Shown piece after piece: positions 1-64,000 of a stretch of 64,000 nt of DNA (position 1 is its first letter; the number at the start of each line of letters is the position of its first letter). Below the pieces are notes generated by a model that worked only from the letters and a program-made list of their open reading frames with translations, searched no databases and had not been told where the DNA came from. The DNA lies in contig JABLTJ010000014.1 of the NCBI GenBank assembly GCA_013166775.1, positions 32,001 to 96,000 on the forward strand, read 5' to 3'. The position numbers and the translations under genes are program-made. Source of the DNA: Promethearchaeati archaeon (GTDB lineage Archaea; Asgardarchaeota; Heimdallarchaeia; Heimdallarchaeales; Heimdallarchaeaceae).

Positions 1-1640
1 AATATCTCAATGGTTAGATTGTTTTTCTCACCCAATTTCAACTTTTGTTCATATGTAGGAATTATAGATATCTGAGGAGGGAGAGAGTCTCTTTGTGGTG
101 TTATGTGCATAGTGATATCTAGGGTATCTTCTACTCCAGTTGCATCTATTAGTTCAACTGTAAAATAATGCCAACCAGCTGTTAGATTTGTTAAAGTAAG
201 AGCCTTGATTTGAAAAAATGCTCCCCAGTGTCCACCACATAAATTGTATTCGTCGAATTGTTTCTTGTATATATATGTTGTCCAGTTTGTGTCAGAGTAG
301 ACTGAATAAGATAGAAACATATAGTATCCCTCTGCAAATCTATAAAATCTACAACCTGATAAGTAAGAATCCCATGCCGGAGGAGAAATAACTCTCCTAT
401 CAGTGATAGAGGCAAACCAAGCGGAATAGTGATTGAATGTATCAAATATAACTAAAGTGATTATGATATAGTATTCTTCTTTATGAAGAGATGAATGATT
501 AATCTGAAGATTAAGAATACCAGAAGTAAGATTTGAAAATGATGAATAGAGTTCATTATTTACGTAACACTGGATAGTTATATTATCTGAAGAATCATGA
601 AGAGATATAGGAATGTTTATTGAATCGTTTCCGTCATATAGATTCATATCTGTTTCTAAAAAGATAGCTAATGGAAGATCAGCATCTTCTGTTGAATTAT
701 AGCCTGAATTGCATTCAAATAATGTGTAAGACGAATTACGAATCCTGTTTACGAAACGGTAACCTTCAACATCACAACCAAAATCCTCACTATATTGAGT
801 CCAATTATCCCAATTGCATATGTCTGAGTGAATGAGATTATACTTAAGTAAGAAACCAGATGAACTATCAACAAAATACTGCCTAGTTATTGTAGAATGA
901 GTAGTATATTCGAAGTATATATCATGAATCTGGTTTGAAACAACTCCTGTACGTGAAGAAATACTCTCGTATAAATCCACATCTATTAGATGGTTTTTCC
1001 CATTTATGAAAAAATGGTCTTGAAAAGATAATTTATAATCAGTATAGGAAAAATAACGGTCACCACTTGATGAGATGTCAAGATTAATTACTTCATCATA
1101 ATAATCAAGGCATATTCTTTCATTATATTCATTCCAGAAATTCTTTTCAGGAACATCACTTATGTTTACATCTTCTATTAAATTCCAATCCTGGATATCA
1201 TAATCATAATGCCATTCTCTTTCTGTTCGATGAAAATCAGTAATATTTATAGAAATAATTTCATCAAGAAAAACTTGTTCAGGAGTATTGAAGCTAATCT
1301 GATAATTCTCAAAATACTCTGTACATTTACTATAATTTATGAATTGTTTAAAAGATCGAATAGCAGAATCTGTAGGGATAGGATTGTTTTCAAAGAATCG
1401 CATTTGTTTGACAATAAATTGATCAGTATGGTTTTGCTTGTAAATTAGACTATCGTTTTGATCTAACTTATAAAATCCATTTTCTATATCAACATTCTGT
1501 TGTGAAATACCTTTTGACAAACTAGATTTATTATAATCTATATTAGCAGTTCTTATTGATTCCGTAGTGATTAGATAACATGAACTTAGAGTAAGATAGA
1601 AAATAATTAGAATAATAATATCTCTATTCTCATGTTTCAT
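1..1640 (-). CDS. Secreted/cell-surface protein with Ig-like repeat(s), partial (runs off left edge, >546 aa)
   Basis: Not in the ORF track because no stop is in the window. Manual translation from ATG 1640 (MKHENRDIIILIIFYLTLSSCYLITT) stays open to base 3. Hydrophobic N-terminus, many N-x-S/T sequons, and an Ig-like motif LTAGWHYFTVELIDATG...DSLPPQISI. Confidence 0.75.
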   Translation of the reverse strand, partial: MKHENRDIIILIIFYLTLSSCYLITTESIRTANIDYNKSSLSKGISQQNVDIENGFYKLDQNDSLIYKQNHTDQFIVKQMRFFENNPIPTDSAIRSFKQFINYSKCTEYFENYQISFNTPEQVFLDEIISINITDFHRTEREWHYDYDIQDWNLIEDVNISDVPEKNFWNEYNERICLDYYDEVINLDISSSGDRYFSYTDYKLSFQDHFFINGKNHLIDVDLYESISSRTGVVSNQIHDIYFEYTTHSTITRQYFVDSSSGFLLKYNLIHSDICNWDNWTQYSEDFGCDVEGYRFVNRIRNSSYTLFECNSGYNSTEDADLPLAIFLETDMNLYDGNDSINIPISLHDSSDNITIQCYVNNELYSSFSNLTSGILNLQINHSSLHKEEYYIIITLVIFDTFNHYSAWFASITDRRVISPPAWDSYLSGCRFYRFAEGYYMFLSYSVYSDTNWTTYIYKKQFDEYNLCGGHWGAFFQIKALTLTNLTAGWHYFTVELIDATGVEDTLDITMHITPQRDSLPPQISIIPTYEQKLKLGEKNNLTIEI

Positions 1641-1745
1641 CTAATCGACCACATTCTTATAAAACTAAGGTAAAAACACCTATAAACATCTTGGTGACGT
1701 GTAGAAAAATCTTTGAAAAAATTGAAAATACATTAGATTTAAATT

Positions 1746-2897
1746 TTGGAACGATATATGCATGTTATGTCATCTGAAAAATCTTTTCAGTATTTGAAGA
1801 AATTTTGGAAACTTGAAATGGTAGCTTCTTCTTTATATGATTTTCTTGCAAAAAGGACTACAAAAAAAAGAAAAAGAGGTATAGAGAAAATAGCGAAAAT
1901 GGAGAGAGGACATGCAAATGTTTGGAACAATATCTCTCAGAAGGGTTTTGACTATTCATTCCAACCAAATATCACATTAAAAATCCGAATCTTAATCATG
2001 AAATTTATTTCTTTCCTCTTTCCGAAAACAATATTTATTCATTATATGGAATTGGGAGAACGTAATGCTATTATAGAATACACAAAAATTCGTGAAGCAT
2101 TTCGAGAAGATAAGAAAGCACTAGAAATGATTGAGAATATAATAAGAGATGAAGTTCGTCATGAATGGGAAATGATGGAACTAGTAGCCGACAAATCTGG
2201 TTACATAAGAAAAGCAAAGGAAGCTGTTCATGGACTAATAGCAGGAATTCTAGAAACTATAGCAGTCTTAGTAGGTTTTATTGCTGCAGATCTAGATATT
2301 CTATTTGTAGGTCTCGCAACTCTAATTGCAACAATTACAGGATTGATAACAATATTGACAATATCATATTTATCTGTAAAAAGTGAATATGATATACACG
2401 TGGGTGAAATTGCAACAATAGAGGCAAAGCATGGTATAGAACCTAGAGCACTAAGAACTGATTTAGAACATCTTTTAGTTGATCACGGAATAGCATTTGA
2501 AATGGCACAAGAAGTTGTAGAAGTTATTGGTGATGATCCAGACGTTTTAAGAAATCTAGTTAGAACAATGAAACTTCTAGAAGTTGGACATATAACACCA
2601 AGAGAAGCTTTAATTACAACAGGGTTATTCTTTCTACTAGGAACATTACCTACCGTTATACCATTCTTCATATATGCTTTTCTTGGATATGAAAACCTCC
2701 TTTATCCAGCAATCATAGCTACTGTTCTTGCAGTGATTGTCATTGCTGTAGCAGGTGTTTATAAGGGTGTACTCTCAAATAAAAGACCAATCTTTGAAAT
2801 TTTAAAATTTCTAGGAGTGATGATAGGTACTTCTGCTATTACTTATTTGATAGGTTTCCTAGCACGTCTTGTTTTAGGAACAGGCATTCTACATTAG
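1746..2897 (+). CDS. Rubrerythrin/ferritin-like domain fused to VIT1/CCC1 iron transporter
   Basis: N-terminal ExxH motifs (MERGH, DEVRH); C-terminal multi-TM VIT1-like region (YLSVKSE, PREALITTGLFFLLG). The true start may be ATG 1758 or 1767. Confidence 0.8.
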   Translation: MERYMHVMSSEKSFQYLKKFWKLEMVASSLYDFLAKRTTKKRKRGIEKIAKMERGHANVWNNISQKGFDYSFQPNITLKIRILIMKFISFLFPKTIFIHYMELGERNAIIEYTKIREAFREDKKALEMIENIIRDEVRHEWEMMELVADKSGYIRKAKEAVHGLIAGILETIAVLVGFIAADLDILFVGLATLIATITGLITILTISYLSVKSEYDIHVGEIATIEAKHGIEPRALRTDLEHLLVDHGIAFEMAQEVVEVIGDDPDVLRNLVRTMKLLEVGHITPREALITTGLFFLLGTLPTVIPFFIYAFLGYENLLYPAIIATVLAVIVIAVAGVYKGVLSNKRPIFEILKFLGVMIGTSAITYLIGFLARLVLGTGILH

Positions 2898-2916
2898 AAA
2901 TGAAGACAACAATGAT

Positions 2917-3690
2917 TTAATCTTGTATCTCATAGGAGACGTCAAGATTTCCAGTGAAGATATTCAAAAATTGCGTACTTCGTTTCTCTTCAGGAACGTT
3001 TTCTTTATTCATTTCTTCTTCTATTTCTTTCTTCAATTCATCAATATTCCTTATAAATTTGAAAATAATATCGTTTATTTTAAACAAATGTTTCCATTTA
3101 CTAAGCTTAATATGATTAACGTAAATACTGATATCCATTGGAGATATCTTTATTTTGTCTATTACATTTTCTCTTCCTTTTTTTTCAATGACATCAGTAA
3201 TATCGTCTATTTTGCTTATAACCTCATTAATCATAACATTCTGAAGATTGGTAACGAAATTAAAGTAGTGTCTTGTCAAAGGAATTTCTTCTAATTTATC
3301 TGCGGAAAGAATTTCACCAGCAATATATCTATTCAATTCTTCTTCTGAGTATTTCTCGATATCTCGAAGATCATCTGTGATTCTATCAGTTCGATCAGCC
3401 ATGGCTTGCATATGATCATCATATAATTTTTTTGTAATAGATGAAAGTTTGTAGAATTTACCCCAACTATCCTCTGATTTCTTACTATCAAAAGCAATTA
3501 TTCCATCATTTTTTAGTTTCCTGATATACCTCAGGGTTGTACTTTCAGGTTTATTTATCATAATGGCGATTTTCTTAAGATTGAGTGATTCATACCAATT
3601 AAGAGCAGTTACTATCCCAAACTCAATTTCATCATCAACTAGAGTTAAGTACTTGTTCTTAGTTTTTTTATTTTCTTTATTTTTACTCAT
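2917..3690 (-). CDS. Winged-helix (ArsR-like) transcriptional regulator
   Basis: LNLKKIAIMINKPESTTLRYIRKLKNDGII HTH followed by a KFYKLS wing; divergent from the MFS gene. Confidence 0.8.
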   Translation of the reverse strand: MSKNKENKKTKNKYLTLVDDEIEFGIVTALNWYESLNLKKIAIMINKPESTTLRYIRKLKNDGIIAFDSKKSEDSWGKFYKLSSITKKLYDDHMQAMADRTDRITDDLRDIEKYSEEELNRYIAGEILSADKLEEIPLTRHYFNFVTNLQNVMINEVISKIDDITDVIEKKGRENVIDKIKISPMDISIYVNHIKLSKWKHLFKINDIIFKFIRNIDELKKEIEEEMNKENVPEEKRSTQFLNIFTGNLDVSYEIQD

Positions 3691-3736
3691 TCTTATTCAC
3701 AAATACACATATACTTGTTCGTTTTAAAAGTTTTTC

Positions 3737-3760
3737 CATTTTGAAATAAATTTCACAATG
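3737..3760. promoter_or_regulatory. Imperfect palindrome (candidate operator) between divergent TATA-like boxes
   Basis: CATTTTGAAAT-AA-ATTTCACAATG with 10/11 pairs, flanked by TTTTAAAA (3722-3729) and TTTATAAA (3770-3777). Confidence 0.55.
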
Positions 3761-3850
3761 AGAGAAATGTTTATAAAACTTATGTCACAAAGTATTTCAA
3801 ATAGGAATTTCTTTTATTTTGGAAGAAGTTCTAAAACGGAAGTAATAAAA

Positions 3851-5248
3851 ATGGATGAAAAACAATCGGAAATTTTGGTTGAAGGCGAAAAGAAGAAACC
3901 TAATGCTATTGTCTTGTTAAGGAATAGAGATTTTTCAGCTTTATTCTTTGGAGGATTCATTTCCAACATTGGATCTTGGTTCACAATGGTTGCAATATTC
4001 TTTTTAGCGCTTCAATTCACAGAACATTTAACACCAACTGAATCAACTCAAGCTGTAGCACTATTAACAACCTGTTCTTTAATACCTATGTTAGCTCTTG
4101 GTCCATTGGCTGGGGCTTTAGTTGATAAATTTGATAGAAAGAAAGTAATGGTTCTCGCCGACTTTCTAGGAGCTGGAGCTGCGATAGCTTTATTCTTCTC
4201 AACTCAAATGTGGCACCTATATTTGTTTATGATATTTAACAGCAGCGTTAGGCAGTTCTTTTATCCTGCAAGAATGGCAAGTATCCCTAGAATTGCTAAA
4301 CAAGATCAGCTATTAACAGCTAATGGGATTATCCAGACAACTAACCAAATAGCAAGAATGTTAGGACCATTGATAGCAGGATTTATAGCAGCAAGTCTTG
4401 GATTAAAAATTGCATTTCTCTTTGATGCTGGAACCTACATTGCTTCAGCAATTCTTATAGTAATTATTAAAACTGATCTCAAGCCAGCTAAAAATAGTGA
4501 AGGAGTAAATGTGAAAAGCGTCCTTATAGGAATGAGAGATGGATTTAGGATAACATTTAGGGATAAAATCATTAGATTTGTAGTTATAACATTTGGTATT
4601 ACAATCTTAGCAATAGGCGCAATAGATCCAGTAGGAATCCCATATTTGAACTTCGAGTTTGGTTTAGGAGAAAAGGATTTTGGATTAATGATGAGTTTCT
4701 CAGCTATAAGTGGAGTAATAGCTGCAGTAATCCTATCAGTTAAAGGACAGCTGAAGAACAAGCTTACTTTCATGTCAATTGCAATTGTTGCCTTAGGAGT
4801 TTCAGTAGCTATACTTTCATTCTCCCCATTTGTAGTAAGTCCAGTTGTTTGGTTATATTTAGGGATGTGTTTGATAGGATTTACAAATGTAGGTTTCAGC
4901 ATACCATTCTCAACATTATTGCAAACAATAGTAAAAAATGAAAACTTGGGAAAAGTAAGTGGAGTTATAGATACAATTATGACTGCTTCATCTTTGATCG
5001 CATCCTTATTAGCAGTTGCACTCACTGGTTATATCTCAATAAGCTTACTATTAGGTATTGTAGCTGCAGTAGTTTTAATGGCAGGCATAGTATCACTTGT
5101 TATAATCAAAGCGAAAGGCCTTGAGGAACTAACTCAAAGAAAAGAAGAAAAGATGAAATCCGATCTAAAAGATATAGAAGAAGAATTTGCAGAAATATCT
5201 TTAGAAGAACAAAAATCTAAAGAGATACGCGCTGCAATTCTCCTCTGA
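3851..5248 (+). CDS. MFS transporter (DHA3/MefA-like efflux family)
   Basis: GALVDKFDRKKVM motif A and 12 hydrophobic segments. Start moved to ATG 3851 by alignment with the paralog and the TATA position (track start 3758). Confidence 0.9.
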   Translation: MDEKQSEILVEGEKKKPNAIVLLRNRDFSALFFGGFISNIGSWFTMVAIFFLALQFTEHLTPTESTQAVALLTTCSLIPMLALGPLAGALVDKFDRKKVMVLADFLGAGAAIALFFSTQMWHLYLFMIFNSSVRQFFYPARMASIPRIAKQDQLLTANGIIQTTNQIARMLGPLIAGFIAASLGLKIAFLFDAGTYIASAILIVIIKTDLKPAKNSEGVNVKSVLIGMRDGFRITFRDKIIRFVVITFGITILAIGAIDPVGIPYLNFEFGLGEKDFGLMMSFSAISGVIAAVILSVKGQLKNKLTFMSIAIVALGVSVAILSFSPFVVSPVVWLYLGMCLIGFTNVGFSIPFSTLLQTIVKNENLGKVSGVIDTIMTASSLIASLLAVALTGYISISLLLGIVAAVVLMAGIVSLVIIKAKGLEELTQRKEEKMKSDLKDIEEEFAEISLEEQKSKEIRAAILL

Positions 5249-5648
5249 TTAAACTTTTTTTTTTATTTTTCAAATTTTTATTAGTTAAAATAATAACCAA
5301 AGTATACACTATATATCGCGTTTTAGATCATTATCTAAAAATAAATACAACGAAAATTTAGAAGTTTCTATTCATGATTAGCTAATGAGTTTGATAATTA
5401 ATCCATTCAATTTACTACGTAAAATTTTCAGTTTTTTCCCTTGACTAATTAGTTTAATAATTTAGTTGATTGTATTAAAATATTCTTAAATAAAACGATA
5501 AGAGAGAGTTGTTTGATTGTAAAATTGATTGGAATTGAAAAAAAATCTGATAAGAAAAAACTGTTGGTCACTTAGTGGACACAGTTGTTCAGTGTTTTCT
5601 TAAAGGGTGACCAATCAAAATAGTATTAGAAAAACTAAGGTGATGTTA

Positions 5649-5783
5649 ATGAAAGGAAATGCAGACAAATCAAGAAGAAAAATAGAAATGGAAGGAGCAT
5701 ACTGGTTGTTATTTGGGCAAGCATGTTCAGTATTACCACAAAGGGAAAATTCCCTAAGAAAGTATAGAGTAAGCAAAGTGTGA
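5649..5783 (+). CDS. Putative small protein/leader peptide (44 aa)
   Basis: MKGNADKSRRKIEMEGAYWLLFGQACSVLPQRENSLRKYRVSKV; GGTGA RBS 5 nt upstream; stop is 6 nt before the MFS start. Confidence 0.45.
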   Translation: MKGNADKSRRKIEMEGAYWLLFGQACSVLPQRENSLRKYRVSKV

Positions 5784-5789
5784 TCTAAT

Positions 5790-7238
5790 ATGAATGATCA
5801 ATACGAGGATCTCACAACACTTTCTCAAATTGAGGGAAAGAAACCTAATGTTTTGTCCTTATTGAAAAGCTGGGATTTTTCTGCATTATTTCTTGGAGGT
5901 TTAATAAGTAACATAGGATCATATTTCACAACTATTGCAATCTTTTTCTTTGCATTGCAATTAACAGAAAATCTAGGACCAGCTGAAGCAACAAGGTTAA
6001 TTGCTTTAGTGACTACTTTCTCATTAATTCCAATTCTTGTTTTAGGACCTATAGCAGGAGTCTTGGTTGATAAATTTGATAGAAAAAAAGTTATGATTTT
6101 TGCAGATTTATTTGCAGCAGTAGCTGTAATATCACTTATTTTTTCATCAAAGATGTGGCATTTATATTTAATTTTCTTCTTAAACTCATCAGTGAGACAA
6201 TTCTTCTATCCTGCAAAAACTGCTTCAATTCCAAGAATTGTTAAACAAGAGCAATTACTCTCAGCTAATGGGTTTATTCAAACCTCATCAAATATTTCAA
6301 GATTGATTGGACCTTTATTAGCAGGATTTCTAATAGAATTCTTTGGATTAAGAGCAGCTTTTATTGTGGATGCAAGTACATTCGTCTTCTCAGCGATTAT
6401 GATTCTTGTTATAAGAAGAGATTTGAAACCAAAAGATGATGGAGAAAAGATTTCCATAAGAAACGTAACTACAGGCCTCAGAGAAGGATTTAAGATATCT
6501 TTTGGGGACAAGATTATTTCTTATGTATTGATATTATTTTCCTTTACTATCCTATTGATAGGAATGGTAGATCCTCTTATTGTTCCGTATATGAGTTTCG
6601 AATTTGGTTTAGGAGAAAGAGAATTTGGTATGTTAATGAGCTTTTCAGCGATAAGTGGGATAATCGCTGCAGTAATTTTATCAATAAAGGGACAACTCAA
6701 GAAGAAACTTACATTTATGACTGCAAGTATATTGGTTGCTAGCTTTTGTCTAGCATTTATAGCAGCTGCTACAATTCTTCCAAGAGGATTCATTTGGCTT
6801 TATGTTGGATTTGCATTAATCGGAATGATTAATGTTGGATTTAGTATCCCATTTTCTACATTGCTTCAATCTACAATAAAGAATGAGAATTTGGGTAAAG
6901 TAAGCGGTGTTGTTGATACAGTAATTACTGGTGCTTCTCTTATTGCAGCAACTCTTGCTGCAGCCTTAGCTGGATTTGCTTCAATAAGCTTAATTTTCGG
7001 AATAATAGCGGTTTTGATTGCAGTTGCAGGGATTTTGGGACTTCTTTACATTAAAGCGACAAAGTTAGATAAACAAGCTCAAATCCGCGAAGAAGAGATG
7101 AAACATCTCAAAGAGCTTGAAGAGATAGAGCAAAAATCTGCTAAAAAAATAGTCGATTTTGATGAAATCGCTGAGATCACCTTAAAGCAGATTGAAGTTG
7201 AGGAGAATATTATTTCTCCTCAATCCTCTATCGATTAA
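5790..7238 (+). CDS. MFS transporter (DHA3/MefA-like), tandem paralog
   Basis: GVLVDKFDRKKVM; extensive identity to 3851..5248 (e.g. NSSVRQFFYPA, FEFGLGE, NENLGKVSGV). Confidence 0.9.
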   Translation: MNDQYEDLTTLSQIEGKKPNVLSLLKSWDFSALFLGGLISNIGSYFTTIAIFFFALQLTENLGPAEATRLIALVTTFSLIPILVLGPIAGVLVDKFDRKKVMIFADLFAAVAVISLIFSSKMWHLYLIFFLNSSVRQFFYPAKTASIPRIVKQEQLLSANGFIQTSSNISRLIGPLLAGFLIEFFGLRAAFIVDASTFVFSAIMILVIRRDLKPKDDGEKISIRNVTTGLREGFKISFGDKIISYVLILFSFTILLIGMVDPLIVPYMSFEFGLGEREFGMLMSFSAISGIIAAVILSIKGQLKKKLTFMTASILVASFCLAFIAAATILPRGFIWLYVGFALIGMINVGFSIPFSTLLQSTIKNENLGKVSGVVDTVITGASLIAATLAAALAGFASISLIFGIIAVLIAVAGILGLLYIKATKLDKQAQIREEEMKHLKELEEIEQKSAKKIVDFDEIAEITLKQIEVEENIISPQSSID

Positions 7239-7257
7239 GAATGCTATCTCTTTTTTT

Positions 7258-8688
7258 TTATTCTTCTGCTTTTTCGGTAGTTACCTTGTGCATTAAATGT
7301 CTTTCCCAATCAAGAGTAATTTGACCGTCACTATGCTTAGTAAATGGAACGTTCATAGTCCCAGAATCTTCCATAATGTAGAAATCCATTACTTCTGGAT
7401 CATCATTCCTAGGAATTAAAGGAGTAGTAAACTTGGAAAACCAATTATCTGAGGTCAGATATAGAAGAGAATCCTTTTGTATAATTTCCATTGAAATTGT
7501 TTTTTTGTAAGCTTCATATTTACCGCAAAGAGATTTGTAGTGTTTACGTCGTTTATAATAAGGCATTACTTCTTCAGGATCTTCTCCTATAAGTAAAGCG
7601 AATGCGGTTAACATTAGATGTGATGGAGTCCAGTTAACATTTTGTAATTGAGCATAAGTTATATTCAGTTCAGGAGCAAAGCCGATATAACCTCCTGAAA
7701 CACCAGATTGACCGCCATGAGTTATTAAACGGTGTCCAAAGAAATTGTCATAGATTCTCCATCCATACCCATATGATGCTGAGACATTAGGACAAAATTC
7801 ATCATATGTTCTTGCAAAATTAGTATTATGTTCTTTCCACATTTCTTTTGTTAGTGTCTCATCTAAAACTCTTGTACCTTTGAACTCACCCCCATTCAAA
7901 TTACAGAGAAGATAATTAGTTATTTCTTTTACGCTAGATATTAACCCTCCAGAACCAGCAATAAATGGCCCAGTCAATAAATCTCTTTCTTGTCTTTCAA
8001 ATTCCTCGTTTCTTACACTAGTATTGTACCCTCTAGAAACATCTTGATCATCCTTTAAATCTTTAAGGAAGAACGTGCTTCTGTTCATATTAAGAGGTTT
8101 AAGAATATTCTCTGTAATATAATCTTCGAATTTCTTACCACTAATTTTCTCTATTATTTGCCCAAGAAGAGAAAAACCTGCATTCCAATAATAATACTTA
8201 GTTTTAGGAGGTCTTAAAACTTCACTCTGAGCATTGTTGATGTGAAAATAAAAATCATCCCAATTCCCCATTGGAAATGTGGGAGCTTTAGCTTTGTATA
8301 GCTGCTGATTCATTTGAGAGAAATAAAAAGTCATAAGTGAGGGGATTCCTGATGAATGACTCATGAGATGATGAATCCTTATAGGATCATCTTCTAGACC
8401 TAAACTGAAAGGAATATACTTTGAAACCGGATCGTTAATGTTTAGTTTTCCTTCCTGATGTAGCTGTAAAATCCCCATACAAGTTACTGATTTTGTTATT
8501 GAAGAAACTCCATACAGAGTATCTGCTGTTGCAGGTTTAACATCAACTTTTTTTACTATCCCAAAAGACCTTTGATAGAGTGTTTTTCCGTCCTTTGTTA
8601 TGAGCACAGATATCCCAGGTATTTTAAGATCTCTCATAATTTTAACTGCTTCATGCTCAAATTTGCTCTTGAAATTTTTTAAATCCAT
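7258..8688 (-). CDS. Serine hydrolase, beta-lactamase/CubicO (Pab87-like) peptidase
   Basis: SITK (SxxK), YWN (YxN) and HGG motifs, a C-terminal extension, and no signal peptide. Confidence 0.85.
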   Translation of the reverse strand: MDLKNFKSKFEHEAVKIMRDLKIPGISVLITKDGKTLYQRSFGIVKKVDVKPATADTLYGVSSITKSVTCMGILQLHQEGKLNINDPVSKYIPFSLGLEDDPIRIHHLMSHSSGIPSLMTFYFSQMNQQLYKAKAPTFPMGNWDDFYFHINNAQSEVLRPPKTKYYYWNAGFSLLGQIIEKISGKKFEDYITENILKPLNMNRSTFFLKDLKDDQDVSRGYNTSVRNEEFERQERDLLTGPFIAGSGGLISSVKEITNYLLCNLNGGEFKGTRVLDETLTKEMWKEHNTNFARTYDEFCPNVSASYGYGWRIYDNFFGHRLITHGGQSGVSGGYIGFAPELNITYAQLQNVNWTPSHLMLTAFALLIGEDPEEVMPYYKRRKHYKSLCGKYEAYKKTISMEIIQKDSLLYLTSDNWFSKFTTPLIPRNDDPEVMDFYIMEDSGTMNVPFTKHSDGQITLDWERHLMHKVTTEKAEE

Positions 8689-8809
8689 ATAATCACAGTT
8701 TTTTTTGGATAAACACTTATAATTATTATGTATAGTTTATAATGATTTTGCTAAACATTAATTTTTTTCCCGAAAATCTTATATATATTTGAGGAATCAT
8801 AAATATAAT

Positions 8810-8830
8810 CTTTGACTTTTTCAGTCAAAG
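8810..8830. promoter_or_regulatory. Perfect 8-bp inverted repeat downstream of the oppA TATA box
   Basis: CTTTGACT-N5-AGTCAAAG, about 23 nt after TTATATATA (8779-8787). Confidence 0.5.
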
Positions 8831-8854
8831 GAAAAAAAAAAGGAATGATAAAAT

Positions 8855-10585
8855 TTGAATAAAAAATTGTTAATAAGTGCAACAATTTTAATGTTAGTTT
8901 TAATGGGAATGTCTCCTAGCTTAATGGTTATGGGACAAGAACCTATTTACGGAGGAATAATGCACACTCCACTCTCAGCAGATGCACACGCATTAAATCC
9001 TTTCTCGTGGACAACAACATACGAAGCATATGTTATATGGCACATCTATGACCCCTTAGTACGACTGGATTTAGAGAATCAAGCATACGCATGTATTGCT
9101 GAAAGCTGGTCTCATAGCACCGATTTTTCTGAATGGACTTTTGTAATAAGAGATGACGTATATTGGCATGACGGTGAAAAATTAACCATTGACGACGTTT
9201 TCTACACATACAATTTGAATTGGAACGATCCTGATATTCCACGTAGAAGCTGGCTTTTTGATGAGATTACTGAACTAGAAGTAGTAGATAACACAATTGT
9301 TATTACTTTTGGTTGGGGACCAAAACCCGCAGATGTTCTATATGATTTAGCAACTACTCTAATAGTTCCAGAACACATATGGGCAGACATAGATCTCCAT
9401 GACTATGCTAATGATGTAAATCCAATCGGAAGTGGACCTTTCAAATTTGTAGAATGGGAAAGAGCACAATTCTTTAGATTGGAAAAACATGATCAATACC
9501 AATTCCCAATTTATATTGATGGTAAAACAATACCTATTATTAGCGAAGTAGAAGCCGCGTTTTACGCTCTAGCTGGTGGAGATATTGAAGTTATGGCTAA
9601 TCCTCCACCTGAATTAGAAAGTGCAGCAGAGTTCTATAATGCTTCAGTACACACTTCTCTTAATGACTACTGGGTTTACTTAGGAATGAATCAAAGACGC
9701 TATCCAAATAACGTTACAGAATTCAGACAAGCAATAATGTATGGTATAGACCGTCAAGAAATTGTAGATGTTATCAAATATGGACGTGGTGCAATAATGC
9801 CAGCATCCTGCAATCTTCCTTGGGGAACATACTACAACGAAGAAGCTAAAACATATGACTACAATATAACCAAGACAATCGAGATGCTAGATGATTTAGG
9901 ATGGGTAGATACAGATGAAGACGATATCCGTGAAGATGGACTTGGTAATCCATTAGAATTTGATGTAATTGTAAGTGCTGATGCTCAAGAATCTGTTGAC
10001 ACAGTTAAATTCATTAAAACATACCTAGAACCTGCAGGAATACAAGTAAACGTAGTTCCAATAATCTGGGATGTTCTTTGGACAACTGTTGGAGGTACTG
10101 GTGATGAAGCTAATACCTGGGATTACGATTGGGCAGTTCTAGGTTGGGTAGGCTTTTGGAGTGATTTCCATCCAAGCTCATTCTACTGGTTATTAAGTGC
10201 AGATAATTGGTGGGGATCTAATGCAGTCAATATTCCTGGCTGGAACAGTACAGTTCGTACTCAAGTGACCGATCTCTGTGAACTAGTACTCTATGAAACA
10301 GATGAAGCAGTAGTTGCTGATTTGATTGATCAAATTCAAGTACTAGTTGCAGAAGACTTACCTTACTTACCACTACAAGTCAATGGCGGAACTTACCTCT
10401 ACAAAACAGATGAATACAAGGGATGGCAATTAGGTCCAACAGATGGTCCAGATAACTATTTCACTTGGTTAAGCATCCAACTAATATCACCACCAGAAAG
10501 TGGACCAGGATACTTAGCATTAGGTGCAATACTTGCATTAGTCATCACTGTAGGATTAATCAAATTCAGAAGAAGAAGAGATTAA
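8855..10585 (+). CDS. oppA: Peptide/nickel ABC transporter substrate-binding protein (OppA/DppA family 5), C-terminally anchored
   Basis: IYDPLV, WHDGEKLTIDDV, PIGSGPF motifs; signal peptide; C-terminal GPGY-TM-RRRRD. Confidence 0.92.
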   Translation: MNKKLLISATILMLVLMGMSPSLMVMGQEPIYGGIMHTPLSADAHALNPFSWTTTYEAYVIWHIYDPLVRLDLENQAYACIAESWSHSTDFSEWTFVIRDDVYWHDGEKLTIDDVFYTYNLNWNDPDIPRRSWLFDEITELEVVDNTIVITFGWGPKPADVLYDLATTLIVPEHIWADIDLHDYANDVNPIGSGPFKFVEWERAQFFRLEKHDQYQFPIYIDGKTIPIISEVEAAFYALAGGDIEVMANPPPELESAAEFYNASVHTSLNDYWVYLGMNQRRYPNNVTEFRQAIMYGIDRQEIVDVIKYGRGAIMPASCNLPWGTYYNEEAKTYDYNITKTIEMLDDLGWVDTDEDDIREDGLGNPLEFDVIVSADAQESVDTVKFIKTYLEPAGIQVNVVPIIWDVLWTTVGGTGDEANTWDYDWAVLGWVGFWSDFHPSSFYWLLSADNWWGSNAVNIPGWNSTVRTQVTDLCELVLYETDEAVVADLIDQIQVLVAEDLPYLPLQVNGGTYLYKTDEYKGWQLGPTDGPDNYFTWLSIQLISPPESGPGYLALGAILALVITVGLIKFRRRRD

Positions 10586-10616
10586 AAATCTAACATAAAT
10601 ATTAAATCAAAGAAAC

Positions 10617-10653
10617 GAGGGCCCATAAAACCCTCCGATTTTTATTTTTTTTT
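10617..10653 (+). terminator. Short hairpin plus T-tract after oppA
   Basis: GAGGG...CCCTC followed by a long T-rich run in the oppA-oppB spacer. Confidence 0.4.
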
Positions 10654-10770
10654 ATAAAAAAATAATTATGAATAATGTTTAGTCAGTAATATTTTTTCTA
10701 AACATATAGTTATACCCGAAATATTTAAAAATATTTCAGATTATCAAGTTTCAAGCACGGTGTAAAATCA

Positions 10771-11763
10771 ATGGGTTTGAGAGGATATATAGCTAAAAAA
10801 ATCTTTTTTGCTTTAATTGCATTTGTTATTGCAATTACAGTTGTTTTCTTTCTTTATCATGTGATACCTGGTAATCCAGCGAATATATTTGCTACAGATC
10901 GAACTGTAAATCCTGAACAAAGAGAAAATTTACTTGAAAGATGGGGATTGAATGAACCCTTATGGAAGCAGTATGGTATATTTCTAAGGAATTTATTACA
11001 GGGAGATCTTGGTTTTTCATATCTTCATAAATTACCAGTATCAGAAGTCATTGGAATATCTCTACCTTGGACGCTTCTACTTCTAGGTACTTCATTTGTT
11101 CTAAATGCAGTCATTGGAATCTTTCTAGGAGCCTTTGTAGCTTGGAGAAGAGGATCTAAATTAGATACAGGTTTTGTGTTAACTTACAATTTTTATAACG
11201 CTATTCCTTTATTTTTTGTAGGAATGCTTTTCATTGCGTTATTTAGCTTCTACTCTAGAAAATGGGGATGGCCATTTTATTTTCCAGCGTATGGAGCTCA
11301 AACAGCAGGATCCTCAGAGTGGGGATTCTTTCCTCATTTAGTTGATATTCTCTGGCATTTAGTTCTACCGTTAACGGTACTAACTATAGCAGGGATTTTA
11401 GGATGGTCATGGTTTATGAGAGGAAATCTGATCAATATTCTAACTGAAGATTATATTAAAACAGCAAGAGCTAAAGGATTAAACGAGAATCAAGTTCTAT
11501 ATAGACATGCATTCAGAAATGCAATACTCCCAGTTGTAACTAATATCGGAATGAGTATAGGAGGATTAATAGGAGGAGCTGTTTTAATAGAAACGGTATT
11601 TTCCTATCCAGGTACTGGCAGGATGCTCTATGAAGCACTCATCAGACATGATTATCCACTAGTTCAAGGTGCGTTTATAATCATATCAGGTTTGACTTTG
11701 CTTGGATTATTACTAGCAGAAATTGTCTATGGATTCATTGATCCAAGGATAAGAACATCGTAA
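10771..11763 (+). CDS. oppB: Peptide ABC transporter permease (OppB/DppB)
   Basis: EDYIKTARAKGL...HAFRNA EAA-loop motif; DPRIR end. Confidence 0.93.
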   Translation: MGLRGYIAKKIFFALIAFVIAITVVFFLYHVIPGNPANIFATDRTVNPEQRENLLERWGLNEPLWKQYGIFLRNLLQGDLGFSYLHKLPVSEVIGISLPWTLLLLGTSFVLNAVIGIFLGAFVAWRRGSKLDTGFVLTYNFYNAIPLFFVGMLFIALFSFYSRKWGWPFYFPAYGAQTAGSSEWGFFPHLVDILWHLVLPLTVLTIAGILGWSWFMRGNLINILTEDYIKTARAKGLNENQVLYRHAFRNAILPVVTNIGMSIGGLIGGAVLIETVFSYPGTGRMLYEALIRHDYPLVQGAFIIISGLTLLGLLLAEIVYGFIDPRIRTS

Positions 11764-11768
11764 GGTGA

Positions 11769-12698
11769 GTGAAGATGGCAGCAATATTTAATAGAGATAA
11801 TATTAAACGTCGATTTAAGAGATTAAATAAGACATGGAAAGTGTACAGAAGCAATTGGATGGGAGTTGTAGGCTTAATCATAATAATAACTCTGGTGACA
11901 CTTGCAATTTTTGCAAAACAAATTTCTAGATACGATCCTGATGACAGAGATAATGATAACATTTTTCAGCCCCCAGTGCCTGGACACATCTTAGGTACAA
12001 ACCGTCATGGTAATGATATATTTTCAATACTTTTGAATAGTCTTGGAATTTCATTAGCAGTAGGTGTAGTTGCAGGGAGTTTAACTGTAATTCTAGGAAC
12101 GACGATAGGTGTAGCTAGTGCATATATCGGTGGAAGAGTTGACACCGTTATTATGCGTATAACTGATGTAGTTCTAGTAATACCTGCATTGCCTTTAATG
12201 CTTCTACTAGCCTCATTAGTTCCCCTGATAGTTGATAAGCTGAATTGGCTTGATACTATTCCTTGGTGGTTTATTATAGCATTTGTTTACGTCGTCGTAT
12301 TCTGGCCAGTTTCAGCAAGATTGATTAGAGGACAGGCTCTTTCGCTCAAACAGAGAGCATTTGTTACTAGTGCAAAATCTGCTGGAGCAGGAAATGGATA
12401 CGTAATAAGAAAACACTTGCTTCCTAATGTTTTTCCATTAATGCTTACAATGATTATAACTTCAATGAGACAAGCAATTCTATATGAAGCTTTCTTGTCA
12501 TTTCTAGGATTAGGTGATCCTAGTAATTGGAGTCTTGGGAAAATGTTAAGCATAGCTCAACAACAAGCATCGCTTGCCACGGGTGCATGGTGGATGTATC
12601 TTCCTGCAGGTATTGCTATTGCACTTACAACCCTTAGTTTCGCTTTCATTGGAATGGCTTTCGACGAGATAGTTAACCCACGTTTAAGGAGGAAATGA
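11769..12698 (+). CDS. oppC: Peptide ABC transporter permease (OppC/DppC)
   Basis: HILGTNRHGNDIFS, ARLIRGQALSLK, HLLPNV motifs. Confidence 0.93.
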   Translation: MKMAAIFNRDNIKRRFKRLNKTWKVYRSNWMGVVGLIIIITLVTLAIFAKQISRYDPDDRDNDNIFQPPVPGHILGTNRHGNDIFSILLNSLGISLAVGVVAGSLTVILGTTIGVASAYIGGRVDTVIMRITDVVLVIPALPLMLLLASLVPLIVDKLNWLDTIPWWFIIAFVYVVVFWPVSARLIRGQALSLKQRAFVTSAKSAGAGNGYVIRKHLLPNVFPLMLTMIITSMRQAILYEAFLSFLGLGDPSNWSLGKMLSIAQQQASLATGAWWMYLPAGIAIALTTLSFAFIGMAFDEIVNPRLRRK

Positions 12699-12702
12699 TC
12701 AT

Positions 12703-13752
12703 ATGACATTGCTTGAAGTAAAAAATCTTAAAACATACTTCCATACAAAGGGAGGTTCAGTAAAAGCTGTAGATAACGTAAGTTTTAAACTAGGAAAGGG
12801 AGAAGTACTTGGACTTGCAGGTGAATCAGGCTGTGGAAAAACTACAACTTGTTTATCGATTATGCAAATGGTTGACTTTCCAGGTGAAATTATGGAAGGT
12901 CAGATCATGTACGAAAATGCGTTCGAAGTTATCGATGAAGATAGAAAAAAGAGTCTTCGGGACAGAATTCTTAATAGAAATCCTGGTAATGAAAAACGAA
13001 CCAGAAACCTTCTCGAGTTTTCAGAAGCTGAGATGCGAAGGATCAGAGGTAATCATATCTCTATGGTTTTTCAAGGAGCAATGAATGCATTAAATCCAGT
13101 CCATAGAGTAGGTAATCAGATTTTAGAGGTTCTAAATATTCATGAACCTGAATTGGAAAAAGAGGATGCTTGGGATAAAGTGATTGACATTCTTGAAACA
13201 GTAGGAATTGACTCTGCGAGAGCTAGAGATTATCCTCATCAACTCAGTGGAGGTATGAAACAGAGAGCTCTTATAGCAATGGCTTTAGTCAATAATCCTG
13301 ATATTGTTATAGCAGATGAACCTGTAACTGCTTTAGATGTCATAGTACAATCTCAAGTTCTTAAGGCAACTAAGGAACTACAAAGAAAGTTTGATTTATC
13401 AATGATAATGATTACTCATGATTTATCTGTAATAGCGGAAGTATGTGAAACGCTAGCTATAATGTATGCAGGAAAATTAGTTGAATATGGTGATCTCAGA
13501 ACTTTATTTAAAGAACCATTTCATCCTTATACTCAAGCTCTAATCAACGCCTTTCCAAGCATAACGGGTCCTAAGAAAGATTTGTTTGATATCGGAGGTT
13601 CTCCTCCAGATTTGCGTAATCCACCCGAAGGGTGTCGATTCCACCCACGATGTCCTAAAGTTATGCCAATATGTAGTAAAAAAATACCTTCAGAAACTCC
13701 AATAAAGAATGGATTTGTAGCTTGTTGGCTCTATGAAGAGGAGGAGAAGTGA
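12703..13752 (+). CDS. oppD: Peptide ABC transporter ATP-binding protein (OppD/DppD)
   Basis: GESGCGKT, LSGGMKQR, IADEP, and the oligo_HPY C-terminus (GCRFHPRC). Confidence 0.93.
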   Translation: MTLLEVKNLKTYFHTKGGSVKAVDNVSFKLGKGEVLGLAGESGCGKTTTCLSIMQMVDFPGEIMEGQIMYENAFEVIDEDRKKSLRDRILNRNPGNEKRTRNLLEFSEAEMRRIRGNHISMVFQGAMNALNPVHRVGNQILEVLNIHEPELEKEDAWDKVIDILETVGIDSARARDYPHQLSGGMKQRALIAMALVNNPDIVIADEPVTALDVIVQSQVLKATKELQRKFDLSMIMITHDLSVIAEVCETLAIMYAGKLVEYGDLRTLFKEPFHPYTQALINAFPSITGPKKDLFDIGGSPPDLRNPPEGCRFHPRCPKVMPICSKKIPSETPIKNGFVACWLYEEEEK

Positions 13753-13756
13753 TAAT

Positions 13757-15202
13757 ATGATAGAAGATGAAATAACAGTAGAGGCAGTTCATTTACAAAA
13801 ACTTTTCCCAGTTGTATCAGGATTTTTTGAGAGTATTTTTTCAATTGAAACAATGAAAAGAACTGGAAGAGCAACGAAACAATTTTTTTCTAGTGTTTTT
13901 TCTAAAGACCGAAAGAAAACATTTAAAGAACTAACAAAAGAATATTTCGGGGTAGTATTTCAAAGAAGTGAAAAACACTATGTTCATGCTGTAGATGACA
14001 TCTCTTTCAAAATTCATAAAGGAGAAACATTCGGATTAGTTGGAGAAAGTGGTTGTGGAAAATCTACAACAGGAATGCTTTTGCTTAACCTTCTAGAAAC
14101 TACTGGAGGTCATATATACTTTAAATCTCCTGACTCAATTACACTCACTAGAAAACAGATAAGAGGTGTACGAATAAAAAAAGAAAAAGAAAAACTCACT
14201 CTTACAAGAAGACAAAAGAAACTTTTAAGAGGAAAAGAAGAGCGAGAGAATATAATTCTTAATGAAGAGCAAATAAACAATATAATAGCAACAGAAGGAT
14301 TTGATCAACATGAAACTTCTTCTCGTTGGGAAAAAATGCTAGTTCGGATTACAAACTTTTTGAATTCACTCCTTTTGAAGCCGAATAGAATATTTCTCAC
14401 AGAGGAGCAATTACTTTCTATAGGAACTGTAAGTAGAGTGGACATAAGTAATTTCACCAATCGGGAATTGAAAAATCTAAGAAAAGACATACAGATAATT
14501 TTTCAAAACCCATATGAATCCTTAAGTCCTAGATTTAGTATATTAGACATCATTGCAGAACCTCTAAGACTTCTACGTATTTATACTGATGAAGCTACAA
14601 TTGAAAAGAAAGTTAAAGAAGAATTGGAAAGTGTGGGATTGATTCCTGCTGAAGACTTTATCGATAGATATCCACATGAGTTAAGTGGTGGTCAGAGACA
14701 AAGAGTTGGGGTTGCAAGAGCTTTCATTCTTGATCCTGAATTCATTGTTGCTGATGAACCAGTATCTATGCTTGACGTGTCTATCAGAGTTGGAGTTTTG
14801 AAAATTATGCGACAACTAACAATTGAAAGAGGCACAGCATTTCTTTTCATCACACACGACCTTGCACTCGCGAGAGTAATGTGTGATAGAATTGCAGTAA
14901 TGTATCTTGGAAGGATTGTTGAACAAGGTCCAACCGAAGAGCTAATACAGAAACCTCTTCATCCATATGCTAAAGCCCTCATTGCCGGAGTACCTAAACC
15001 TGATCCTGATGCTAGAAGAACAGAGGATTTGCCAATAATAGGCGAAGTACCTAGTGGAATTGATGTCCCTTTTGGGTGCCGATTCAATCCTCGATGTCCT
15101 TATGTGATTGAGAAATGTACGAAGGTTGACCCTCAACTAGAGGAGGTAGGTAATAATCACCTTGTAGCGTGTATAAGGTATAATGAGATTAACAATAAGT
15201 GA
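13757..15202 (+). CDS. oppF: Peptide ABC transporter ATP-binding protein (OppF/DppF) with two insertions
   Basis: GESGCGKS, LSGGQRQR, VADEP, HPY, GCRFNPRC; likely start ATG 13757. Confidence 0.92.
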   Translation: MIEDEITVEAVHLQKLFPVVSGFFESIFSIETMKRTGRATKQFFSSVFSKDRKKTFKELTKEYFGVVFQRSEKHYVHAVDDISFKIHKGETFGLVGESGCGKSTTGMLLLNLLETTGGHIYFKSPDSITLTRKQIRGVRIKKEKEKLTLTRRQKKLLRGKEERENIILNEEQINNIIATEGFDQHETSSRWEKMLVRITNFLNSLLLKPNRIFLTEEQLLSIGTVSRVDISNFTNRELKNLRKDIQIIFQNPYESLSPRFSILDIIAEPLRLLRIYTDEATIEKKVKEELESVGLIPAEDFIDRYPHELSGGQRQRVGVARAFILDPEFIVADEPVSMLDVSIRVGVLKIMRQLTIERGTAFLFITHDLALARVMCDRIAVMYLGRIVEQGPTEELIQKPLHPYAKALIAGVPKPDPDARRTEDLPIIGEVPSGIDVPFGCRFNPRCPYVIEKCTKVDPQLEEVGNNHLVACIRYNEINNK

Positions 15203-15241
15203 TATTCTTCACTTTTTGTTTCTTTAACCAGAGATGATTAT

Positions 15242-17437
15242 ATGGTCAAAATAGTTTTCAAAGAGATTGAAAATCTCATGTTGTTGGGAGATTATGAAGA
15301 AGCTTTAGATGTGATTGCTAAGCATCAATTGAATAAACAATTAACTGATGACGAATTATTTCATCTATTATCCTGCAAATGCATCTCTTTAAACTGCCTA
15401 GGTGATTATGAAGAAACTATTAAAACGGCACAAGGATTTCAAATCGAAGCTAAATCTAAGCAGAGAACGATATTTGAGGTTGATGCAAGATTATTTTCTA
15501 TATTTGCTTTTTACAGGTTAAATAAAATTGAACAAGCTCTAAAAAATGTTGAACAAGCAGAAAAAATAATAGATAGTTGCTCAGAAGAAGAGATAGATCA
15601 AAGAAAATCAAGATTACTTGCAGATAAAGCACTTCTTTACGCAAGTAAAGGAGAAGTTAACCAAGCTTTAGCTTTATCGCAAGAAAACCATATACTATGT
15701 CAAAAAATGAAAGTTCCTCACTTATTAGCAAGAGCTCAATACATTTGTGGTATTGTACATAATGACATGGGAGAAAACGAAGAAGCTATAGATTACTTTG
15801 AAAAAAGCTTGGAAATAAGAGAGAAATTGGAGAATCAATATGATTTAGCACATTCACTATTTCGATTAGGATATTCTTGGAGAAATTTAGGTGTATTTGA
15901 TACTGCTTACGAATATTTTAACAGAAGCTTGAAAATTAGAAAGAAAATAAGAAACCAACAAGATATTTCATGGACTCTTTTGAACATCGGAGATATCCAT
16001 TTTGCAAGAAAAGAACTAAAAAAAGCTCAACAATATTTTGATGAATCACTTTTAATAAACCAAACTAATAATTTCGATTTTGGTACAGTATTCTCTTTAA
16101 GAAGATTAAGTATGATATATGAAGAGATGGGAAATCCACAGTTAGTTATAGATACATTAGAAAAAGCTCTCAATTATGCACAGGTTTTGGAAATGGTTGA
16201 TCCTGAAGCTTATGCTCTGTTCGATATTATTAATTTTATAACATGTTTGAATGATGAATTATCAAAGGATATACAAAACAACAATAAATTGATAGAGAAA
16301 GAAACAAGAGAATACATTAAAGAAAAATATAGTATGTTAGATGTCTATTTAAACAGACTTTCAATCATCAATTATCTTCACAAAACTAAATTATATAATC
16401 AAATTTATCGTCTTGCTCGAGCGTTAATACTTAAATCAAGCGATAAAGCTAAAGATAAGCAAAAAGCTCGAAGGATATTAGAAGAAATTACTGAAGAGGA
16501 TATTATCTATTATATTTATACAATAGTTGCCATGTCAAATTATAGTGATCTACTTGCGGATGAACTAAAAAAACACCTAGGAGAAGAGGGACTTGTCAGT
16601 GAGTTGACAGATCTCTCACATATGCTTTCTCCTGAACAATCTCAAAGAACATATGCAATAGCAGCAGAGAGTTTTCTCCATCAAACTAAAACTGCTCTTG
16701 AAGAAATAGATATAGCTAAAGCGAGAGAATTACTTAGAAGGGCTCAAAATTTAAATAATTTTTTGGTATTGTATAACAAGGGTCCTACACCTTTTAGAAT
16801 CTTATACATTCTTTACATAAAAGAAACCAATCTAAATGAATTAAGTAACAAACTTGGAATAACAAAAGGTGCATTAACGAATCATCTAAAGCTTTTAACG
16901 AGTTTGAATTTAGTAAAAATATCTAAAGAGAAACAAATCCGTTCAGCTACCATGCTTAAAAAATATTATTCCTTGGGAGAAAAAGGAATGGAATTAATCC
17001 AGAGGTTCAACCTGAATATTATAGAATCAATTTCAGAAGGAGAAAAAGAGGGTAAATCCATTCTTGATACTCAAATGACACCCAGACTATTAACTAAAAT
17101 GATAAGAGATGTAACATATCTGATAGATAAAGGACAAAATTTTGTTGAGGAACATATTTTAACACAGTCTTTTGATAATCATTCTGAAAGGATTTATATT
17201 GATAGTTTATTCTTAACAAAAAAACAATATAAAATATACATTAAATTATGGGATGAGTTTAGAGAAAAAGTTCAAAATGAAGTAATCAGTGAAAACACAG
17301 ATTCACCTATGTACCATTCTATTGAAAAACCGACTTATATTGCACATCTAGCTCTACCTCTAAGAGATCTCATAGATCTTGAAAGATTCTTAGAAGAGAG
17401 AAGAAGAAAAAATGAAAAAAACAGAAAGAATATTTAA
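15242..17437 (+). CDS. TPR-repeat protein with C-terminal winged-helix regulator domain
   Basis: Repeated AxxYFxxSLxI TPR units; NLNELSNKLGITKGALTNHLKLL HTH followed by KYYSL. Confidence 0.85.
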   Translation: MVKIVFKEIENLMLLGDYEEALDVIAKHQLNKQLTDDELFHLLSCKCISLNCLGDYEETIKTAQGFQIEAKSKQRTIFEVDARLFSIFAFYRLNKIEQALKNVEQAEKIIDSCSEEEIDQRKSRLLADKALLYASKGEVNQALALSQENHILCQKMKVPHLLARAQYICGIVHNDMGENEEAIDYFEKSLEIREKLENQYDLAHSLFRLGYSWRNLGVFDTAYEYFNRSLKIRKKIRNQQDISWTLLNIGDIHFARKELKKAQQYFDESLLINQTNNFDFGTVFSLRRLSMIYEEMGNPQLVIDTLEKALNYAQVLEMVDPEAYALFDIINFITCLNDELSKDIQNNNKLIEKETREYIKEKYSMLDVYLNRLSIINYLHKTKLYNQIYRLARALILKSSDKAKDKQKARRILEEITEEDIIYYIYTIVAMSNYSDLLADELKKHLGEEGLVSELTDLSHMLSPEQSQRTYAIAAESFLHQTKTALEEIDIAKARELLRRAQNLNNFLVLYNKGPTPFRILYILYIKETNLNELSNKLGITKGALTNHLKLLTSLNLVKISKEKQIRSATMLKKYYSLGEKGMELIQRFNLNIIESISEGEKEGKSILDTQMTPRLLTKMIRDVTYLIDKGQNFVEEHILTQSFDNHSERIYIDSLFLTKKQYKIYIKLWDEFREKVQNEVISENTDSPMYHSIEKPTYIAHLALPLRDLIDLERFLEERRRKNEKNRKNI

Positions 17438-18510
17438 TCATTTTCTCTTGTGTTTTTGATGAATTTCCGCTTCCTAAGTTTTACAGTATTTCTTACAGCA
17501 ATAACAACCTCTGAGAATGCGAAAATTCCAAACGAATATACAATGAAAACTATTACAACAATTCTTACAAAAGGAGAAAATGACTTATCAAATCTCAGAT
17601 ATAGATAAATCAAACCAGTGCCAAGTTCATAGAAAGGTTGAAAGATGTCATAAACCAGATTATCCTTATATCTTCCTAGGATTTCAACTCCAAATGAATC
17701 TATAATAAATTCCGTTTTTCCTTCTCTTAATTGATCCATCAATGCTTCTTTAGTGAATTCAGTTACATTGATAGCAGTCCATGCATTAACTTTTCCTCCA
17801 TCGGATCTATCAGGTGAGTGTATATCTGTTCCAGTAATCAGACTTATCGAAACATTATGTTCTAAATAATAATCATATGATAAGTGATCAAAGTCTTGTC
17901 CATTCACTATTTCAAAAAAATCTACTCCCCATGATACTAATTGATTTCTTGAAGGAGTAATATCCCCAAATGATCTTTCACTGTATAATAAATGATTAGC
18001 AGTTACAACCCCTCCTTGATTATGAACTTCATTTATTGCTTCAATAATATCTTCTGTAGTTGGATTTAGAGGTATCTTCAGGTTCCATTCCTCAATACCT
18101 AAAAAATTTAGATGTAATCGTCTAGTTGTCCATTCCATTCCTTGAAGAACTATTATCTCATTTTTGTATTCATTTGCTAAATCAGCGATCTCCTCAGAGT
18201 TTTTTAGTGTGTTATGATCTGTTATAGCGAAAGCATTGAATCCCAAAGCTTTATGCCATTCAATACTCTGTCTTATAGTTAATTTTCCATCACTATATTT
18301 TGTATGTGAATGCTGATCAAATAATATATCATAAGTTACATTTGTATTAGGAACAAACGGCTGAAGATCCTCCCAGCTGTCGTCAAAATAATTTCTTTCA
18401 GCTGGTCCAAATTTCGCTAAAAGTACGCTTATAATCATTATGGAACCTATAATTAGGAAGAACACTAATAGATGTTTTACTATTTTCGGTAACTTCCTAG
18501 GGAGTTTCAT
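17434..18510 (-). CDS. Membrane-anchored PHP-domain phosphoesterase
   Basis: HSHTKYSDG, ITDHN, GMEWT, NH and GTDIH motifs; TM segments at both termini. Confidence 0.85.
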   Translation of the reverse strand: MKLPRKLPKIVKHLLVFFLIIGSIMIISVLLAKFGPAERNYFDDSWEDLQPFVPNTNVTYDILFDQHSHTKYSDGKLTIRQSIEWHKALGFNAFAITDHNTLKNSEEIADLANEYKNEIIVLQGMEWTTRRLHLNFLGIEEWNLKIPLNPTTEDIIEAINEVHNQGGVVTANHLLYSERSFGDITPSRNQLVSWGVDFFEIVNGQDFDHLSYDYYLEHNVSISLITGTDIHSPDRSDGGKVNAWTAINVTEFTKEALMDQLREGKTEFIIDSFGVEILGRYKDNLVYDIFQPFYELGTGLIYLYLRFDKSFSPFVRIVVIVFIVYSFGIFAFSEVVIAVRNTVKLRKRKFIKNTREND

Positions 18511-18574
18511 TTTTACTACATCTATGTTTTTTTATAATAGATTTAAATTTCATCTAAGAGTCCTATTACTTTCC

Positions 18575-18976
18575 TCATTTAATTGTATCTGAATTCTTAT
18601 AGTGATCTGCTGATATATCATCAAATAGAGTAGCTACTTCACTGAGAAATGCTATCTTCTTAGCTGCTTCACTGTAAAAATCACCTATTGTTCTTTCTAT
18701 TTTCTTTCCGATTATACTCAATGAAAAGCTTTTCACGTTTTCCTCGATTTGTTGAGCTATTTGATATAGATTTGGACTAAAATCCTTTATGGGTTCGAGG
18801 ATCATTTCAGTAGTATTTTCTCTTCGAACTCTTATCAGCTTTTTGATTCTTTTTTCATACTGAGGAAGCAAGTTCTTGAAATCTTCACAATCTATGTTGT
18901 TTTCATAAAATTCCTTAGCTTGGTCTTCTATTTTCACAGCAAATTTCAATACAGCCCCTAATGTTACTAAACTCAT
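18575..18976 (-). CDS. Ferritin-like (rubrerythrin-related) protein, degenerate
   Basis: LKFAVKIEDQAKEFY and KIERTIGDFYSEAA four-helix pattern; likely start ATG 18976. Confidence 0.6.
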   Translation of the reverse strand: MSLVTLGAVLKFAVKIEDQAKEFYENNIDCEDFKNLLPQYEKRIKKLIRVRRENTTEMILEPIKDFSPNLYQIAQQIEENVKSFSLSIIGKKIERTIGDFYSEAAKKIAFLSEVATLFDDISADHYKNSDTIK

Positions 18977-18987
18977 TAATTCACCTT

Positions 18988-20445
18988 TTAGAACCATCTT
19001 GTAATAACTACTTTCTCTTCAGTGAAGAAATCAACAGCATTTTTCCCTTGACCATGAAGATCTCCTTTGAAGCTGTCTTTCATTCCTGAGAAAGGAAAAG
19101 TAGCAATTGGAGCAGCTACACCTACATTTATTCCAATATTTCCTGCTCTTACATTATATTGATATTCTCTTGCTGTTTTCCCATCAGAAGTGAATATTGA
19201 AGAAGCATTACCATAAGGATTAGCATGAATTATATCTATAGCATTGTTTAGATTTTTAACTTGTATTATAGGTATCACTGGACCAAAAATTTCATCCTTA
19301 GCTATTGTCATTTCAGGAGTAACTTTATCGAAAATTGTAGGACCAATAAAGAATCCTTTTGAAAGCTTATCCTCAACTTCAACATTTCTTCCATCAAGAA
19401 TAAGTTCAGCTCCTTCATCTATACCTGTCTCAATAATTCTAAGAACATTTTTCATCCCAGCTTCTGATGCGAGTGGTCCCAGATGTACGCTTTCATCTAA
19501 TCCATCACCAACTTTAATTTTCTTAGCTGATTCAAGAATTGCATCTTTTAAGGATTCATAGATATCTCCAACAGCTAGAAGAACACCACCCGCAAGACAT
19601 CTTTGACCAGTGTTACCTAAGAAAGATGTTATTAGATTAGGAACTGTTCTTTCGAGGTTTGCATCTGGCATAACTGTGATGAAGTTTTTAGCCCCTCCTT
19701 GTACTTGAACTCTTTTTCCTGCTTCCCCACATTTCTTGTACAAGAGTTTTCCAACTTTTGTTGAACCTACAAAAGACATACCAATTGTATCAGGACTCTC
19801 AATGAGTGTATTGACTGCTTCAGCTCCTCCATGAACTAGATTAATTACCCCTTTAGGTAATCCTATCTCATCTAGAAGCTCGAATTGTTTTACCATAGTT
19901 AAAGGGCATTGATCTGAGGGTTTGACAATATATGTATTTCCTGTTGCAATTGCATAGGGCCAAAACCATGAAGGTACCATTGCAGGAAAATTAAAAGGAG
20001 CTACGCAGAAGAACACACCTAGAGGTTGTTTGATTACCATCTCATCTATACCTGAAGCTACATCCTCAAAATTATACCCCAGTTGAAGAGATGGGATACT
20101 AGTTGCTACTTCAACATTTTCTATAGTTCTACGATATTCTCCTATAGACTCATCTATGATTTTTCCATGCTCGAGAGTAGTAATTTCTGCTAGCTCCTCA
20201 AAGTTCTCTTCCAAAGCATCACGAAAATCAAAAAGATAACGGATTCTAGATTGAGCTGGAGTTGTCCTCCACTTCCAGAAAGCTTCTTTAGCAGCTTCAA
20301 TTGCTTGGTTAACTTCTCGACTTGTACTCATAGGTGTCTTTGCAAGCAATTCTCCAATTGCAGGATTAATAACATCTCTCGTCTTTTCTGATTCTGATTC
20401 AACCCACTTCCCGTTTACATAATTTTTAAGAATTTCTCCTTTCAT
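18988..20445 (-). CDS. mmsA: CoA-acylating methylmalonate/malonate-semialdehyde dehydrogenase
   Basis: PFNFPAM, SFVGST, QGGAKN, GQRCLA, EIFGPV, GDLHGQG motifs and the VITRW end. Confidence 0.92.
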   Translation of the reverse strand: MKGEILKNYVNGKWVESESEKTRDVINPAIGELLAKTPMSTSREVNQAIEAAKEAFWKWRTTPAQSRIRYLFDFRDALEENFEELAEITTLEHGKIIDESIGEYRRTIENVEVATSIPSLQLGYNFEDVASGIDEMVIKQPLGVFFCVAPFNFPAMVPSWFWPYAIATGNTYIVKPSDQCPLTMVKQFELLDEIGLPKGVINLVHGGAEAVNTLIESPDTIGMSFVGSTKVGKLLYKKCGEAGKRVQVQGGAKNFITVMPDANLERTVPNLITSFLGNTGQRCLAGGVLLAVGDIYESLKDAILESAKKIKVGDGLDESVHLGPLASEAGMKNVLRIIETGIDEGAELILDGRNVEVEDKLSKGFFIGPTIFDKVTPEMTIAKDEIFGPVIPIIQVKNLNNAIDIIHANPYGNASSIFTSDGKTAREYQYNVRAGNIGINVGVAAPIATFPFSGMKDSFKGDLHGQGKNAVDFFTEEKVVITRWF

Positions 20446-20590
20446 ATCATCACTTCAAGATAAAGAACCATTTTTCAACTCTAATCAATGAAAGATTATT
20501 TGCTTATAAGTTTTTTACATTCATAAACTCGAATATTTTAGAGGAGAAATTTTAAATACAATTTATCATATCAAAATCAAATTAAGTGAA

Positions 20591-21892
20591 GTGAACGAAT
20601 TGGATTCTAAAGAAATAATGAAAAAAGACAAAGAATTCTATGTTCAAGGATATAACAGAGTCCCTATAGTCTTAACAGAAGGGAAAGGAGCGATACTCAA
20701 AGATATAGATGGGGAGGAATATATAGATTGTTTTGCTGGAATAGCAGTATCGAATGTTGGACATGCTCACAAAAGATTAGTAAAAGCTGCTTCAGAACAA
20801 ATGTCCAAGCTAATCCACACTTCAGGTCGGTTTTTTAACATACCTCAAACGCTCTTAGTTGAAAAACTTGCTGAAATTACTCCAGAGAATCTGAAGTATA
20901 CATATCTTTGTAACAGTGGTACTGAAGCTGTTGAAAATGCAGTTAAACTTGTGAAGAAGTATGCCTACTCTAAAGGTAAAGCTGGAGCTGAGTTAATAGC
21001 ATTGGAATGTTCTTTCCATGGTAGATTAGGTTATTCATTAAGTCTAACTGGGCAAGCTAAATACAAGAAAGGTTTTGGAACTTATGCTAATGCCCCAGGT
21101 GTTGTTCATGCTCCTGTTCCATATAGTTATCGATCCAAATTACCTGAAGATGAGTTTGGTGTGGAAGTAGCTCTAGCTATAGGAGAAACAATTGATAGGC
21201 ACACTACTGGTGATGTTGCAGCGTTTATTATGGAACCAATCCTAGGAGAAGGAGGGATAATTGTCCCACCAGATTCATATTTCCGAACACTTACTAAAAT
21301 TCTAAAGGAGAGAGAAATTCCATTCATCTTAGATGAAGTCCAAACTGGATTTGGTAGAACAGGAAAATTGTTTGCAAGCAAATACTGGAATCTCAAACCA
21401 GATATAATGACACTTGCAAAAGGAATGGGTGGAGGAATGCCAATTGGAGCTGCAATTGCAACTAGCAAGATTGCTGAAAACGTAGAATCTGGTGATTTCT
21501 TTTCCACATATGGAGGGAATCCTGTTTGTAGTGCAGTTGCTCTTGAGAACATAGCAATCTTACATGAAGAAAATCTTATTCAAAATGCATCAAAAATAGG
21601 AAAAATCTTCTTTGAAGGATTGGAAGATCTACAATCTAAATATCCTGTCATAGGGGATGTGAGGGGTAAAGGATTAATGATAGGAATAGAACTAGTAAAA
21701 GATCTTGGGACTAAAAAACCAGCAACAGATGAAGCAAAGCTAATAGTTTCTTTTCTGAAAAACGAAGGAATTATAATAGGCTTAGGTGGAGTCTTCGGAA
21801 ATGTTTTACGACTTCAACCCCCATTATGTATTAATGAGGAACAAGCAAATCAGGTTCTAAGTAAGATAAGCCAAGGGATGAACATACTCTAA
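20591..21892 (+). CDS. Class III (omega) aminotransferase, beta-alanine/GABA/AGXT2-like
   Basis: SGTEAVE, FHGR, EPILGEGG, DEVQTGFGRTG, PLP lysine in LAKGMGGG. Confidence 0.88.
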   Translation: MNELDSKEIMKKDKEFYVQGYNRVPIVLTEGKGAILKDIDGEEYIDCFAGIAVSNVGHAHKRLVKAASEQMSKLIHTSGRFFNIPQTLLVEKLAEITPENLKYTYLCNSGTEAVENAVKLVKKYAYSKGKAGAELIALECSFHGRLGYSLSLTGQAKYKKGFGTYANAPGVVHAPVPYSYRSKLPEDEFGVEVALAIGETIDRHTTGDVAAFIMEPILGEGGIIVPPDSYFRTLTKILKEREIPFILDEVQTGFGRTGKLFASKYWNLKPDIMTLAKGMGGGMPIGAAIATSKIAENVESGDFFSTYGGNPVCSAVALENIAILHEENLIQNASKIGKIFFEGLEDLQSKYPVIGDVRGKGLMIGIELVKDLGTKKPATDEAKLIVSFLKNEGIIIGLGGVFGNVLRLQPPLCINEEQANQVLSKISQGMNIL

Positions 21893-21975
21893 TAATAATG
21901 ATGGAATATTGTATTAAAGCTGTATTCCGGAAAGACTTTTTAACTAGTATTTTTCAAATCCACTTGTGATTTTAT

Positions 21976-22875
21976 ATGACAAATGGGAATATTCATCGAA
22001 TAACAATGAAAGATGTAGTTTACAATGCAGATAAGAATAATCCTCCTGTTTTAACTATCGAATCAGGGGAAACAGTTATTTTCGAATGCAAGGATGCTTT
22101 CAATCAAGTTATTCAGAAACCAGAGGATTTACCAATAGATTTTGATATGGAACACATTAATCCTGCAACTGGACCAGTTTTTATTAAAGGAGCTGAACCA
22201 GGAGATACGTTGGAAGTACATATTGAAAAAATCGTTGTTGCTGAGCAAGGATCCTGTTGTATCATTCCAGATTTTGGATACTTAGCTCCAGAGTATACTG
22301 AACCATGGACAAGAATTGTACCAATAAAAAACGGTATAGCAGAATTCAGTGATAAAGTAAAGATACCCATCGATCCTTTTCCAGGAACGTTAATTGTAGC
22401 ACCAACAGAAGTAACTCATGACCATGGGACTCTAATTCCAAAAGAGTATGGTGGAAATATGGATAGCAGAGCATGCACAGAAGGAACAACTGTTTATCTA
22501 CCTATATTTGTAGAAGGAGCTTTATTTGGCGTGGGTGATGTTCATGCTGTTCAAGGCGATGGAGAAGTATGTGGAACTGCTATTGAAGTTGATGCTGATG
22601 TTACAATAAAATTCATTGTTAATAAAACAAAGAAAATTGAAAGACCACAATATGAAACTAAAGAACATTTCATGACTACAGCTTGGGGAGAAACAATTGA
22701 CGAAGCCTGTAAAATAGCGTTAAGAGATATGATAGATTGGATTGTGAAAGAAAAGGGCTTAACTAGAGAAGAAGCATATACGTTGTGTAGTTGTGTTGTT
22801 GATATGCGAATAAGCCAAGTAGTGGATATCACTCCAGGTGTAAGAGCTGTATTACCAAAATCAGTCTTTATCTAA
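21976..22875 (+). CDS. Acetamidase/formamidase family protein
   Basis: TGPVFIKGAEPGD, GGNMD, GDVHAVQGDGEVCGTAIE. Confidence 0.92.
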   Translation: MTNGNIHRITMKDVVYNADKNNPPVLTIESGETVIFECKDAFNQVIQKPEDLPIDFDMEHINPATGPVFIKGAEPGDTLEVHIEKIVVAEQGSCCIIPDFGYLAPEYTEPWTRIVPIKNGIAEFSDKVKIPIDPFPGTLIVAPTEVTHDHGTLIPKEYGGNMDSRACTEGTTVYLPIFVEGALFGVGDVHAVQGDGEVCGTAIEVDADVTIKFIVNKTKKIERPQYETKEHFMTTAWGETIDEACKIALRDMIDWIVKEKGLTREEAYTLCSCVVDMRISQVVDITPGVRAVLPKSVFI

Positions 22876-22945
22876 TTTCAATTACGTCGATTGATATAAA
22901 GAGTAAAGAAGAAGAAAGGAAAAGTGTGAATCTAATGTCTAGATT

Positions 22946-24714
22946 CTATTTTCGCTTTCTATTTTGAAGTCTTTTTCCGCTAGCGAAAATACAGATTACT
23001 ACTAGAACAGCAAGGATTCCAGCAAGATTCATGTATTCGTAAACAGTTGGAACTCCTATCAGATGCACTGTTAACCAGGAATCCCAGCTGTCAGGTCCTT
23101 TAGCATATCCCATTGTCCAATCTTCGAATTCATCAATTCTATAGAGAATTTTTTCTCCTAGAATGTTAATCGGTAAATAAGGAAGATCATTAGCTACTAA
23201 TTCTTGAATAAAATCTAGTTTTTGTTTAATGATTATATCATCTGTTTCATATGATATTTCTTCTGTAAGGTCTGATACTTCGTTTCTAACAATATTATTC
23301 CATCCAGGAATGTTTACGTTATCTGAACCCCACCAAAGATTTTTGCTAAACAACCATTGTGCCCAGTGTGGATGGAAGTCACTCCAAAAACCAACCCATC
23401 CAGCGTAACACCAATCATAATCATACTTTCCTGGGTAATTGTAGTCTCCTCCAACTTGACCAACTCCACCAATTGCTTGCCATAGAACAGAGAATAGAAC
23501 TGGTGAAACAGATACGTTGATTCCCATTTCACTCATAAATCCTTTAATCAAGTTGACTGAATCAACAGATTCTTGTGATTCAGAGCTAACTAGAATTTCA
23601 AAAGATATTTCCGTACCATTAGCTTCTCTCCAACCATCAGCGTCAGAATCTATCACTCCTATACTATCAAGTGTGGAATTAGCTAAAACAGTATTATAAT
23701 TGTAGATTGGGATAGCAGGATTGTAGTAAGGTCCATAAGGAAGACTACATGATGCAAGACAGACTTCACCAATTCCAAATCTTGCAATATCAATAACCTC
23801 AACTTGATTTATTCCATAAAGTATTGCTCTTCTGAATTCAGTAATATTATTCGGATAACGTCGTTGATTCAAAGCTAGGTACATCCAATAATCTTGGTAA
23901 GTTGAATGAACGTTGATATCTGGATCTATATCAGCATAATCTACTTGAGAAGGTGTACATTCTTCCACAACGTCAACAGTACTAGAATTAAGATAATGAA
24001 ATGCCATTGATTGAACAGGGATTATTTTAATGATTTTTTGATTAACCCAAGGACCACTTAAGTGATAGTTTTCATGTCTTGCTAGTTCAATCTCAACTCC
24101 ATTAGTCATGCTTGCAAATTTAAATGGTCCACATCCTACTGGATTATCGTTAGTGAAATCATAGTAGTCGATATTTTTCCAAATATGTTCTGGGAGAATC
24201 CAGTCTGTACCAATATCAACTAGAACATCTACTGCTTTAAATCCATAGTCAAGTACTATTTCAACACTAAATTGACTTAATTTAGTTATTGATACAACGT
24301 TATCATATAACCAGTTTCGTCGAGGAATACCTGGATCATCAGCTAATGTTTGCCAAGTCCAAACCACGTCGTCTGCGTCGACAACCTGTCCATCATGCCA
24401 AAAAGCGTTAGATTTTATAGTAAAGGTATAAGTTGTTAGATCTGTCGAAATTTGCCAATCAGTACACAAAGCAGGTGTAGGTGAATTATTGACATCATAA
24501 CGTACATAGGTTCATAGATGTGATCAATGATATAACCTTCATTAGACATTCCCCAAAACCAAGGATTCAAGGTTAGAATATCAGAATCTATAACTGTTGT
24601 GAGAGTTCCCGCATAATCCATTTTTTGAGCGAGAGTGGATAGTGTTGTAGAAACTGATAAACTTGAAATGATTATTATAGTTATTAGAATATTTTTCCAT
24701 TTTTTCATATTCAT
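22946..24714 (-). pseudogene. Second OppA-family substrate-binding protein split by a 1-nt frameshift near 24505 (pseudogene or assembly error)
   Basis: ORFs 24436..24714 and 22946..24469 align consecutively to OppA at 8855. Adding one base restores HIYEPMVRYDVNNSPTPALCTDW. Confidence 0.85.
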
Positions 24715-24864
24715 CTTTCCATCTTTGTAAACTGCAGTTTATTCTTTTATAGATTTAAAAAAATTTCTCGGTTAATATAGATTTCTTCAACTATCACGTT
24801 TTTTTGAATGTTAGGTTTTTTAAGTGTGTATTTCCAAATATACGATAATAATAGGGTATTTGAT

Positions 24865-26022
24865 TTGAAAAGAAGGAAGAATTTACTTGTTATGATTGTT
24901 TTTATTTTTTTAATTTTGTGCAGCTTTTATTCATTTACAATATCACTTTCTAGAGCAATAGAAAGAGATTACTGGCCTACTGAAGAATGGCAGGGTTCTA
25001 CACCTCACAAACAAAAGATGGATGGTACACGACTTGATGAAATGGTTGAATATATTGATGAAAATTCGTTGCCAGTTGATTCAATAACTATTATTAGAAA
25101 TGGATATATAATCTTCGAAGAACACTTTAGAGCTAGTTTCCCCGAGTTTAAACACGTGGTTTGGTCAGTAACAAAGAGCTTTACATCAGCGATATTTGGT
25201 ATAGCTTTTTTTGAAGGTTACATAGAGGATGTAAATTCAAAGGTAGTTGACTACTTTCCTGAGATTGAAATAGATGATTATTCTCTTGGAAAGGAAAATA
25301 TCACTTTAGCCAATTTACTTACAATGACAGCTGGTTTTGATTGGACTGATGATATAAATTGGATGCTTATGGTTAGCTCTGAGAATCAAATTGATTACAT
25401 ACTCAATTTACCTATGATTTTCGAACCTTGGTCAGGTTGGAATTATGATACAGGAGGGACTCATCTGTTGTCTGCAATAATTCAGAAAGCAGTAGGGAAT
25501 ACTACATTAGAATATGCAAAAGAAAAATTGTTTGAACCAATTGGAATTAGTGATTACACTTGGGACCTAGATAATCAAGGATATTACTATGGAGGACACG
25601 GAATTTATATGACACCAAGAGACATGGCAAGATTTGGGTATTTGTATCTCAATAATGGTATGTGGGATGGAGAGATGATAATTCATCCAGATTGGGTAGG
25701 TAATTCTACCCTTCCAGTCATCGATTTCAGTGGTGGAGAAGGTTATGGAGGTCTGTGGTGGATCAGTTATGGAGATGAATACTATGCTGCAAGAGGGAGA
25801 CATGGACAGATGATATATGTAGTTCCTGAGCACGATATTGTTGCTGTAGTTACAGCATATTTTACTCCAACAGAAGGAGGATACATTCCAGATCAACTGT
25901 TTGAAAATTACGTTCTTCAAGCTATAGAAGGTCCAATAGATGAGACATCAATTTCTTTCTTTTTACCTTTGGTAGTTGGTATAGCTTCATTAGTCGTTGC
26001 AGAAAAAAAGAGAAAGAGATGA
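24865..26022 (+). CDS. Secreted, C-terminally anchored serine hydrolase (beta-lactamase/NylB-like)
   Basis: WPTEEW, SVTKS, WNYDTG, PRDMARFG motifs; signal peptide and TM-KKRKR tail. Start TTG 24865 is inferred (track start 24808). Confidence 0.85.
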   Translation: MKRRKNLLVMIVFIFLILCSFYSFTISLSRAIERDYWPTEEWQGSTPHKQKMDGTRLDEMVEYIDENSLPVDSITIIRNGYIIFEEHFRASFPEFKHVVWSVTKSFTSAIFGIAFFEGYIEDVNSKVVDYFPEIEIDDYSLGKENITLANLLTMTAGFDWTDDINWMLMVSSENQIDYILNLPMIFEPWSGWNYDTGGTHLLSAIIQKAVGNTTLEYAKEKLFEPIGISDYTWDLDNQGYYYGGHGIYMTPRDMARFGYLYLNNGMWDGEMIIHPDWVGNSTLPVIDFSGGEGYGGLWWISYGDEYYAARGRHGQMIYVVPEHDIVAVVTAYFTPTEGGYIPDQLFENYVLQAIEGPIDETSISFFLPLVVGIASLVVAEKKRKR

Positions 26023-26039
26023 AAAGAAAAAAACTAAAA

Positions 26040-27206
26040 CTACATCTTTGTTTTCTTTCTTTTTTTTCTAATAACAACAAAACCAGCTAAAATAATAACA
26101 GCAGTTGTATAGTAAATAAAACTTGTATTTGTTTTATCAGTTTCTACTTCTAATACGGATGGATCTAAAACTGCCATTACTGCTTTTGTAGCGTTCAGAA
26201 GACCATAACCGAAGTAGATGTCTTTTCCCGGGTCACCTATGTCAGTAGCAGATTTTCGTAAAATGTTTCTAATTTCACTTACTGACAAAGAATTATTGAG
26301 TGATTTCATTAAAGCAACAACAGCTGCGACTTGAGGACAAGCATAAGATGTTCCCCAACCCCAACCATATGTATTGTCAAGTGTAGTGCTATCAAGTCTA
26401 TTACCAACAGGAGCGACAATTTCGGTCCAAGGAAGCCCGTAATTACTATATGATGCTTTCAGATTATTAGCAGTTGAAGCTCCTACAGCAATCACTTCAT
26501 CATAACCACCTGGGTAGGTTCGAAATTCTAGGCCACCATCATCTGTATTGCCAGTTATAGCAACAACCACAACATTATTTTCAACAGCATAAAGAATGTC
26601 ATCATGATATATATCATCAGGAGACATGTTGTGAATACTTATGCTTAGCACATCAGCTCCATTGTCAACTGCATATCTAATTGCATCACCAAAACCTAGG
26701 TATGAGACTCCAAGATAGTTATCCGAAGATAAAACTCGAACATCCATTATGGAAACATTCTGTGCTATACCAACTGGACCTTTACCGTTCAAAGGTGCTG
26801 CTATTAATCCTGTGATAAAAGTTCCATGACGATTAATGAGATCACCTGTTTCTGGTCCAGGATTGTTATCATCGTTAACAAAATCCCAACCTCTTATATC
26901 ATCAACATAACCATTTCCATCATCATCTATGGAATTGTTACTTATCTCGTTTTCATTAATCCATGCAACATTTTGCAATTCAGAATGAAAAAAGTCTATT
27001 CCTGAATCTATTACAGCTACTGTTATATCTTTTGTACCATTTGTGATAGCCCAAGCTCCTTGACTTCCTATCAGATTATGATGATATGAATTTTCGAAAT
27101 TTTGAGCTAAACCCAATTCCAATATTGTATTGTTTGAATTGAATAAGCTTAAGGAAAATAATAACAGCATATTCGATGCTATAAAAACGATTTTTCTTCT
27201 TTTCAT
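26040..27206 (-). CDS. S8 subtilisin-like serine protease, membrane-anchored
   Basis: Triad VIDSG / RHGT / GTSYACP; DDDGNGYVDD loop; C-terminal TM plus basic tail. Confidence 0.92.
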   Translation of the reverse strand: MKRRKIVFIASNMLLLFSLSLFNSNNTILELGLAQNFENSYHHNLIGSQGAWAITNGTKDITVAVIDSGIDFFHSELQNVAWINENEISNNSIDDDGNGYVDDIRGWDFVNDDNNPGPETGDLINRHGTFITGLIAAPLNGKGPVGIAQNVSIMDVRVLSSDNYLGVSYLGFGDAIRYAVDNGADVLSISIHNMSPDDIYHDDILYAVENNVVVVAITGNTDDGGLEFRTYPGGYDEVIAVGASTANNLKASYSNYGLPWTEIVAPVGNRLDSTTLDNTYGWGWGTSYACPQVAAVVALMKSLNNSLSVSEIRNILRKSATDIGDPGKDIYFGYGLLNATKAVMAVLDPSVLEVETDKTNTSFIYYTTAVIILAGFVVIRKKRKKTKM

Positions 27207-27293
27207 AACAAAAACTAGATTAAGATATTCAAAAACATTACTAATTTCCTAAAATAAAGTGATGATAGTGGAAAATTAGAGGAGGAAAATATA

Positions 27294-28484
27294 TTATTTT
27301 CTACGTTTAAGAAGAATTACTGTTGATGCAATAATTATCAAAGAAACAAATAATGACTTATACTCTAAATCTGTTCCGTTAGTTGATGAATCTGTTGGTT
27401 CTTCTGTTTGCTGAAGTAACATTGCTTCAAGAGCTGCAGAAGCATTAAGAAGTCCATAACCAAAGTAAATATCTTTACCAGGATCACCTAAATCCGTTGC
27501 TGTATTCTGAAGTATTGTTTTCATTTCACTTATTGGCATTGAGTTATTATAAGACTTCATTAAAGCAATTACAGCAGCAACTTGAGGGCAGGCAAAAGAA
27601 GTACCATACCCCCAGCCGTAAAATGAATTATAGGTATAAAAGGGAACTGTACTATAGAGATGAGTTATATCATCTTCACTCCCAACAGGAGCAACAATTT
27701 CAGTCCACTCGCCAAAATTACTATAGTCTGCCAAACCACCTGAGGAATTTGTAGCACCAACTGTAATTACTTCTTCATAACCACCAGGATAGGATTTGTA
27801 TTCCTGACCTCCATCAGGTAAGTAGGTGTTTCCAGTTATTGAGACAACTGCTACATTCTGTGAAACTGCATAGAGAATATCATCATAATAAGTGTCGTTT
27901 GCTGGGTAATAATTGAGACTCAAGTTAATAACATCAGCACCATTGTCAACAGCATAACGAATGGCATTCCCTAAACCTTCGTAGCTAGTTCCTCTAAGGT
28001 TTGAAACATCTAATACCCGAACATCCATAATTGTAACATTAGGAGCTACTCCTACGGGACCTATCGAATTTAGAGGTGCAGCAATGATTCCTGCAATAAA
28101 TGTTGCATGCCAATGAACTTCATCTCCTCCCTCAGGACCTGGATTACTGTCATTAAATACGAAATCCCAACCATTGATGTCATCAACATAGCCATTTCCG
28201 TCATCGTCTATGGCATTATCTGAAATCTCATCTTCATTTTCCCACGCAGTATTTTGCAATTCAGAGTGAGAGAAATCTATACCTGAATCAAGGACTGCAA
28301 CAGTGATATCCTTTGATCCATTAGTTATAGCCCAAGCACCCTTGCTGTGAATTAAGCGGTGATGAAAAGAACTCTCATAATGAGCAAAAACTGTATCTAC
28401 TGAATGATTTGAAGGATCAATTTGACTAAAGATAAGAAAAGATAAAAATAACACTAATATGAATACAGTTTTTCTTTTATGCAT
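27294..28484 (-). CDS. S8 subtilisin-like serine protease, tandem paralog
   Basis: Triad VLDSG / WHAT / GTSFACP; same architecture as its neighbour. Confidence 0.92.
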   Translation of the reverse strand: MHKRKTVFILVLFLSFLIFSQIDPSNHSVDTVFAHYESSFHHRLIHSKGAWAITNGSKDITVAVLDSGIDFSHSELQNTAWENEDEISDNAIDDDGNGYVDDINGWDFVFNDSNPGPEGGDEVHWHATFIAGIIAAPLNSIGPVGVAPNVTIMDVRVLDVSNLRGTSYEGLGNAIRYAVDNGADVINLSLNYYPANDTYYDDILYAVSQNVAVVSITGNTYLPDGGQEYKSYPGGYEEVITVGATNSSGGLADYSNFGEWTEIVAPVGSEDDITHLYSTVPFYTYNSFYGWGYGTSFACPQVAAVIALMKSYNNSMPISEMKTILQNTATDLGDPGKDIYFGYGLLNASAALEAMLLQQTEEPTDSSTNGTDLEYKSLFVSLIIIASTVILLKRRK

Positions 28485-28544
28485 AAGAGAGAATATTAGA
28501 GAAATTCATAAAGATTGCTGATTTACTAAAATATTGATGAAAAA

Positions 28545-28970
28545 TCAGATAAACGAACTTATTTTACAACTACCACATTTTGGACAAAAGGAATATTTTT
28601 TGGTGAAACTTTTTCCACAACTTAAACAATAAGAAACAGAATATTCATCAATTTTAATTGATTCTTTAGGTGAAGAAGAAGAGTTGTGGGTGAGGGTAGA
28701 GGGAGCGCTACTAGGATGTGAATTAGTGTTAAGCTTGCTATCCATAAAGTTGTTACGTCTAATGAAAAAAAGGATAATCTGACCCAAGATGATTATAATT
28801 GCAATAATAAGATAAAAAAGATAATTCCGAAGAGAAGAAAATCCTTTACTGAGATAATATGTGAAAATAACCCCTCCTATAAACAACGGAAGAGAAATAA
28901 TTAATACTTTGAATATTTCCAAATAGAGAGTACGTTTCTCTGAGGAGGATATTAGCATTAAACAGAACAT
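28545..28970 (-). CDS. Two-TM membrane protein with C-terminal zinc ribbon
   Basis: CLSCG...CPKCG at the C-terminus and two hydrophobic helices. The track's longer N-terminus overlaps the rubredoxin gene, so the start is set at ATG 28970 (or 28958). Confidence 0.65.
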   Translation of the reverse strand: MFCLMLISSSEKRTLYLEIFKVLIISLPLFIGGVIFTYYLSKGFSSLRNYLFYLIIAIIIILGQIILFFIRRNNFMDSKLNTNSHPSSAPSTLTHNSSSSPKESIKIDEYSVSYCLSCGKSFTKKYSFCPKCGSCKISSFI

Positions 28971-29169
28971 GTAAGAAGCATTTATCTTTCTTTTGCTTAT
29001 TTCAAGGGCATTAGTTTTACTAAAGAAGCTCATTTTTGAAGAGAATTTCAAATGAAAACTGTGTTGCTTACATGTTAGAACTTGGTGATTAAAAATATCA
29101 GAAGAAAATGAAAAATAGATTTCAAAAATAAAAAGAGAATTATGAAATAATAAGAGAATAGTCTTAGGT

Positions 29170-29337
29170 TTAATCTTCGAATGGTTCAAAATCTGCTTTT
29201 TCAGCTCCACATTCAGGGCAAACCCAATCATCTGGGACATCTTCCCAAACTGTTCCTGGTTCAATTCCTGCATCTGGATCCCCTAAAGCTGGATCATATA
29301 CATAACCACACAAAGTGCATATCCATTTTCCGCTCAT
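29170..29337 (-). CDS. Rubredoxin (55 aa)
   Basis: Manual translation [55 protein letters not shown]; AGAGGA RBS; below the track's size cutoff. Confidence 0.96.
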
Positions 29338-29405
29338 TGTTTTTCCTCTATTGATTTTAGCTACCTTTTTTTAGTAGCTATTTATGTTTTCCCCCTCTTG
29401 CTAGT

Positions 29406-29744
29406 CTAAGTTAATCCAGATGCTAGAATTTCTCTCAGCTGTTGAATAGTCATATTCTCAAAATTCCAGCTAAAATCATCATCTTCCCTAAAAATATCAA
29501 ATAGATTTCTAATTCCAACTATATTTTCCTTTTTATCCATTAAAACCAATTGATAACTTGTCCAAAAACCACACGCTGAACAAAAATATTCAGGATGTTT
29601 GTTGATATCTTTTCTCACATTTAACAAGAAATCTGCTAAATTATCGATTGTTTGTATATCATACTTTTCCACTTCTTCTTTCCTTTGCTGATTTGTTTTT
29701 GGATCAATGTAATGATCATACTCAACAATCATCATTTGCCACAT
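29406..29744 (-). CDS. Hypothetical protein
   Basis: 112-aa ORF filling the gap, with one CSAC motif; no family recognised. Confidence 0.55.
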   Translation of the reverse strand: MWQMMIVEYDHYIDPKTNQQRKEEVEKYDIQTIDNLADFLLNVRKDINKHPEYFCSACGFWTSYQLVLMDKKENIVGIRNLFDIFREDDDFSWNFENMTIQQLREILASGLT

Positions 29745-29865
29745 AATTTCTTACCTTGTACTAGTTGTATGAAATTCCAAATCTACTTTGATTCCTTCTT
29801 ACACAATACTTATCCATAAAACAGTTTATAAAATCGGGAAATTTTCTCAATATTTTCTAGTAAGG

Positions 29866-32800
29866 TCATTCTTCCTTTGATTTATCTTTATGATTTTCCA
29901 AAACATCAAGCACATCCAGAACATCTTCAGAGCTCACTTCTATTTCTGGCATCTCTGTTTTCTTTTTAGCTTTCTTTTCTTCCTTATCTTTTCTAATCGT
30001 TACTGGCTCCAATTCCTTTACAAAATCAGGTTCAGGGATTGTTTCTATTTGCTCCTCTTCTTCTGTTTTCTTTTCTTTTTCTGTGATTACGATTTCTTTT
30101 ATTTCAACATCCGCAGACTCTTCTCCTTCATCTACCATTTTTGGAATTCCATCTCCTAGCTCATCAACTAACTCTGGTTCTGGAATTTCCTCTAGGTCAG
30201 TTTCCTTTGCAGTTTTTTTAATTTCTTCTTCTAGTTCTTCTTCAGGTTCTACTTCTAGTTCCTCTTCAGGTTCTACTTCTAGTTCCTCTTCAGGTTCTAC
30301 TTCTAGTTCCTCTTCAGGTTCTACTTCTAGTTCCTCTTCAGATTCCTCTTCAGGTTTCTTTTCTTCCTCTTCTTCAGGTTCCTTTTCTTCTACTTTAGGT
30401 TCTTCATCTTCAGTTTCAGGTTCTTCTTCGGGTTTTTCGTCCTTCTCTAGGGCTTCTTCAAGTTCTTCTAATTCTTCTTCAATTTCCTCTAATTCTTCAA
30501 CCACATCTTCAACTAAATCTTCAAGTTTTCTAGACTGTATTTTTTCTTCAAGAAGTTCCTCTTCTTGATCTTCTAAAGCTTCTTTTAGTTCATCAAGCTC
30601 CTCAGAAAAATCTTCAACTAAATCTACAAGTTTAGATGCTTTGGGTATCTTTGGAATTTCTGAGATTTCTGAAGTTAACCTATCTGCTTCTTTCTCCTCT
30701 TCTACTGTTTCTTTCTGTTCTTCTTTTTCCTCATCAGTTCCTTCCTCAATAGCTATTAATTCTGCTTCAACATCATCTAATATCCTATCCAAATCTTCTG
30801 GTTTTTCAGGTTCTCCCATAACTGTCTTTACAGGTAATTCAATGATTTTGGATAGATCGTCTTCTAGTAGAAAATCAGAATCAACTGTTATTTCATCTAT
30901 ATCTATAATTTTACTTGGTTCTGGAATAGGTTCTGCAATACCTGCTCGAAAAGTGATATCTTCAAAATATCTTGTTGTGATTTCAGTTAATATTTTATTT
31001 GTTATCTCATCTGTTTTTAGAGGCATCATTTGAGGGAGCTTAAGTTTCAATTCTGCCACATATTTCTCAAATTGCATTTTCATACTGAAAGTCACTTTTT
31101 CAGCAATTGCAACGACAATATGGTCGTTAATTGCTTCAATCAATAATTCAGTACCCTCCTCTTTTACTTCATCAACTATCATAGCTTCTTCTAACACAGT
31201 TTTAGAGAAAAGATTGACAGCTGCGACTATAGAAGGTACTATAGAAGCTGCTTCTTCAACTTCATGTTCAGTAATAAATCTATATTTAATTAGAGCTGTT
31301 TCAGCTTCTACAATTGCAATTCCTTGTAATCTTGTTTCTACTTGTTTAGGTGATTTAATAAATTTGAAACTTTCATATCTCTCCAAAACACCAGCCATTT
31401 TTTCTATATCTTCGAATCCTTTTTCTTCTAATTCTTTTAATTCATCATACTCTGTTTTCTTTTCTTTCTCTACTGCTTTGAGCAGATTGTTAGCTTCTTT
31501 CTGCATATGTTTATAATTGAATTTACTTGCTAAATTATAAGCTTTCAATATATCTTCTATCGCTCTTTCTCTCTTTCCTCCTTGAGCTAGAATCATTCCT
31601 CTTAGCAAGTGCATATCGCACATTAATCGAGGAATAAACTGTTCTTGAGAGATAAAACTTAAGTTATCTAAATATCGCAAAATAGAGGAGTAATCTGCTA
31701 ATTCCTTGGTTTCATTAAAACGTTGCATGAAGATATTCACTAGTTGAAACTGTGTTTTGATTACTAACTCAATATTTCTAAATTCAGTAGCAGTTTTGTA
31801 AGCTTCTTCGAAATAATCTATTGCTGAATCAATATCACCCTTGCGTTTAGAAAGTAATCCCTTAAAGTAATTTATATTTGGTATTTTTCTAGTTTCACCT
31901 GTCTCTTCTAATCTTTTTTCGCTAGTTTTGATAAGTGAATCGGCTTCATCAAGCTCACCTCTTTCAATTGAGATCCAAGCTGATAATAGATAAGGTTCTA
32001 TTAGATTTAGATCATGTCCTTTGTCTAGAAGAAGAGCAGTTTCAATCATGCTCTCCGCTGTTTCATTTTCTTTAAGAAGAATGTTTAATTCAGCGATGTT
32101 TATTGCACTAATTGCTTGAGCTCTGGGATTATGCGAAACTAATTCATAAATTTGTTCAAGTAACTTGATACTCTTTTCAAAATCTCCCCTTGCTAGTTCA
32201 AGTTTAGCAGAATTGTTTAAGAGACTAGCTCGATCAGCTGATAGTCCTGTTTTTTCTGTGGGTACAAGAGCGGCCCCCATCATTTTTTGAGCTTTTCTGA
32301 ATTCTCCTTTATTGATAAGAACAGTAGTAATAAGATTCAAAGCAACAGATTGAAAATAAGGATCATCCATTTTAACTGCAGTCTGAAGTATTCTTCTTGC
32401 AAGATCATCTACTTTATCAAAATTGTTAATTTGAAGGTAAACTTGAGATCCTAAAGTGAGGATTAACAAAGTAAAAAGCTTATTCTCTAATTCATCAGAA
32501 TATTTGTCAAGAAGATGTTCTACTTCAGCTAATGTTGCAATTGCCATTTGATAATTGTGTTCTCCATAGAGAAGTAAGAATTCCATACTTGTTGAAATAA
32601 ATGCATTTCTGGGAAGTTCTAAAGCATCTGTATAATTTTGTTGGAATCTAAGTTTTAGACTAACTATTTTATTTGTCATATTCAGTCTTGCATAAGCATA
32701 AGCTCTATAGAGATAAAATTCTGTTTTCTCAAAAGATTCAGTTAAAGACAAGACTGATTGAAAGTCTCTTAAGCATATAGAAGCGTCTACCGCTAAATCT

Positions 32801-32970
32801 CTAAATTCCTCTGTTATGTTATTATCTGAAGCAAAGGCTATACATTTTTTTGCAAAATTACTTAATGCTTTCGTGTCTCTTGTATCTATATCTGCGATTA
32901 AATCTTCTATGATTTTTTCTTTGAATAAGCTTTTGTGTCTATTAGCAAAAGGTGCAAACATTTCAATCAC
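29866..32970 (-). CDS. TPR-repeat protein with longin/roadblock-like domain and long acidic low-complexity tail
   Basis: TPR-like helices at about aa 150-500; longin-like segment LQGIAIVE...IVPSIVAAVNLFSKTV...IVVAIAE; roughly 350-aa Glu-rich tail. Confidence 0.8.
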   Translation of the reverse strand: MIEMFAPFANRHKSLFKEKIIEDLIADIDTRDTKALSNFAKKCIAFASDNNITEEFRDLAVDASICLRDFQSVLSLTESFEKTEFYLYRAYAYARLNMTNKIVSLKLRFQQNYTDALELPRNAFISTSMEFLLLYGEHNYQMAIATLAEVEHLLDKYSDELENKLFTLLILTLGSQVYLQINNFDKVDDLARRILQTAVKMDDPYFQSVALNLITTVLINKGEFRKAQKMMGAALVPTEKTGLSADRASLLNNSAKLELARGDFEKSIKLLEQIYELVSHNPRAQAISAINIAELNILLKENETAESMIETALLLDKGHDLNLIEPYLLSAWISIERGELDEADSLIKTSEKRLEETGETRKIPNINYFKGLLSKRKGDIDSAIDYFEEAYKTATEFRNIELVIKTQFQLVNIFMQRFNETKELADYSSILRYLDNLSFISQEQFIPRLMCDMHLLRGMILAQGGKRERAIEDILKAYNLASKFNYKHMQKEANNLLKAVEKEKKTEYDELKELEEKGFEDIEKMAGVLERYESFKFIKSPKQVETRLQGIAIVEAETALIKYRFITEHEVEEAASIVPSIVAAVNLFSKTVLEEAMIVDEVKEEGTELLIEAINDHIVVAIAEKVTFSMKMQFEKYVAELKLKLPQMMPLKTDEITNKILTEITTRYFEDITFRAGIAEPIPEPSKIIDIDEITVDSDFLLEDDLSKIIELPVKTVMGEPEKPEDLDRILDDVEAELIAIEEGTDEEKEEQKETVEEEKEADRLTSEISEIPKIPKASKLVDLVEDFSEELDELKEALEDQEEELLEEKIQSRKLEDLVEDVVEELEEIEEELEELEEALEKDEKPEEEPETEDEEPKVEEKEPEEEEEKKPEEESEEELEVEPEEELEVEPEEELEVEPEEELEVEPEEELEEEIKKTAKETDLEEIPEPELVDELGDGIPKMVDEGEESADVEIKEIVITEKEKKTEEEEQIETIPEPDFVKELEPVTIRKDKEEKKAKKKTEMPEIEVSSEDVLDVLDVLENHKDKSKEE
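30229..30341. repeat. 24-bp tandem repeat, about 4.7 copies, encoding (EEELEVEP)n
   Basis: Unit TTCTAGTTCYTCTTCAGGTTCTAC at 30229, 30253, 30277 and 30301, with a partial copy at 30325. Confidence 0.95.
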
Positions 32971-33086
32971 CAGGAATTTGGTTGGAATTCTCCTCTTTTT
33001 CTTCTTAGCTCAAATTAAATTCTTAATAGTTTATAGTAGATTCTTGTTATTTAAATCTTTCAGCATTAAAGTTAAATCTTGGATGA

Positions 33087-34361
33087 TTAGATGCGTTCTC
33101 CGTTGCTAGAAAGGATTGGAGCTGTTTCACTTTCTTTCTCCTTATTTTTCAAGAATAATTGCATAATTATTGGAATCATAATTGCAATAGGATAACCTAA
33201 AGTAGCTATCGGAAAAGTCCATGCACCCAATGCAACATAAATGAATGATCCTGCTTGTGTACCTAGAGATCTAGCTAACCTTCTTCCTGCTCCAACGAAT
33301 CCAGTTGAAGTTCCCCTATATTTCGGAGGGAGCCATCCATAGAAAAACGAGTTCCATGCAGGTCTAGACATATTTGCAGCTGTACTTCTTGTAACGAAGA
33401 AAATTGATACAGTCCACAGCGTTCCACCTAGTGATATGCCTAAAGCTAAAAGTGGAACTAAGAAATGAAGAACTGCTAGAGACTTTTCATTACCAAATCG
33501 ATTGCTTATCTTAACCATGAGCAAGCTACCAAGAGCAATTCCAACATTTGATGCTGCAAGAATTACACTCCAAAGAATATCACTAGTTTGAAAATCTGTA
33601 ATAATGTAATATTGAACAAAGGGTATTGCTATACCAGAAGTAAAGCCTATTATTGCTTCACAAACAAAAAAAGCTACTAACTGAAAACCGATAGGTTTTT
33701 TGTTTTTATTTTCGTATGATTTCCAAACTTCACCTTTTGCTATTTCACTCGCATCTTCTTTCGATGTTTCAGGTATTGGAAATTTAAAAGCCAATAACAT
33801 CGTAAGGAACAGAAATGCAGAGACAAAGAGCATTAGTGACATGTACGATTGTTTCTGAGATTGAAACAGATTAAATACTGTGAGGAAGGCTCCGCCTAAT
33901 AAAGGGGCTATAACTCCTGCAACATTCCAGAAGAATGCCATATAACCAAAGAATCTTGTTTTCTCTTTTTTGGTAGGTGTCACGTCTGCCATAAGTGTTG
34001 TTAGAGATATTTGAGCTAATTGTCCAGATACTCCAAAGAGAGAATAAGCTGCTATCATCCATCCCTTGATTTCTGATACACTAGAGAAATAAAATAGCAG
34101 CATTGATAAGGCTGAAATTCCAATCCCAACAATCAATGTGTATTTTCTTTTTTTCACATCTGTAATATATCCTAAACCGATAATCACTCCTGTAGCTAAG
34201 TATCCAGCAACAGAAAAAAGAAGTCCATAAAAATACTCATTCCATTCAAGGAAGATAAGAAACAAAGGTACGAGATATCGAATTAATCTTGTGTTGAAAC
34301 CAACCAGAGTTCTAAATAAGATGATGGGGACAACTTTCTGATTCTTAGTATTGCTGAACAT
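33087..34361 (-). CDS. MFS transporter
   Basis: 12 hydrophobic segments; GYITDVKKRK and KISNRFGNEK loop motifs. Confidence 0.85.
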   Translation of the reverse strand: MFSNTKNQKVVPIILFRTLVGFNTRLIRYLVPLFLIFLEWNEYFYGLLFSVAGYLATGVIIGLGYITDVKKRKYTLIVGIGISALSMLLFYFSSVSEIKGWMIAAYSLFGVSGQLAQISLTTLMADVTPTKKEKTRFFGYMAFFWNVAGVIAPLLGGAFLTVFNLFQSQKQSYMSLMLFVSAFLFLTMLLAFKFPIPETSKEDASEIAKGEVWKSYENKNKKPIGFQLVAFFVCEAIIGFTSGIAIPFVQYYIITDFQTSDILWSVILAASNVGIALGSLLMVKISNRFGNEKSLAVLHFLVPLLALGISLGGTLWTVSIFFVTRSTAANMSRPAWNSFFYGWLPPKYRGTSTGFVGAGRRLARSLGTQAGSFIYVALGAWTFPIATLGYPIAIMIPIIMQLFLKNKEKESETAPILSSNGERI

Positions 34362-34455
34362 GATTCTTAACTCGATTAAACATGAATGAAACTGATTGTT
34401 GGATGAGAAAAACTCAAATTAATTAAGCTTGTGTTAGGTAAAAGAAAGAAGATGT

Positions 34456-35289
34456 TCACTTCTTATCTCTAACTAGGATTTTCTCAATTAGTTCTACTAA
34501 TGGTTCACTATGAGCTGCAACATTTGTTTCCAAATCAAAATATTCGGAATTTTTAACCGCCTTGTAGACTCTTTTTGTCCATTCAGCTTCATGAGCTTTA
34601 TCTTTCTCAGCTCCGACCATTATGCATTTTGCATCAACTGTAGCTAGCTCTTCCTCTTTAATTCGGAATTTTCTTATTTTGATTAAGGTTTTTCGGATCT
34701 TTTTAACATCATAACTGTCAAAATAGCCATAATATTTCTTCAATTGATCCTTTTGTGTTCTATCCAAATAAAAATATTTAATATAAAATTTTGCAAAAGG
34801 TTTAATGAAAAGCTTCCAGACTATTGGATAACAAATATAAACAAAAGGCCAAGACCAATCTGGGATCTCAGTTTTTTGTATAGGTCCAACTAGAAAAGTG
34901 TATGTTGGTTTCATAAGTTTCATGCTTAGGGATCTAAGAATAAAAGCAGCACCCATTGAAGAAGCTACCATGAAATACTCATCCAGCATCAGATAATCCA
35001 TAATCTGAGCAATATCCTTAGCAAATCTATTAAAGGTCAAATCTGGTTTTTTCTTCAATTCTGCAGTATGTTTCTCACGACTCTCAATAATATAAATTCT
35101 ATAATCATCTTTCATTCTTAAGAGGAGTTTATCCCATGCTGAGGGAAGAGAACCAAACCCTGGAATTAGGACTAAAGTCCCTTTGACTTCTTTTTCAGGT
35201 TCATATGAAAGAACACGTAAATTCTCATTCCCTTCTTCCCCTACTTGGACACGTAATACTGATGCGAATTTCTCAAATTCAGAGCTCAT
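34456..35289 (-). CDS. Alpha/beta hydrolase
   Basis: LIPGFG oxyanion loop, ASSMG nucleophile elbow, GAEKD, AAHS. Confidence 0.8.
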   Translation of the reverse strand: MSSEFEKFASVLRVQVGEEGNENLRVLSYEPEKEVKGTLVLIPGFGSLPSAWDKLLLRMKDDYRIYIIESREKHTAELKKKPDLTFNRFAKDIAQIMDYLMLDEYFMVASSMGAAFILRSLSMKLMKPTYTFLVGPIQKTEIPDWSWPFVYICYPIVWKLFIKPFAKFYIKYFYLDRTQKDQLKKYYGYFDSYDVKKIRKTLIKIRKFRIKEEELATVDAKCIMVGAEKDKAHEAEWTKRVYKAVKNSEYFDLETNVAAHSEPLVELIEKILVRDKK

Positions 35290-35374
35290 AAGCCAAATGA
35301 AAATAAGTATTTATTAAATTTATTCCAAAAATCATTATCTAGAAAAGACTAAATATGACCAATATTCAATTCTT

Positions 35375-36538
35375 ATGAGTCAAGTGAGAGAACAATCACT
35401 CATAGATGAAGCAATATCAGAATTTAAGAAGAAAGATTCAAACATTATTTCTATTTTTGATAATCGCATGTGCAATTATTGTGGTGCTTGTTATCTTGTT
35501 TGTCCCGTTGAAGCAATTTCTTATGAAGATGGGAACATAGAAGTAAGTGAAGATTGCATTTTTTGCGAGAAATGTCTAAATATTTGTTCTCAAAATCAAG
35601 AGCACCGATATTCCAAAGATTTTCAGTTGAGAGAAAGAAATGATTCCATTCTCAAGATTGAACCTAAAATGAATAAGATTCCTTTTGGGGAGATAATCAG
35701 TTTATACAATTGTAAATCGGGGAGAAGAGATAGGAAAGAATTTGCCATGGTTGGAGGTGCTGTTACATCGATTCTCGAATGCGCAATTAAAGAGGGAATA
35801 ATTGACGGAGCTATTACCATAGATTTCAGTTCAGGAAGAATTTTTCCAAGTTCTGTTTTAATTACTAATCCTGATGATTTACTAAGAGTAGCTGGGAGTA
35901 GATACTTACCAACTTATTCTTTGTACATACTAAAAGAACTGCATATGATGGATAATATATCCTCTGTTGCAATCGTTACATTACCATGCCAAGCTTATGT
36001 AATTGATAAAATAAGAAAAGACAATGATACAAAAGAATTGATTAAGAAAATAAAAGTAGTTATAACCCTCTTGTGTGGAAATGGTTTACCTTCAAGAGAT
36101 GAAGTTGCAGAATTTCTATCTAAACAAGGATTGAACCTCGAAAATCATAATTTTAAAGCATATAGGGAAAAAGCAGTTTCTAAGCCTTATCTAAATCCAA
36201 TGAATAAAAATAGATACGTTTATGAAGAAAACAGCGGTAAAAAGAAATCTTTTGCCTCTAAAAGGGTATTCCACACAAGAGGAGAGAAGCATTGCGGTCT
36301 AATTTGTCCAGATTATACAGGTATAGCAAGTGATATTTCAGTTGGTGGATCTGGGTTATCTAAGAATATTGTTATAACAAGATCCGATGAAGGAGAAAAA
36401 TTAACAAAACTAGCAATTGATAAAGGATATTTAGTCAAACTTTCAAAATTCTCTAAATTGAACAGAATCGTTGTGAATTTTATGGGAAATCGCAAAAGAG
36501 AAAACATAAGAAAAGCATATAAGAGAACATTTACTTAA
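35375..36538 (+). CDS. F420 hydrogenase/dehydrogenase beta-subunit family (FrhB/FdhB/FpoF-like) with 2x[4Fe-4S] domain
   Basis: CNYCGACYLVCP and CIFCEKCLNIC; GGAVTSIL, AGSRY, LPCQ, CGLICPD..SDISVGG. Confidence 0.85.
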   Translation: MSQVREQSLIDEAISEFKKKDSNIISIFDNRMCNYCGACYLVCPVEAISYEDGNIEVSEDCIFCEKCLNICSQNQEHRYSKDFQLRERNDSILKIEPKMNKIPFGEIISLYNCKSGRRDRKEFAMVGGAVTSILECAIKEGIIDGAITIDFSSGRIFPSSVLITNPDDLLRVAGSRYLPTYSLYILKELHMMDNISSVAIVTLPCQAYVIDKIRKDNDTKELIKKIKVVITLLCGNGLPSRDEVAEFLSKQGLNLENHNFKAYREKAVSKPYLNPMNKNRYVYEENSGKKKSFASKRVFHTRGEKHCGLICPDYTGIASDISVGGSGLSKNIVITRSDEGEKLTKLAIDKGYLVKLSKFSKLNRIVVNFMGNRKRENIRKAYKRTFT

Positions 36539-36594
36539 TTAAAGCCTTAATTAAAGAAAAGTTAAATAATATAGACAAACAGCTCCAATAACCA

Positions 36595-38046
36595 ATGATG
36601 CCACTAGATCAAATAGGCTACTTAATCATGTCTCTTGGAGCAATTCTAGTCGCGGGATTCATTGGCGCTCATTTTCTGAAAAAAATACACATTCCACAAG
36701 TTTTAGGATTTATTTTGATGGGAATAATACTTGGGTTACCAAACAGATATATTAGTGAATTTATATCTCCTACCTTAATTAATCAAATAACACCTATTTT
36801 AGTAACGGTAGCTCTTGGAATAATTGGTTTTAATATTGGAGCAGAATTATCATGGAAGGAGCTTAAAAAAATAGATCGAAAACTGTTAGTAGTTTTAATA
36901 GCTGATAGTATAGGAACATTTCTAGTTATATCTGTTCTAGTTGGGGTCATTGCAACTCGAATTTATGGTGATCCTATATGGTGGAATTTTGCATTTATTC
37001 TCGGAGCTTTAGGTAGCGCAACTGCTCCCGCTGCAACTGCAGATGTGTTATGGGAAAACAAGTCAAAAGGGCCTCTTACACAAGCTATCCTTTTTATTTT
37101 AGCAGTTGATGATATAATTTCCATTGTACTTGTTCAAATAACATCAAATGTTACTTATGCTAAACTACCTGGTCAAAAATTAGATGCTTTACATATTTTC
37201 ACTGAATTTTCCATAGAAGTCTTTGCAGCTTTAGGAATCGGAATTCTTGCAGGAATAATAATCACGTGGGCAATAAATCGAGTCAAAGATCACGGTGAAA
37301 TATTAGAGGTCATAATTGGTGCTCTTATAATTATAATTGGAACAACTTTAGCTATACATTCCTCAGCAATTTTAGGAGCAATGGCATTTGGAATAATAAT
37401 AGCAACTTTCACGAAATCCAAGAAAAAAACGGATAGTGTTTTTCATGACATTTTTAAGATTGGAAGTCCTATAGTAGCTCTATTCTTTATTATAGTTGGT
37501 TTTAATATAAATCCTGCAAATTTAAGATTAATAGGGATTTTAGGGGCTCTTTACTTAGTTGGAAGAACAATAGGCAAAGTGGGATTCGTAACCATAACAG
37601 CAAGAGCAATGAAAACAGAAAGAGTAATAAGCAAATATCTTGGTTTTACTCTTTTTTCGCAAGCAGGTGTAGCTTTAGGACTTGCAGTGAGTATAGATTC
37701 AAGATTTCGAGGTACTCTATATGAAGAACAAGCTAACCTTATACTTACAACAATTACCGGGACAATCATCATTGTTCAGATAATAGGACCTTTGCTAGTT
37801 AGGTGGGCGATACACAGAGCGGGAGAGGTAGGAGGAAAACTAGAAAAGGATCTGGTTGAGGAAGCTACAATGAGAAACAAAGACGAAGAAGTGGATGAAG
37901 AAAAGAATGATAAGGTATACATGAATGATGAAAAATCTGAAGATGATCCAGGTCTTGTCAGCATCAGTGATAGGTTTTCGAAACTAAGATTACCAAGAAA
38001 ACTCAAAGAGAGAGATTATATTCGGAAGAAACGTAAAAAGCATTAA
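36595..38046 (+). CDS. Cation:proton antiporter (CPA2/Kef-type)
   Basis: IPQVLGFILMG, SATAPAAT, AVDD, GRTIGK, QAGVALGL motifs. Confidence 0.88.
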   Translation: MMPLDQIGYLIMSLGAILVAGFIGAHFLKKIHIPQVLGFILMGIILGLPNRYISEFISPTLINQITPILVTVALGIIGFNIGAELSWKELKKIDRKLLVVLIADSIGTFLVISVLVGVIATRIYGDPIWWNFAFILGALGSATAPAATADVLWENKSKGPLTQAILFILAVDDIISIVLVQITSNVTYAKLPGQKLDALHIFTEFSIEVFAALGIGILAGIIITWAINRVKDHGEILEVIIGALIIIIGTTLAIHSSAILGAMAFGIIIATFTKSKKKTDSVFHDIFKIGSPIVALFFIIVGFNINPANLRLIGILGALYLVGRTIGKVGFVTITARAMKTERVISKYLGFTLFSQAGVALGLAVSIDSRFRGTLYEEQANLILTTITGTIIIVQIIGPLLVRWAIHRAGEVGGKLEKDLVEEATMRNKDEEVDEEKNDKVYMNDEKSEDDPGLVSISDRFSKLRLPRKLKERDYIRKKRKKH

Positions 38047-38056
38047 TACGAATTAT

Positions 38057-38476
38057 TCAGCTATCCTCTTTTTTCATTAAGTATCGATCAGCAAAGTGTT
38101 GAATAATCTCTTTAGCGGAATCGTAATTTAGGTTAAGTTGTTCTCCCCATATACTTTTTGCTCTTTCAAGTTTATTCATCAATAAACCTAATTTCAATCC
38201 TGTTATTGTATTCCGAGTAAATAATTCACTTCCTTGGAAATTTAATACTCCATACTCCTGCATAAGTTTTCCATAATCTTGACATAACTCATTGTATTCT
38301 GCACTGATTTGATCTAGATCTGCATTCAATTTCTCTGAATCAGATAGATCTGCGTCTTCTAAATCTTGTATGTAAACATAATAATCTAATAATTGAGTTA
38401 CCATATCTTCTACATCTGAAACTATGTCAATTGTTGTATCGGGGATTAGTATCCTGTATTTCTTCTTTTTGTACAT
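38057..38476 (-). CDS. Hypothetical protein (helical/coiled-coil)
   Basis: 139-aa ORF in a tightly spaced three-gene run. Confidence 0.65.
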   Translation of the reverse strand: MYKKKKYRILIPDTTIDIVSDVEDMVTQLLDYYVYIQDLEDADLSDSEKLNADLDQISAEYNELCQDYGKLMQEYGVLNFQGSELFTRNTITGLKLGLLMNKLERAKSIWGEQLNLNYDSAKEIIQHFADRYLMKKEDS

Positions 38477-38484
38477 AATATTAC

Positions 38485-38853
38485 CTAATTTACTTTATTT
38501 AATGTTTCAAGTGATTGTCCAAGCTCTACAATTGTCAAATAATCATCTTCGTATTCAATAAGAAGGTCTCTCTGAAGCTTTGTTTTCTTTTTTATTTCTA
38601 CAATATCATCTGAGCGTTGATTTATTTTTTGTTTTAATAATCTAACATTGAAGAAAGTAAGTATTTTCTCCCAAATTCTTTTATCTTTGTAACCAATAAA
38701 ATCTTCAAAAAAACTCTCAATATCAGTCAAAATTTCTTCTGGATGTTTATTACTTCTTTCTGATAGCTTGAGTAATATCTGTTTCTGCTTATAATTGAGC
38801 TCATATTTAACGTACTTTTTTTTCTCAATATTCGTCATTGAAAATTTCACCAT
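38485..38853 (-). CDS. Hypothetical protein
   Basis: 122-aa ORF, tightly coupled to its neighbours. Confidence 0.6.
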   Translation of the reverse strand: MVKFSMTNIEKKKYVKYELNYKQKQILLKLSERSNKHPEEILTDIESFFEDFIGYKDKRIWEKILTFFNVRLLKQKINQRSDDIVEIKKKTKLQRDLLIEYEDDYLTIVELGQSLETLNKVN

Positions 38854-39362
38854 ATTTTTTGCTGGATTTTTTTCTCTATAACTAATGTATCGACAGCCGT
38901 TAAAGACATAACTTCTAAGGTTTTTGCTATTGTTACACTATCATTAAAATCTGGATCAAGACCAGCAATTCCTACTGCATGAACAATCTCATAAATTGCC
39001 AGGTTTTCATCTCCATTATAATCTAGATGTTTTATTAATTTAGCCTCAAAAGAAACGACAGAGTGATTGTAAATAGGAGCGGAAATTTTATTTCCATTTT
39101 TTAATAATTTAGATCCCAGTTGATCCTTATTATATGCTGAAATTAAAATTCTATCTTCTCCTTTTCTAAGTAAATTCAATGAGAGTTCCTTTGGTACTCC
39201 ATTCTTTGTAAGAGCTATTAAAACTCTACACTCACTGAGAGGAAAGTATTTTGTAAGTACATAGAGATCTTGATTTTCTATACTTCCTCCAATACCGAGT
39301 AATGGACTAATTGAAACTAAAAAATTGCATAAATCTTGAGGTAATTTTACCAGATCAAACAT
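38847..39362 (-). CDS. Divergent flavin-reductase-like (split-barrel) protein
   Basis: KISAPIYNHSVVSFEAKLIKHLDYNGDENLAIYEIV resembles the P.I.....lEC.l....GDH.l.igEV motif, but lacks the Cys and His. Confidence 0.5.
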   Translation of the reverse strand: MFDLVKLPQDLCNFLVSISPLLGIGGSIENQDLYVLTKYFPLSECRVLIALTKNGVPKELSLNLLRKGEDRILISAYNKDQLGSKLLKNGNKISAPIYNHSVVSFEAKLIKHLDYNGDENLAIYEIVHAVGIAGLDPDFNDSVTIAKTLEVMSLTAVDTLVIEKKIQQKIW

Positions 39363-39463
39363 ACAAATATCATTTTGACTACCATTTAAGAAAGTTATCT
39401 TTATTTTTACTTTCTCACAAACTATTTCGAAGAAGTTATATTCTATAATGAAATAGATTTATT

Positions 39464-39826
39464 ATGGAAGAGATTAATTTCAACGAATACATGGAAAAAT
39501 CAAGTTTCATGCTCGAAAAATATAGAAATAATCTTGATCATCTGAGAAGAATAATACATAATATTGAAAAAAGCTTCTTCCTGCCCATAGAAATGGTTGA
39601 GTACTTTTATAGTAATAAAAGTGAATACTATACTTGGCTTCAAACACAAGATTCGATCATATCATTAGAAGATGCATATAATGAATTAGTAGGGAGTATG
39701 TTAGACGCTATAGCTGCTCCAGATGATTTTAATTATTTCTTAAAAGATCAGAGAATACCAGTTCTGCAAGTTATTGAACCTGAAGAAGAAGAATCAACTG
39801 AGAATGATGAGGAATTAACTGTTTAG
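39464..39826 (+). CDS. Hypothetical protein with acidic tail
   Basis: 120-aa ORF divergent from 39362; no family recognised. Confidence 0.65.
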   Translation: MEEINFNEYMEKSSFMLEKYRNNLDHLRRIIHNIEKSFFLPIEMVEYFYSNKSEYYTWLQTQDSIISLEDAYNELVGSMLDAIAAPDDFNYFLKDQRIPVLQVIEPEEEESTENDEELTV

Positions 39827-39828
39827 AG

Positions 39829-40371
39829 TTAACTTCTTAGTCGTCTAAATAAATCAGTAAGAATACCACCTGTAACTCCCCAAATCTTGTAGCTTTTATA
39901 CCTATAATATGGAAGATTTAATCCTTCAAAATCTCCCATTACGTTGTTTTCAGGTTTGATTAATTCAGTTATGGGAGCGAGAAAATAGTGTTCAACCTCT
40001 AAATTGTTAATCCTTATCTTAGAGTTCTCCTCCACTAAACCAACAAAAGGCAACACATAATAATTGCTAATTGTGATTGATGGATTCAAGCTACCAATTA
40101 GGTTAATTTTATCGCTACTTATTCCTACTTCTTCTAATGTTTCTCGAAGAGCTGTGGTTTGAAGGTTCATATCCTCTTCATCAAAACGACCTCCAGGAAA
40201 TGAGATTTGACCTTGATGGTGTCTTACTATCTGAGTTCTAAGTGTGAATAAAATCCTTTCACTTTCTGAAAAGATTGGGATTAAAACTGCAGCTAATTTT
40301 AAATTTTTAATTGGTTCAATAGGAGCATCTAGAGGATCAACAGTGTTTCTAATTTTTTCAAGAATGTTCAT
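39829..40371 (-). CDS. Nudix hydrolase, CoA pyrophosphatase (NudL/PCD1 family)
   Basis: AAVLIP, LFTLR....HQGQISFPGG, ALRETLEEVG, IWGVTG. Confidence 0.9.
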   Translation of the reverse strand: MNILEKIRNTVDPLDAPIEPIKNLKLAAVLIPIFSESERILFTLRTQIVRHHQGQISFPGGRFDEEDMNLQTTALRETLEEVGISSDKINLIGSLNPSITISNYYVLPFVGLVEENSKIRINNLEVEHYFLAPITELIKPENNVMGDFEGLNLPYYRYKSYKIWGVTGGILTDLFRRLRS

Positions 40372-40405
40372 TTTACTATCACATAAAAATAAGAAAGAAA
40401 AGAAA

Positions 40406-41047
40406 TTAGCTAAAAGTAGCTTTTACATCATCATCTAATTTTGCGACAATTTCTTCTACTTCTGTAAGTTCTTCAAGTTCTTTATACATCTTCTCAGCAT
40501 AATCTGCATCTTTTTTCTTAATCCATGCAAGATTGATTTCGACGTTATGAACAGCTGATTTGAGACCAGTTAAAGCACATAATGCACCGACACCGATATC
40601 AGAAAGGGCTTGAACATTTCCTTTAGTTCCTAATTCATTCAGAATATCTATGACTTCTCTACATGCTTTTACTGTTTCTAAAGGAATTTCAGCTGCAACT
40701 TTATATTCTGCTAGAATCTTTTCTGATCTTGCAACTACTTGTTCTTCAGAATCTTTAGGCATTCCAAAAGCAGCTATAACTCCACTGAATGCATTTGCAT
40801 CCTTATCTACTAATTCAGTGAGTTCTTTGCGAAGTTCTTCTGTTCTTTTAAGTTTCTTATTGAATAAATCTTCAACATCTTCATAACCTTCCTTTCCAAT
40901 GGTAAGTCGGGCAACCATAGAACCTAAAGCAGCACCCATTGCTCCTGCAATAGCAGCAGCAGCACCACCACCTGGAGCGGGTGTGGATGATGCAAGTTCA
41001 TCTAGAAAATCTATTATTTTCATATCAACGAGAATTTTGTTTTCCAT
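40406..41047 (-). CDS. Formiminotetrahydrofolate cyclodeaminase (FTCD C-terminal family)
   Basis: LASSTPAPGGG, DKDANAF, GNVQALSD, NVEINL; TGATG coupling to ftcD. Confidence 0.92.
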   Translation of the reverse strand: MENKILVDMKIIDFLDELASSTPAPGGGAAAAIAGAMGAALGSMVARLTIGKEGYEDVEDLFNKKLKRTEELRKELTELVDKDANAFSGVIAAFGMPKDSEEQVVARSEKILAEYKVAAEIPLETVKACREVIDILNELGTKGNVQALSDIGVGALCALTGLKSAVHNVEINLAWIKKKDADYAEKMYKELEELTEVEEIVAKLDDDVKATFS

Positions 41048-41943
41048 CAATATAGCCTCTTTTCAATTACTTGTTTTCTATCGAATTTATTTAATTGTAA
41101 ATAGTATTCTGCAGCATCAAGCAGAGCATCAATTGGTAGCATACCATAGATTTCACTTTCAGTAACATTAACACCGAAACGTTGAGCTTCACGTTTAGCC
41201 ATATCAAAGACTCTATGGATTGGAGTACTTTTGAAGTCAGTAATATTCATGGAAACTTGTACGCATCCTCTTTCTTCAATGTTCATTGCTCCTGCTTGAA
41301 TATGTCTTAGTCCTCCACCACTGAAACGTATGTTTCTAGCGATTTCTTTTGCAATTTCCATATCATCTGTATCTAGATAGATATTGTAAGCAATAAGGAA
41401 TTGTCTTGCTCCAATATTAATTGCACCAGCTTTGGTTAATTCTTTAGGACCATAATCAGGTTCATAAGCTGGATCCGTACCAATAGCTTCTTTCAACTGT
41501 TCATATTGGAATGATTTGGTTCTGAACTTCTGTAATACTTCTCTCTCAGGAACCTTAGCTGCAGCTCCATAGAGATAGGTAGGTATTTTTAATTCTTTAC
41601 CAATTCTTTCTGCAAGTTTATCTGCAAGTTCCACACATTCTTCCAAAGTTATATCAGAAATAGGGATAAAGGGAACAACATCAGTTGCACCAAATCGGTT
41701 ATGTTCTCCTTCATGTTCATCCATATCGATTAGCTCTGCAGCTTTTTTACATCCAGCAAATGCAGCTTTTACACATTCTTCAGGCTCTCCTATAAATGTT
41801 ATAACAGCACGATTATGATCAGGATCACATCTACTATCCAAAAGAGTAATTTTTCCTCCTTTCTCAATAGCTTTAACAATTTGGTCAACTATTTTTTGTC
41901 GTCTTCCTTCACTAAAATTGGGAACGCACTCTACTAAGGGCAT
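41047..41943 (-). CDS. ftcD: Glutamate formimidoyltransferase
   Basis: VECVPNFSEGR, DPDHNR, GATDVVPF, LIAYN, QVSMN. Confidence 0.95.
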   Translation of the reverse strand: MPLVECVPNFSEGRRQKIVDQIVKAIEKGGKITLLDSRCDPDHNRAVITFIGEPEECVKAAFAGCKKAAELIDMDEHEGEHNRFGATDVVPFIPISDITLEECVELADKLAERIGKELKIPTYLYGAAAKVPEREVLQKFRTKSFQYEQLKEAIGTDPAYEPDYGPKELTKAGAINIGARQFLIAYNIYLDTDDMEIAKEIARNIRFSGGGLRHIQAGAMNIEERGCVQVSMNITDFKSTPIHRVFDMAKREAQRFGVNVTESEIYGMLPIDALLDAAEYYLQLNKFDRKQVIEKRLY

Positions 41944-42039
41944 ATTTTCACCTTGCTAACTAATCAACTTCATGTTTTAAGTTTAATCATTAGTATTATT
42001 TTTTTTATAAAAAAATAGTAAAACGGAAAAAGAGCATTA

Positions 42040-43347
42040 TTAAATCTCTCTAATAATGTCTCGTAAGATAGCGAGTCCTTCATCAATTTCGTTCTTCTGA
42101 ATATTAAGAGGAGGTCGAAAACGAATTGATTTCACACCACTTGCCAGAATGAGGAGAGATTTATCATATGCAGTTTGTTTTATTTTATCTCTAAGATCTG
42201 TTGTTTGGAGATCAAAGGCAATCATGAATCCTTTACCTCTAGCATTTGAAATCTTTTCAGGATAATCGTTTTGAATTTCGATGAGCTGGTTAAGCATATA
42301 TTCACCATTCTTTGCAGTTTTATCAATGAGATTTTCCTTTTCAATTATTTCTAGATATTTTGTTGCTCGAACCATATCAACAAGATTACCTCCCCAGGTT
42401 GAGTTGATTCTAGAACTTTCTTCAAATACATTATTCTTAACTTCCTTTACTCTATCAGAAGCTAAAATTCCACAAACTTGCATCTTCTTTCCGAAACTAA
42501 TAATATCGGGTTTAGCGTTTTCAAAATGCTCAAAACACCAGAATTTTCCAGTTAAACCAACACCTGTCTGTATTTCATCATAGATTAGCATTATTTCATT
42601 CTTATCAGCTATATTACGAAGCTTTGCCATGAATTCTGTTCTGAAATGATTATCTCCTCCCTCTCCTTGTATTGGTTCTATGAGTAGAGCAGCGATATCG
42701 TTTCCATATTTGTCAATTGCTTCATCAATTTGTGAGATACTTTGCTCTTCTGATGAAATGACTTGTTCCAAATATTCTTCGACAGGAAATTTCATGGTTG
42801 GATTAATTACTCTCGGCCAATCTTTGAACTTGGGGAAGTATTTTGTTTTTCTTGGATCAAATGTATTAGTTAAGGATAACGTATAACCACTTCGTCCGTG
42901 GAAGCTCTGTTGAAAGTGGATAACTTTTGTTCCTAATTCACCCTCTACACCCTTAACAAAGTTCTTTCTAACCTTCCAATCAAATGAGGATTTCAAAGCA
43001 TTTTCTACTGCTAAAGCTCCTCCACTGATTAGGAAAAGATTAGGAAGGAAACCAGGTATACCAATCCTATCAAAAGTATCAACAAATTCAGCCATTTCAT
43101 CAGTATAAAAATCTGAACAGCTTGGTTTGTTAACAGCTACATAAGCAAGTTTATCCAGAAATTCTTTATTTATCATTTCAGGATGATTCATACCTACGGG
43201 AGAAGAAGCAAAAAACGAGAATAAATCTAAGAAAGACTTACCAGTTTTCTTATCAACAATTCGACAACCTTGACTCTTTTGTAAATCAAGAATCAGCGGA
43301 TATCCATCAACTAACATATGACGAGAGAGAATTTCTAAAGCACCCAT
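42040..43347 (-). CDS. lat: L-lysine 6-transaminase
   Basis: HMLVDG, NKPS, GALAVENALK, FHGRSGYTLSLT, FGKK, SRINSTWGG. Confidence 0.92.
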   Translation of the reverse strand: MGALEILSRHMLVDGYPLILDLQKSQGCRIVDKKTGKSFLDLFSFFASSPVGMNHPEMINKEFLDKLAYVAVNKPSCSDFYTDEMAEFVDTFDRIGIPGFLPNLFLISGGALAVENALKSSFDWKVRKNFVKGVEGELGTKVIHFQQSFHGRSGYTLSLTNTFDPRKTKYFPKFKDWPRVINPTMKFPVEEYLEQVISSEEQSISQIDEAIDKYGNDIAALLIEPIQGEGGDNHFRTEFMAKLRNIADKNEIMLIYDEIQTGVGLTGKFWCFEHFENAKPDIISFGKKMQVCGILASDRVKEVKNNVFEESSRINSTWGGNLVDMVRATKYLEIIEKENLIDKTAKNGEYMLNQLIEIQNDYPEKISNARGKGFMIAFDLQTTDLRDKIKQTAYDKSLLILASGVKSIRFRPPLNIQKNEIDEGLAILRDIIREI

Positions 43348-43440
43348 TCATACTCACCTTACGTTTGACAGAAACTTCATACCTTTTAAATTGAACTCAA
43401 CGGACACGAAAATTATTCAAAAATTAAATAATTGAAAAAA

Positions 43441-43562
43441 ATGCCCATCAAGATAGAGGAAGAGTGTGGCGTAGCCTATATACTCAGAGCAAAGCGTAGC
43501 CACCTTAGATTCCTCAGATCAGGCAAGGGGTCTCCGTCATCTCTGACGGCGCCTATTGGCAT
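43441..43562 (-). ncRNA. Candidate structured small RNA, 122 nt, family not recognised
   Basis: GC-rich island in AT-rich DNA with paired ends, a GAGA-capped hairpin, a long second arm, a TTTAAA box about 25 nt upstream and a U-tract directly downstream. Confidence 0.65.
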
Positions 43563-43689
43563 AAAAACATCAATTTTTTCTTTTAAATAGATTCTAATAG
43601 TTTCATCCGCAAATAATATTAAGAAATTTACAATCCTTTAAAAGTGTCCATAACAGTTTGTTAGTATCTGTCTCTAGAAGGGGAGATTA

Positions 43690-43911
43690 ATGAGAAAGAT
43701 TGTTAGGATAGGATTAGCAGTTTTAGCAGTTATTGGATTAGTTCTTTCAATTCTAGTAATTTATCAATATACCAGAGTCAGAGGAGTAGATTACCAATGG
43801 TTAGAAGGGGAACCTGAAGATTACGGATTCAAATGGAATAAAATAGCAGCTACTTATCTCGTAGCAGAAAGAATGCCTTTTCTCCGAAGTGTGCTAATAA
43901 TGCTCCTATGA
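43690..43911 (+). pseudogene. N-terminal fragment of a serine hydrolase (beta-lactamase family)
   Basis: Signal/TM plus WLEGEPEDYGF...FLRSVLI matches the family N-terminus (compare 24865); it ends before the SxxK motif. Confidence 0.6.
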
Positions 43912-44083
43912 ACCCCCCAGTAACATTGAATCTCAAGATTGGTGCTACAGCATACCATGTTCTTATAAAGAATGTAATTGCAACAGGAATCAAAAGAATA
44001 ATTGCTATTAGAATGAAATATGGTTTTATAGTTGGAAGATTATTATTCAACTTAATCTTTAATTCTTTTTTCTCTACTGTCAT
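43850..44083 (-). pseudogene. Probably truncated membrane protein fragment
   Basis: A TM-bearing N-terminus runs into the antisense strand of the hydrolase fragment at about 43905. Confidence 0.4.
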
Positions 44084-44292
44084 GTTTACTCATCATCTTT
44101 GAATGAAATTTGTTCAACATATTTTATCCTTTTGCTGATTTATAAATCTGAGTTTCTGGGAAAAAATGTGCTTTAGCATTATTTTGATTTGAAACAACTA
44201 CAAAGATGTCTATCTGAAAATGAAAGATTCCATTCTTCTATAGAAAGGGTTTATTAATTGTAAAGATAAAACAGTATCGATTCACGAAAGGG

Positions 44293-45642
44293 ATGTCAAT
44301 GAAAAACTCAAGTTCATTCTCAAAATTAATTTTTCTTATTTTATTGTATTTTTTGTTTATTTCTACCATTAATGCTTTGTCAGTACAAGATACTTCTCAG
44401 AGCTTCAATGACAATTCTATAAGAAGTAATCTGAATGTAAAAGAAAAAGAATCTTTTGCATATTCCTATACTCCTCACGAACCAATTGATATCACATATG
44501 ATGCAGGTTTTTCCTTCTATGGGTTTCCAGGTTCAGGGACAGAAGCTGACCCCTATATCATTGAAGGTTATAATATTACAACAACAACTACAGAACTCCC
44601 AAGACTTGCTATATCGATAACTGATACAACAAAACACTTTGTTATTCGTAATTGTTATGTCAATACTAATGCAACTTATTGGGGTTGGGGAGGGCGTGGA
44701 ATTAGAATACTCTACACGGCTTATGGAACAGTTTCTATTCTTAACAACCATATAACAGGTAATTCAGATGGCATATTCCTGAGCGGATGTGCAGGTAGCA
44801 TAGTATCTAACAACTTCTGCTTAGGGAATTCTAACGCAATTGAGTTAACATCTTGCCCTCAATCAATAGTTAACAACAACACATGTAACTTCAATGGAGA
44901 GGGAATTGAATTTTCGGAATGTTCTGATACAGTAGTATTTGATAACACATGTGAGAATAATTATGGCCCTGGAATAGAGTTATATGGAGAAATGGAGAAT
45001 TGTTTGGTTTATGACAATCACATTAAAGGAAGTACACGATTTGCAATAACCATACAGATACAATCATCAAAGAATTTTATTTTTAGGAATACGTTTATTG
45101 ATAATAATATTGGAGGTACTTCGCAAGCTGAAGATAATGGAAAGAGAAACAAATGGTATAATCCAGAAACGGAAGAAGGGAATTATTGGTCAGATTTAGG
45201 AGAGGAATGTAAGTATTCAATAGATGGATATTCCAATTCAAAAGATCTCTATCCTTTGAATAGAGCTGAAACATGTTCAAATCCAAAAGTTGGTTCAACC
45301 CTTGCGATTGTTTTACCGATTTTAGCAGGTGCTGCTATTCTTGCATTTATTATCCCCAAGTATATTATTCCATATCATAGAGAGAAAAATCTCTGGAAGA
45401 GCTTTAAGAGATTCATCAATAAGTACAAAAAAGTGATTTATGGTTTACTAGTTATTTTATTTATAGTTGGAGGTTTTGTTCTGTTTATAGGATTAATGAA
45501 ATACTTGTGGACAGCGGATATAGATGCTGCTCTTATTACTGGAGCTACCATTTGCTCTTCAATAGTTGGTATTGTGATAAGTTTAGGGATCACTAAAGCA
45601 TTAAAACCGAAAAAAGAGGTTGAGATAAAGCAAGATGAATAG
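44293..45642 (+). CDS. Right-handed beta-helix (NosD/PbH1) surface protein with C-terminal TM helices
   Basis: HEPIDI..GSGTEADPYIIEG lead-in, repeated N.C..N..GI.L units, GNYWSD, and 3 TM segments. Confidence 0.85.
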   Translation: MSMKNSSSFSKLIFLILLYFLFISTINALSVQDTSQSFNDNSIRSNLNVKEKESFAYSYTPHEPIDITYDAGFSFYGFPGSGTEADPYIIEGYNITTTTTELPRLAISITDTTKHFVIRNCYVNTNATYWGWGGRGIRILYTAYGTVSILNNHITGNSDGIFLSGCAGSIVSNNFCLGNSNAIELTSCPQSIVNNNTCNFNGEGIEFSECSDTVVFDNTCENNYGPGIELYGEMENCLVYDNHIKGSTRFAITIQIQSSKNFIFRNTFIDNNIGGTSQAEDNGKRNKWYNPETEEGNYWSDLGEECKYSIDGYSNSKDLYPLNRAETCSNPKVGSTLAIVLPILAGAAILAFIIPKYIIPYHREKNLWKSFKRFINKYKKVIYGLLVILFIVGGFVLFIGLMKYLWTADIDAALITGATICSSIVGIVISLGITKALKPKKEVEIKQDE

Positions 45643-45704
45643 AAATAAATCATTCTTTCCATCATGTTTTTTTATTAAAAACTTCTAATCTAGATGATGA
45701 GAAT

Positions 45705-46559
45705 ATGACTGACACAAAAATCTATGTTGGTTGTACTGGTTTCAACTATGATGATTGGATGGCTAACAAAGGAGGTTTTTATCCCCCCAACATAGAGAAA
45801 TTTGAACTACTTGGTTTCTATTCTACAGTATTCCCCACTTGTGAAATCAATTCAACTTTCTATGCATTTCCACGTTCTACTAGTACTTCCAGATGGGCAA
45901 AATTACTCCCTGTTGATTTTGTTTTAACTGCTAAACTCCCTAAGATGATTTGTCAAGCTCCTGATATCTCTTTAGTAGAAGATAAGTTAACAGATTTTCT
46001 CAAAGTAATGAGTCCACTGAAGAAAAACTTAGGTCCTTTTGTTTGTCAGTTTGCTCCAAATTTTGATAAGAGAGAGGAATCCCTATCTCAACTATTGAAG
46101 TTCTTAGGTTTCTTTCCATTTGGTGATTATGACATGGTAATGGAATTTAGGCATGATACTTGGTTTAATCAAGAAACCTATGATATACTCAACGATCATA
46201 ATCTAGGAATGGTTAGCTCTTTCCTACCTTACATAAAATTCAACCTTTACGAAGATGTTAAGCGAGATTATTTTTACATGAGATTGATTGGTTCTCATAA
46301 ACAAGAAATAGGAGATGGGAAGGAAGTTGTAGACAGAACAAGCCTAATGAAAGAAACAGCTGATACAATGGAAAAAGCTTTCAAAAATAATCCAAATAAG
46401 AAATCAGCTTATGTATTCATCAATAATCATTTCAGCGGATATGCCCCTCCTGCAGCCTCAAAATTTAAAGAAATGTTAGAGAAAAGAAGACTCCAAACAG
46501 TCACACCAGCAATTACATCTTTCAAAGGTCAACAGAAATTATCTGATTTCTTTGGATAA
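45705..46559 (+). CDS. DUF72 (YecE-like) family protein
   Basis: IYVGCTGFNYDDW, EINSTFY, MEFRHDTW, YMRLIG, FINNHFSGYAP. Confidence 0.92.
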   Translation: MTDTKIYVGCTGFNYDDWMANKGGFYPPNIEKFELLGFYSTVFPTCEINSTFYAFPRSTSTSRWAKLLPVDFVLTAKLPKMICQAPDISLVEDKLTDFLKVMSPLKKNLGPFVCQFAPNFDKREESLSQLLKFLGFFPFGDYDMVMEFRHDTWFNQETYDILNDHNLGMVSSFLPYIKFNLYEDVKRDYFYMRLIGSHKQEIGDGKEVVDRTSLMKETADTMEKAFKNNPNKKSAYVFINNHFSGYAPPAASKFKEMLEKRRLQTVTPAITSFKGQQKLSDFFG

Positions 46560-46926
46560 ACTAAGCGTGTTCGGTTCTTCCAGATTCAGAGTTAAAAAAT
46601 AATACTTCAAACCTATGTAAGAACCAGATAGGAACATACTTAACAAAATTCCTGAAGAAATAAAGAAAATTCGTTTTATTGGGTAATCAGTCAATAATTG
46701 TGATTTTACTTCTCTCATATTCTTCACATCAGATATTTTCTATTTATGTGTCAAATACTGATTCTAATTTGAATTGATTTAAGAATTGTGCTTGAAAATA
46801 GTGAAAAAGTATGGATTTTAATTAGAGATCTAAGGCAGATAAAATAATGAATATCTTTAAAAAGATTAATGATGAATTCAATCAATTTCTTATGAGTAAA
46901 CTAGTGCTATGAAAGGATGAATTAAT

Positions 46927-48036
46927 TTGAAGAAAAACAAGGTCTATCTCCATTCAATTGCTACAACTGTTCCAGAAACATACTATACACAAAAATTTGC
47001 TTTAAAATATATGAAAAAGATTGTCGCTGATACTCCTTATAAGAAAATATTCTTGAATAAAGTCTACAAAGGTACAGAAATCAGAAAACGACATACTATC
47101 ATTGATGATTATGGGAAAAAGCCTAGTGAGTTCACTTTCTATCCCAAAAATAAAACTCTTAGACCAGAGCCTACAACTAAACAAAGAAATGATCTTTATG
47201 CGAAAGAAGCTTTAAGACTGGGAAAGCAAGCAGTTGAGAAGTTATTCAATGCAAATCCTGGGTTTGATAAGAATAAAATTACTCATATCTTGACGGTAAC
47301 TTGTACTGGTTTTGATGCTCCAGGACTTGATTATTATATTGTAAAGGATTTTGAATTAAACCCGAAAATGAATCGATACATTCTAGGATTCATGGGTTGT
47401 CAAGCTGCTATCAATGCCTTGAAATTAGCTGAGGATCTATGTCTTTCTAATCCAGAGGCAAGAGTTTTGATAGTTAATGTTGAGTTATGCTCTGTACATT
47501 TACAGCAAATATGGGAACTAGACCAAGTTATAGCAAATGCTATTTTTGCTGATGGTATTTCAGCAGCCTTGGTTTCTAGTGTTGAAAATGACTGTGATGG
47601 AAATAAATTTGTTCTACATGATTTTACTACAAATATTGTACAAGGAACAGAAGAAGATATGGCTTGGAATATAGGTAATACAGGATTTGGAATGAAATTA
47701 ACAGTAAATGTTCCAAGAGTAGTTAAAGCAAACCTTGCTAGTATTTTAGGTGAGCTTCTTGATAAAACCAATAGAACTAAAGACGAAATAAAAATATGGG
47801 CAATTCATCCTGGTGGAAAAACAATTCTAACCAAAGCAGAGCAAGCACTGGATTTAACTTCAGAGGATCTTGATTCTTCGTATCATATTATGAGAGAGTA
47901 TGGAAATATGAGCTCAGCAACGATAATGTTTGTTCTTGAACATATCTTAAGAGATACTACAAAAAAAGGTTTTACATTCGCCACATCTTTTGGTCCAGGT
48001 ATGACTATTGAAGCTGCATTATTGGAGAAGATATAA
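46927..48036 (+). CDS. Type III polyketide synthase (chalcone-synthase-like)
   Basis: Triad FMGCQA / AIHPGG / GNMSS; VTCTG, ELCS, FADG, FGPGMT. Confidence 0.93.
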   Translation: MKKNKVYLHSIATTVPETYYTQKFALKYMKKIVADTPYKKIFLNKVYKGTEIRKRHTIIDDYGKKPSEFTFYPKNKTLRPEPTTKQRNDLYAKEALRLGKQAVEKLFNANPGFDKNKITHILTVTCTGFDAPGLDYYIVKDFELNPKMNRYILGFMGCQAAINALKLAEDLCLSNPEARVLIVNVELCSVHLQQIWELDQVIANAIFADGISAALVSSVENDCDGNKFVLHDFTTNIVQGTEEDMAWNIGNTGFGMKLTVNVPRVVKANLASILGELLDKTNRTKDEIKIWAIHPGGKTILTKAEQALDLTSEDLDSSYHIMREYGNMSSATIMFVLEHILRDTTKKGFTFATSFGPGMTIEAALLEKI

Positions 48037-48063
48037 TATAGAAAGAGCTGAAAATGAATCTAA

Positions 48064-49494
48064 TTAGTATTTTATTTTTTTCCACATTTTCTTAGCTGAT
48101 TTATTCCCTCCATAACCGAGTAATCTACCAATGTAAGGCCAAATAGGATTCAAGAAAGGAAGGTTCATAACTATCCAATTAGCGATTTTATGAGGCCATG
48201 TATACACATGATTATACTCACAATCTGAGATACAATTTGAGCAATCTCCACCATTTTCTAACCAGAATAGATAGCAAGTTTCAACATCTATATACCACTT
48301 CTTCACTCCAGGATTGTTACTTACACTGTAGGTTTTGTAAGATGTTTTTTTATCAAATGGTATAGAAGCACTTGGACACTTATCAGCACAAGTCATGCAT
48401 GTTTCGCAGAATTTCTCAACGGATTTAGCAAATTTGTAATCTGGTTTATCTGCAACTAAAGGCATGTCGGTTAGTATCTTAGCAACTCTCACTCTTGGTC
48501 CATATTTCTTTGTAATCAGCAGTCCATGTCTTCCAAATCCTCCAAGTCCTGCTTCTATAGCTAAAGGTACTGATAATCCAAGAGAATTACCTGCTGGAAT
48601 TGCTTCATATCCTAGGTTCTTAATAAAACTAGCTACTAGAGTTCTAACAAAAGCTTGTTTTGAATAACCTAAACCAGTCGCTATTCCACTTGGCATTTTT
48701 GGTGAAGTATTTATCGCATTGAAATCCATTTCAACTGCAATTACAACAGCGAATTTGATATCTTTTGAAATAACATATTCTCTGTCCATTCTATCATGAG
48801 AGTAAATCCACTTTGTGTCAAAAGGTGCAATTCCTACGAGATTAGCTCCATAAAGAATTGCTATTTTCTTAAGGAATTTGGTCATCTCTTCTGGATCTTC
48901 AACCTTGTATTTTTGTGGTTTCTGTATATCATAATTTACTAGATCCATTTCTCCTTTCTGCTGCTGCTCTCTCATCTTTTTAGAATCTTCTTTATTGAGA
49001 GTCTTGATTCGATCGGTCATAAATTCCCTCATCGAAACCATGTTTTCTATTGACCAAGCTGCATCAACAGCTGCACTTTCTAGTTCAGAGTATCCATCTA
49101 AACCTTGAGCAGCTCTTTCAGATGCTTTCTCAAAAATAGGTTTCTTGTATCCTTCAAAATCTTCATCCCACATTCTTCTTGAAAAAATCGTTAATTTTTC
49201 ATTGAAAGATTCATAAACATCTGCATTTATCTCAAAAATCTCTTTCTTTTTTTCGTTAGTTTTCAAGATCTTTGGTGTGATTCGTTTTTTATCATCTATC
49301 TCTACTTCAATTGCTTCAAAAGGGCAAACATAAACACATTGTAAACAGTTAATACAATTCTTATGATTTATTTCTGCGATTTCTTTTTCTATTTTTATCG
49401 CTATTTTTCCTTTTTTATTTTGGGGACAAACATCTACGCATTCATGTTCGCATTTATTTGGAGAACAGATTTTCTCTAAAATAAGAAGACTCAT
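48064..49494 (-). CDS. Reductive dehalogenase-like cobalamin/Fe-S protein with N-terminal RLI-type ferredoxin domain
   Basis: YGANLVGI, AGLGGFGRHGLLIT..GPRVR..ILTDMPL..DKP, FCETCMTCADKCP, C...DCSNCISDC; N-terminal CSPNKCEHECVDVCP and CINCLQCVYVCP; no Tat signal. Confidence 0.85.
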   Translation of the reverse strand: MSLLILEKICSPNKCEHECVDVCPQNKKGKIAIKIEKEIAEINHKNCINCLQCVYVCPFEAIEVEIDDKKRITPKILKTNEKKKEIFEINADVYESFNEKLTIFSRRMWDEDFEGYKKPIFEKASERAAQGLDGYSELESAAVDAAWSIENMVSMREFMTDRIKTLNKEDSKKMREQQQKGEMDLVNYDIQKPQKYKVEDPEEMTKFLKKIAILYGANLVGIAPFDTKWIYSHDRMDREYVISKDIKFAVVIAVEMDFNAINTSPKMPSGIATGLGYSKQAFVRTLVASFIKNLGYEAIPAGNSLGLSVPLAIEAGLGGFGRHGLLITKKYGPRVRVAKILTDMPLVADKPDYKFAKSVEKFCETCMTCADKCPSASIPFDKKTSYKTYSVSNNPGVKKWYIDVETCYLFWLENGGDCSNCISDCEYNHVYTWPHKIANWIVMNLPFLNPIWPYIGRLLGYGGNKSAKKMWKKIKY

Positions 49495-49553
49495 CAGTCA
49501 AGAACAAAAATTCAGCTAAATATAAGTTTTGGTCAATTTTCGGAATATTGTTA

Positions 49554-51068
49554 TCAAGAATTATTATTCTTTTTCCAGATGTAATCTGAACCTATTTTTG
49601 TTATTCTTCCCTTAATAACTAGGTGTTCTAAAACAGAAAGAACAATTCTTTTCATGTAAAATCTCCATTCAACTGTATCTTTAGTTGTAATAATATCAGT
49701 TAGAGAGTCAATTTCTGATATTCCTTGTTTAAGAGCTTCTGTTAGTTTCTTTTTAATTTTCTTTATTCTCTGTTTGTTTGAAGAAAGAGTCTTATTTGCA
49801 TCTGTAATAATATACCCATGTCCTGAAAGGATAAAATTTGCATTTAATTTCTTCATTTTCTTTAAACTTGATAGAAATTCAGAATATGATTCAGGATAAG
49901 AAGCATTAGTAGTTGTTAAGCCTTTATGCAAAGAAATTCCTGAAAATAATAATCCTCTAGAATCCCATAATCCTATTGATCCTTCAGAACTTCCAGGGAG
50001 ATCAATTGTTTCCAGATTCCAGCTCTCTTTGTTTAATTCTGGATTGGATCCTAGATGAATTTTAGTCCCTTCTTCTAGTATTGAATGAAAATCAAAACCT
50101 TCTTGTTCTAGTATCTTAGCATTCTTTACTGAAGTGAACATGGGTAAACCAAAAGTATCTTTAAAATAAAGTGCTTGATTACAATGATCCGGAAAAGGAT
50201 TTGTTATTAGAATACCTTCCATTGTATCTTCGTTTTTTTCTATAAAAATATTCAAATCTTTAGTTGCTTCAAATTCATTAGATCCAGGATCAATTATGTA
50301 TTTTTTCTCGTTCCCAATTACATAAATATTTGTTGTGTTATATGGAGGGAGTGCTGGTGAAGGAGTAGAAAATCTCCAAGTATATGGGAAAAGTTGAAAG
50401 CTAATCCTTGGAGATACTCCTTTCTTTTGTTCCATTTCTCTTGCAGCTTCAAATGGTTTCTTGTATTCTTTGGTAATCTTCTTTGTAAGAATTGCAATAG
50501 AAGGACTAAATAGTTTATCTAGATTGTGATACTGTTTTTGAATCTCCTCAGCTTCAAACCATTTTGCTTTCTCTTCCATTAATAAACCTGGATAAACAGA
50601 AACACTTGAAGTTCTTTTCAATTTCATATTTCTAAATTTAGAATCAGAAGGAGTAATGAAAAGAAAGTAATTTGTGTTGAAGGTATTTTCCCCACTTTGT
50701 AATCTCTGAAATCCACAAGGAACCATTGAATGAAACCAAACATTTAGAATCTCTGGTTCAATTATACTTATTAAATCATGTTCGTTATCGTGGGTTTTCA
50801 AATCGATTATTTTCTTTATATTAAAGAGATTTCTTTCAAAAACTAACCTTAAAGCAGTTAGACGGTTTAACATATCAGGAGCCATGTCACCAAATTCACC
50901 TCTGAGTACAGAACAAAGTTCTTCATCTTTAGGAGTTACTAAACTTCCAATAGGAGACCATGAAGTGGGAAGAAAAGGCAATTCAGGACCTTTCTTAGTT
51001 AAATAGAAATGGCTTTTTCCACCTTTTATTCTGAAGAATATTACAACAACAGTTCTATAATCTGACAT
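49554..51068 (-). CDS. Nudix-like plus metallo-beta-lactamase (LACTB2-like) fusion, degenerate
   Basis: LPPYNTTNIYVIG, IIDPG and ILSGHG motifs, but NPFPDH replaces HxHxDH. Start ATG 51068 (the track extension overlaps guaB). Confidence 0.75.
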   Translation of the reverse strand: MSDYRTVVVIFFRIKGGKSHFYLTKKGPELPFLPTSWSPIGSLVTPKDEELCSVLRGEFGDMAPDMLNRLTALRLVFERNLFNIKKIIDLKTHDNEHDLISIIEPEILNVWFHSMVPCGFQRLQSGENTFNTNYFLFITPSDSKFRNMKLKRTSSVSVYPGLLMEEKAKWFEAEEIQKQYHNLDKLFSPSIAILTKKITKEYKKPFEAAREMEQKKGVSPRISFQLFPYTWRFSTPSPALPPYNTTNIYVIGNEKKYIIDPGSNEFEATKDLNIFIEKNEDTMEGILITNPFPDHCNQALYFKDTFGLPMFTSVKNAKILEQEGFDFHSILEEGTKIHLGSNPELNKESWNLETIDLPGSSEGSIGLWDSRGLLFSGISLHKGLTTTNASYPESYSEFLSSLKKMKKLNANFILSGHGYIITDANKTLSSNKQRIKKIKKKLTEALKQGISEIDSLTDIITTKDTVEWRFYMKRIVLSVLEHLVIKGRITKIGSDYIWKKNNNS

Positions 51069-51138
51069 GGGTCTGTGATAAAACAATAATGCTTCTATAT
51101 AACTTCTTTCACTCAAAGTTAGTGAAACTATTATGCAA

Positions 51139-52566
51139 CTAAATAAGTTCAACATCATGACTAGTTGATTCTCTTCTACCAGCTGAGGTAATTCGGATAA
51201 ATTCAGCTTTTTCTTGCATCTCTTTGATACTTGCAGAACCACAATAAGACATTCCAGAGCGTAATCCACCAACTAATTGGTTAAGAACCTCTGAAGTATT
51301 TCCTCTATAAGGAACCATAGCTTCAACTCCTTCAGGTACTATGGAACCAAGATCCATTTCATCAAAAGAACCTTTCTTCTCTCTTTCTTCACGACCAAGA
51401 GTTGCGAAAGTAGAAGCCATTCCTCGTACAACTTTGAATCGCCTTCCTTGGCGGAGAATTGAGGTTCCAGGACTCTCTTCTGTACCAGCTAAAAGACCGC
51501 CAATCATGACAGTAGAGGCACCTACAGCAATTGCTTTTGCAATATCTCCAGAATTTCTAATTCCCCCATCTGCAATTAAAGGAACTCCATGATCTTTGGA
51601 AACGGAAAGAGAGTCTTCTATAGCAGTTAATTGCGGAACACCACAACCAGTAACGATTCTTGTAATACAAATACTTCCAGGACCTACACCTACCTTAATT
51701 CCGTCTGCACCTGCGTTAATTAGATCCTTTGTCCCTTCTATTGTTGCAACATTTCCAGCAATGAGTTCAATGTTACCAAAATTCTTTCTTATTTCCTTCA
51801 TTGCATTTATTCCCAAATCACTGTGACCGTGGGCAATATCTAGAACTAGAACATCTGCATCAACATTAATCAATTCCTCAGCCCTTCGAAGATAATCTCC
51901 ACGGACTCCAATTGCTGCTCCCACAAGAAGACGACCTTTAGCATCTTTTGATGCGTTGGGAAGTATTTTGCTTTTGATAATATCTTTTGAAGTTATTAAA
52001 CCTTTTAGATTTTTATTCTCATCTACGAGAGGAAGTTTTTCTATTCTATTCTTCTGAAGAATCTTCTCAGCTTCTTCGATTGTTGTTCTAGGACTTGCAG
52101 TAATCAAATCAGTTGACATAAGTTCGGAGATTTTTTTTATTCCATCCTCCTCAAACATGAGATCTCTATTCGTCAATATTCCAACTAGTTTGTTTCCATT
52201 TTCGGTGACGAGAATGCCTGAAATACCTTTTTCCTTAATGAGATTTCTAGCATCTTCGATTGTGTGAGAAGGAGATAAACAGTATGGATGATCTATCCTG
52301 AACATTTCAGATCGCTTAACTTTGGTTACTTCACTTACCTGATCTTCAACGGTCAGGAAACGATGAATAATCCCTATTCCTCCTTCTTGAGCCATAACTA
52401 TAGCCATGTTGCTTTCAGTTACAGTATCCATGTTAGATGAGACTATAGGTATGTTTAGTTTAATATTCCTTGAAAGATAAGTAGATGTATCTATATCCTT
52501 TCTTGAGGAAACCGATGATCTCTTAGGGACAAGAAGTACGTCATCAAAAGTGATTCCTTCACGCAT
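51139..52566 (-). CDS. guaB: IMP dehydrogenase with CBS pair
   Basis: [44 protein letters not shown]. Confidence 0.93.
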
Positions 52567-52736
52567 TTGAACCAATCCAACATTACAGATTTTATTCATT
52601 TAAAAATCTTGTTTACCTTTACTTCAAAACATAGTTCTTTTGCAGTATAATGAAAATCTAATTTGAAATCTGTAAATAATTGCATAAAAATCATTGCAAG
52701 GATATACTTATATTTCGCACATTCTTCTTTAGAATT

Positions 52737-53636
52737 ATGATTCGCATAGTAACAGATAGTGCTTCAGACATTCCTTGGGATTTTGCAAAGGAAAACAAGA
52801 TCAAAGTTGTTTCTTTGTATGTAATGGTTCATGATGAAGTGTTAGTGGAAGATGAAAATTTCAATCGAGAGAGCTACTATAAACTCTTCGAGGATGAAAA
52901 AGCTTTCTTTAATATTCCAAAACTAAATCTCTATTCATTTGTGCCCAAAACATCTCAACCAAATCCACAGGATTTCACAAAAGCTTATCTTGAGCTGATA
53001 GAAGAAGGAATTAAAGAAATAATCGTTATTAACGTAACAGCGGGATTAAGTGGAACAATAAATAGCTCAAATTTAGCTGCAAAACAGATAATGAGAAAGA
53101 ATAAGGATGTAAAGATTCATATAATTGATGCAAAATCAGCTTCTTATCCTGAAGTTTTACTAATTAGAATAGCTCTAAAATTAATAAAGAAAGGATATAA
53201 TGGAGAGAAGATTGCAGAGATTCTTCGAGAACAAGCAATTAAAATTAAGACAGTTATTCTCTTACCCACGTTGAGATATCTCTGGAAAGGAGGAAGATTG
53301 GGAACTTCAAAATTCGTATTAGGATCGATGCTAAGAAAGAAACCAATTGTCACAATGACTGAAGAAGGAAATGTAATAACTGTAGGATCAGCTAGTGATG
53401 TAGAAAGTGGATTAAAAGAATCTTTACGATTGAGTACTGATGATTATACAAAAGAACCAAAAGCAATTACTATTGTCTATGGTAGTAGTTTAGAATACGC
53501 AAACCTATGTTCAGAAATAATCAAAGAAAAATATCCAAAGATGCCTATAGAAATTGCTCAAAGTGGAGGTTCAGTCTTATCTCATCTTGGACCTGAATCT
53601 ATTGGTGTAATTTCAGATTTTACTGATGAATTCTAA
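52737..53636 (+). CDS. DegV family (FakB-like) fatty acid-binding protein
   Basis: IVTDSASD, KTSQP, LSGT, KGGR, SHLGP; start ATG 52737. Confidence 0.92.
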   Translation: MIRIVTDSASDIPWDFAKENKIKVVSLYVMVHDEVLVEDENFNRESYYKLFEDEKAFFNIPKLNLYSFVPKTSQPNPQDFTKAYLELIEEGIKEIIVINVTAGLSGTINSSNLAAKQIMRKNKDVKIHIIDAKSASYPEVLLIRIALKLIKKGYNGEKIAEILREQAIKIKTVILLPTLRYLWKGGRLGTSKFVLGSMLRKKPIVTMTEEGNVITVGSASDVESGLKESLRLSTDDYTKEPKAITIVYGSSLEYANLCSEIIKEKYPKMPIEIAQSGGSVLSHLGPESIGVISDFTDEF

Positions 53637-53741
53637 ATAAAAATCTCTAGCATATTTAACATTTTCTTCTATTATTTCGCTTTTTTCTTTTTTGAATGAG
53701 TAAAACTAAAATATTGCTTTGTAATATATTATTCGTTAATA

Positions 53742-54764
53742 ATGAAAAGAGTAGGTTTACCTCGAGCACTAATTCACTATAAGTTTTCTGAATTATGGAT
53801 ACCATTCTTTAAGGAACTTGGTGCTGAGGTAGTTATCTCACCTTTAACAACAAAGAAAATAAAAGATATTGCAGTTAGGTCAGCACCAGATGAAGATTGC
53901 TATTCAACTAAACTTTATTTTGGTCATGCTTTGGTTCTAAAAGATAAAGTAGATTATTTATTCATTCCACGTTATGGGGGTTACCATAAAAATAAGGTTG
54001 GGTGTCCTAAGTTTATTGGTTTAGCAGAAGTCTTAAAATCAATGATTCCTAATTTACCTCCTATTATTATGCCTCATTTTAATCGAGCGAAAGGTGGAGA
54101 TCCAAGAAGAATTTTACTAAAACGTGCTTTTGAGGTTGGATTAATATTCACAAAGAATCCTTTCAAGATTTTTCGAGCGATTAAAAAAGCTTTCAAGGCT
54201 TTTAAGGAACACAAAAGAATTTTAATTATTGATGAAGAAACTCTTCATAAATGGGAGCTTTCAGAAATAATCCTAAATGATTTTCCTTTATACAAGGATA
54301 ATGAAAGACAGCTTAAGATAGCTTTGGTTGGGCATTCTTATGTTCTGAATGACCCATATTCCTCACTAGACATAAGATCGATTCTTAAAAACCACGGTAT
54401 AGATATTATTACTTCTGAACAAATGCCAAGAAGATTGATTGAAGAACAAATGGGAAAATTAGAGAGCGATCTTTATTTTGAATATGAGAGAGAAATTCTT
54501 GGGACAATAATGTATTTTCTTGAAAACAAAACTGTTGACGGAATTGTACATCTTATGATATTCAGTTGTGGTCCTGATTCTATTGCAGGTGAACTTGCTG
54601 CAAGATTATCCAAAAGACATCCTACTATTCCTCTCTTACAATTGGTATTTGATGAGTTGACAGGAGAAGCTGGAATGAGAACAAGAATAGAAGCGTTTGT
54701 TGATATGTTAAGAAGAAGTGAAGCAGAGCAAGCTATTCTTCTAACAACAAAAATTCACATCTAA
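53742..54764 (+). CDS. Acyl-CoA dehydratase activase-related protein (DUF2229 plus HgdD-like C-terminus)
   Basis: VGLPRAL, CYSTKLYFGH, CPKFIGL, FSCGPD, DELTGEAGMRTRIEAF. Confidence 0.88.
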   Translation: MKRVGLPRALIHYKFSELWIPFFKELGAEVVISPLTTKKIKDIAVRSAPDEDCYSTKLYFGHALVLKDKVDYLFIPRYGGYHKNKVGCPKFIGLAEVLKSMIPNLPPIIMPHFNRAKGGDPRRILLKRAFEVGLIFTKNPFKIFRAIKKAFKAFKEHKRILIIDEETLHKWELSEIILNDFPLYKDNERQLKIALVGHSYVLNDPYSSLDIRSILKNHGIDIITSEQMPRRLIEEQMGKLESDLYFEYEREILGTIMYFLENKTVDGIVHLMIFSCGPDSIAGELAARLSKRHPTIPLLQLVFDELTGEAGMRTRIEAFVDMLRRSEAEQAILLTTKIHI

Positions 54765-54779
54765 AGGAGCAAAAAAGAA

Positions 54780-55868
54780 ATGTCACTTTCCTTTCCATAT
54801 CTGGGAACCTTTAGTTACGTAGTAGAAGCAATAGCGAAAGGAATGAACAGAAAGGATATTATTCTTCCACATGAACCTACATACAAAACCAAGCAACTAG
54901 GTTCTCGTCATGCTTCAGAGTTTGTATGTACTCCATTCAAAATGCTTCTTGGATCATTGATTGAGGTATTAGATCGAGGAGCATATCAGATAATTTTTAC
55001 TTTGTTTGTAGATTTTTGTAGATTAGGTTACTATTCTCCACTTTTCAAGTTAATTTTAGACGATCTTGGATATGATTTTGAATTAATTGATCTAGATTGG
55101 CAGAACAAACCTGAATTCTTTAGAAATTTCAAAAAATTGACAGGAGATTTGAGTGCTTGGCAAGCTTTTCAAGCATTTCGAGTTGGTTGGATAAAGAATA
55201 GATATATCGACTATACAGAAGAATTACAATTTAGTTATGGGGCAATTGAAGTAAACAAAGGATCAACAAGAAGAGTAGCAAAAAAAGCATTTAGACTAAT
55301 TGTAGAGACAGAAAGAATGAGCAATATCAGAAAACTCCCTGATGTTGTTAAAAAAATGTTTGAAAATGAAGTTGAAATTGATAAAAAAGCAAATCCACTC
55401 AAAATAGGAGTAGTAGGAGAATTATATGCAGTTGTTGAACCTGCAATAAATCTTCACATCATGAAACGTTTGAATGATCTTGGTGTAATCACCTATACCC
55501 CAATCACTTTTACTCGATGGATAGATTTGGGAAAAAGATTGAACTTCTTCAAGAAACATCATCATAAAGAAGCAGTAAAGAGAGCAAAACCTTACTTAGA
55601 ATATCGTCTTGGAGGAAAAGCACAAGAATCTATTGGGAGTGCAATTTTGTATAAGGAAGAGGGATGGGATGGAATGATACACCTATATCCATTTACTTGC
55701 ATGCCAGAAATCATCTCAAGGAGTATACTACCACAGGTTAGTAAGGAATATGATTTTCCTATTCTATCTCTTGTATTAGATGAACACACTGGTGAAGCTG
55801 GTTTACAAACAAGATTAGAAGCTTATGTTGATTTACTTGATCGAAAGAGAAGAGGAGATTTTAAATAA
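54780..55868 (+). CDS. 2-hydroxyacyl-CoA dehydratase/reductase-like subunit (COG3581-type)
   Basis: CTPFK, CRLGYY, KIGVVGELY, PFTCMPE, DEHTGEAGLQTRLEAY. Confidence 0.88.
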   Translation: MSLSFPYLGTFSYVVEAIAKGMNRKDIILPHEPTYKTKQLGSRHASEFVCTPFKMLLGSLIEVLDRGAYQIIFTLFVDFCRLGYYSPLFKLILDDLGYDFELIDLDWQNKPEFFRNFKKLTGDLSAWQAFQAFRVGWIKNRYIDYTEELQFSYGAIEVNKGSTRRVAKKAFRLIVETERMSNIRKLPDVVKKMFENEVEIDKKANPLKIGVVGELYAVVEPAINLHIMKRLNDLGVITYTPITFTRWIDLGKRLNFFKKHHHKEAVKRAKPYLEYRLGGKAQESIGSAILYKEEGWDGMIHLYPFTCMPEIISRSILPQVSKEYDFPILSLVLDEHTGEAGLQTRLEAYVDLLDRKRRGDFK

Positions 55869-55889
55869 AAAGAAGAATGAGGTTATGAA

Positions 55890-56870
55890 ATGACTCAAAG
55901 TGTAGAAAGGTATTATTTGGGAGTAGATGTTGGTTCCATCAGCACAAATTTAGCAGTGATTGATCAATCAAAAGAATTAATAGATTCAGTCTATTTAAGA
56001 ACAGAGGGTAGGCCTGTAAATTCTGTGCAAAAAGGAATAAAGTTAATGAGAGATAAAATTGGAGAGGATCTCGATATTTCTGGAGCAGGATCAACAGGAA
56101 GTGCTAGAAAATTGACCGGAGTAATTGTAGGAGCTGATATAGTAAAGAACGAAATTACCGCTCATGCGTTAGCTTCTTTGCATTACAACCCAGATATTCA
56201 GACAGTTATGGAAATAGGGGGGCAAGATAGCAAAATAATAATCATTAGGAATAGCATTGTTGTAGATTTCGCGATGAATACTGTTTGTGCAGCTGGGACA
56301 GGTTCATTCTTAGATATGCAAGCAAGTAGATTGGATATTCCAATTGAGAATTTTGGAAGACTGGCATTAAAATCAGAAAATGCTGTTTCTATAGCTGGAA
56401 GATGTACTGTATTTGCTGAAAGTGATATGATTCATAAGCAACAACTAGGTCATCCAACAGAAGATATCATCAAAGGTTTATGCGAAGCACTTGCACGAAA
56501 TTATCTAAATAATGTTGGAAAAGGAAAGGATATCAAACCACCAATCATGTTTCAAGGTGGAGTTGCTGCAAATGCTGGTATGCGAGAAGCTTTCGAAAAA
56601 TATTTGGAAAAAGAGATTCTAATTCCTGAATATTATGATGTAATGGGAGCTATCGGGGCAGCAATTCTTGCACAGGAAGATAAAGAAAGAAAGAAAAAAC
56701 ATACAGATTCAAAATTCTTTGGATGGGACATTCCAGATATGAAGTTTAATACAACAGGATTTGAGTGTGATGGTTGCCCTAATATCTGCGAAATTGTTGA
56801 GATTCGTAAAAATGAGGAGTTAATTGCTAGATGGGGGAGTAGATGTGGAAAATGGGATGTAGCAGATTAG
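55890..56870 (+). CDS. ATP-dependent [4Fe-4S] activase (BadF/BadG/BcrA/BcrD, HgdC-like)
   Basis: GVDVGS, NEITAH, EIGGQDSK, CAAGTGSF, CTVFAES, QGGVA; C-terminal CDGCPNIC...GSRC. Confidence 0.93.
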   Translation: MTQSVERYYLGVDVGSISTNLAVIDQSKELIDSVYLRTEGRPVNSVQKGIKLMRDKIGEDLDISGAGSTGSARKLTGVIVGADIVKNEITAHALASLHYNPDIQTVMEIGGQDSKIIIIRNSIVVDFAMNTVCAAGTGSFLDMQASRLDIPIENFGRLALKSENAVSIAGRCTVFAESDMIHKQQLGHPTEDIIKGLCEALARNYLNNVGKGKDIKPPIMFQGGVAANAGMREAFEKYLEKEILIPEYYDVMGAIGAAILAQEDKERKKKHTDSKFFGWDIPDMKFNTTGFECDGCPNICEIVEIRKNEELIARWGSRCGKWDVAD

Positions 56871-56928
56871 TTTCAATTTTCATAATATTAAAAAAGATAA
56901 GTAGAAAATTATCTTTTCTAGTTCTTTT

Positions 56929-57537
56929 CTACTCTTGAGATTGTAACATTTTCTGAGGATTCCACATCCAAATTTTAAGCAACCATATTGCAGCGATAAT
57001 TCCAACTAATACTAAACCAAATGCTAAGGCATAAGATTGAGCAAAGGCTACCAGCCATGCAGATTCCCATCCAGGAGCAAAATGCATGGCAAGCCAAGGA
57101 ACTTTAATTAAAGATACAAGTATGGCAATTTCGACGCAGAGTAAAGCATCGACTATTAAGCCGAAACCCCAGAATTTTCCTGTGGATAGAAGTTTTTTCA
57201 TTGGTTGTGTTCGCAAAGCCATAGGAAAGTCGCATTTCATTACTGATTGAGCAAAAGGACAAATTTCTGGTAACACTGTTACTTAACCAATTTTGATTCC
57301 ATTATAACCAAAATGAGCAGCAAAGAAAGCTACTGGACCAGCAGCGATTAAATTCAAGGCAAAGTTACTAGCTAAATGCTCTGTACCATAAACTATGATA
57401 GCCATGATAAGAGACATAGGTACAGCGATTAAAACAGTCATGATGATACTAATCCACCAATGCCTGTATTTTGGATTAAGTCTCATTCCAATGAAAGGAC
57501 TTTTTGTTAATTCAAATCTTGCTTGTGAAACTGTCAT
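56929..57537 (-). pseudogene. Membrane protein (possibly DUF2798-like repeats) interrupted by an in-frame TAA at 57283-57285
   Basis: The two track ORFs share one frame: ...GIKIG-TAA-VTVLPEIC... Confidence 0.6.
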
Positions 57538-57743
57538 TTTTTTTCACCTTTTAGTTGAATTGATTATAGAAGAAAGAAAAGAAATAGAACCTTTGAGAGT
57601 AAAATTTTTTTCCTAAGCCAAGTCTTCATTTTCATCAAATCTTTAGTTAGCGTTATATGCTATCCCTGAATCATGTAAATTGCTTTATAAACTCGGAGAA
57701 AAAAGGAAAATAGATATTAGAAGGATTTTATTAGTTCTAGAGC

Positions 57744-58838
57744 TCATCTCCAGTCAAAATAAAATGATTCGATTTCCTCAGGTATTGGAATATTTTTTAA
57801 GTTAAATAAATCTAAATTGACTTTGTTTTCAAAAAAGAAGAATTTAGCCTTTTTCAAAGGTTTCATATCAAAGTAAGGAATGTAAGGTGTCTGTAAACCA
57901 AACCATCCCTTTTCTTTTGATTTCTGACACAGATAATTTGATAAATTAGTAGCTTCTTTTACATTCAACCTATGAATATGAACCATATCGAGCCAGCCAT
58001 AGGGAATCTTATTTCCAAGTCCTGCAAGGAGAAATTCCCAAGCTAATATAAAACCTTGAACCTTTCCATTTTTGTCTTCATGTACAACACAAACTACATG
58101 TGGATTTTCCAACATCCATTTTAAATCATCAAGTTCGGGAACTATAGATAATTGATTTCGTTCTACTTGCTCTTGGATAATCTCATATATGTCAGGTATG
58201 TCTTTCTCTTGAAAAGCTCTTATCTGTTTTGAATCAATGATTTTATACTTTTGAAAGAACTTGAAAACTAGTTTTTCGTACCATCTTAGTCTGACTACTT
58301 TAGATACAGTATTTACATCAAAAGCTTTGATAACAAATTTGTTCAGAGTAACTACTCTTTGGAAAGGTAAATTCATCTCCCTGGATACGGAAGTAGAGAC
58401 ATCGACACCATGTTGATCTGGCTCGTGGAAAGAGAAACCTCCATGATAATCACTTGATATTCCAATTTCCCATAGCTTTAAACCCATCCTTTTAGCAAGA
58501 CCTTTTCTCTGATGATCAGAATGTACACACAACCAAGACGGAATAGCAAAATTGTAAACCTTCCCCATAATTGAGAGATTTCTAGGAATTGAGCCTAAGA
58601 ATCCAACCATTTTTCCTGTTGGCTTATGGATAGCTCTAATGAAAAGATCCTTGTCAACAGAAGGAGCGCCGTACATAATGTTGAAAGTATCTTCTGAAAA
58701 AGCAACTGTCGCACCTTCTTTTAAGGCATTTTCATCATTTACAAACGCTTGAGTAATTAATTTGGAGAATTCTTCAAATTTCTCTTTCTCAATAGTAAAT
58801 TGTTCAATGAGATAATCATCAGAGTTTTTACTTATCAA
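57744..58838 (-). CDS. Double-GNAT acyltransferase resembling N-myristoyltransferase
   Basis: KMVGFLGSIP..., WLCVHSDHQRKGLA, IRAFQEKDIP, EDKNGKVQGF; two GNAT halves. Confidence 0.75.
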   Translation of the reverse strand: MISKNSDDYLIEQFTIEKEKFEEFSKLITQAFVNDENALKEGATVAFSEDTFNIMYGAPSVDKDLFIRAIHKPTGKMVGFLGSIPRNLSIMGKVYNFAIPSWLCVHSDHQRKGLAKRMGLKLWEIGISSDYHGGFSFHEPDQHGVDVSTSVSREMNLPFQRVVTLNKFVIKAFDVNTVSKVVRLRWYEKLVFKFFQKYKIIDSKQIRAFQEKDIPDIYEIIQEQVERNQLSIVPELDDLKWMLENPHVVCVVHEDKNGKVQGFILAWEFLLAGLGNKIPYGWLDMVHIHRLNVKEATNLSNYLCQKSKEKGWFGLQTPYIPYFDMKPLKKAKFFFFENKVNLDLFNLKNIPIPEEIESFYFDWR

Positions 58839-58899
58839 AACATCACTTCTCTATTCAATGTTTGAATAATTTGCTGAATTATAAAGTTTTCATCTATAA

Positions 58900-59460
58900 T
58901 TACAACTGTCTACCTGATAAGAAAATTTCATCAATGAATGATGTTATTGATCTTCTTTCTTCGAAATTTAACTGCAGATCTGTTTTACTGATAGTAACTA
59001 ACTTGTTCCAGATATTACTTGTTTCACTTAAAATATTTGAAAATTCATCTAGTCTTTTTATAGCATGAAAGGATTTTCCTACAAAGAAATAACAGAAGAA
59101 CAAAGAGTCTAATTGCTTCATAATGTAAGAGTAATCATACAATTTACCACGTTTAACTATGTCAAAATCAGTTGTAATCTCAAGATTTTCTATGATGTAG
59201 GGATCTGTTTCTTCTCCTGACCCTGTAAAATTATAGTTAAGAAAATCTTCATTAGAACCAATTTCAATAGGTTCATGGGGTGCTAACTGCAGTAAAATAC
59301 TGATTTTAGATAGGTTAATTGTGGGAAAGAAATCATTAGTTTTTGGTTGATTATAATATTGAAAAGAATCTAAACTACTATCTTCGATTTGACAGCTATT
59401 CTGAGGTAAGATTGAAGAGATTGGTATCATTATAATTAGGAATATTAAAGCAATAATCAA
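58900..59460 (-). pseudogene. Truncated/chimeric paralog of the beta-helix surface protein
   Basis: Signal peptide and HEPIEI..GSGEETDPYIIENLEI, as in 44293, but no beta-helix repeats follow. Confidence 0.55.
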
Positions 59461-59565
59461 AACAAAAATCTTTGAAGTAATGACTTACTCCTGATGCTTA
59501 ACATTAATTTAAAGCTAAAGAAGTCTAATATAAAAGGGATGTGCTGAAATAAAAAGAAAGGGAGA

Positions 59566-60522
59566 TTAGTATGTCACGCCTAATCTTTTGCTGATGCCAT
59601 CAAGCATTACTTTAACCATATCCTCAAACTCAAATTCAGGTTGCCAACCCCATTCTTCTCTAGCGACAGAATCATCTAGTGATTGTGGCCATGTTCGAGC
59701 TATCCCATCTCTGAAATCGGGTTCATAAGTAATCTCAAATTCAGGGATATATTTCTTGATTTCATCAGCTAATTCTGCAGGAGTAAAACTCATAGCAGTA
59801 ACATTGAATGCGCGATGTTTGAGTTTCTCATAAGGAGCTTCAATCAAATCAAAAGTAGACTTCAGACAATCACTCATTAACATCATTGGTAACCTTACAT
59901 CTGCTCCAAGGAAACAAGTATATTTCTTTTTCTTGAGAGCTTCATAAAAGATCCAAATAGCATAATCAGTAGTTCCTCCACCTGGTTCTTCAGGGCTTAA
60001 AACACCAGGATAGCGTAAACTCCTGAAATCCATTCCATACTTTTTATTGTAATAATTTCCCATAAGTTCAGTATAGACTTTTGATATACCATAAATAGAA
60101 GTAGGTTCCATTATTGTTGTATTGGGAGTATCCACTAAGGGAGTTGTTGGACCAAAAGCAGCTATTGAGGAAGGAGCAAAAAGTTGTTCAAGATTTAGTT
60201 CTCTTGAAGCTTCCAATGCATTATAGAATCCTTCAAAATTAATCGAATGTGCAAGTTGTGGATTCTTTTCTCCAGTTGCTGAAAGCACTGAAGCATTATG
60301 AATGAGAATATCAACATCATATTCCACTAACAATGATCTTAATCCATACTGATCTCTAATATCTAATCTATGATAAATAACATCCAACTCTTTGAAGAGA
60401 GGGATTCTCTTTTTCCTACCAGTTGCAATAACATTTTCTTTTCCATATTTCTTCATCATAGCAGGTATTAGTGCTTGACCGATCTGACCATATGATCCCG
60501 TAATTAAGAATCGTTTTGTCAT
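59566..60522 (-). CDS. L-threonine 3-dehydrogenase (SDR/NAD-dependent epimerase type)
   Basis: ITGSYGQIG, LSATGE, PSSIAAFG, YGISK, PGGGTTDYA, WPQSLDDS. Confidence 0.88.
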   Translation of the reverse strand: MTKRFLITGSYGQIGQALIPAMMKKYGKENVIATGRKKRIPLFKELDVIYHRLDIRDQYGLRSLLVEYDVDILIHNASVLSATGEKNPQLAHSINFEGFYNALEASRELNLEQLFAPSSIAAFGPTTPLVDTPNTTIMEPTSIYGISKVYTELMGNYYNKKYGMDFRSLRYPGVLSPEEPGGGTTDYAIWIFYEALKKKKYTCFLGADVRLPMMLMSDCLKSTFDLIEAPYEKLKHRAFNVTAMSFTPAELADEIKKYIPEFEITYEPDFRDGIARTWPQSLDDSVAREEWGWQPEFEFEDMVKVMLDGISKRLGVTY

Positions 60523-60761
60523 GATTTTCACCTTAAAGCTAATACCAGAATCAAATGCTTTTTTAAAAATCTATTGCAATGATATCATCAAAGATTATTT
60601 GAACACAGTTGTGCTTATCTCCTCTAGAAGTATTACATTAGGTTTTAAATTGTTCAAATTTTCATCTTTTCTTTTTGAAAAACTTTATAATAAGCAAAAT
60701 TTAGCCTATAATAATTATAACAGAAGACAATGTTATAAGTATCCATACTTGGGATGGGCAA

Positions 60762-61715
60762 GTGTTGAGTATAGAAGAAAAATCAAAGGCACTAAAATTC
60801 GACAAGAAGGGTATCCCACTTGTAGTCATTGGCTTAGCTCAAGCAGGTAAAACATCCTTTGTCCAGCGAATATTAACTGGAGAATTTCAGACAACGACAA
60901 CTACTATGGGTCTTCAGTTTGAAACTGCAAATGTAGGAGATGCTAGATTCGATATTTTTGATCTTGGAGGTCATATTAGCTATCGAAAATCAATCTGGGA
61001 AACTTATGTTAAACTCGCTTTTGGTATTGTGTTTGTTATTGACTCAGCAAATCCAGATAGCTTTAATGAAGCTAAGGAAGAATTCTGGAAAAGTGTCGAT
61101 CAGAAGGATACTGCAGATGAATTCCTCATTCTATTTCTGTGTAATAAAACTGATCTTGACGATAGTGAAGATTTGGAAATGATCATCAATCACATGGAAT
61201 TATTCAAATTAGCGGAAAAGGTAAATGCTTCCTATCAATTCTTCAAGACTAGTATGAAAACAGGAGAAAACATTGATAATGCTCTGGAATGGTTGAAGAA
61301 AAATACTTCCAAACTTTCTGCAAAACGAGTTGTCGATCCGCTAATGTTTATGTTAGCAGATTTAGAAGGATTTCCTCTCCTTGAGATAGATAAACTTGGA
61401 CTAAAGGAAGACCCTACACTTCTCGCTGGTTTCCTTGCAGCAATAGAAAGTTTTGGCCAGAGGCTTTTTGGTAAAACCGGAATGTTACAGTACATGGTTT
61501 CCGGAGATCACAAGTATATAGTAAAAACAGATGAAAAATATATTTACTCTATGATTATCGCAAAGGAAGAATGCCAAGAGGAAGCAAGAAGACAAATCGA
61601 TATTCTTAGTGAAGTAATAGCAGGGATGAAGGAATTTGGCATTTTAGAAGGAATTGTATTTCAAATTTTGGGTGTTAATCCTTCTGAATATGTTATGGAA
61701 AGAGGATTCAAGTAA
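60762..61715 (+). CDS. Arf/Sar1-family small GTPase fused to a C-terminal longin/roadblock-like domain
   Basis: G1 GLAQAGKTS, G2 TTMG, G3 FDLGGH, G4 NKTD, G5 TSMK; C-terminal DPTLLAGFLAAIESFG. Confidence 0.9.
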   Translation: MLSIEEKSKALKFDKKGIPLVVIGLAQAGKTSFVQRILTGEFQTTTTTMGLQFETANVGDARFDIFDLGGHISYRKSIWETYVKLAFGIVFVIDSANPDSFNEAKEEFWKSVDQKDTADEFLILFLCNKTDLDDSEDLEMIINHMELFKLAEKVNASYQFFKTSMKTGENIDNALEWLKKNTSKLSAKRVVDPLMFMLADLEGFPLLEIDKLGLKEDPTLLAGFLAAIESFGQRLFGKTGMLQYMVSGDHKYIVKTDEKYIYSMIIAKEECQEEARRQIDILSEVIAGMKEFGILEGIVFQILGVNPSEYVMERGFK

Positions 61716-61773
61716 CCTTCAAACATTTTTAACAACTTAAAGAAAAACATAAAAGCAAAGGTCAAACTTTGTT

Positions 61774-63153
61774 GTGAGAACAATGGTTAATCAGTTCTTT
61801 TATCCTAAAACTATTGCTGTAATTGGCGCTACTGCAGATCCCAAGAAATTTGGAAATGCTGTTACAATGAATCTTTTGGAAAACAAAAATCTGCAAAGTG
61901 AAATCTTCCCAATAAATCCTAAATCTGAATTAATCTTAGGTTTGAAAAGTTATCCGTCCATTTTGGAGATAGAACAAAAGATTGATTTAGCTATTCTACT
62001 TGTACCTGCAAAAGCAGTTCCAATCGTAGTTGATCAGTGTGTAGAGAAGCAAGTAAAGAGAATTATCATTATCTCTGCAGGCTTTGGAGAGATTAACGAA
62101 GAGGGAAAGCAACTGGAGAGAGAGATGGTTAGAAAAGTACAAGAGGTAGGATCGAAGATAATTGGTCCTAATTGTGTAGGTATTATGAATTTAGATATAG
62201 GATTGAATGCTTCATTTGTTCTCACACCACTCAAGGGACATGTAAGCATGGTCACACAATCAGGAAGCTTTGGAGCAGCTTGTTTGTATGAGATGTGGTG
62301 GCAAGGTTTAGGATTTTCCAAATTTGCGAATCTTGGTAATATGGCAGATGTGAATTTAACTAATCTTCTTGAGTATTTCAAAGATGATAAAGATACTGAA
62401 GTAGTTTGTATTTACTTGGAGAGTGTTATTGATGGTAGAGCTTTTTACAACAAAATGAAGGAAGTCGCAAACATCAAGCCGACAGTGATTCTCAAAGGTG
62501 GGAGAACTATTGCAGGAATGAAGAGCGCGAGTAGTCATACTGGATCAATAGCTACTGATTATACTTCACTAAAAGCTGCAATCAAACAATCAGGTGCAAC
62601 TTTATGTGAGAGTTTAATGGATTACATTACTGCAATCAAAGCATTCTCGTTTCTACCATTACCTAAAGGAAAGAGAATTGGAATCTTAACTAACTCTGGA
62701 GGAAGTGCAGTTCTTTTCAGTGATAATGCGGAAGAATTTGGTCTAGAAATTGCAGAATTTTCTAAAGATTTTGAAGAAAAAATCAGTCCATTCTTAATCC
62801 CTCTTGTAAAGAAAGTTAACCCATTGGATATGATAGCTGGAGCAGATGGAGAAGCTTACTACAACGTTACAAAAGCAATGCTTGAGAATCCAGAAATAGA
62901 TATAGTTGTTCCATGTGCTGTTATTCCAACATTTCTCGAGATGAAACCAGATGAACACTTCTTAGGTGTTATCAAAGCATGGAATGAAACAGGTAGAAAG
63001 AAACCAATATTACCTATATTCATGAGTGGATCTTTGCTGAAGCATGTTAAAGGAATTGCAGAAGATGAGAAAGTTCCTATCTTTATTTCTCCAAAAGAAG
63101 CTGCTTTTGCTGCTAAGGTACTATTAGATAGAGCTAAAAAACTTCAGAAATAA
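61774..63153 (+). CDS. acdA: Acyl/acetate-CoA ligase (ADP-forming) alpha subunit
   Basis: IAVIGAT, IIGPNCVG, TQSG, SHTG phospho-His, NSGG, NPLD. Confidence 0.88.
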   Translation: MRTMVNQFFYPKTIAVIGATADPKKFGNAVTMNLLENKNLQSEIFPINPKSELILGLKSYPSILEIEQKIDLAILLVPAKAVPIVVDQCVEKQVKRIIIISAGFGEINEEGKQLEREMVRKVQEVGSKIIGPNCVGIMNLDIGLNASFVLTPLKGHVSMVTQSGSFGAACLYEMWWQGLGFSKFANLGNMADVNLTNLLEYFKDDKDTEVVCIYLESVIDGRAFYNKMKEVANIKPTVILKGGRTIAGMKSASSHTGSIATDYTSLKAAIKQSGATLCESLMDYITAIKAFSFLPLPKGKRIGILTNSGGSAVLFSDNAEEFGLEIAEFSKDFEEKISPFLIPLVKKVNPLDMIAGADGEAYYNVTKAMLENPEIDIVVPCAVIPTFLEMKPDEHFLGVIKAWNETGRKKPILPIFMSGSLLKHVKGIAEDEKVPIFISPKEAAFAAKVLLDRAKKLQK

Positions 63154-63392
63154 ATTCGAGTGATTAATTCTTTAATCTTCTCCGCATCATGCGAACGATC
63201 TGGATTTAATTCTGCTCTTCTTTTCATAAAAGAATCGAGATCTTCAACTTCTTTTATTAATCCTCTCTCCATTAAACCTAAGGTAGACAGTAGCATGGTA
63301 ATACTGATTCTTTCTTCTAAGCATTCATGTATCAAAGGTATCGAACGCTCAAAAACTTTAGTTGGGCGTTTTTTGTCGGTAGTTACCATCAA
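63144..63392 (-). CDS. Hypothetical protein
   Basis: 82-aa ORF convergent with acdA. Confidence 0.5.
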   Translation of the reverse strand: MMVTTDKKRPTKVFERSIPLIHECLEERISITMLLSTLGLMERGLIKEVEDLDSFMKRRAELNPDRSHDAEKIKELITRIYF

Positions 63393-63514
63393 GAAGATAT
63401 TCAGAAAATGATATTTAAATCTGTGTCAGACTCCTTTATTACTCTCAGAACATCCAGAATAGCAATTTCCCTTAACCGATACACGTAAAAATGTTTATCT
63501 TTTTTTTTTCTTAA

Positions 63515-63982
63515 ATGGATCAAGAATTTCGATTAGCAACGTTGGAAGAGAAAGAAATAGTTAAGCAGTTACTTATGGAATACAGCAGAGAGTTGTATAA
63601 ATACGAGAGAGTACCTTCAAGTAAGTTTGCTTCTGCTCAGTGCTTTGATGATTACTGGATCGAACACAAGAGATTTCCATTTATCGCAATTCAAAAGGAA
63701 AATGTTGCAGGTATTTGTCTTCTTAGAGATACATGTGAGAGTTATAGTATAGATGAATTCTACATAAAAACCAAATATCGTAGAATAGGTTTAGGAAGGA
63801 AATTTGTTCAGTTTATAGTTGATTTTTGTAGAAAAGATGAGAAACATAAAGAAATATATGCGAACAGCTTAGTTGATAATTTATTAGCTAAATGGTTTTG
63901 GAATTCAGCAGGTTTTAGAACCAAAGAGATTCAAGAAGCAGGAAAAGAGCGATTCTTCATCAATATCAAAAAGATAAACTAG
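63515..63982 (+). CDS. GNAT family N-acetyltransferase
   Basis: EFYIKTKYRRIGLG motif A; NLLAKWFWNSAGF. Confidence 0.88.
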   Translation: MDQEFRLATLEEKEIVKQLLMEYSRELYKYERVPSSKFASAQCFDDYWIEHKRFPFIAIQKENVAGICLLRDTCESYSIDEFYIKTKYRRIGLGRKFVQFIVDFCRKDEKHKEIYANSLVDNLLAKWFWNSAGFRTKEIQEAGKERFFINIKKIN

Positions 63983-64000
63983 AACAAAAAAACTTAGGAG

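Follow-up and report, generated by a model that had tools for sequence, protein, structure and literature searches.

Glycerolipids in which sn-1 (and sn-2) acyl esters have become vinyl or alkyl ethers are the products of the PlsA/PlsR and Ger lipid ester reductases. PlsA and Ger are the only characterised enzymes of the DUF2229 type, and their substrates are lipid esters (PMC13159169, PMC12838417). PlsA/PlsR is encoded by CPE1194/1195 in C. perfringens, whereas a single-gene PlsA occurs in E. faecalis, L. cremoris, and B. longum (PMC12838417, PMC9702350). Ger, from T. maritima and D. alkenivorans (Sahonero-Canavesi 2022), has a fused architecture of the form BBD..., and its homologs have been reported in Loki- and Heimdallarchaeota (PMC13159169). 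Bacillota genomes carry "additional PlsA homologs lacking the activation domain" (PMC13274423). Asgard archaea are the closest known relatives of eukaryotes, and fatty-acid ester or ether lipids in these organisms would touch on the question of the "lipid divide". The first lipid analysis (Imachi 2020) of the only cultured Asgard Lokiarchaeota representative, P. syntrophicum, is stated to have found archaeal lipids alone, with a method that might have missed ester lipids (PMC13400652).

The window analysed here is a stretch of 64,000 nucleotides on contig JABLTJ010000014.1. Its host is an archaeon, as had been supposed: the genome has a 16S rRNA of archaeal type, and homologs carry Heimdallarchaeota names. 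Four co-directional genes, all of them open reading frames of the plus strand, were found where the initial annotation placed them. The first (52737..53636) encodes DegV, a fatty-acid-binding protein of the DegV/FakB family. It is followed by Red1 (53742..54764), a DUF2229-type catalytic subunit, by Red2 (54780..55868), a second catalytic subunit and paralog of Red1, and by the activase (55890..56870). The open frame of DegV extends upstream to a TTG at 52680, and the ATG at 52737 yields the usual MIRIVTDS start. The gap between Red1 and Red2 is 15 bp and that between Red2 and the activase is 21 bp. The spacer between DegV and Red1 (53637..53741, plus strand) is 105 bp long; as read from the sequence, it contains an oligo-T run and then an AT-rich stretch, which may possibly represent a terminator of DegV and a separate promoter of the downstream genes. 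The three genes from 53742 to 56870 probably form a self-contained cassette encoding a three-component, oxygen-sensitive Fe-S radical enzyme of the BCR/HAD superfamily, belonging to a split subfamily of the DUF2229 type, with DegV outside it. The observations on gene content, conservation, fold, cysteine ligands, phylogenetic position, and absent DegV linkage are direct.

The activase is a single-domain HgdC-type ASKHA protein with a C-terminal 4-Cys module. It matched BcrAD_BadFG (PF01869) with an E value of 5.8e-51 and TIGR00241 with 185.5 bits (cut-off 125.4), and its ASKHA domain spans residues 8-264. The C-terminal motif noticed earlier is present as C293-x2-C296-x-N-x-C300 ... R318-C319. 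Its four cysteine residues (C293, C296, C300, and C319) are common to the linker following Act2 in the fused proteins, including those of C. perfringens. When the activase was compared with 1HUX (E 5.2e-37), C133 and C172 were aligned with C127 and C166 of HgdC, the cysteine residues that bridge the [4Fe-4S] cluster in the activator dimer. This alignment is consistent with the earlier suggestion that a single activase might act as a homodimer.

Red1 matched DUF2229 across the full domain (E 4.8e-41). The match of Red2 was weak (27.1 bits, under the cut-off); along its C-terminal half (200 residues), Red2 shares about 30% identity with Red1. A full-length HGD-D domain (PF06050) is absent from both subunits: the match is confined to the last ~65-75 residues (75 in Red1), and the HGD-D matches of Red2 were also weak. 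In two alignments, the invariant columns of Red1 were C53, C88, and C276, together with the tail motif D304..G311..T314-R315-x-E317-A318; the three cysteine residues are also invariant in the C. perfringens paralogs. Red2 has just three cysteine residues, C50, C80, and C307, all of which are invariant across the split and fused relatives (14 sequences, among them fused forms of C. perfringens and of Asgard archaea).

The AF2 model of Red1 (pLDDT 93.5) has the predicted fold of the catalytic subunits of HadBC, BcrBC, and DCCP. The best matches were HadC (3O3M_B), BzdNO (8S02), DCCP (7YYL and 6ENO), and MbdON (9G87), each with a Foldseek probability of 1.0 and a TM value of about 0.5. The rank of DCCP among these matches might mean that the split enzyme acts, like DCCP, on another carbonyl or small-molecule substrate that is neither a lipid nor an amino acid. 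The size and diversity of the split family (379 clusters at E<=1e-30 and 1186 at E<=1e-10) and its heterogeneous genomic contexts point in the same direction; for example, a Thermoanaerobacter split pair sits amid sugar ABC transporter and amylase genes. However, the three-Cys sets match the single clusters of the HAD type, and such a substrate seems improbable.

The genome contains three Red1 paralogs, which are mutually 60-67% identical. Two further Red1/Red2 pairs are on contig C75, neither of them accompanied by an activase gene. The genome yielded just three activase domains, of which only that of the cassette is a stand-alone protein. Since the two C75 pairs lack an activase, the cassette activase probably serves them too. 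Both C75 pairs adjoin class I/II aminotransferase genes, and peptidase genes are located near them. These neighbours, the position of HadC as the best structural match of Red1, and the stand-alone single-domain activase like HgdC/HadI would suit enzymes of peptide fermentation, namely HgdAB/HadBC-like dehydratases or reductases of amino-acid-derived acyl-CoA or 2-hydroxyacyl-CoA. Nevertheless, such a role of the cassette and the two paralog pairs appears unlikely. An aminotransferase neighbour accompanies one pair in just 2 of the 6 same-genus loci, and that of the other pair was absent in the one ortholog locus checked. Neither a CoA-transferase nor a 2-hydroxyacid dehydrogenase gene was seen beside any cassette examined, whether in the flanks of the window cassette, beside the C75 pairs, or in the gene families that recur around the 20 related loci scanned. 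The sequences barely resemble HadBC (E 0.11 for HadC in the PDB), and the HGD-D match is restricted to the C-terminal end. Grouping with the classic 2-hydroxyacyl-CoA dehydratases, which the initial annotation had named as evidence against its proposal, was thus not found. The DUF2229 domain and the 4-Cys tail of the activase connect the three genes with the PlsA/Ger branch.

The proposed domain set of that branch is indeed present: besides a DUF2229 protein, the cassette encodes a further reductase-like subunit and an activase bearing a 4-Cys module as in C. perfringens. The closer resemblance to PlsA/PlsR and Ger did not hold in the phylogeny. Window Red1 belonged to a clade of Asgard split sequences (17-18 rows, support 99-100) and fell outside the fused clade, whose Red1 domains grouped at SH-aLRT 99-100. 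It should be mentioned that the fused clade consisted of BBD Red1 domains from two C. perfringens proteins and from Asgard and bacterial fused forms; the validated Ger of T. maritima or D. alkenivorans and PlsA of E. faecalis were outside the sampling. The exact attachment of the fused clade is uncertain because it joins on long branches. Window Red1 is 24-25% identical (E 1e-13 to 1e-17) to the two C. perfringens paralogs, which are fused-type proteins, either of which may correspond to CPE1194/1195. With these paralogs as a proxy for Ger, window Red1 falls below the published homolog thresholds, E<=1e-50 with >=30% coverage (PMC13159169) and E<=1e-30 with >30% identity (PMC13274423). The former, in which coverage refers to the query, is out of reach of subunits of just 340-360 aa. 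The tandem BcrAD_BadFG pair joined to DUF2229 (BBD) is absent from the cassette, which has one stand-alone activase domain and separate Red genes.

A BBD protein is found elsewhere in the genome. The fused 1393-aa protein on contig C14 is of the type that has been published as an Asgard Ger homolog. Its identity is 57% to the P. syntrophicum fused protein, about 40% to bacterial fused forms, and 24% to window Red1. This paralog, and not the cassette, is the nearer counterpart of PlsA/Ger. The cassette itself appears, on sequence grounds, to constitute a separate "split" subfamily among those BCR/HAD radical enzymes that make up the DUF2229 branch.

Of 20 related Asgard loci, 19 preserve the order Red1-Red2-Act, with variable flanks, and Red1 homologs were found in 176 of 399 Asgard genomes. 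In one relative, two Red pairs flank one activase. Among the cultured organisms, P. syntrophicum and L. ossiferum carry the split cassette, with Red1 58-63% identical to that of the window, and in P. syntrophicum the split cassette occurs alongside a fused gene. Beside window-type cassettes, the related loci scanned had no conserved gene related to lipids or CoA, nor any other that was informative.

The identity of the window DegV is clear at the family level, with a PF02645 match of E 2.5e-55 (188 bits; cut-off 27) and a TIGR00762 match of 207.5 bits (cut-off 99.7); for the FakB1 equivalog NF038249, the score was just 111 bits (cut-off 350). The initial annotation had grouped DegV with the three downstream genes. 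In a joint module of this kind, acyl chains or lipids would be delivered by DegV, and fatty-acyl ester lipids would be turned into vinyl or alkyl ethers by the reductase. DegV is adjacent to and co-directional with the cassette, the genome is rich in genes for fatty-acid handling (15 DegV including the window copy, five PlsY-like, and two Dak2-domain genes, the last encoding ~220 aa each and possibly a FakA kinase partner), PlsA and Ger act on lipid esters (PMC13159169), and acyltransferases accompany another split clade. The linkage is, however, not conserved: DegV adjoins the cassette in none of the 20 related loci. Orthologs of the window DegV (74-81% identity) are on different contigs from the cassette in five same-genus genomes. 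In addition, the distributions of the two differ across Asgard genomes. In two Loki-type families, Red1 homologs are present in 111 of 134 genomes (f20) and 14 of 14 (f19), 125 genomes together, whereas DegV is present in 0 of 134 and 0 of 14, that is, in 0 of 148. The T-run inside the spacer also stands against a common module, and chance adjacency is not unlikely in a genome with 15 DegV genes. On balance, a joint module is highly doubtful.

Two of the same-genus genomes keep a syntenic guaB(IMPDH)-DegV block without the cassette. This means that the window DegV belongs to an ancestral guaB-DegV neighbourhood, into which the cassette moved recently in this species. DegV is therefore a bystander and has no conserved partnership with Red1-Red2-Act. 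As a result of this recent rearrangement, an ether-lipid pathway is not supported by the neighbourhood, and the DegV gene in the window is uninformative on fatty-acid lipids in Asgard archaea. Better candidates for the lipid divide are the published fused Ger-like gene, the acyltransferase-linked operon of the Loki type, and the split cassette.

A fatty-acyl ester of a glycerolipid is the leading single guess for the substrate of the cassette and is offered tentatively. It is preferred because the other split clade, of Loki-type families, shares a conserved operon with acyltransferases of the PlsC type (PF01553), and because the characterised DUF2229 enzymes all reduce lipid esters. In that clade, PF01553 acyltransferases and a HAD phosphatase flank 7 of 7 loci. 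No PF01553 acyltransferase was found in the present genome, which is 88.7% complete. This result and the exclusively archaeal lipids first described for P. syntrophicum, itself a carrier of the cassette and of the fused gene, count against the guess. The cassette may possibly convert ester lipids to ethers. A broader and rather unlikely proposal is that Asgard archaea widely possess, in this cassette, a second lipid ester reductase whose one activase serves three Red1/Red2 pairs with differing lipid substrates. In concert with the fused Ger-like protein and an acyl-phosphate route via FakB(DegV) and PlsY, it would then produce non-isoprenoid fatty-alkyl ether lipids in Heimdall archaea. The resulting mixed membrane would bear on the archaeal-to-bacterial lipid transition in eukaryogenesis. 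The cassettes of P. syntrophicum and L. ossiferum are tractable systems, and a substrate for any split single-activase member would annotate thousands of genes.

The reaction may be outlined by analogy, from which the oligomeric states, the electron flow, and the substrate class are deduced. As in HgdC/HadI, the activase would form a homodimer whose halves are joined by one [4Fe-4S] cluster at C133 and C172. ATP hydrolysis by the activase would drive a low-potential electron into the Red1/Red2 heterodimer, as in HgdC/HadI with HadBC and in PlsA/Ger, and would probably do so for the two other Red1/Red2 pairs as well. Three cysteine residues in every Red subunit might hold a cluster. The electron would then reduce an ester or thioester carbonyl to a ketyl radical, leading to C-O cleavage or reduction.

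Among known systems, the acyltransferase-linked cassette of the Loki type is close to that of the window in having the same Red1-Red2-Act order and an activase 53-56% identical to the window activase. However, its Red1 is just 33-37% identical and belongs to a separate clade, and the window clade has no conserved neighbour. The window set resembles HgdC/HadI with HgdAB/HadBC (1HUX, 4EHT, and 3O3M) in its three-protein layout, its stand-alone single-domain activase with two cluster cysteine residues, and the fold of Red1, which matches HadC. It differs from them in that Red1 and Red2 are of the DUF2229 type, with a trace of HGD-D at the C-terminus only, and in the 4-Cys tail of the activase, for which the solved activators (270-276 residues) are too short. 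The Red-only PlsA homologs of Bacillota coexist with a fused PlsA/Ger-type gene, as the Red pairs do in this genome, whereas here one pair has its own single activase in an Asgard-conserved cassette. With Ger, the window set shares the Pfam types B (PF01869), D (PF09989), and, as a tail, H (PF06050); Ger is fused, and the window set is split. With PlsA/PlsR, it shares a DUF2229 Red1 and a second Red with three conserved cysteine residues each, an activase followed by the Cx2CxNxC...C module, and presumably the ATP-driven Fe-S radical chemistry. It departs from PlsA/PlsR in being divided over three proteins and in having one activase domain where PlsA/PlsR has two.

The assembly of this genome (G000; 3.85 Mb, ~33% GC) is archaeal and contains an archaeal 16S rRNA; the window lies on its contig C16. 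Public records name the homologs of the reductase and activase proteins discussed here Heimdallarchaeota or Asgard. ORF and domain matches confirmed the four co-directional plus-strand genes described in the initial annotation: DegV at 52737-53636 (PF02645, E 2.5e-55), the reductase subunit Red1 at 53742-54764 (full-length DUF2229, E 4.8e-41, and an HGD-D-like C-terminus), the second subunit Red2 at 54780-55868 (a weak paralog of Red1), and the activase (Act) at 55890-56870 (BcrAD_BadFG / TIGR00241). The last three form a cassette with intergenic gaps of 15 and 21 bp, and 105 bp with an oligo-T run lie between DegV and the cassette. Two other genes in the window, both on the minus strand, should be mentioned. 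A 364-aa GNAT-fold protein (57744-58838) has as its top Pfam match the N-terminal domain of myristoyl-CoA:protein N-myristoyltransferase (E 3.1e-10), and in relatives its gene was seen next to neither the cassette nor DegV. A reductive-dehalogenase-family protein (48064-49494; TIGR02486, E 4.4e-59) bears a two-[4Fe-4S] ferredoxin domain at its N-terminus, and same-genus relatives keep its gene adjoining an MBL-fold gene and guaB.

The activase sequence can be aligned with that of HgdC (1HUX, E 5.2e-37), and its Cys133 and Cys172 fall on Cys127 and Cys166 of HgdC, which in the homodimer are known to bridge a [4Fe-4S] cluster. The earlier idea of a homodimeric activase holds with this alignment. 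The C-terminal motif is also as first read, C293-x2-C296-x-N-x-C300...R318-C319. This four-Cys tail is common to the segment following the second activase domain of the fused proteins (two activase domains and DUF2229 in one chain, also called BBD), including both Clostridium perfringens paralogs, whereas the solved HgdC/HadI activators, having 270-276 residues, are too short for it. Pairing of Red1 with Red2 is a textbook case. Red1 has three invariant cysteines (Cys53, Cys88, and Cys276) and Red2 has exactly three (Cys50, Cys80, and Cys307); both sets are kept in split (separate-gene) and fused relatives. The AlphaFold model of Red1 (pLDDT 93.5) matches HadC, BzdNO, the double-cubane protein DCCP, and MbdON with a probability of 1.0. 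At the sequence level, similarity to the classic dehydratases is hardly visible (HadC, E 0.11), and a sequence search found no DUF2229 protein in the PDB. On account of the Cys sets, the modelled fold of Red1, the HgdC match, and the shared tail, the cassette belongs to the BCR/HAD superfamily, within its DUF2229 branch, which also holds PlsA/PlsR and Ger, bacterial enzymes that turn ester lipids into ether lipids. The initial superfamily assignment stands.

The proposed coupling of DegV to the cassette did not survive the check in relatives that had been suggested with it. A Red1 homolog is encoded by 176 of the 399 Asgard genomes, and the order Red1-Red2-Act is kept in 19 of 20 related loci sampled at the levels of genus, family, class, and phylum; by tblastn and an HMM built from the DegV paralogs of G000, DegV adjoins the cassette in none of the 20, and the flanks of the cassette vary among them. 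Orthologs of the window DegV (74-81% identity) were found in five same-genus genomes, each time with the cassette on a different contig. In two of these genomes, the cassette is absent from a block (RDH-like / MBL / IMPDH / DegV ... w59569 / w60705 / w61753) that shows synteny with the window. Thus the cassette reached its place next to DegV by relocation in this species. DegV is confined to the window's class (71/399 genomes, many of which have several copies). It is absent from the genomes of families f19 (0/14) and f20 (0/134), where Red1 homologs are present in 14/14 and 111/134, respectively; family f4, an example of DegV families lacking the cassette, has DegV in 12/12 genomes versus the cassette in 0/12. 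Since G000 encodes 15 DegV genes, a chance adjacency would be unremarkable. A DegV gene 5 kb from a second-type cassette (Red1 of ~400 aa) in one f7 genome was dropped as a lead; the four loci share no neighbours.

Contig C75 of the same genome carries two further Red1/Red2 pairs (L009:4212-7718 and L010:4677-7987), both without an activase, whose Red1 and Red2 are 60-67% and 45-58% identical to those of the window; a Red1 fragment lies on a 1.8-kb contig. The search of the whole assembly gave no more than three activase domains, that of the window and two in a fused protein on contig C14, so that the window activase is likely the partner of all three split pairs. At locus L066, from a relative, a single activase lies between two Red pairs. 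Each C75 pair adjoins a class I/II aminotransferase gene, with peptidase genes (M1-like, DUF5700) nearby, and a CDP-archaeol synthase gene lies ~3 kb upstream of the second pair.

For the flank analysis, ORFs of 21 loci were clustered and the recurrent clusters were scanned against Pfam. The recurrent families were ABC transporter, DUF134 HTH, LVIVD, TPR, NIPA, radical SAM, H+-PPase, and pyridine-nucleotide oxidoreductase, and none of those flanking window-type cassettes belongs to lipid or CoA metabolism. Window-type neighbourhoods indicate no substrate. The contexts of distant split homologs in bacteria (Thermoanaerobacter and two metagenome contigs) are heterogeneous and uninformative. An amino-acid-derived acyl-CoA, to which the aminotransferases beside both C75 pairs might point, seems an improbable substrate; such a neighbour is kept in only 2/6 same-genus loci, of the C75a type, and the linkage was set aside. 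A glycerolipid acyl ester is the leading single guess, though a tentative one, and the remaining probability falls to some other compound.

A different split Red1-Red2-Act clade (Loki-type families f20, f16, and f17) lies in a conserved co-directional operon that in 7/7 loci also encodes a HAD phosphatase and either one or two acyltransferases of the PlsC type (PF01553). Loci L098-L103 are such loci from other Asgard genomes, and those of f16 and f17 also have a LarA-like gene. Identity to the window cassette is 33-37% for Red1 and 53-56% for Act; the two clades are separate in the tree, which does not settle their relation. This operon is a better-defined candidate lipid operon than that of the window, and it places a split enzyme in a lipid setting. 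In G000 (assembly 88.7% complete), no PF01553 gene was found; five PlsY-like and two Dak2-domain genes are present. According to PMC13400652, when the lipids of the sole Lokiarchaeota representative of the Asgard group in culture were first analysed (Imachi 2020), only archaeal ones were seen, by a method that might have missed ester lipids. That organism, P. syntrophicum, has both the cassette and the fused gene; the orthologous cassette is also present in L. ossiferum, another cultured Asgard archaeon.

The fused protein of G000 (C14, L008:4122-8303, minus strand) has 1393 aa in the order Act1-Act2-DUF2229-Red2. It shares 57% identity with the P. syntrophicum fused protein QEE14272.1; for the reductase half, identity to the fused proteins of bacteria is ~40%. 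Orthologs occur in 51/399 Asgard genomes, and in 0/134 of family f20. This protein is a nearer PlsA/Ger-type candidate than the cassette. Ger homologs have been described in Lokiarchaeota, including P. syntrophicum, and Heimdallarchaeota (Sahonero-Canavesi et al., PMC13159169); the coverage criterion of that study means that only fused proteins can qualify, and the C14 type is already reported there for Asgard archaea. It should be mentioned that RLG15207.1, labelled Pacearchaeota, falls in a cluster (at least 90% identity) of Heimdallarchaeaceae fused proteins, and that the Asgard clade of the window Red1 takes in records labelled Bathyarchaeia and Zixibacteria, at 65-66% identity to it. These records are either mis-binned contigs or recent transfers, and the same may apply to some published 'DPANN' Ger homologs.

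Membership of the cassette itself in the PlsA/Ger group, to which the initial annotation likened it, was not borne out in the tests run. A representative search gave 2233 relatives of Red1 (379 at E<=1e-30); a few short fragments aside, the best 150 of these were all split proteins 300-390 aa long or ~700-770-aa Red1-Red2 fusions, and none was a 1400-aa form. In all three trees, one of them under a site-heterogeneous model, the window Red1 falls in a split clade of Asgard sequences (17-18 rows, support 99-100) and all the fused Red1 domains form one clade excluding it (support 99-100); the branches leading to the fused groups are long, and the trees are without the validated Ger of T. maritima and D. 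alkenivorans and the E. faecalis or other single-gene PlsA. A C. perfringens genome, reached through a diagnostic primer, encodes two full-length paralogs 60% identical to each other. In this strain (s008; L095 and L096) both are single-ORF BBD proteins, one of 1414 aa and the other of at least 1436 aa; the literature describes plsA-plsR (CPE1194/1195) of strain 13/HN13 as two ORFs. The window Red1 is 24-25% identical to both paralogs. The fused C14 protein is 26-29% identical to them (E 1e-94 to 1e-95), the alignment spanning nearly its whole length in one case and about three quarters of it in the other. PlsA and Ger are not yet distinguishable by sequence, and extra PlsA homologs without activation domains, of a role called 'unclear', are known in Bacillota (PMC13274423). 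The cassette represents a known kind of enzyme in a split form that is as yet uncharacterised.
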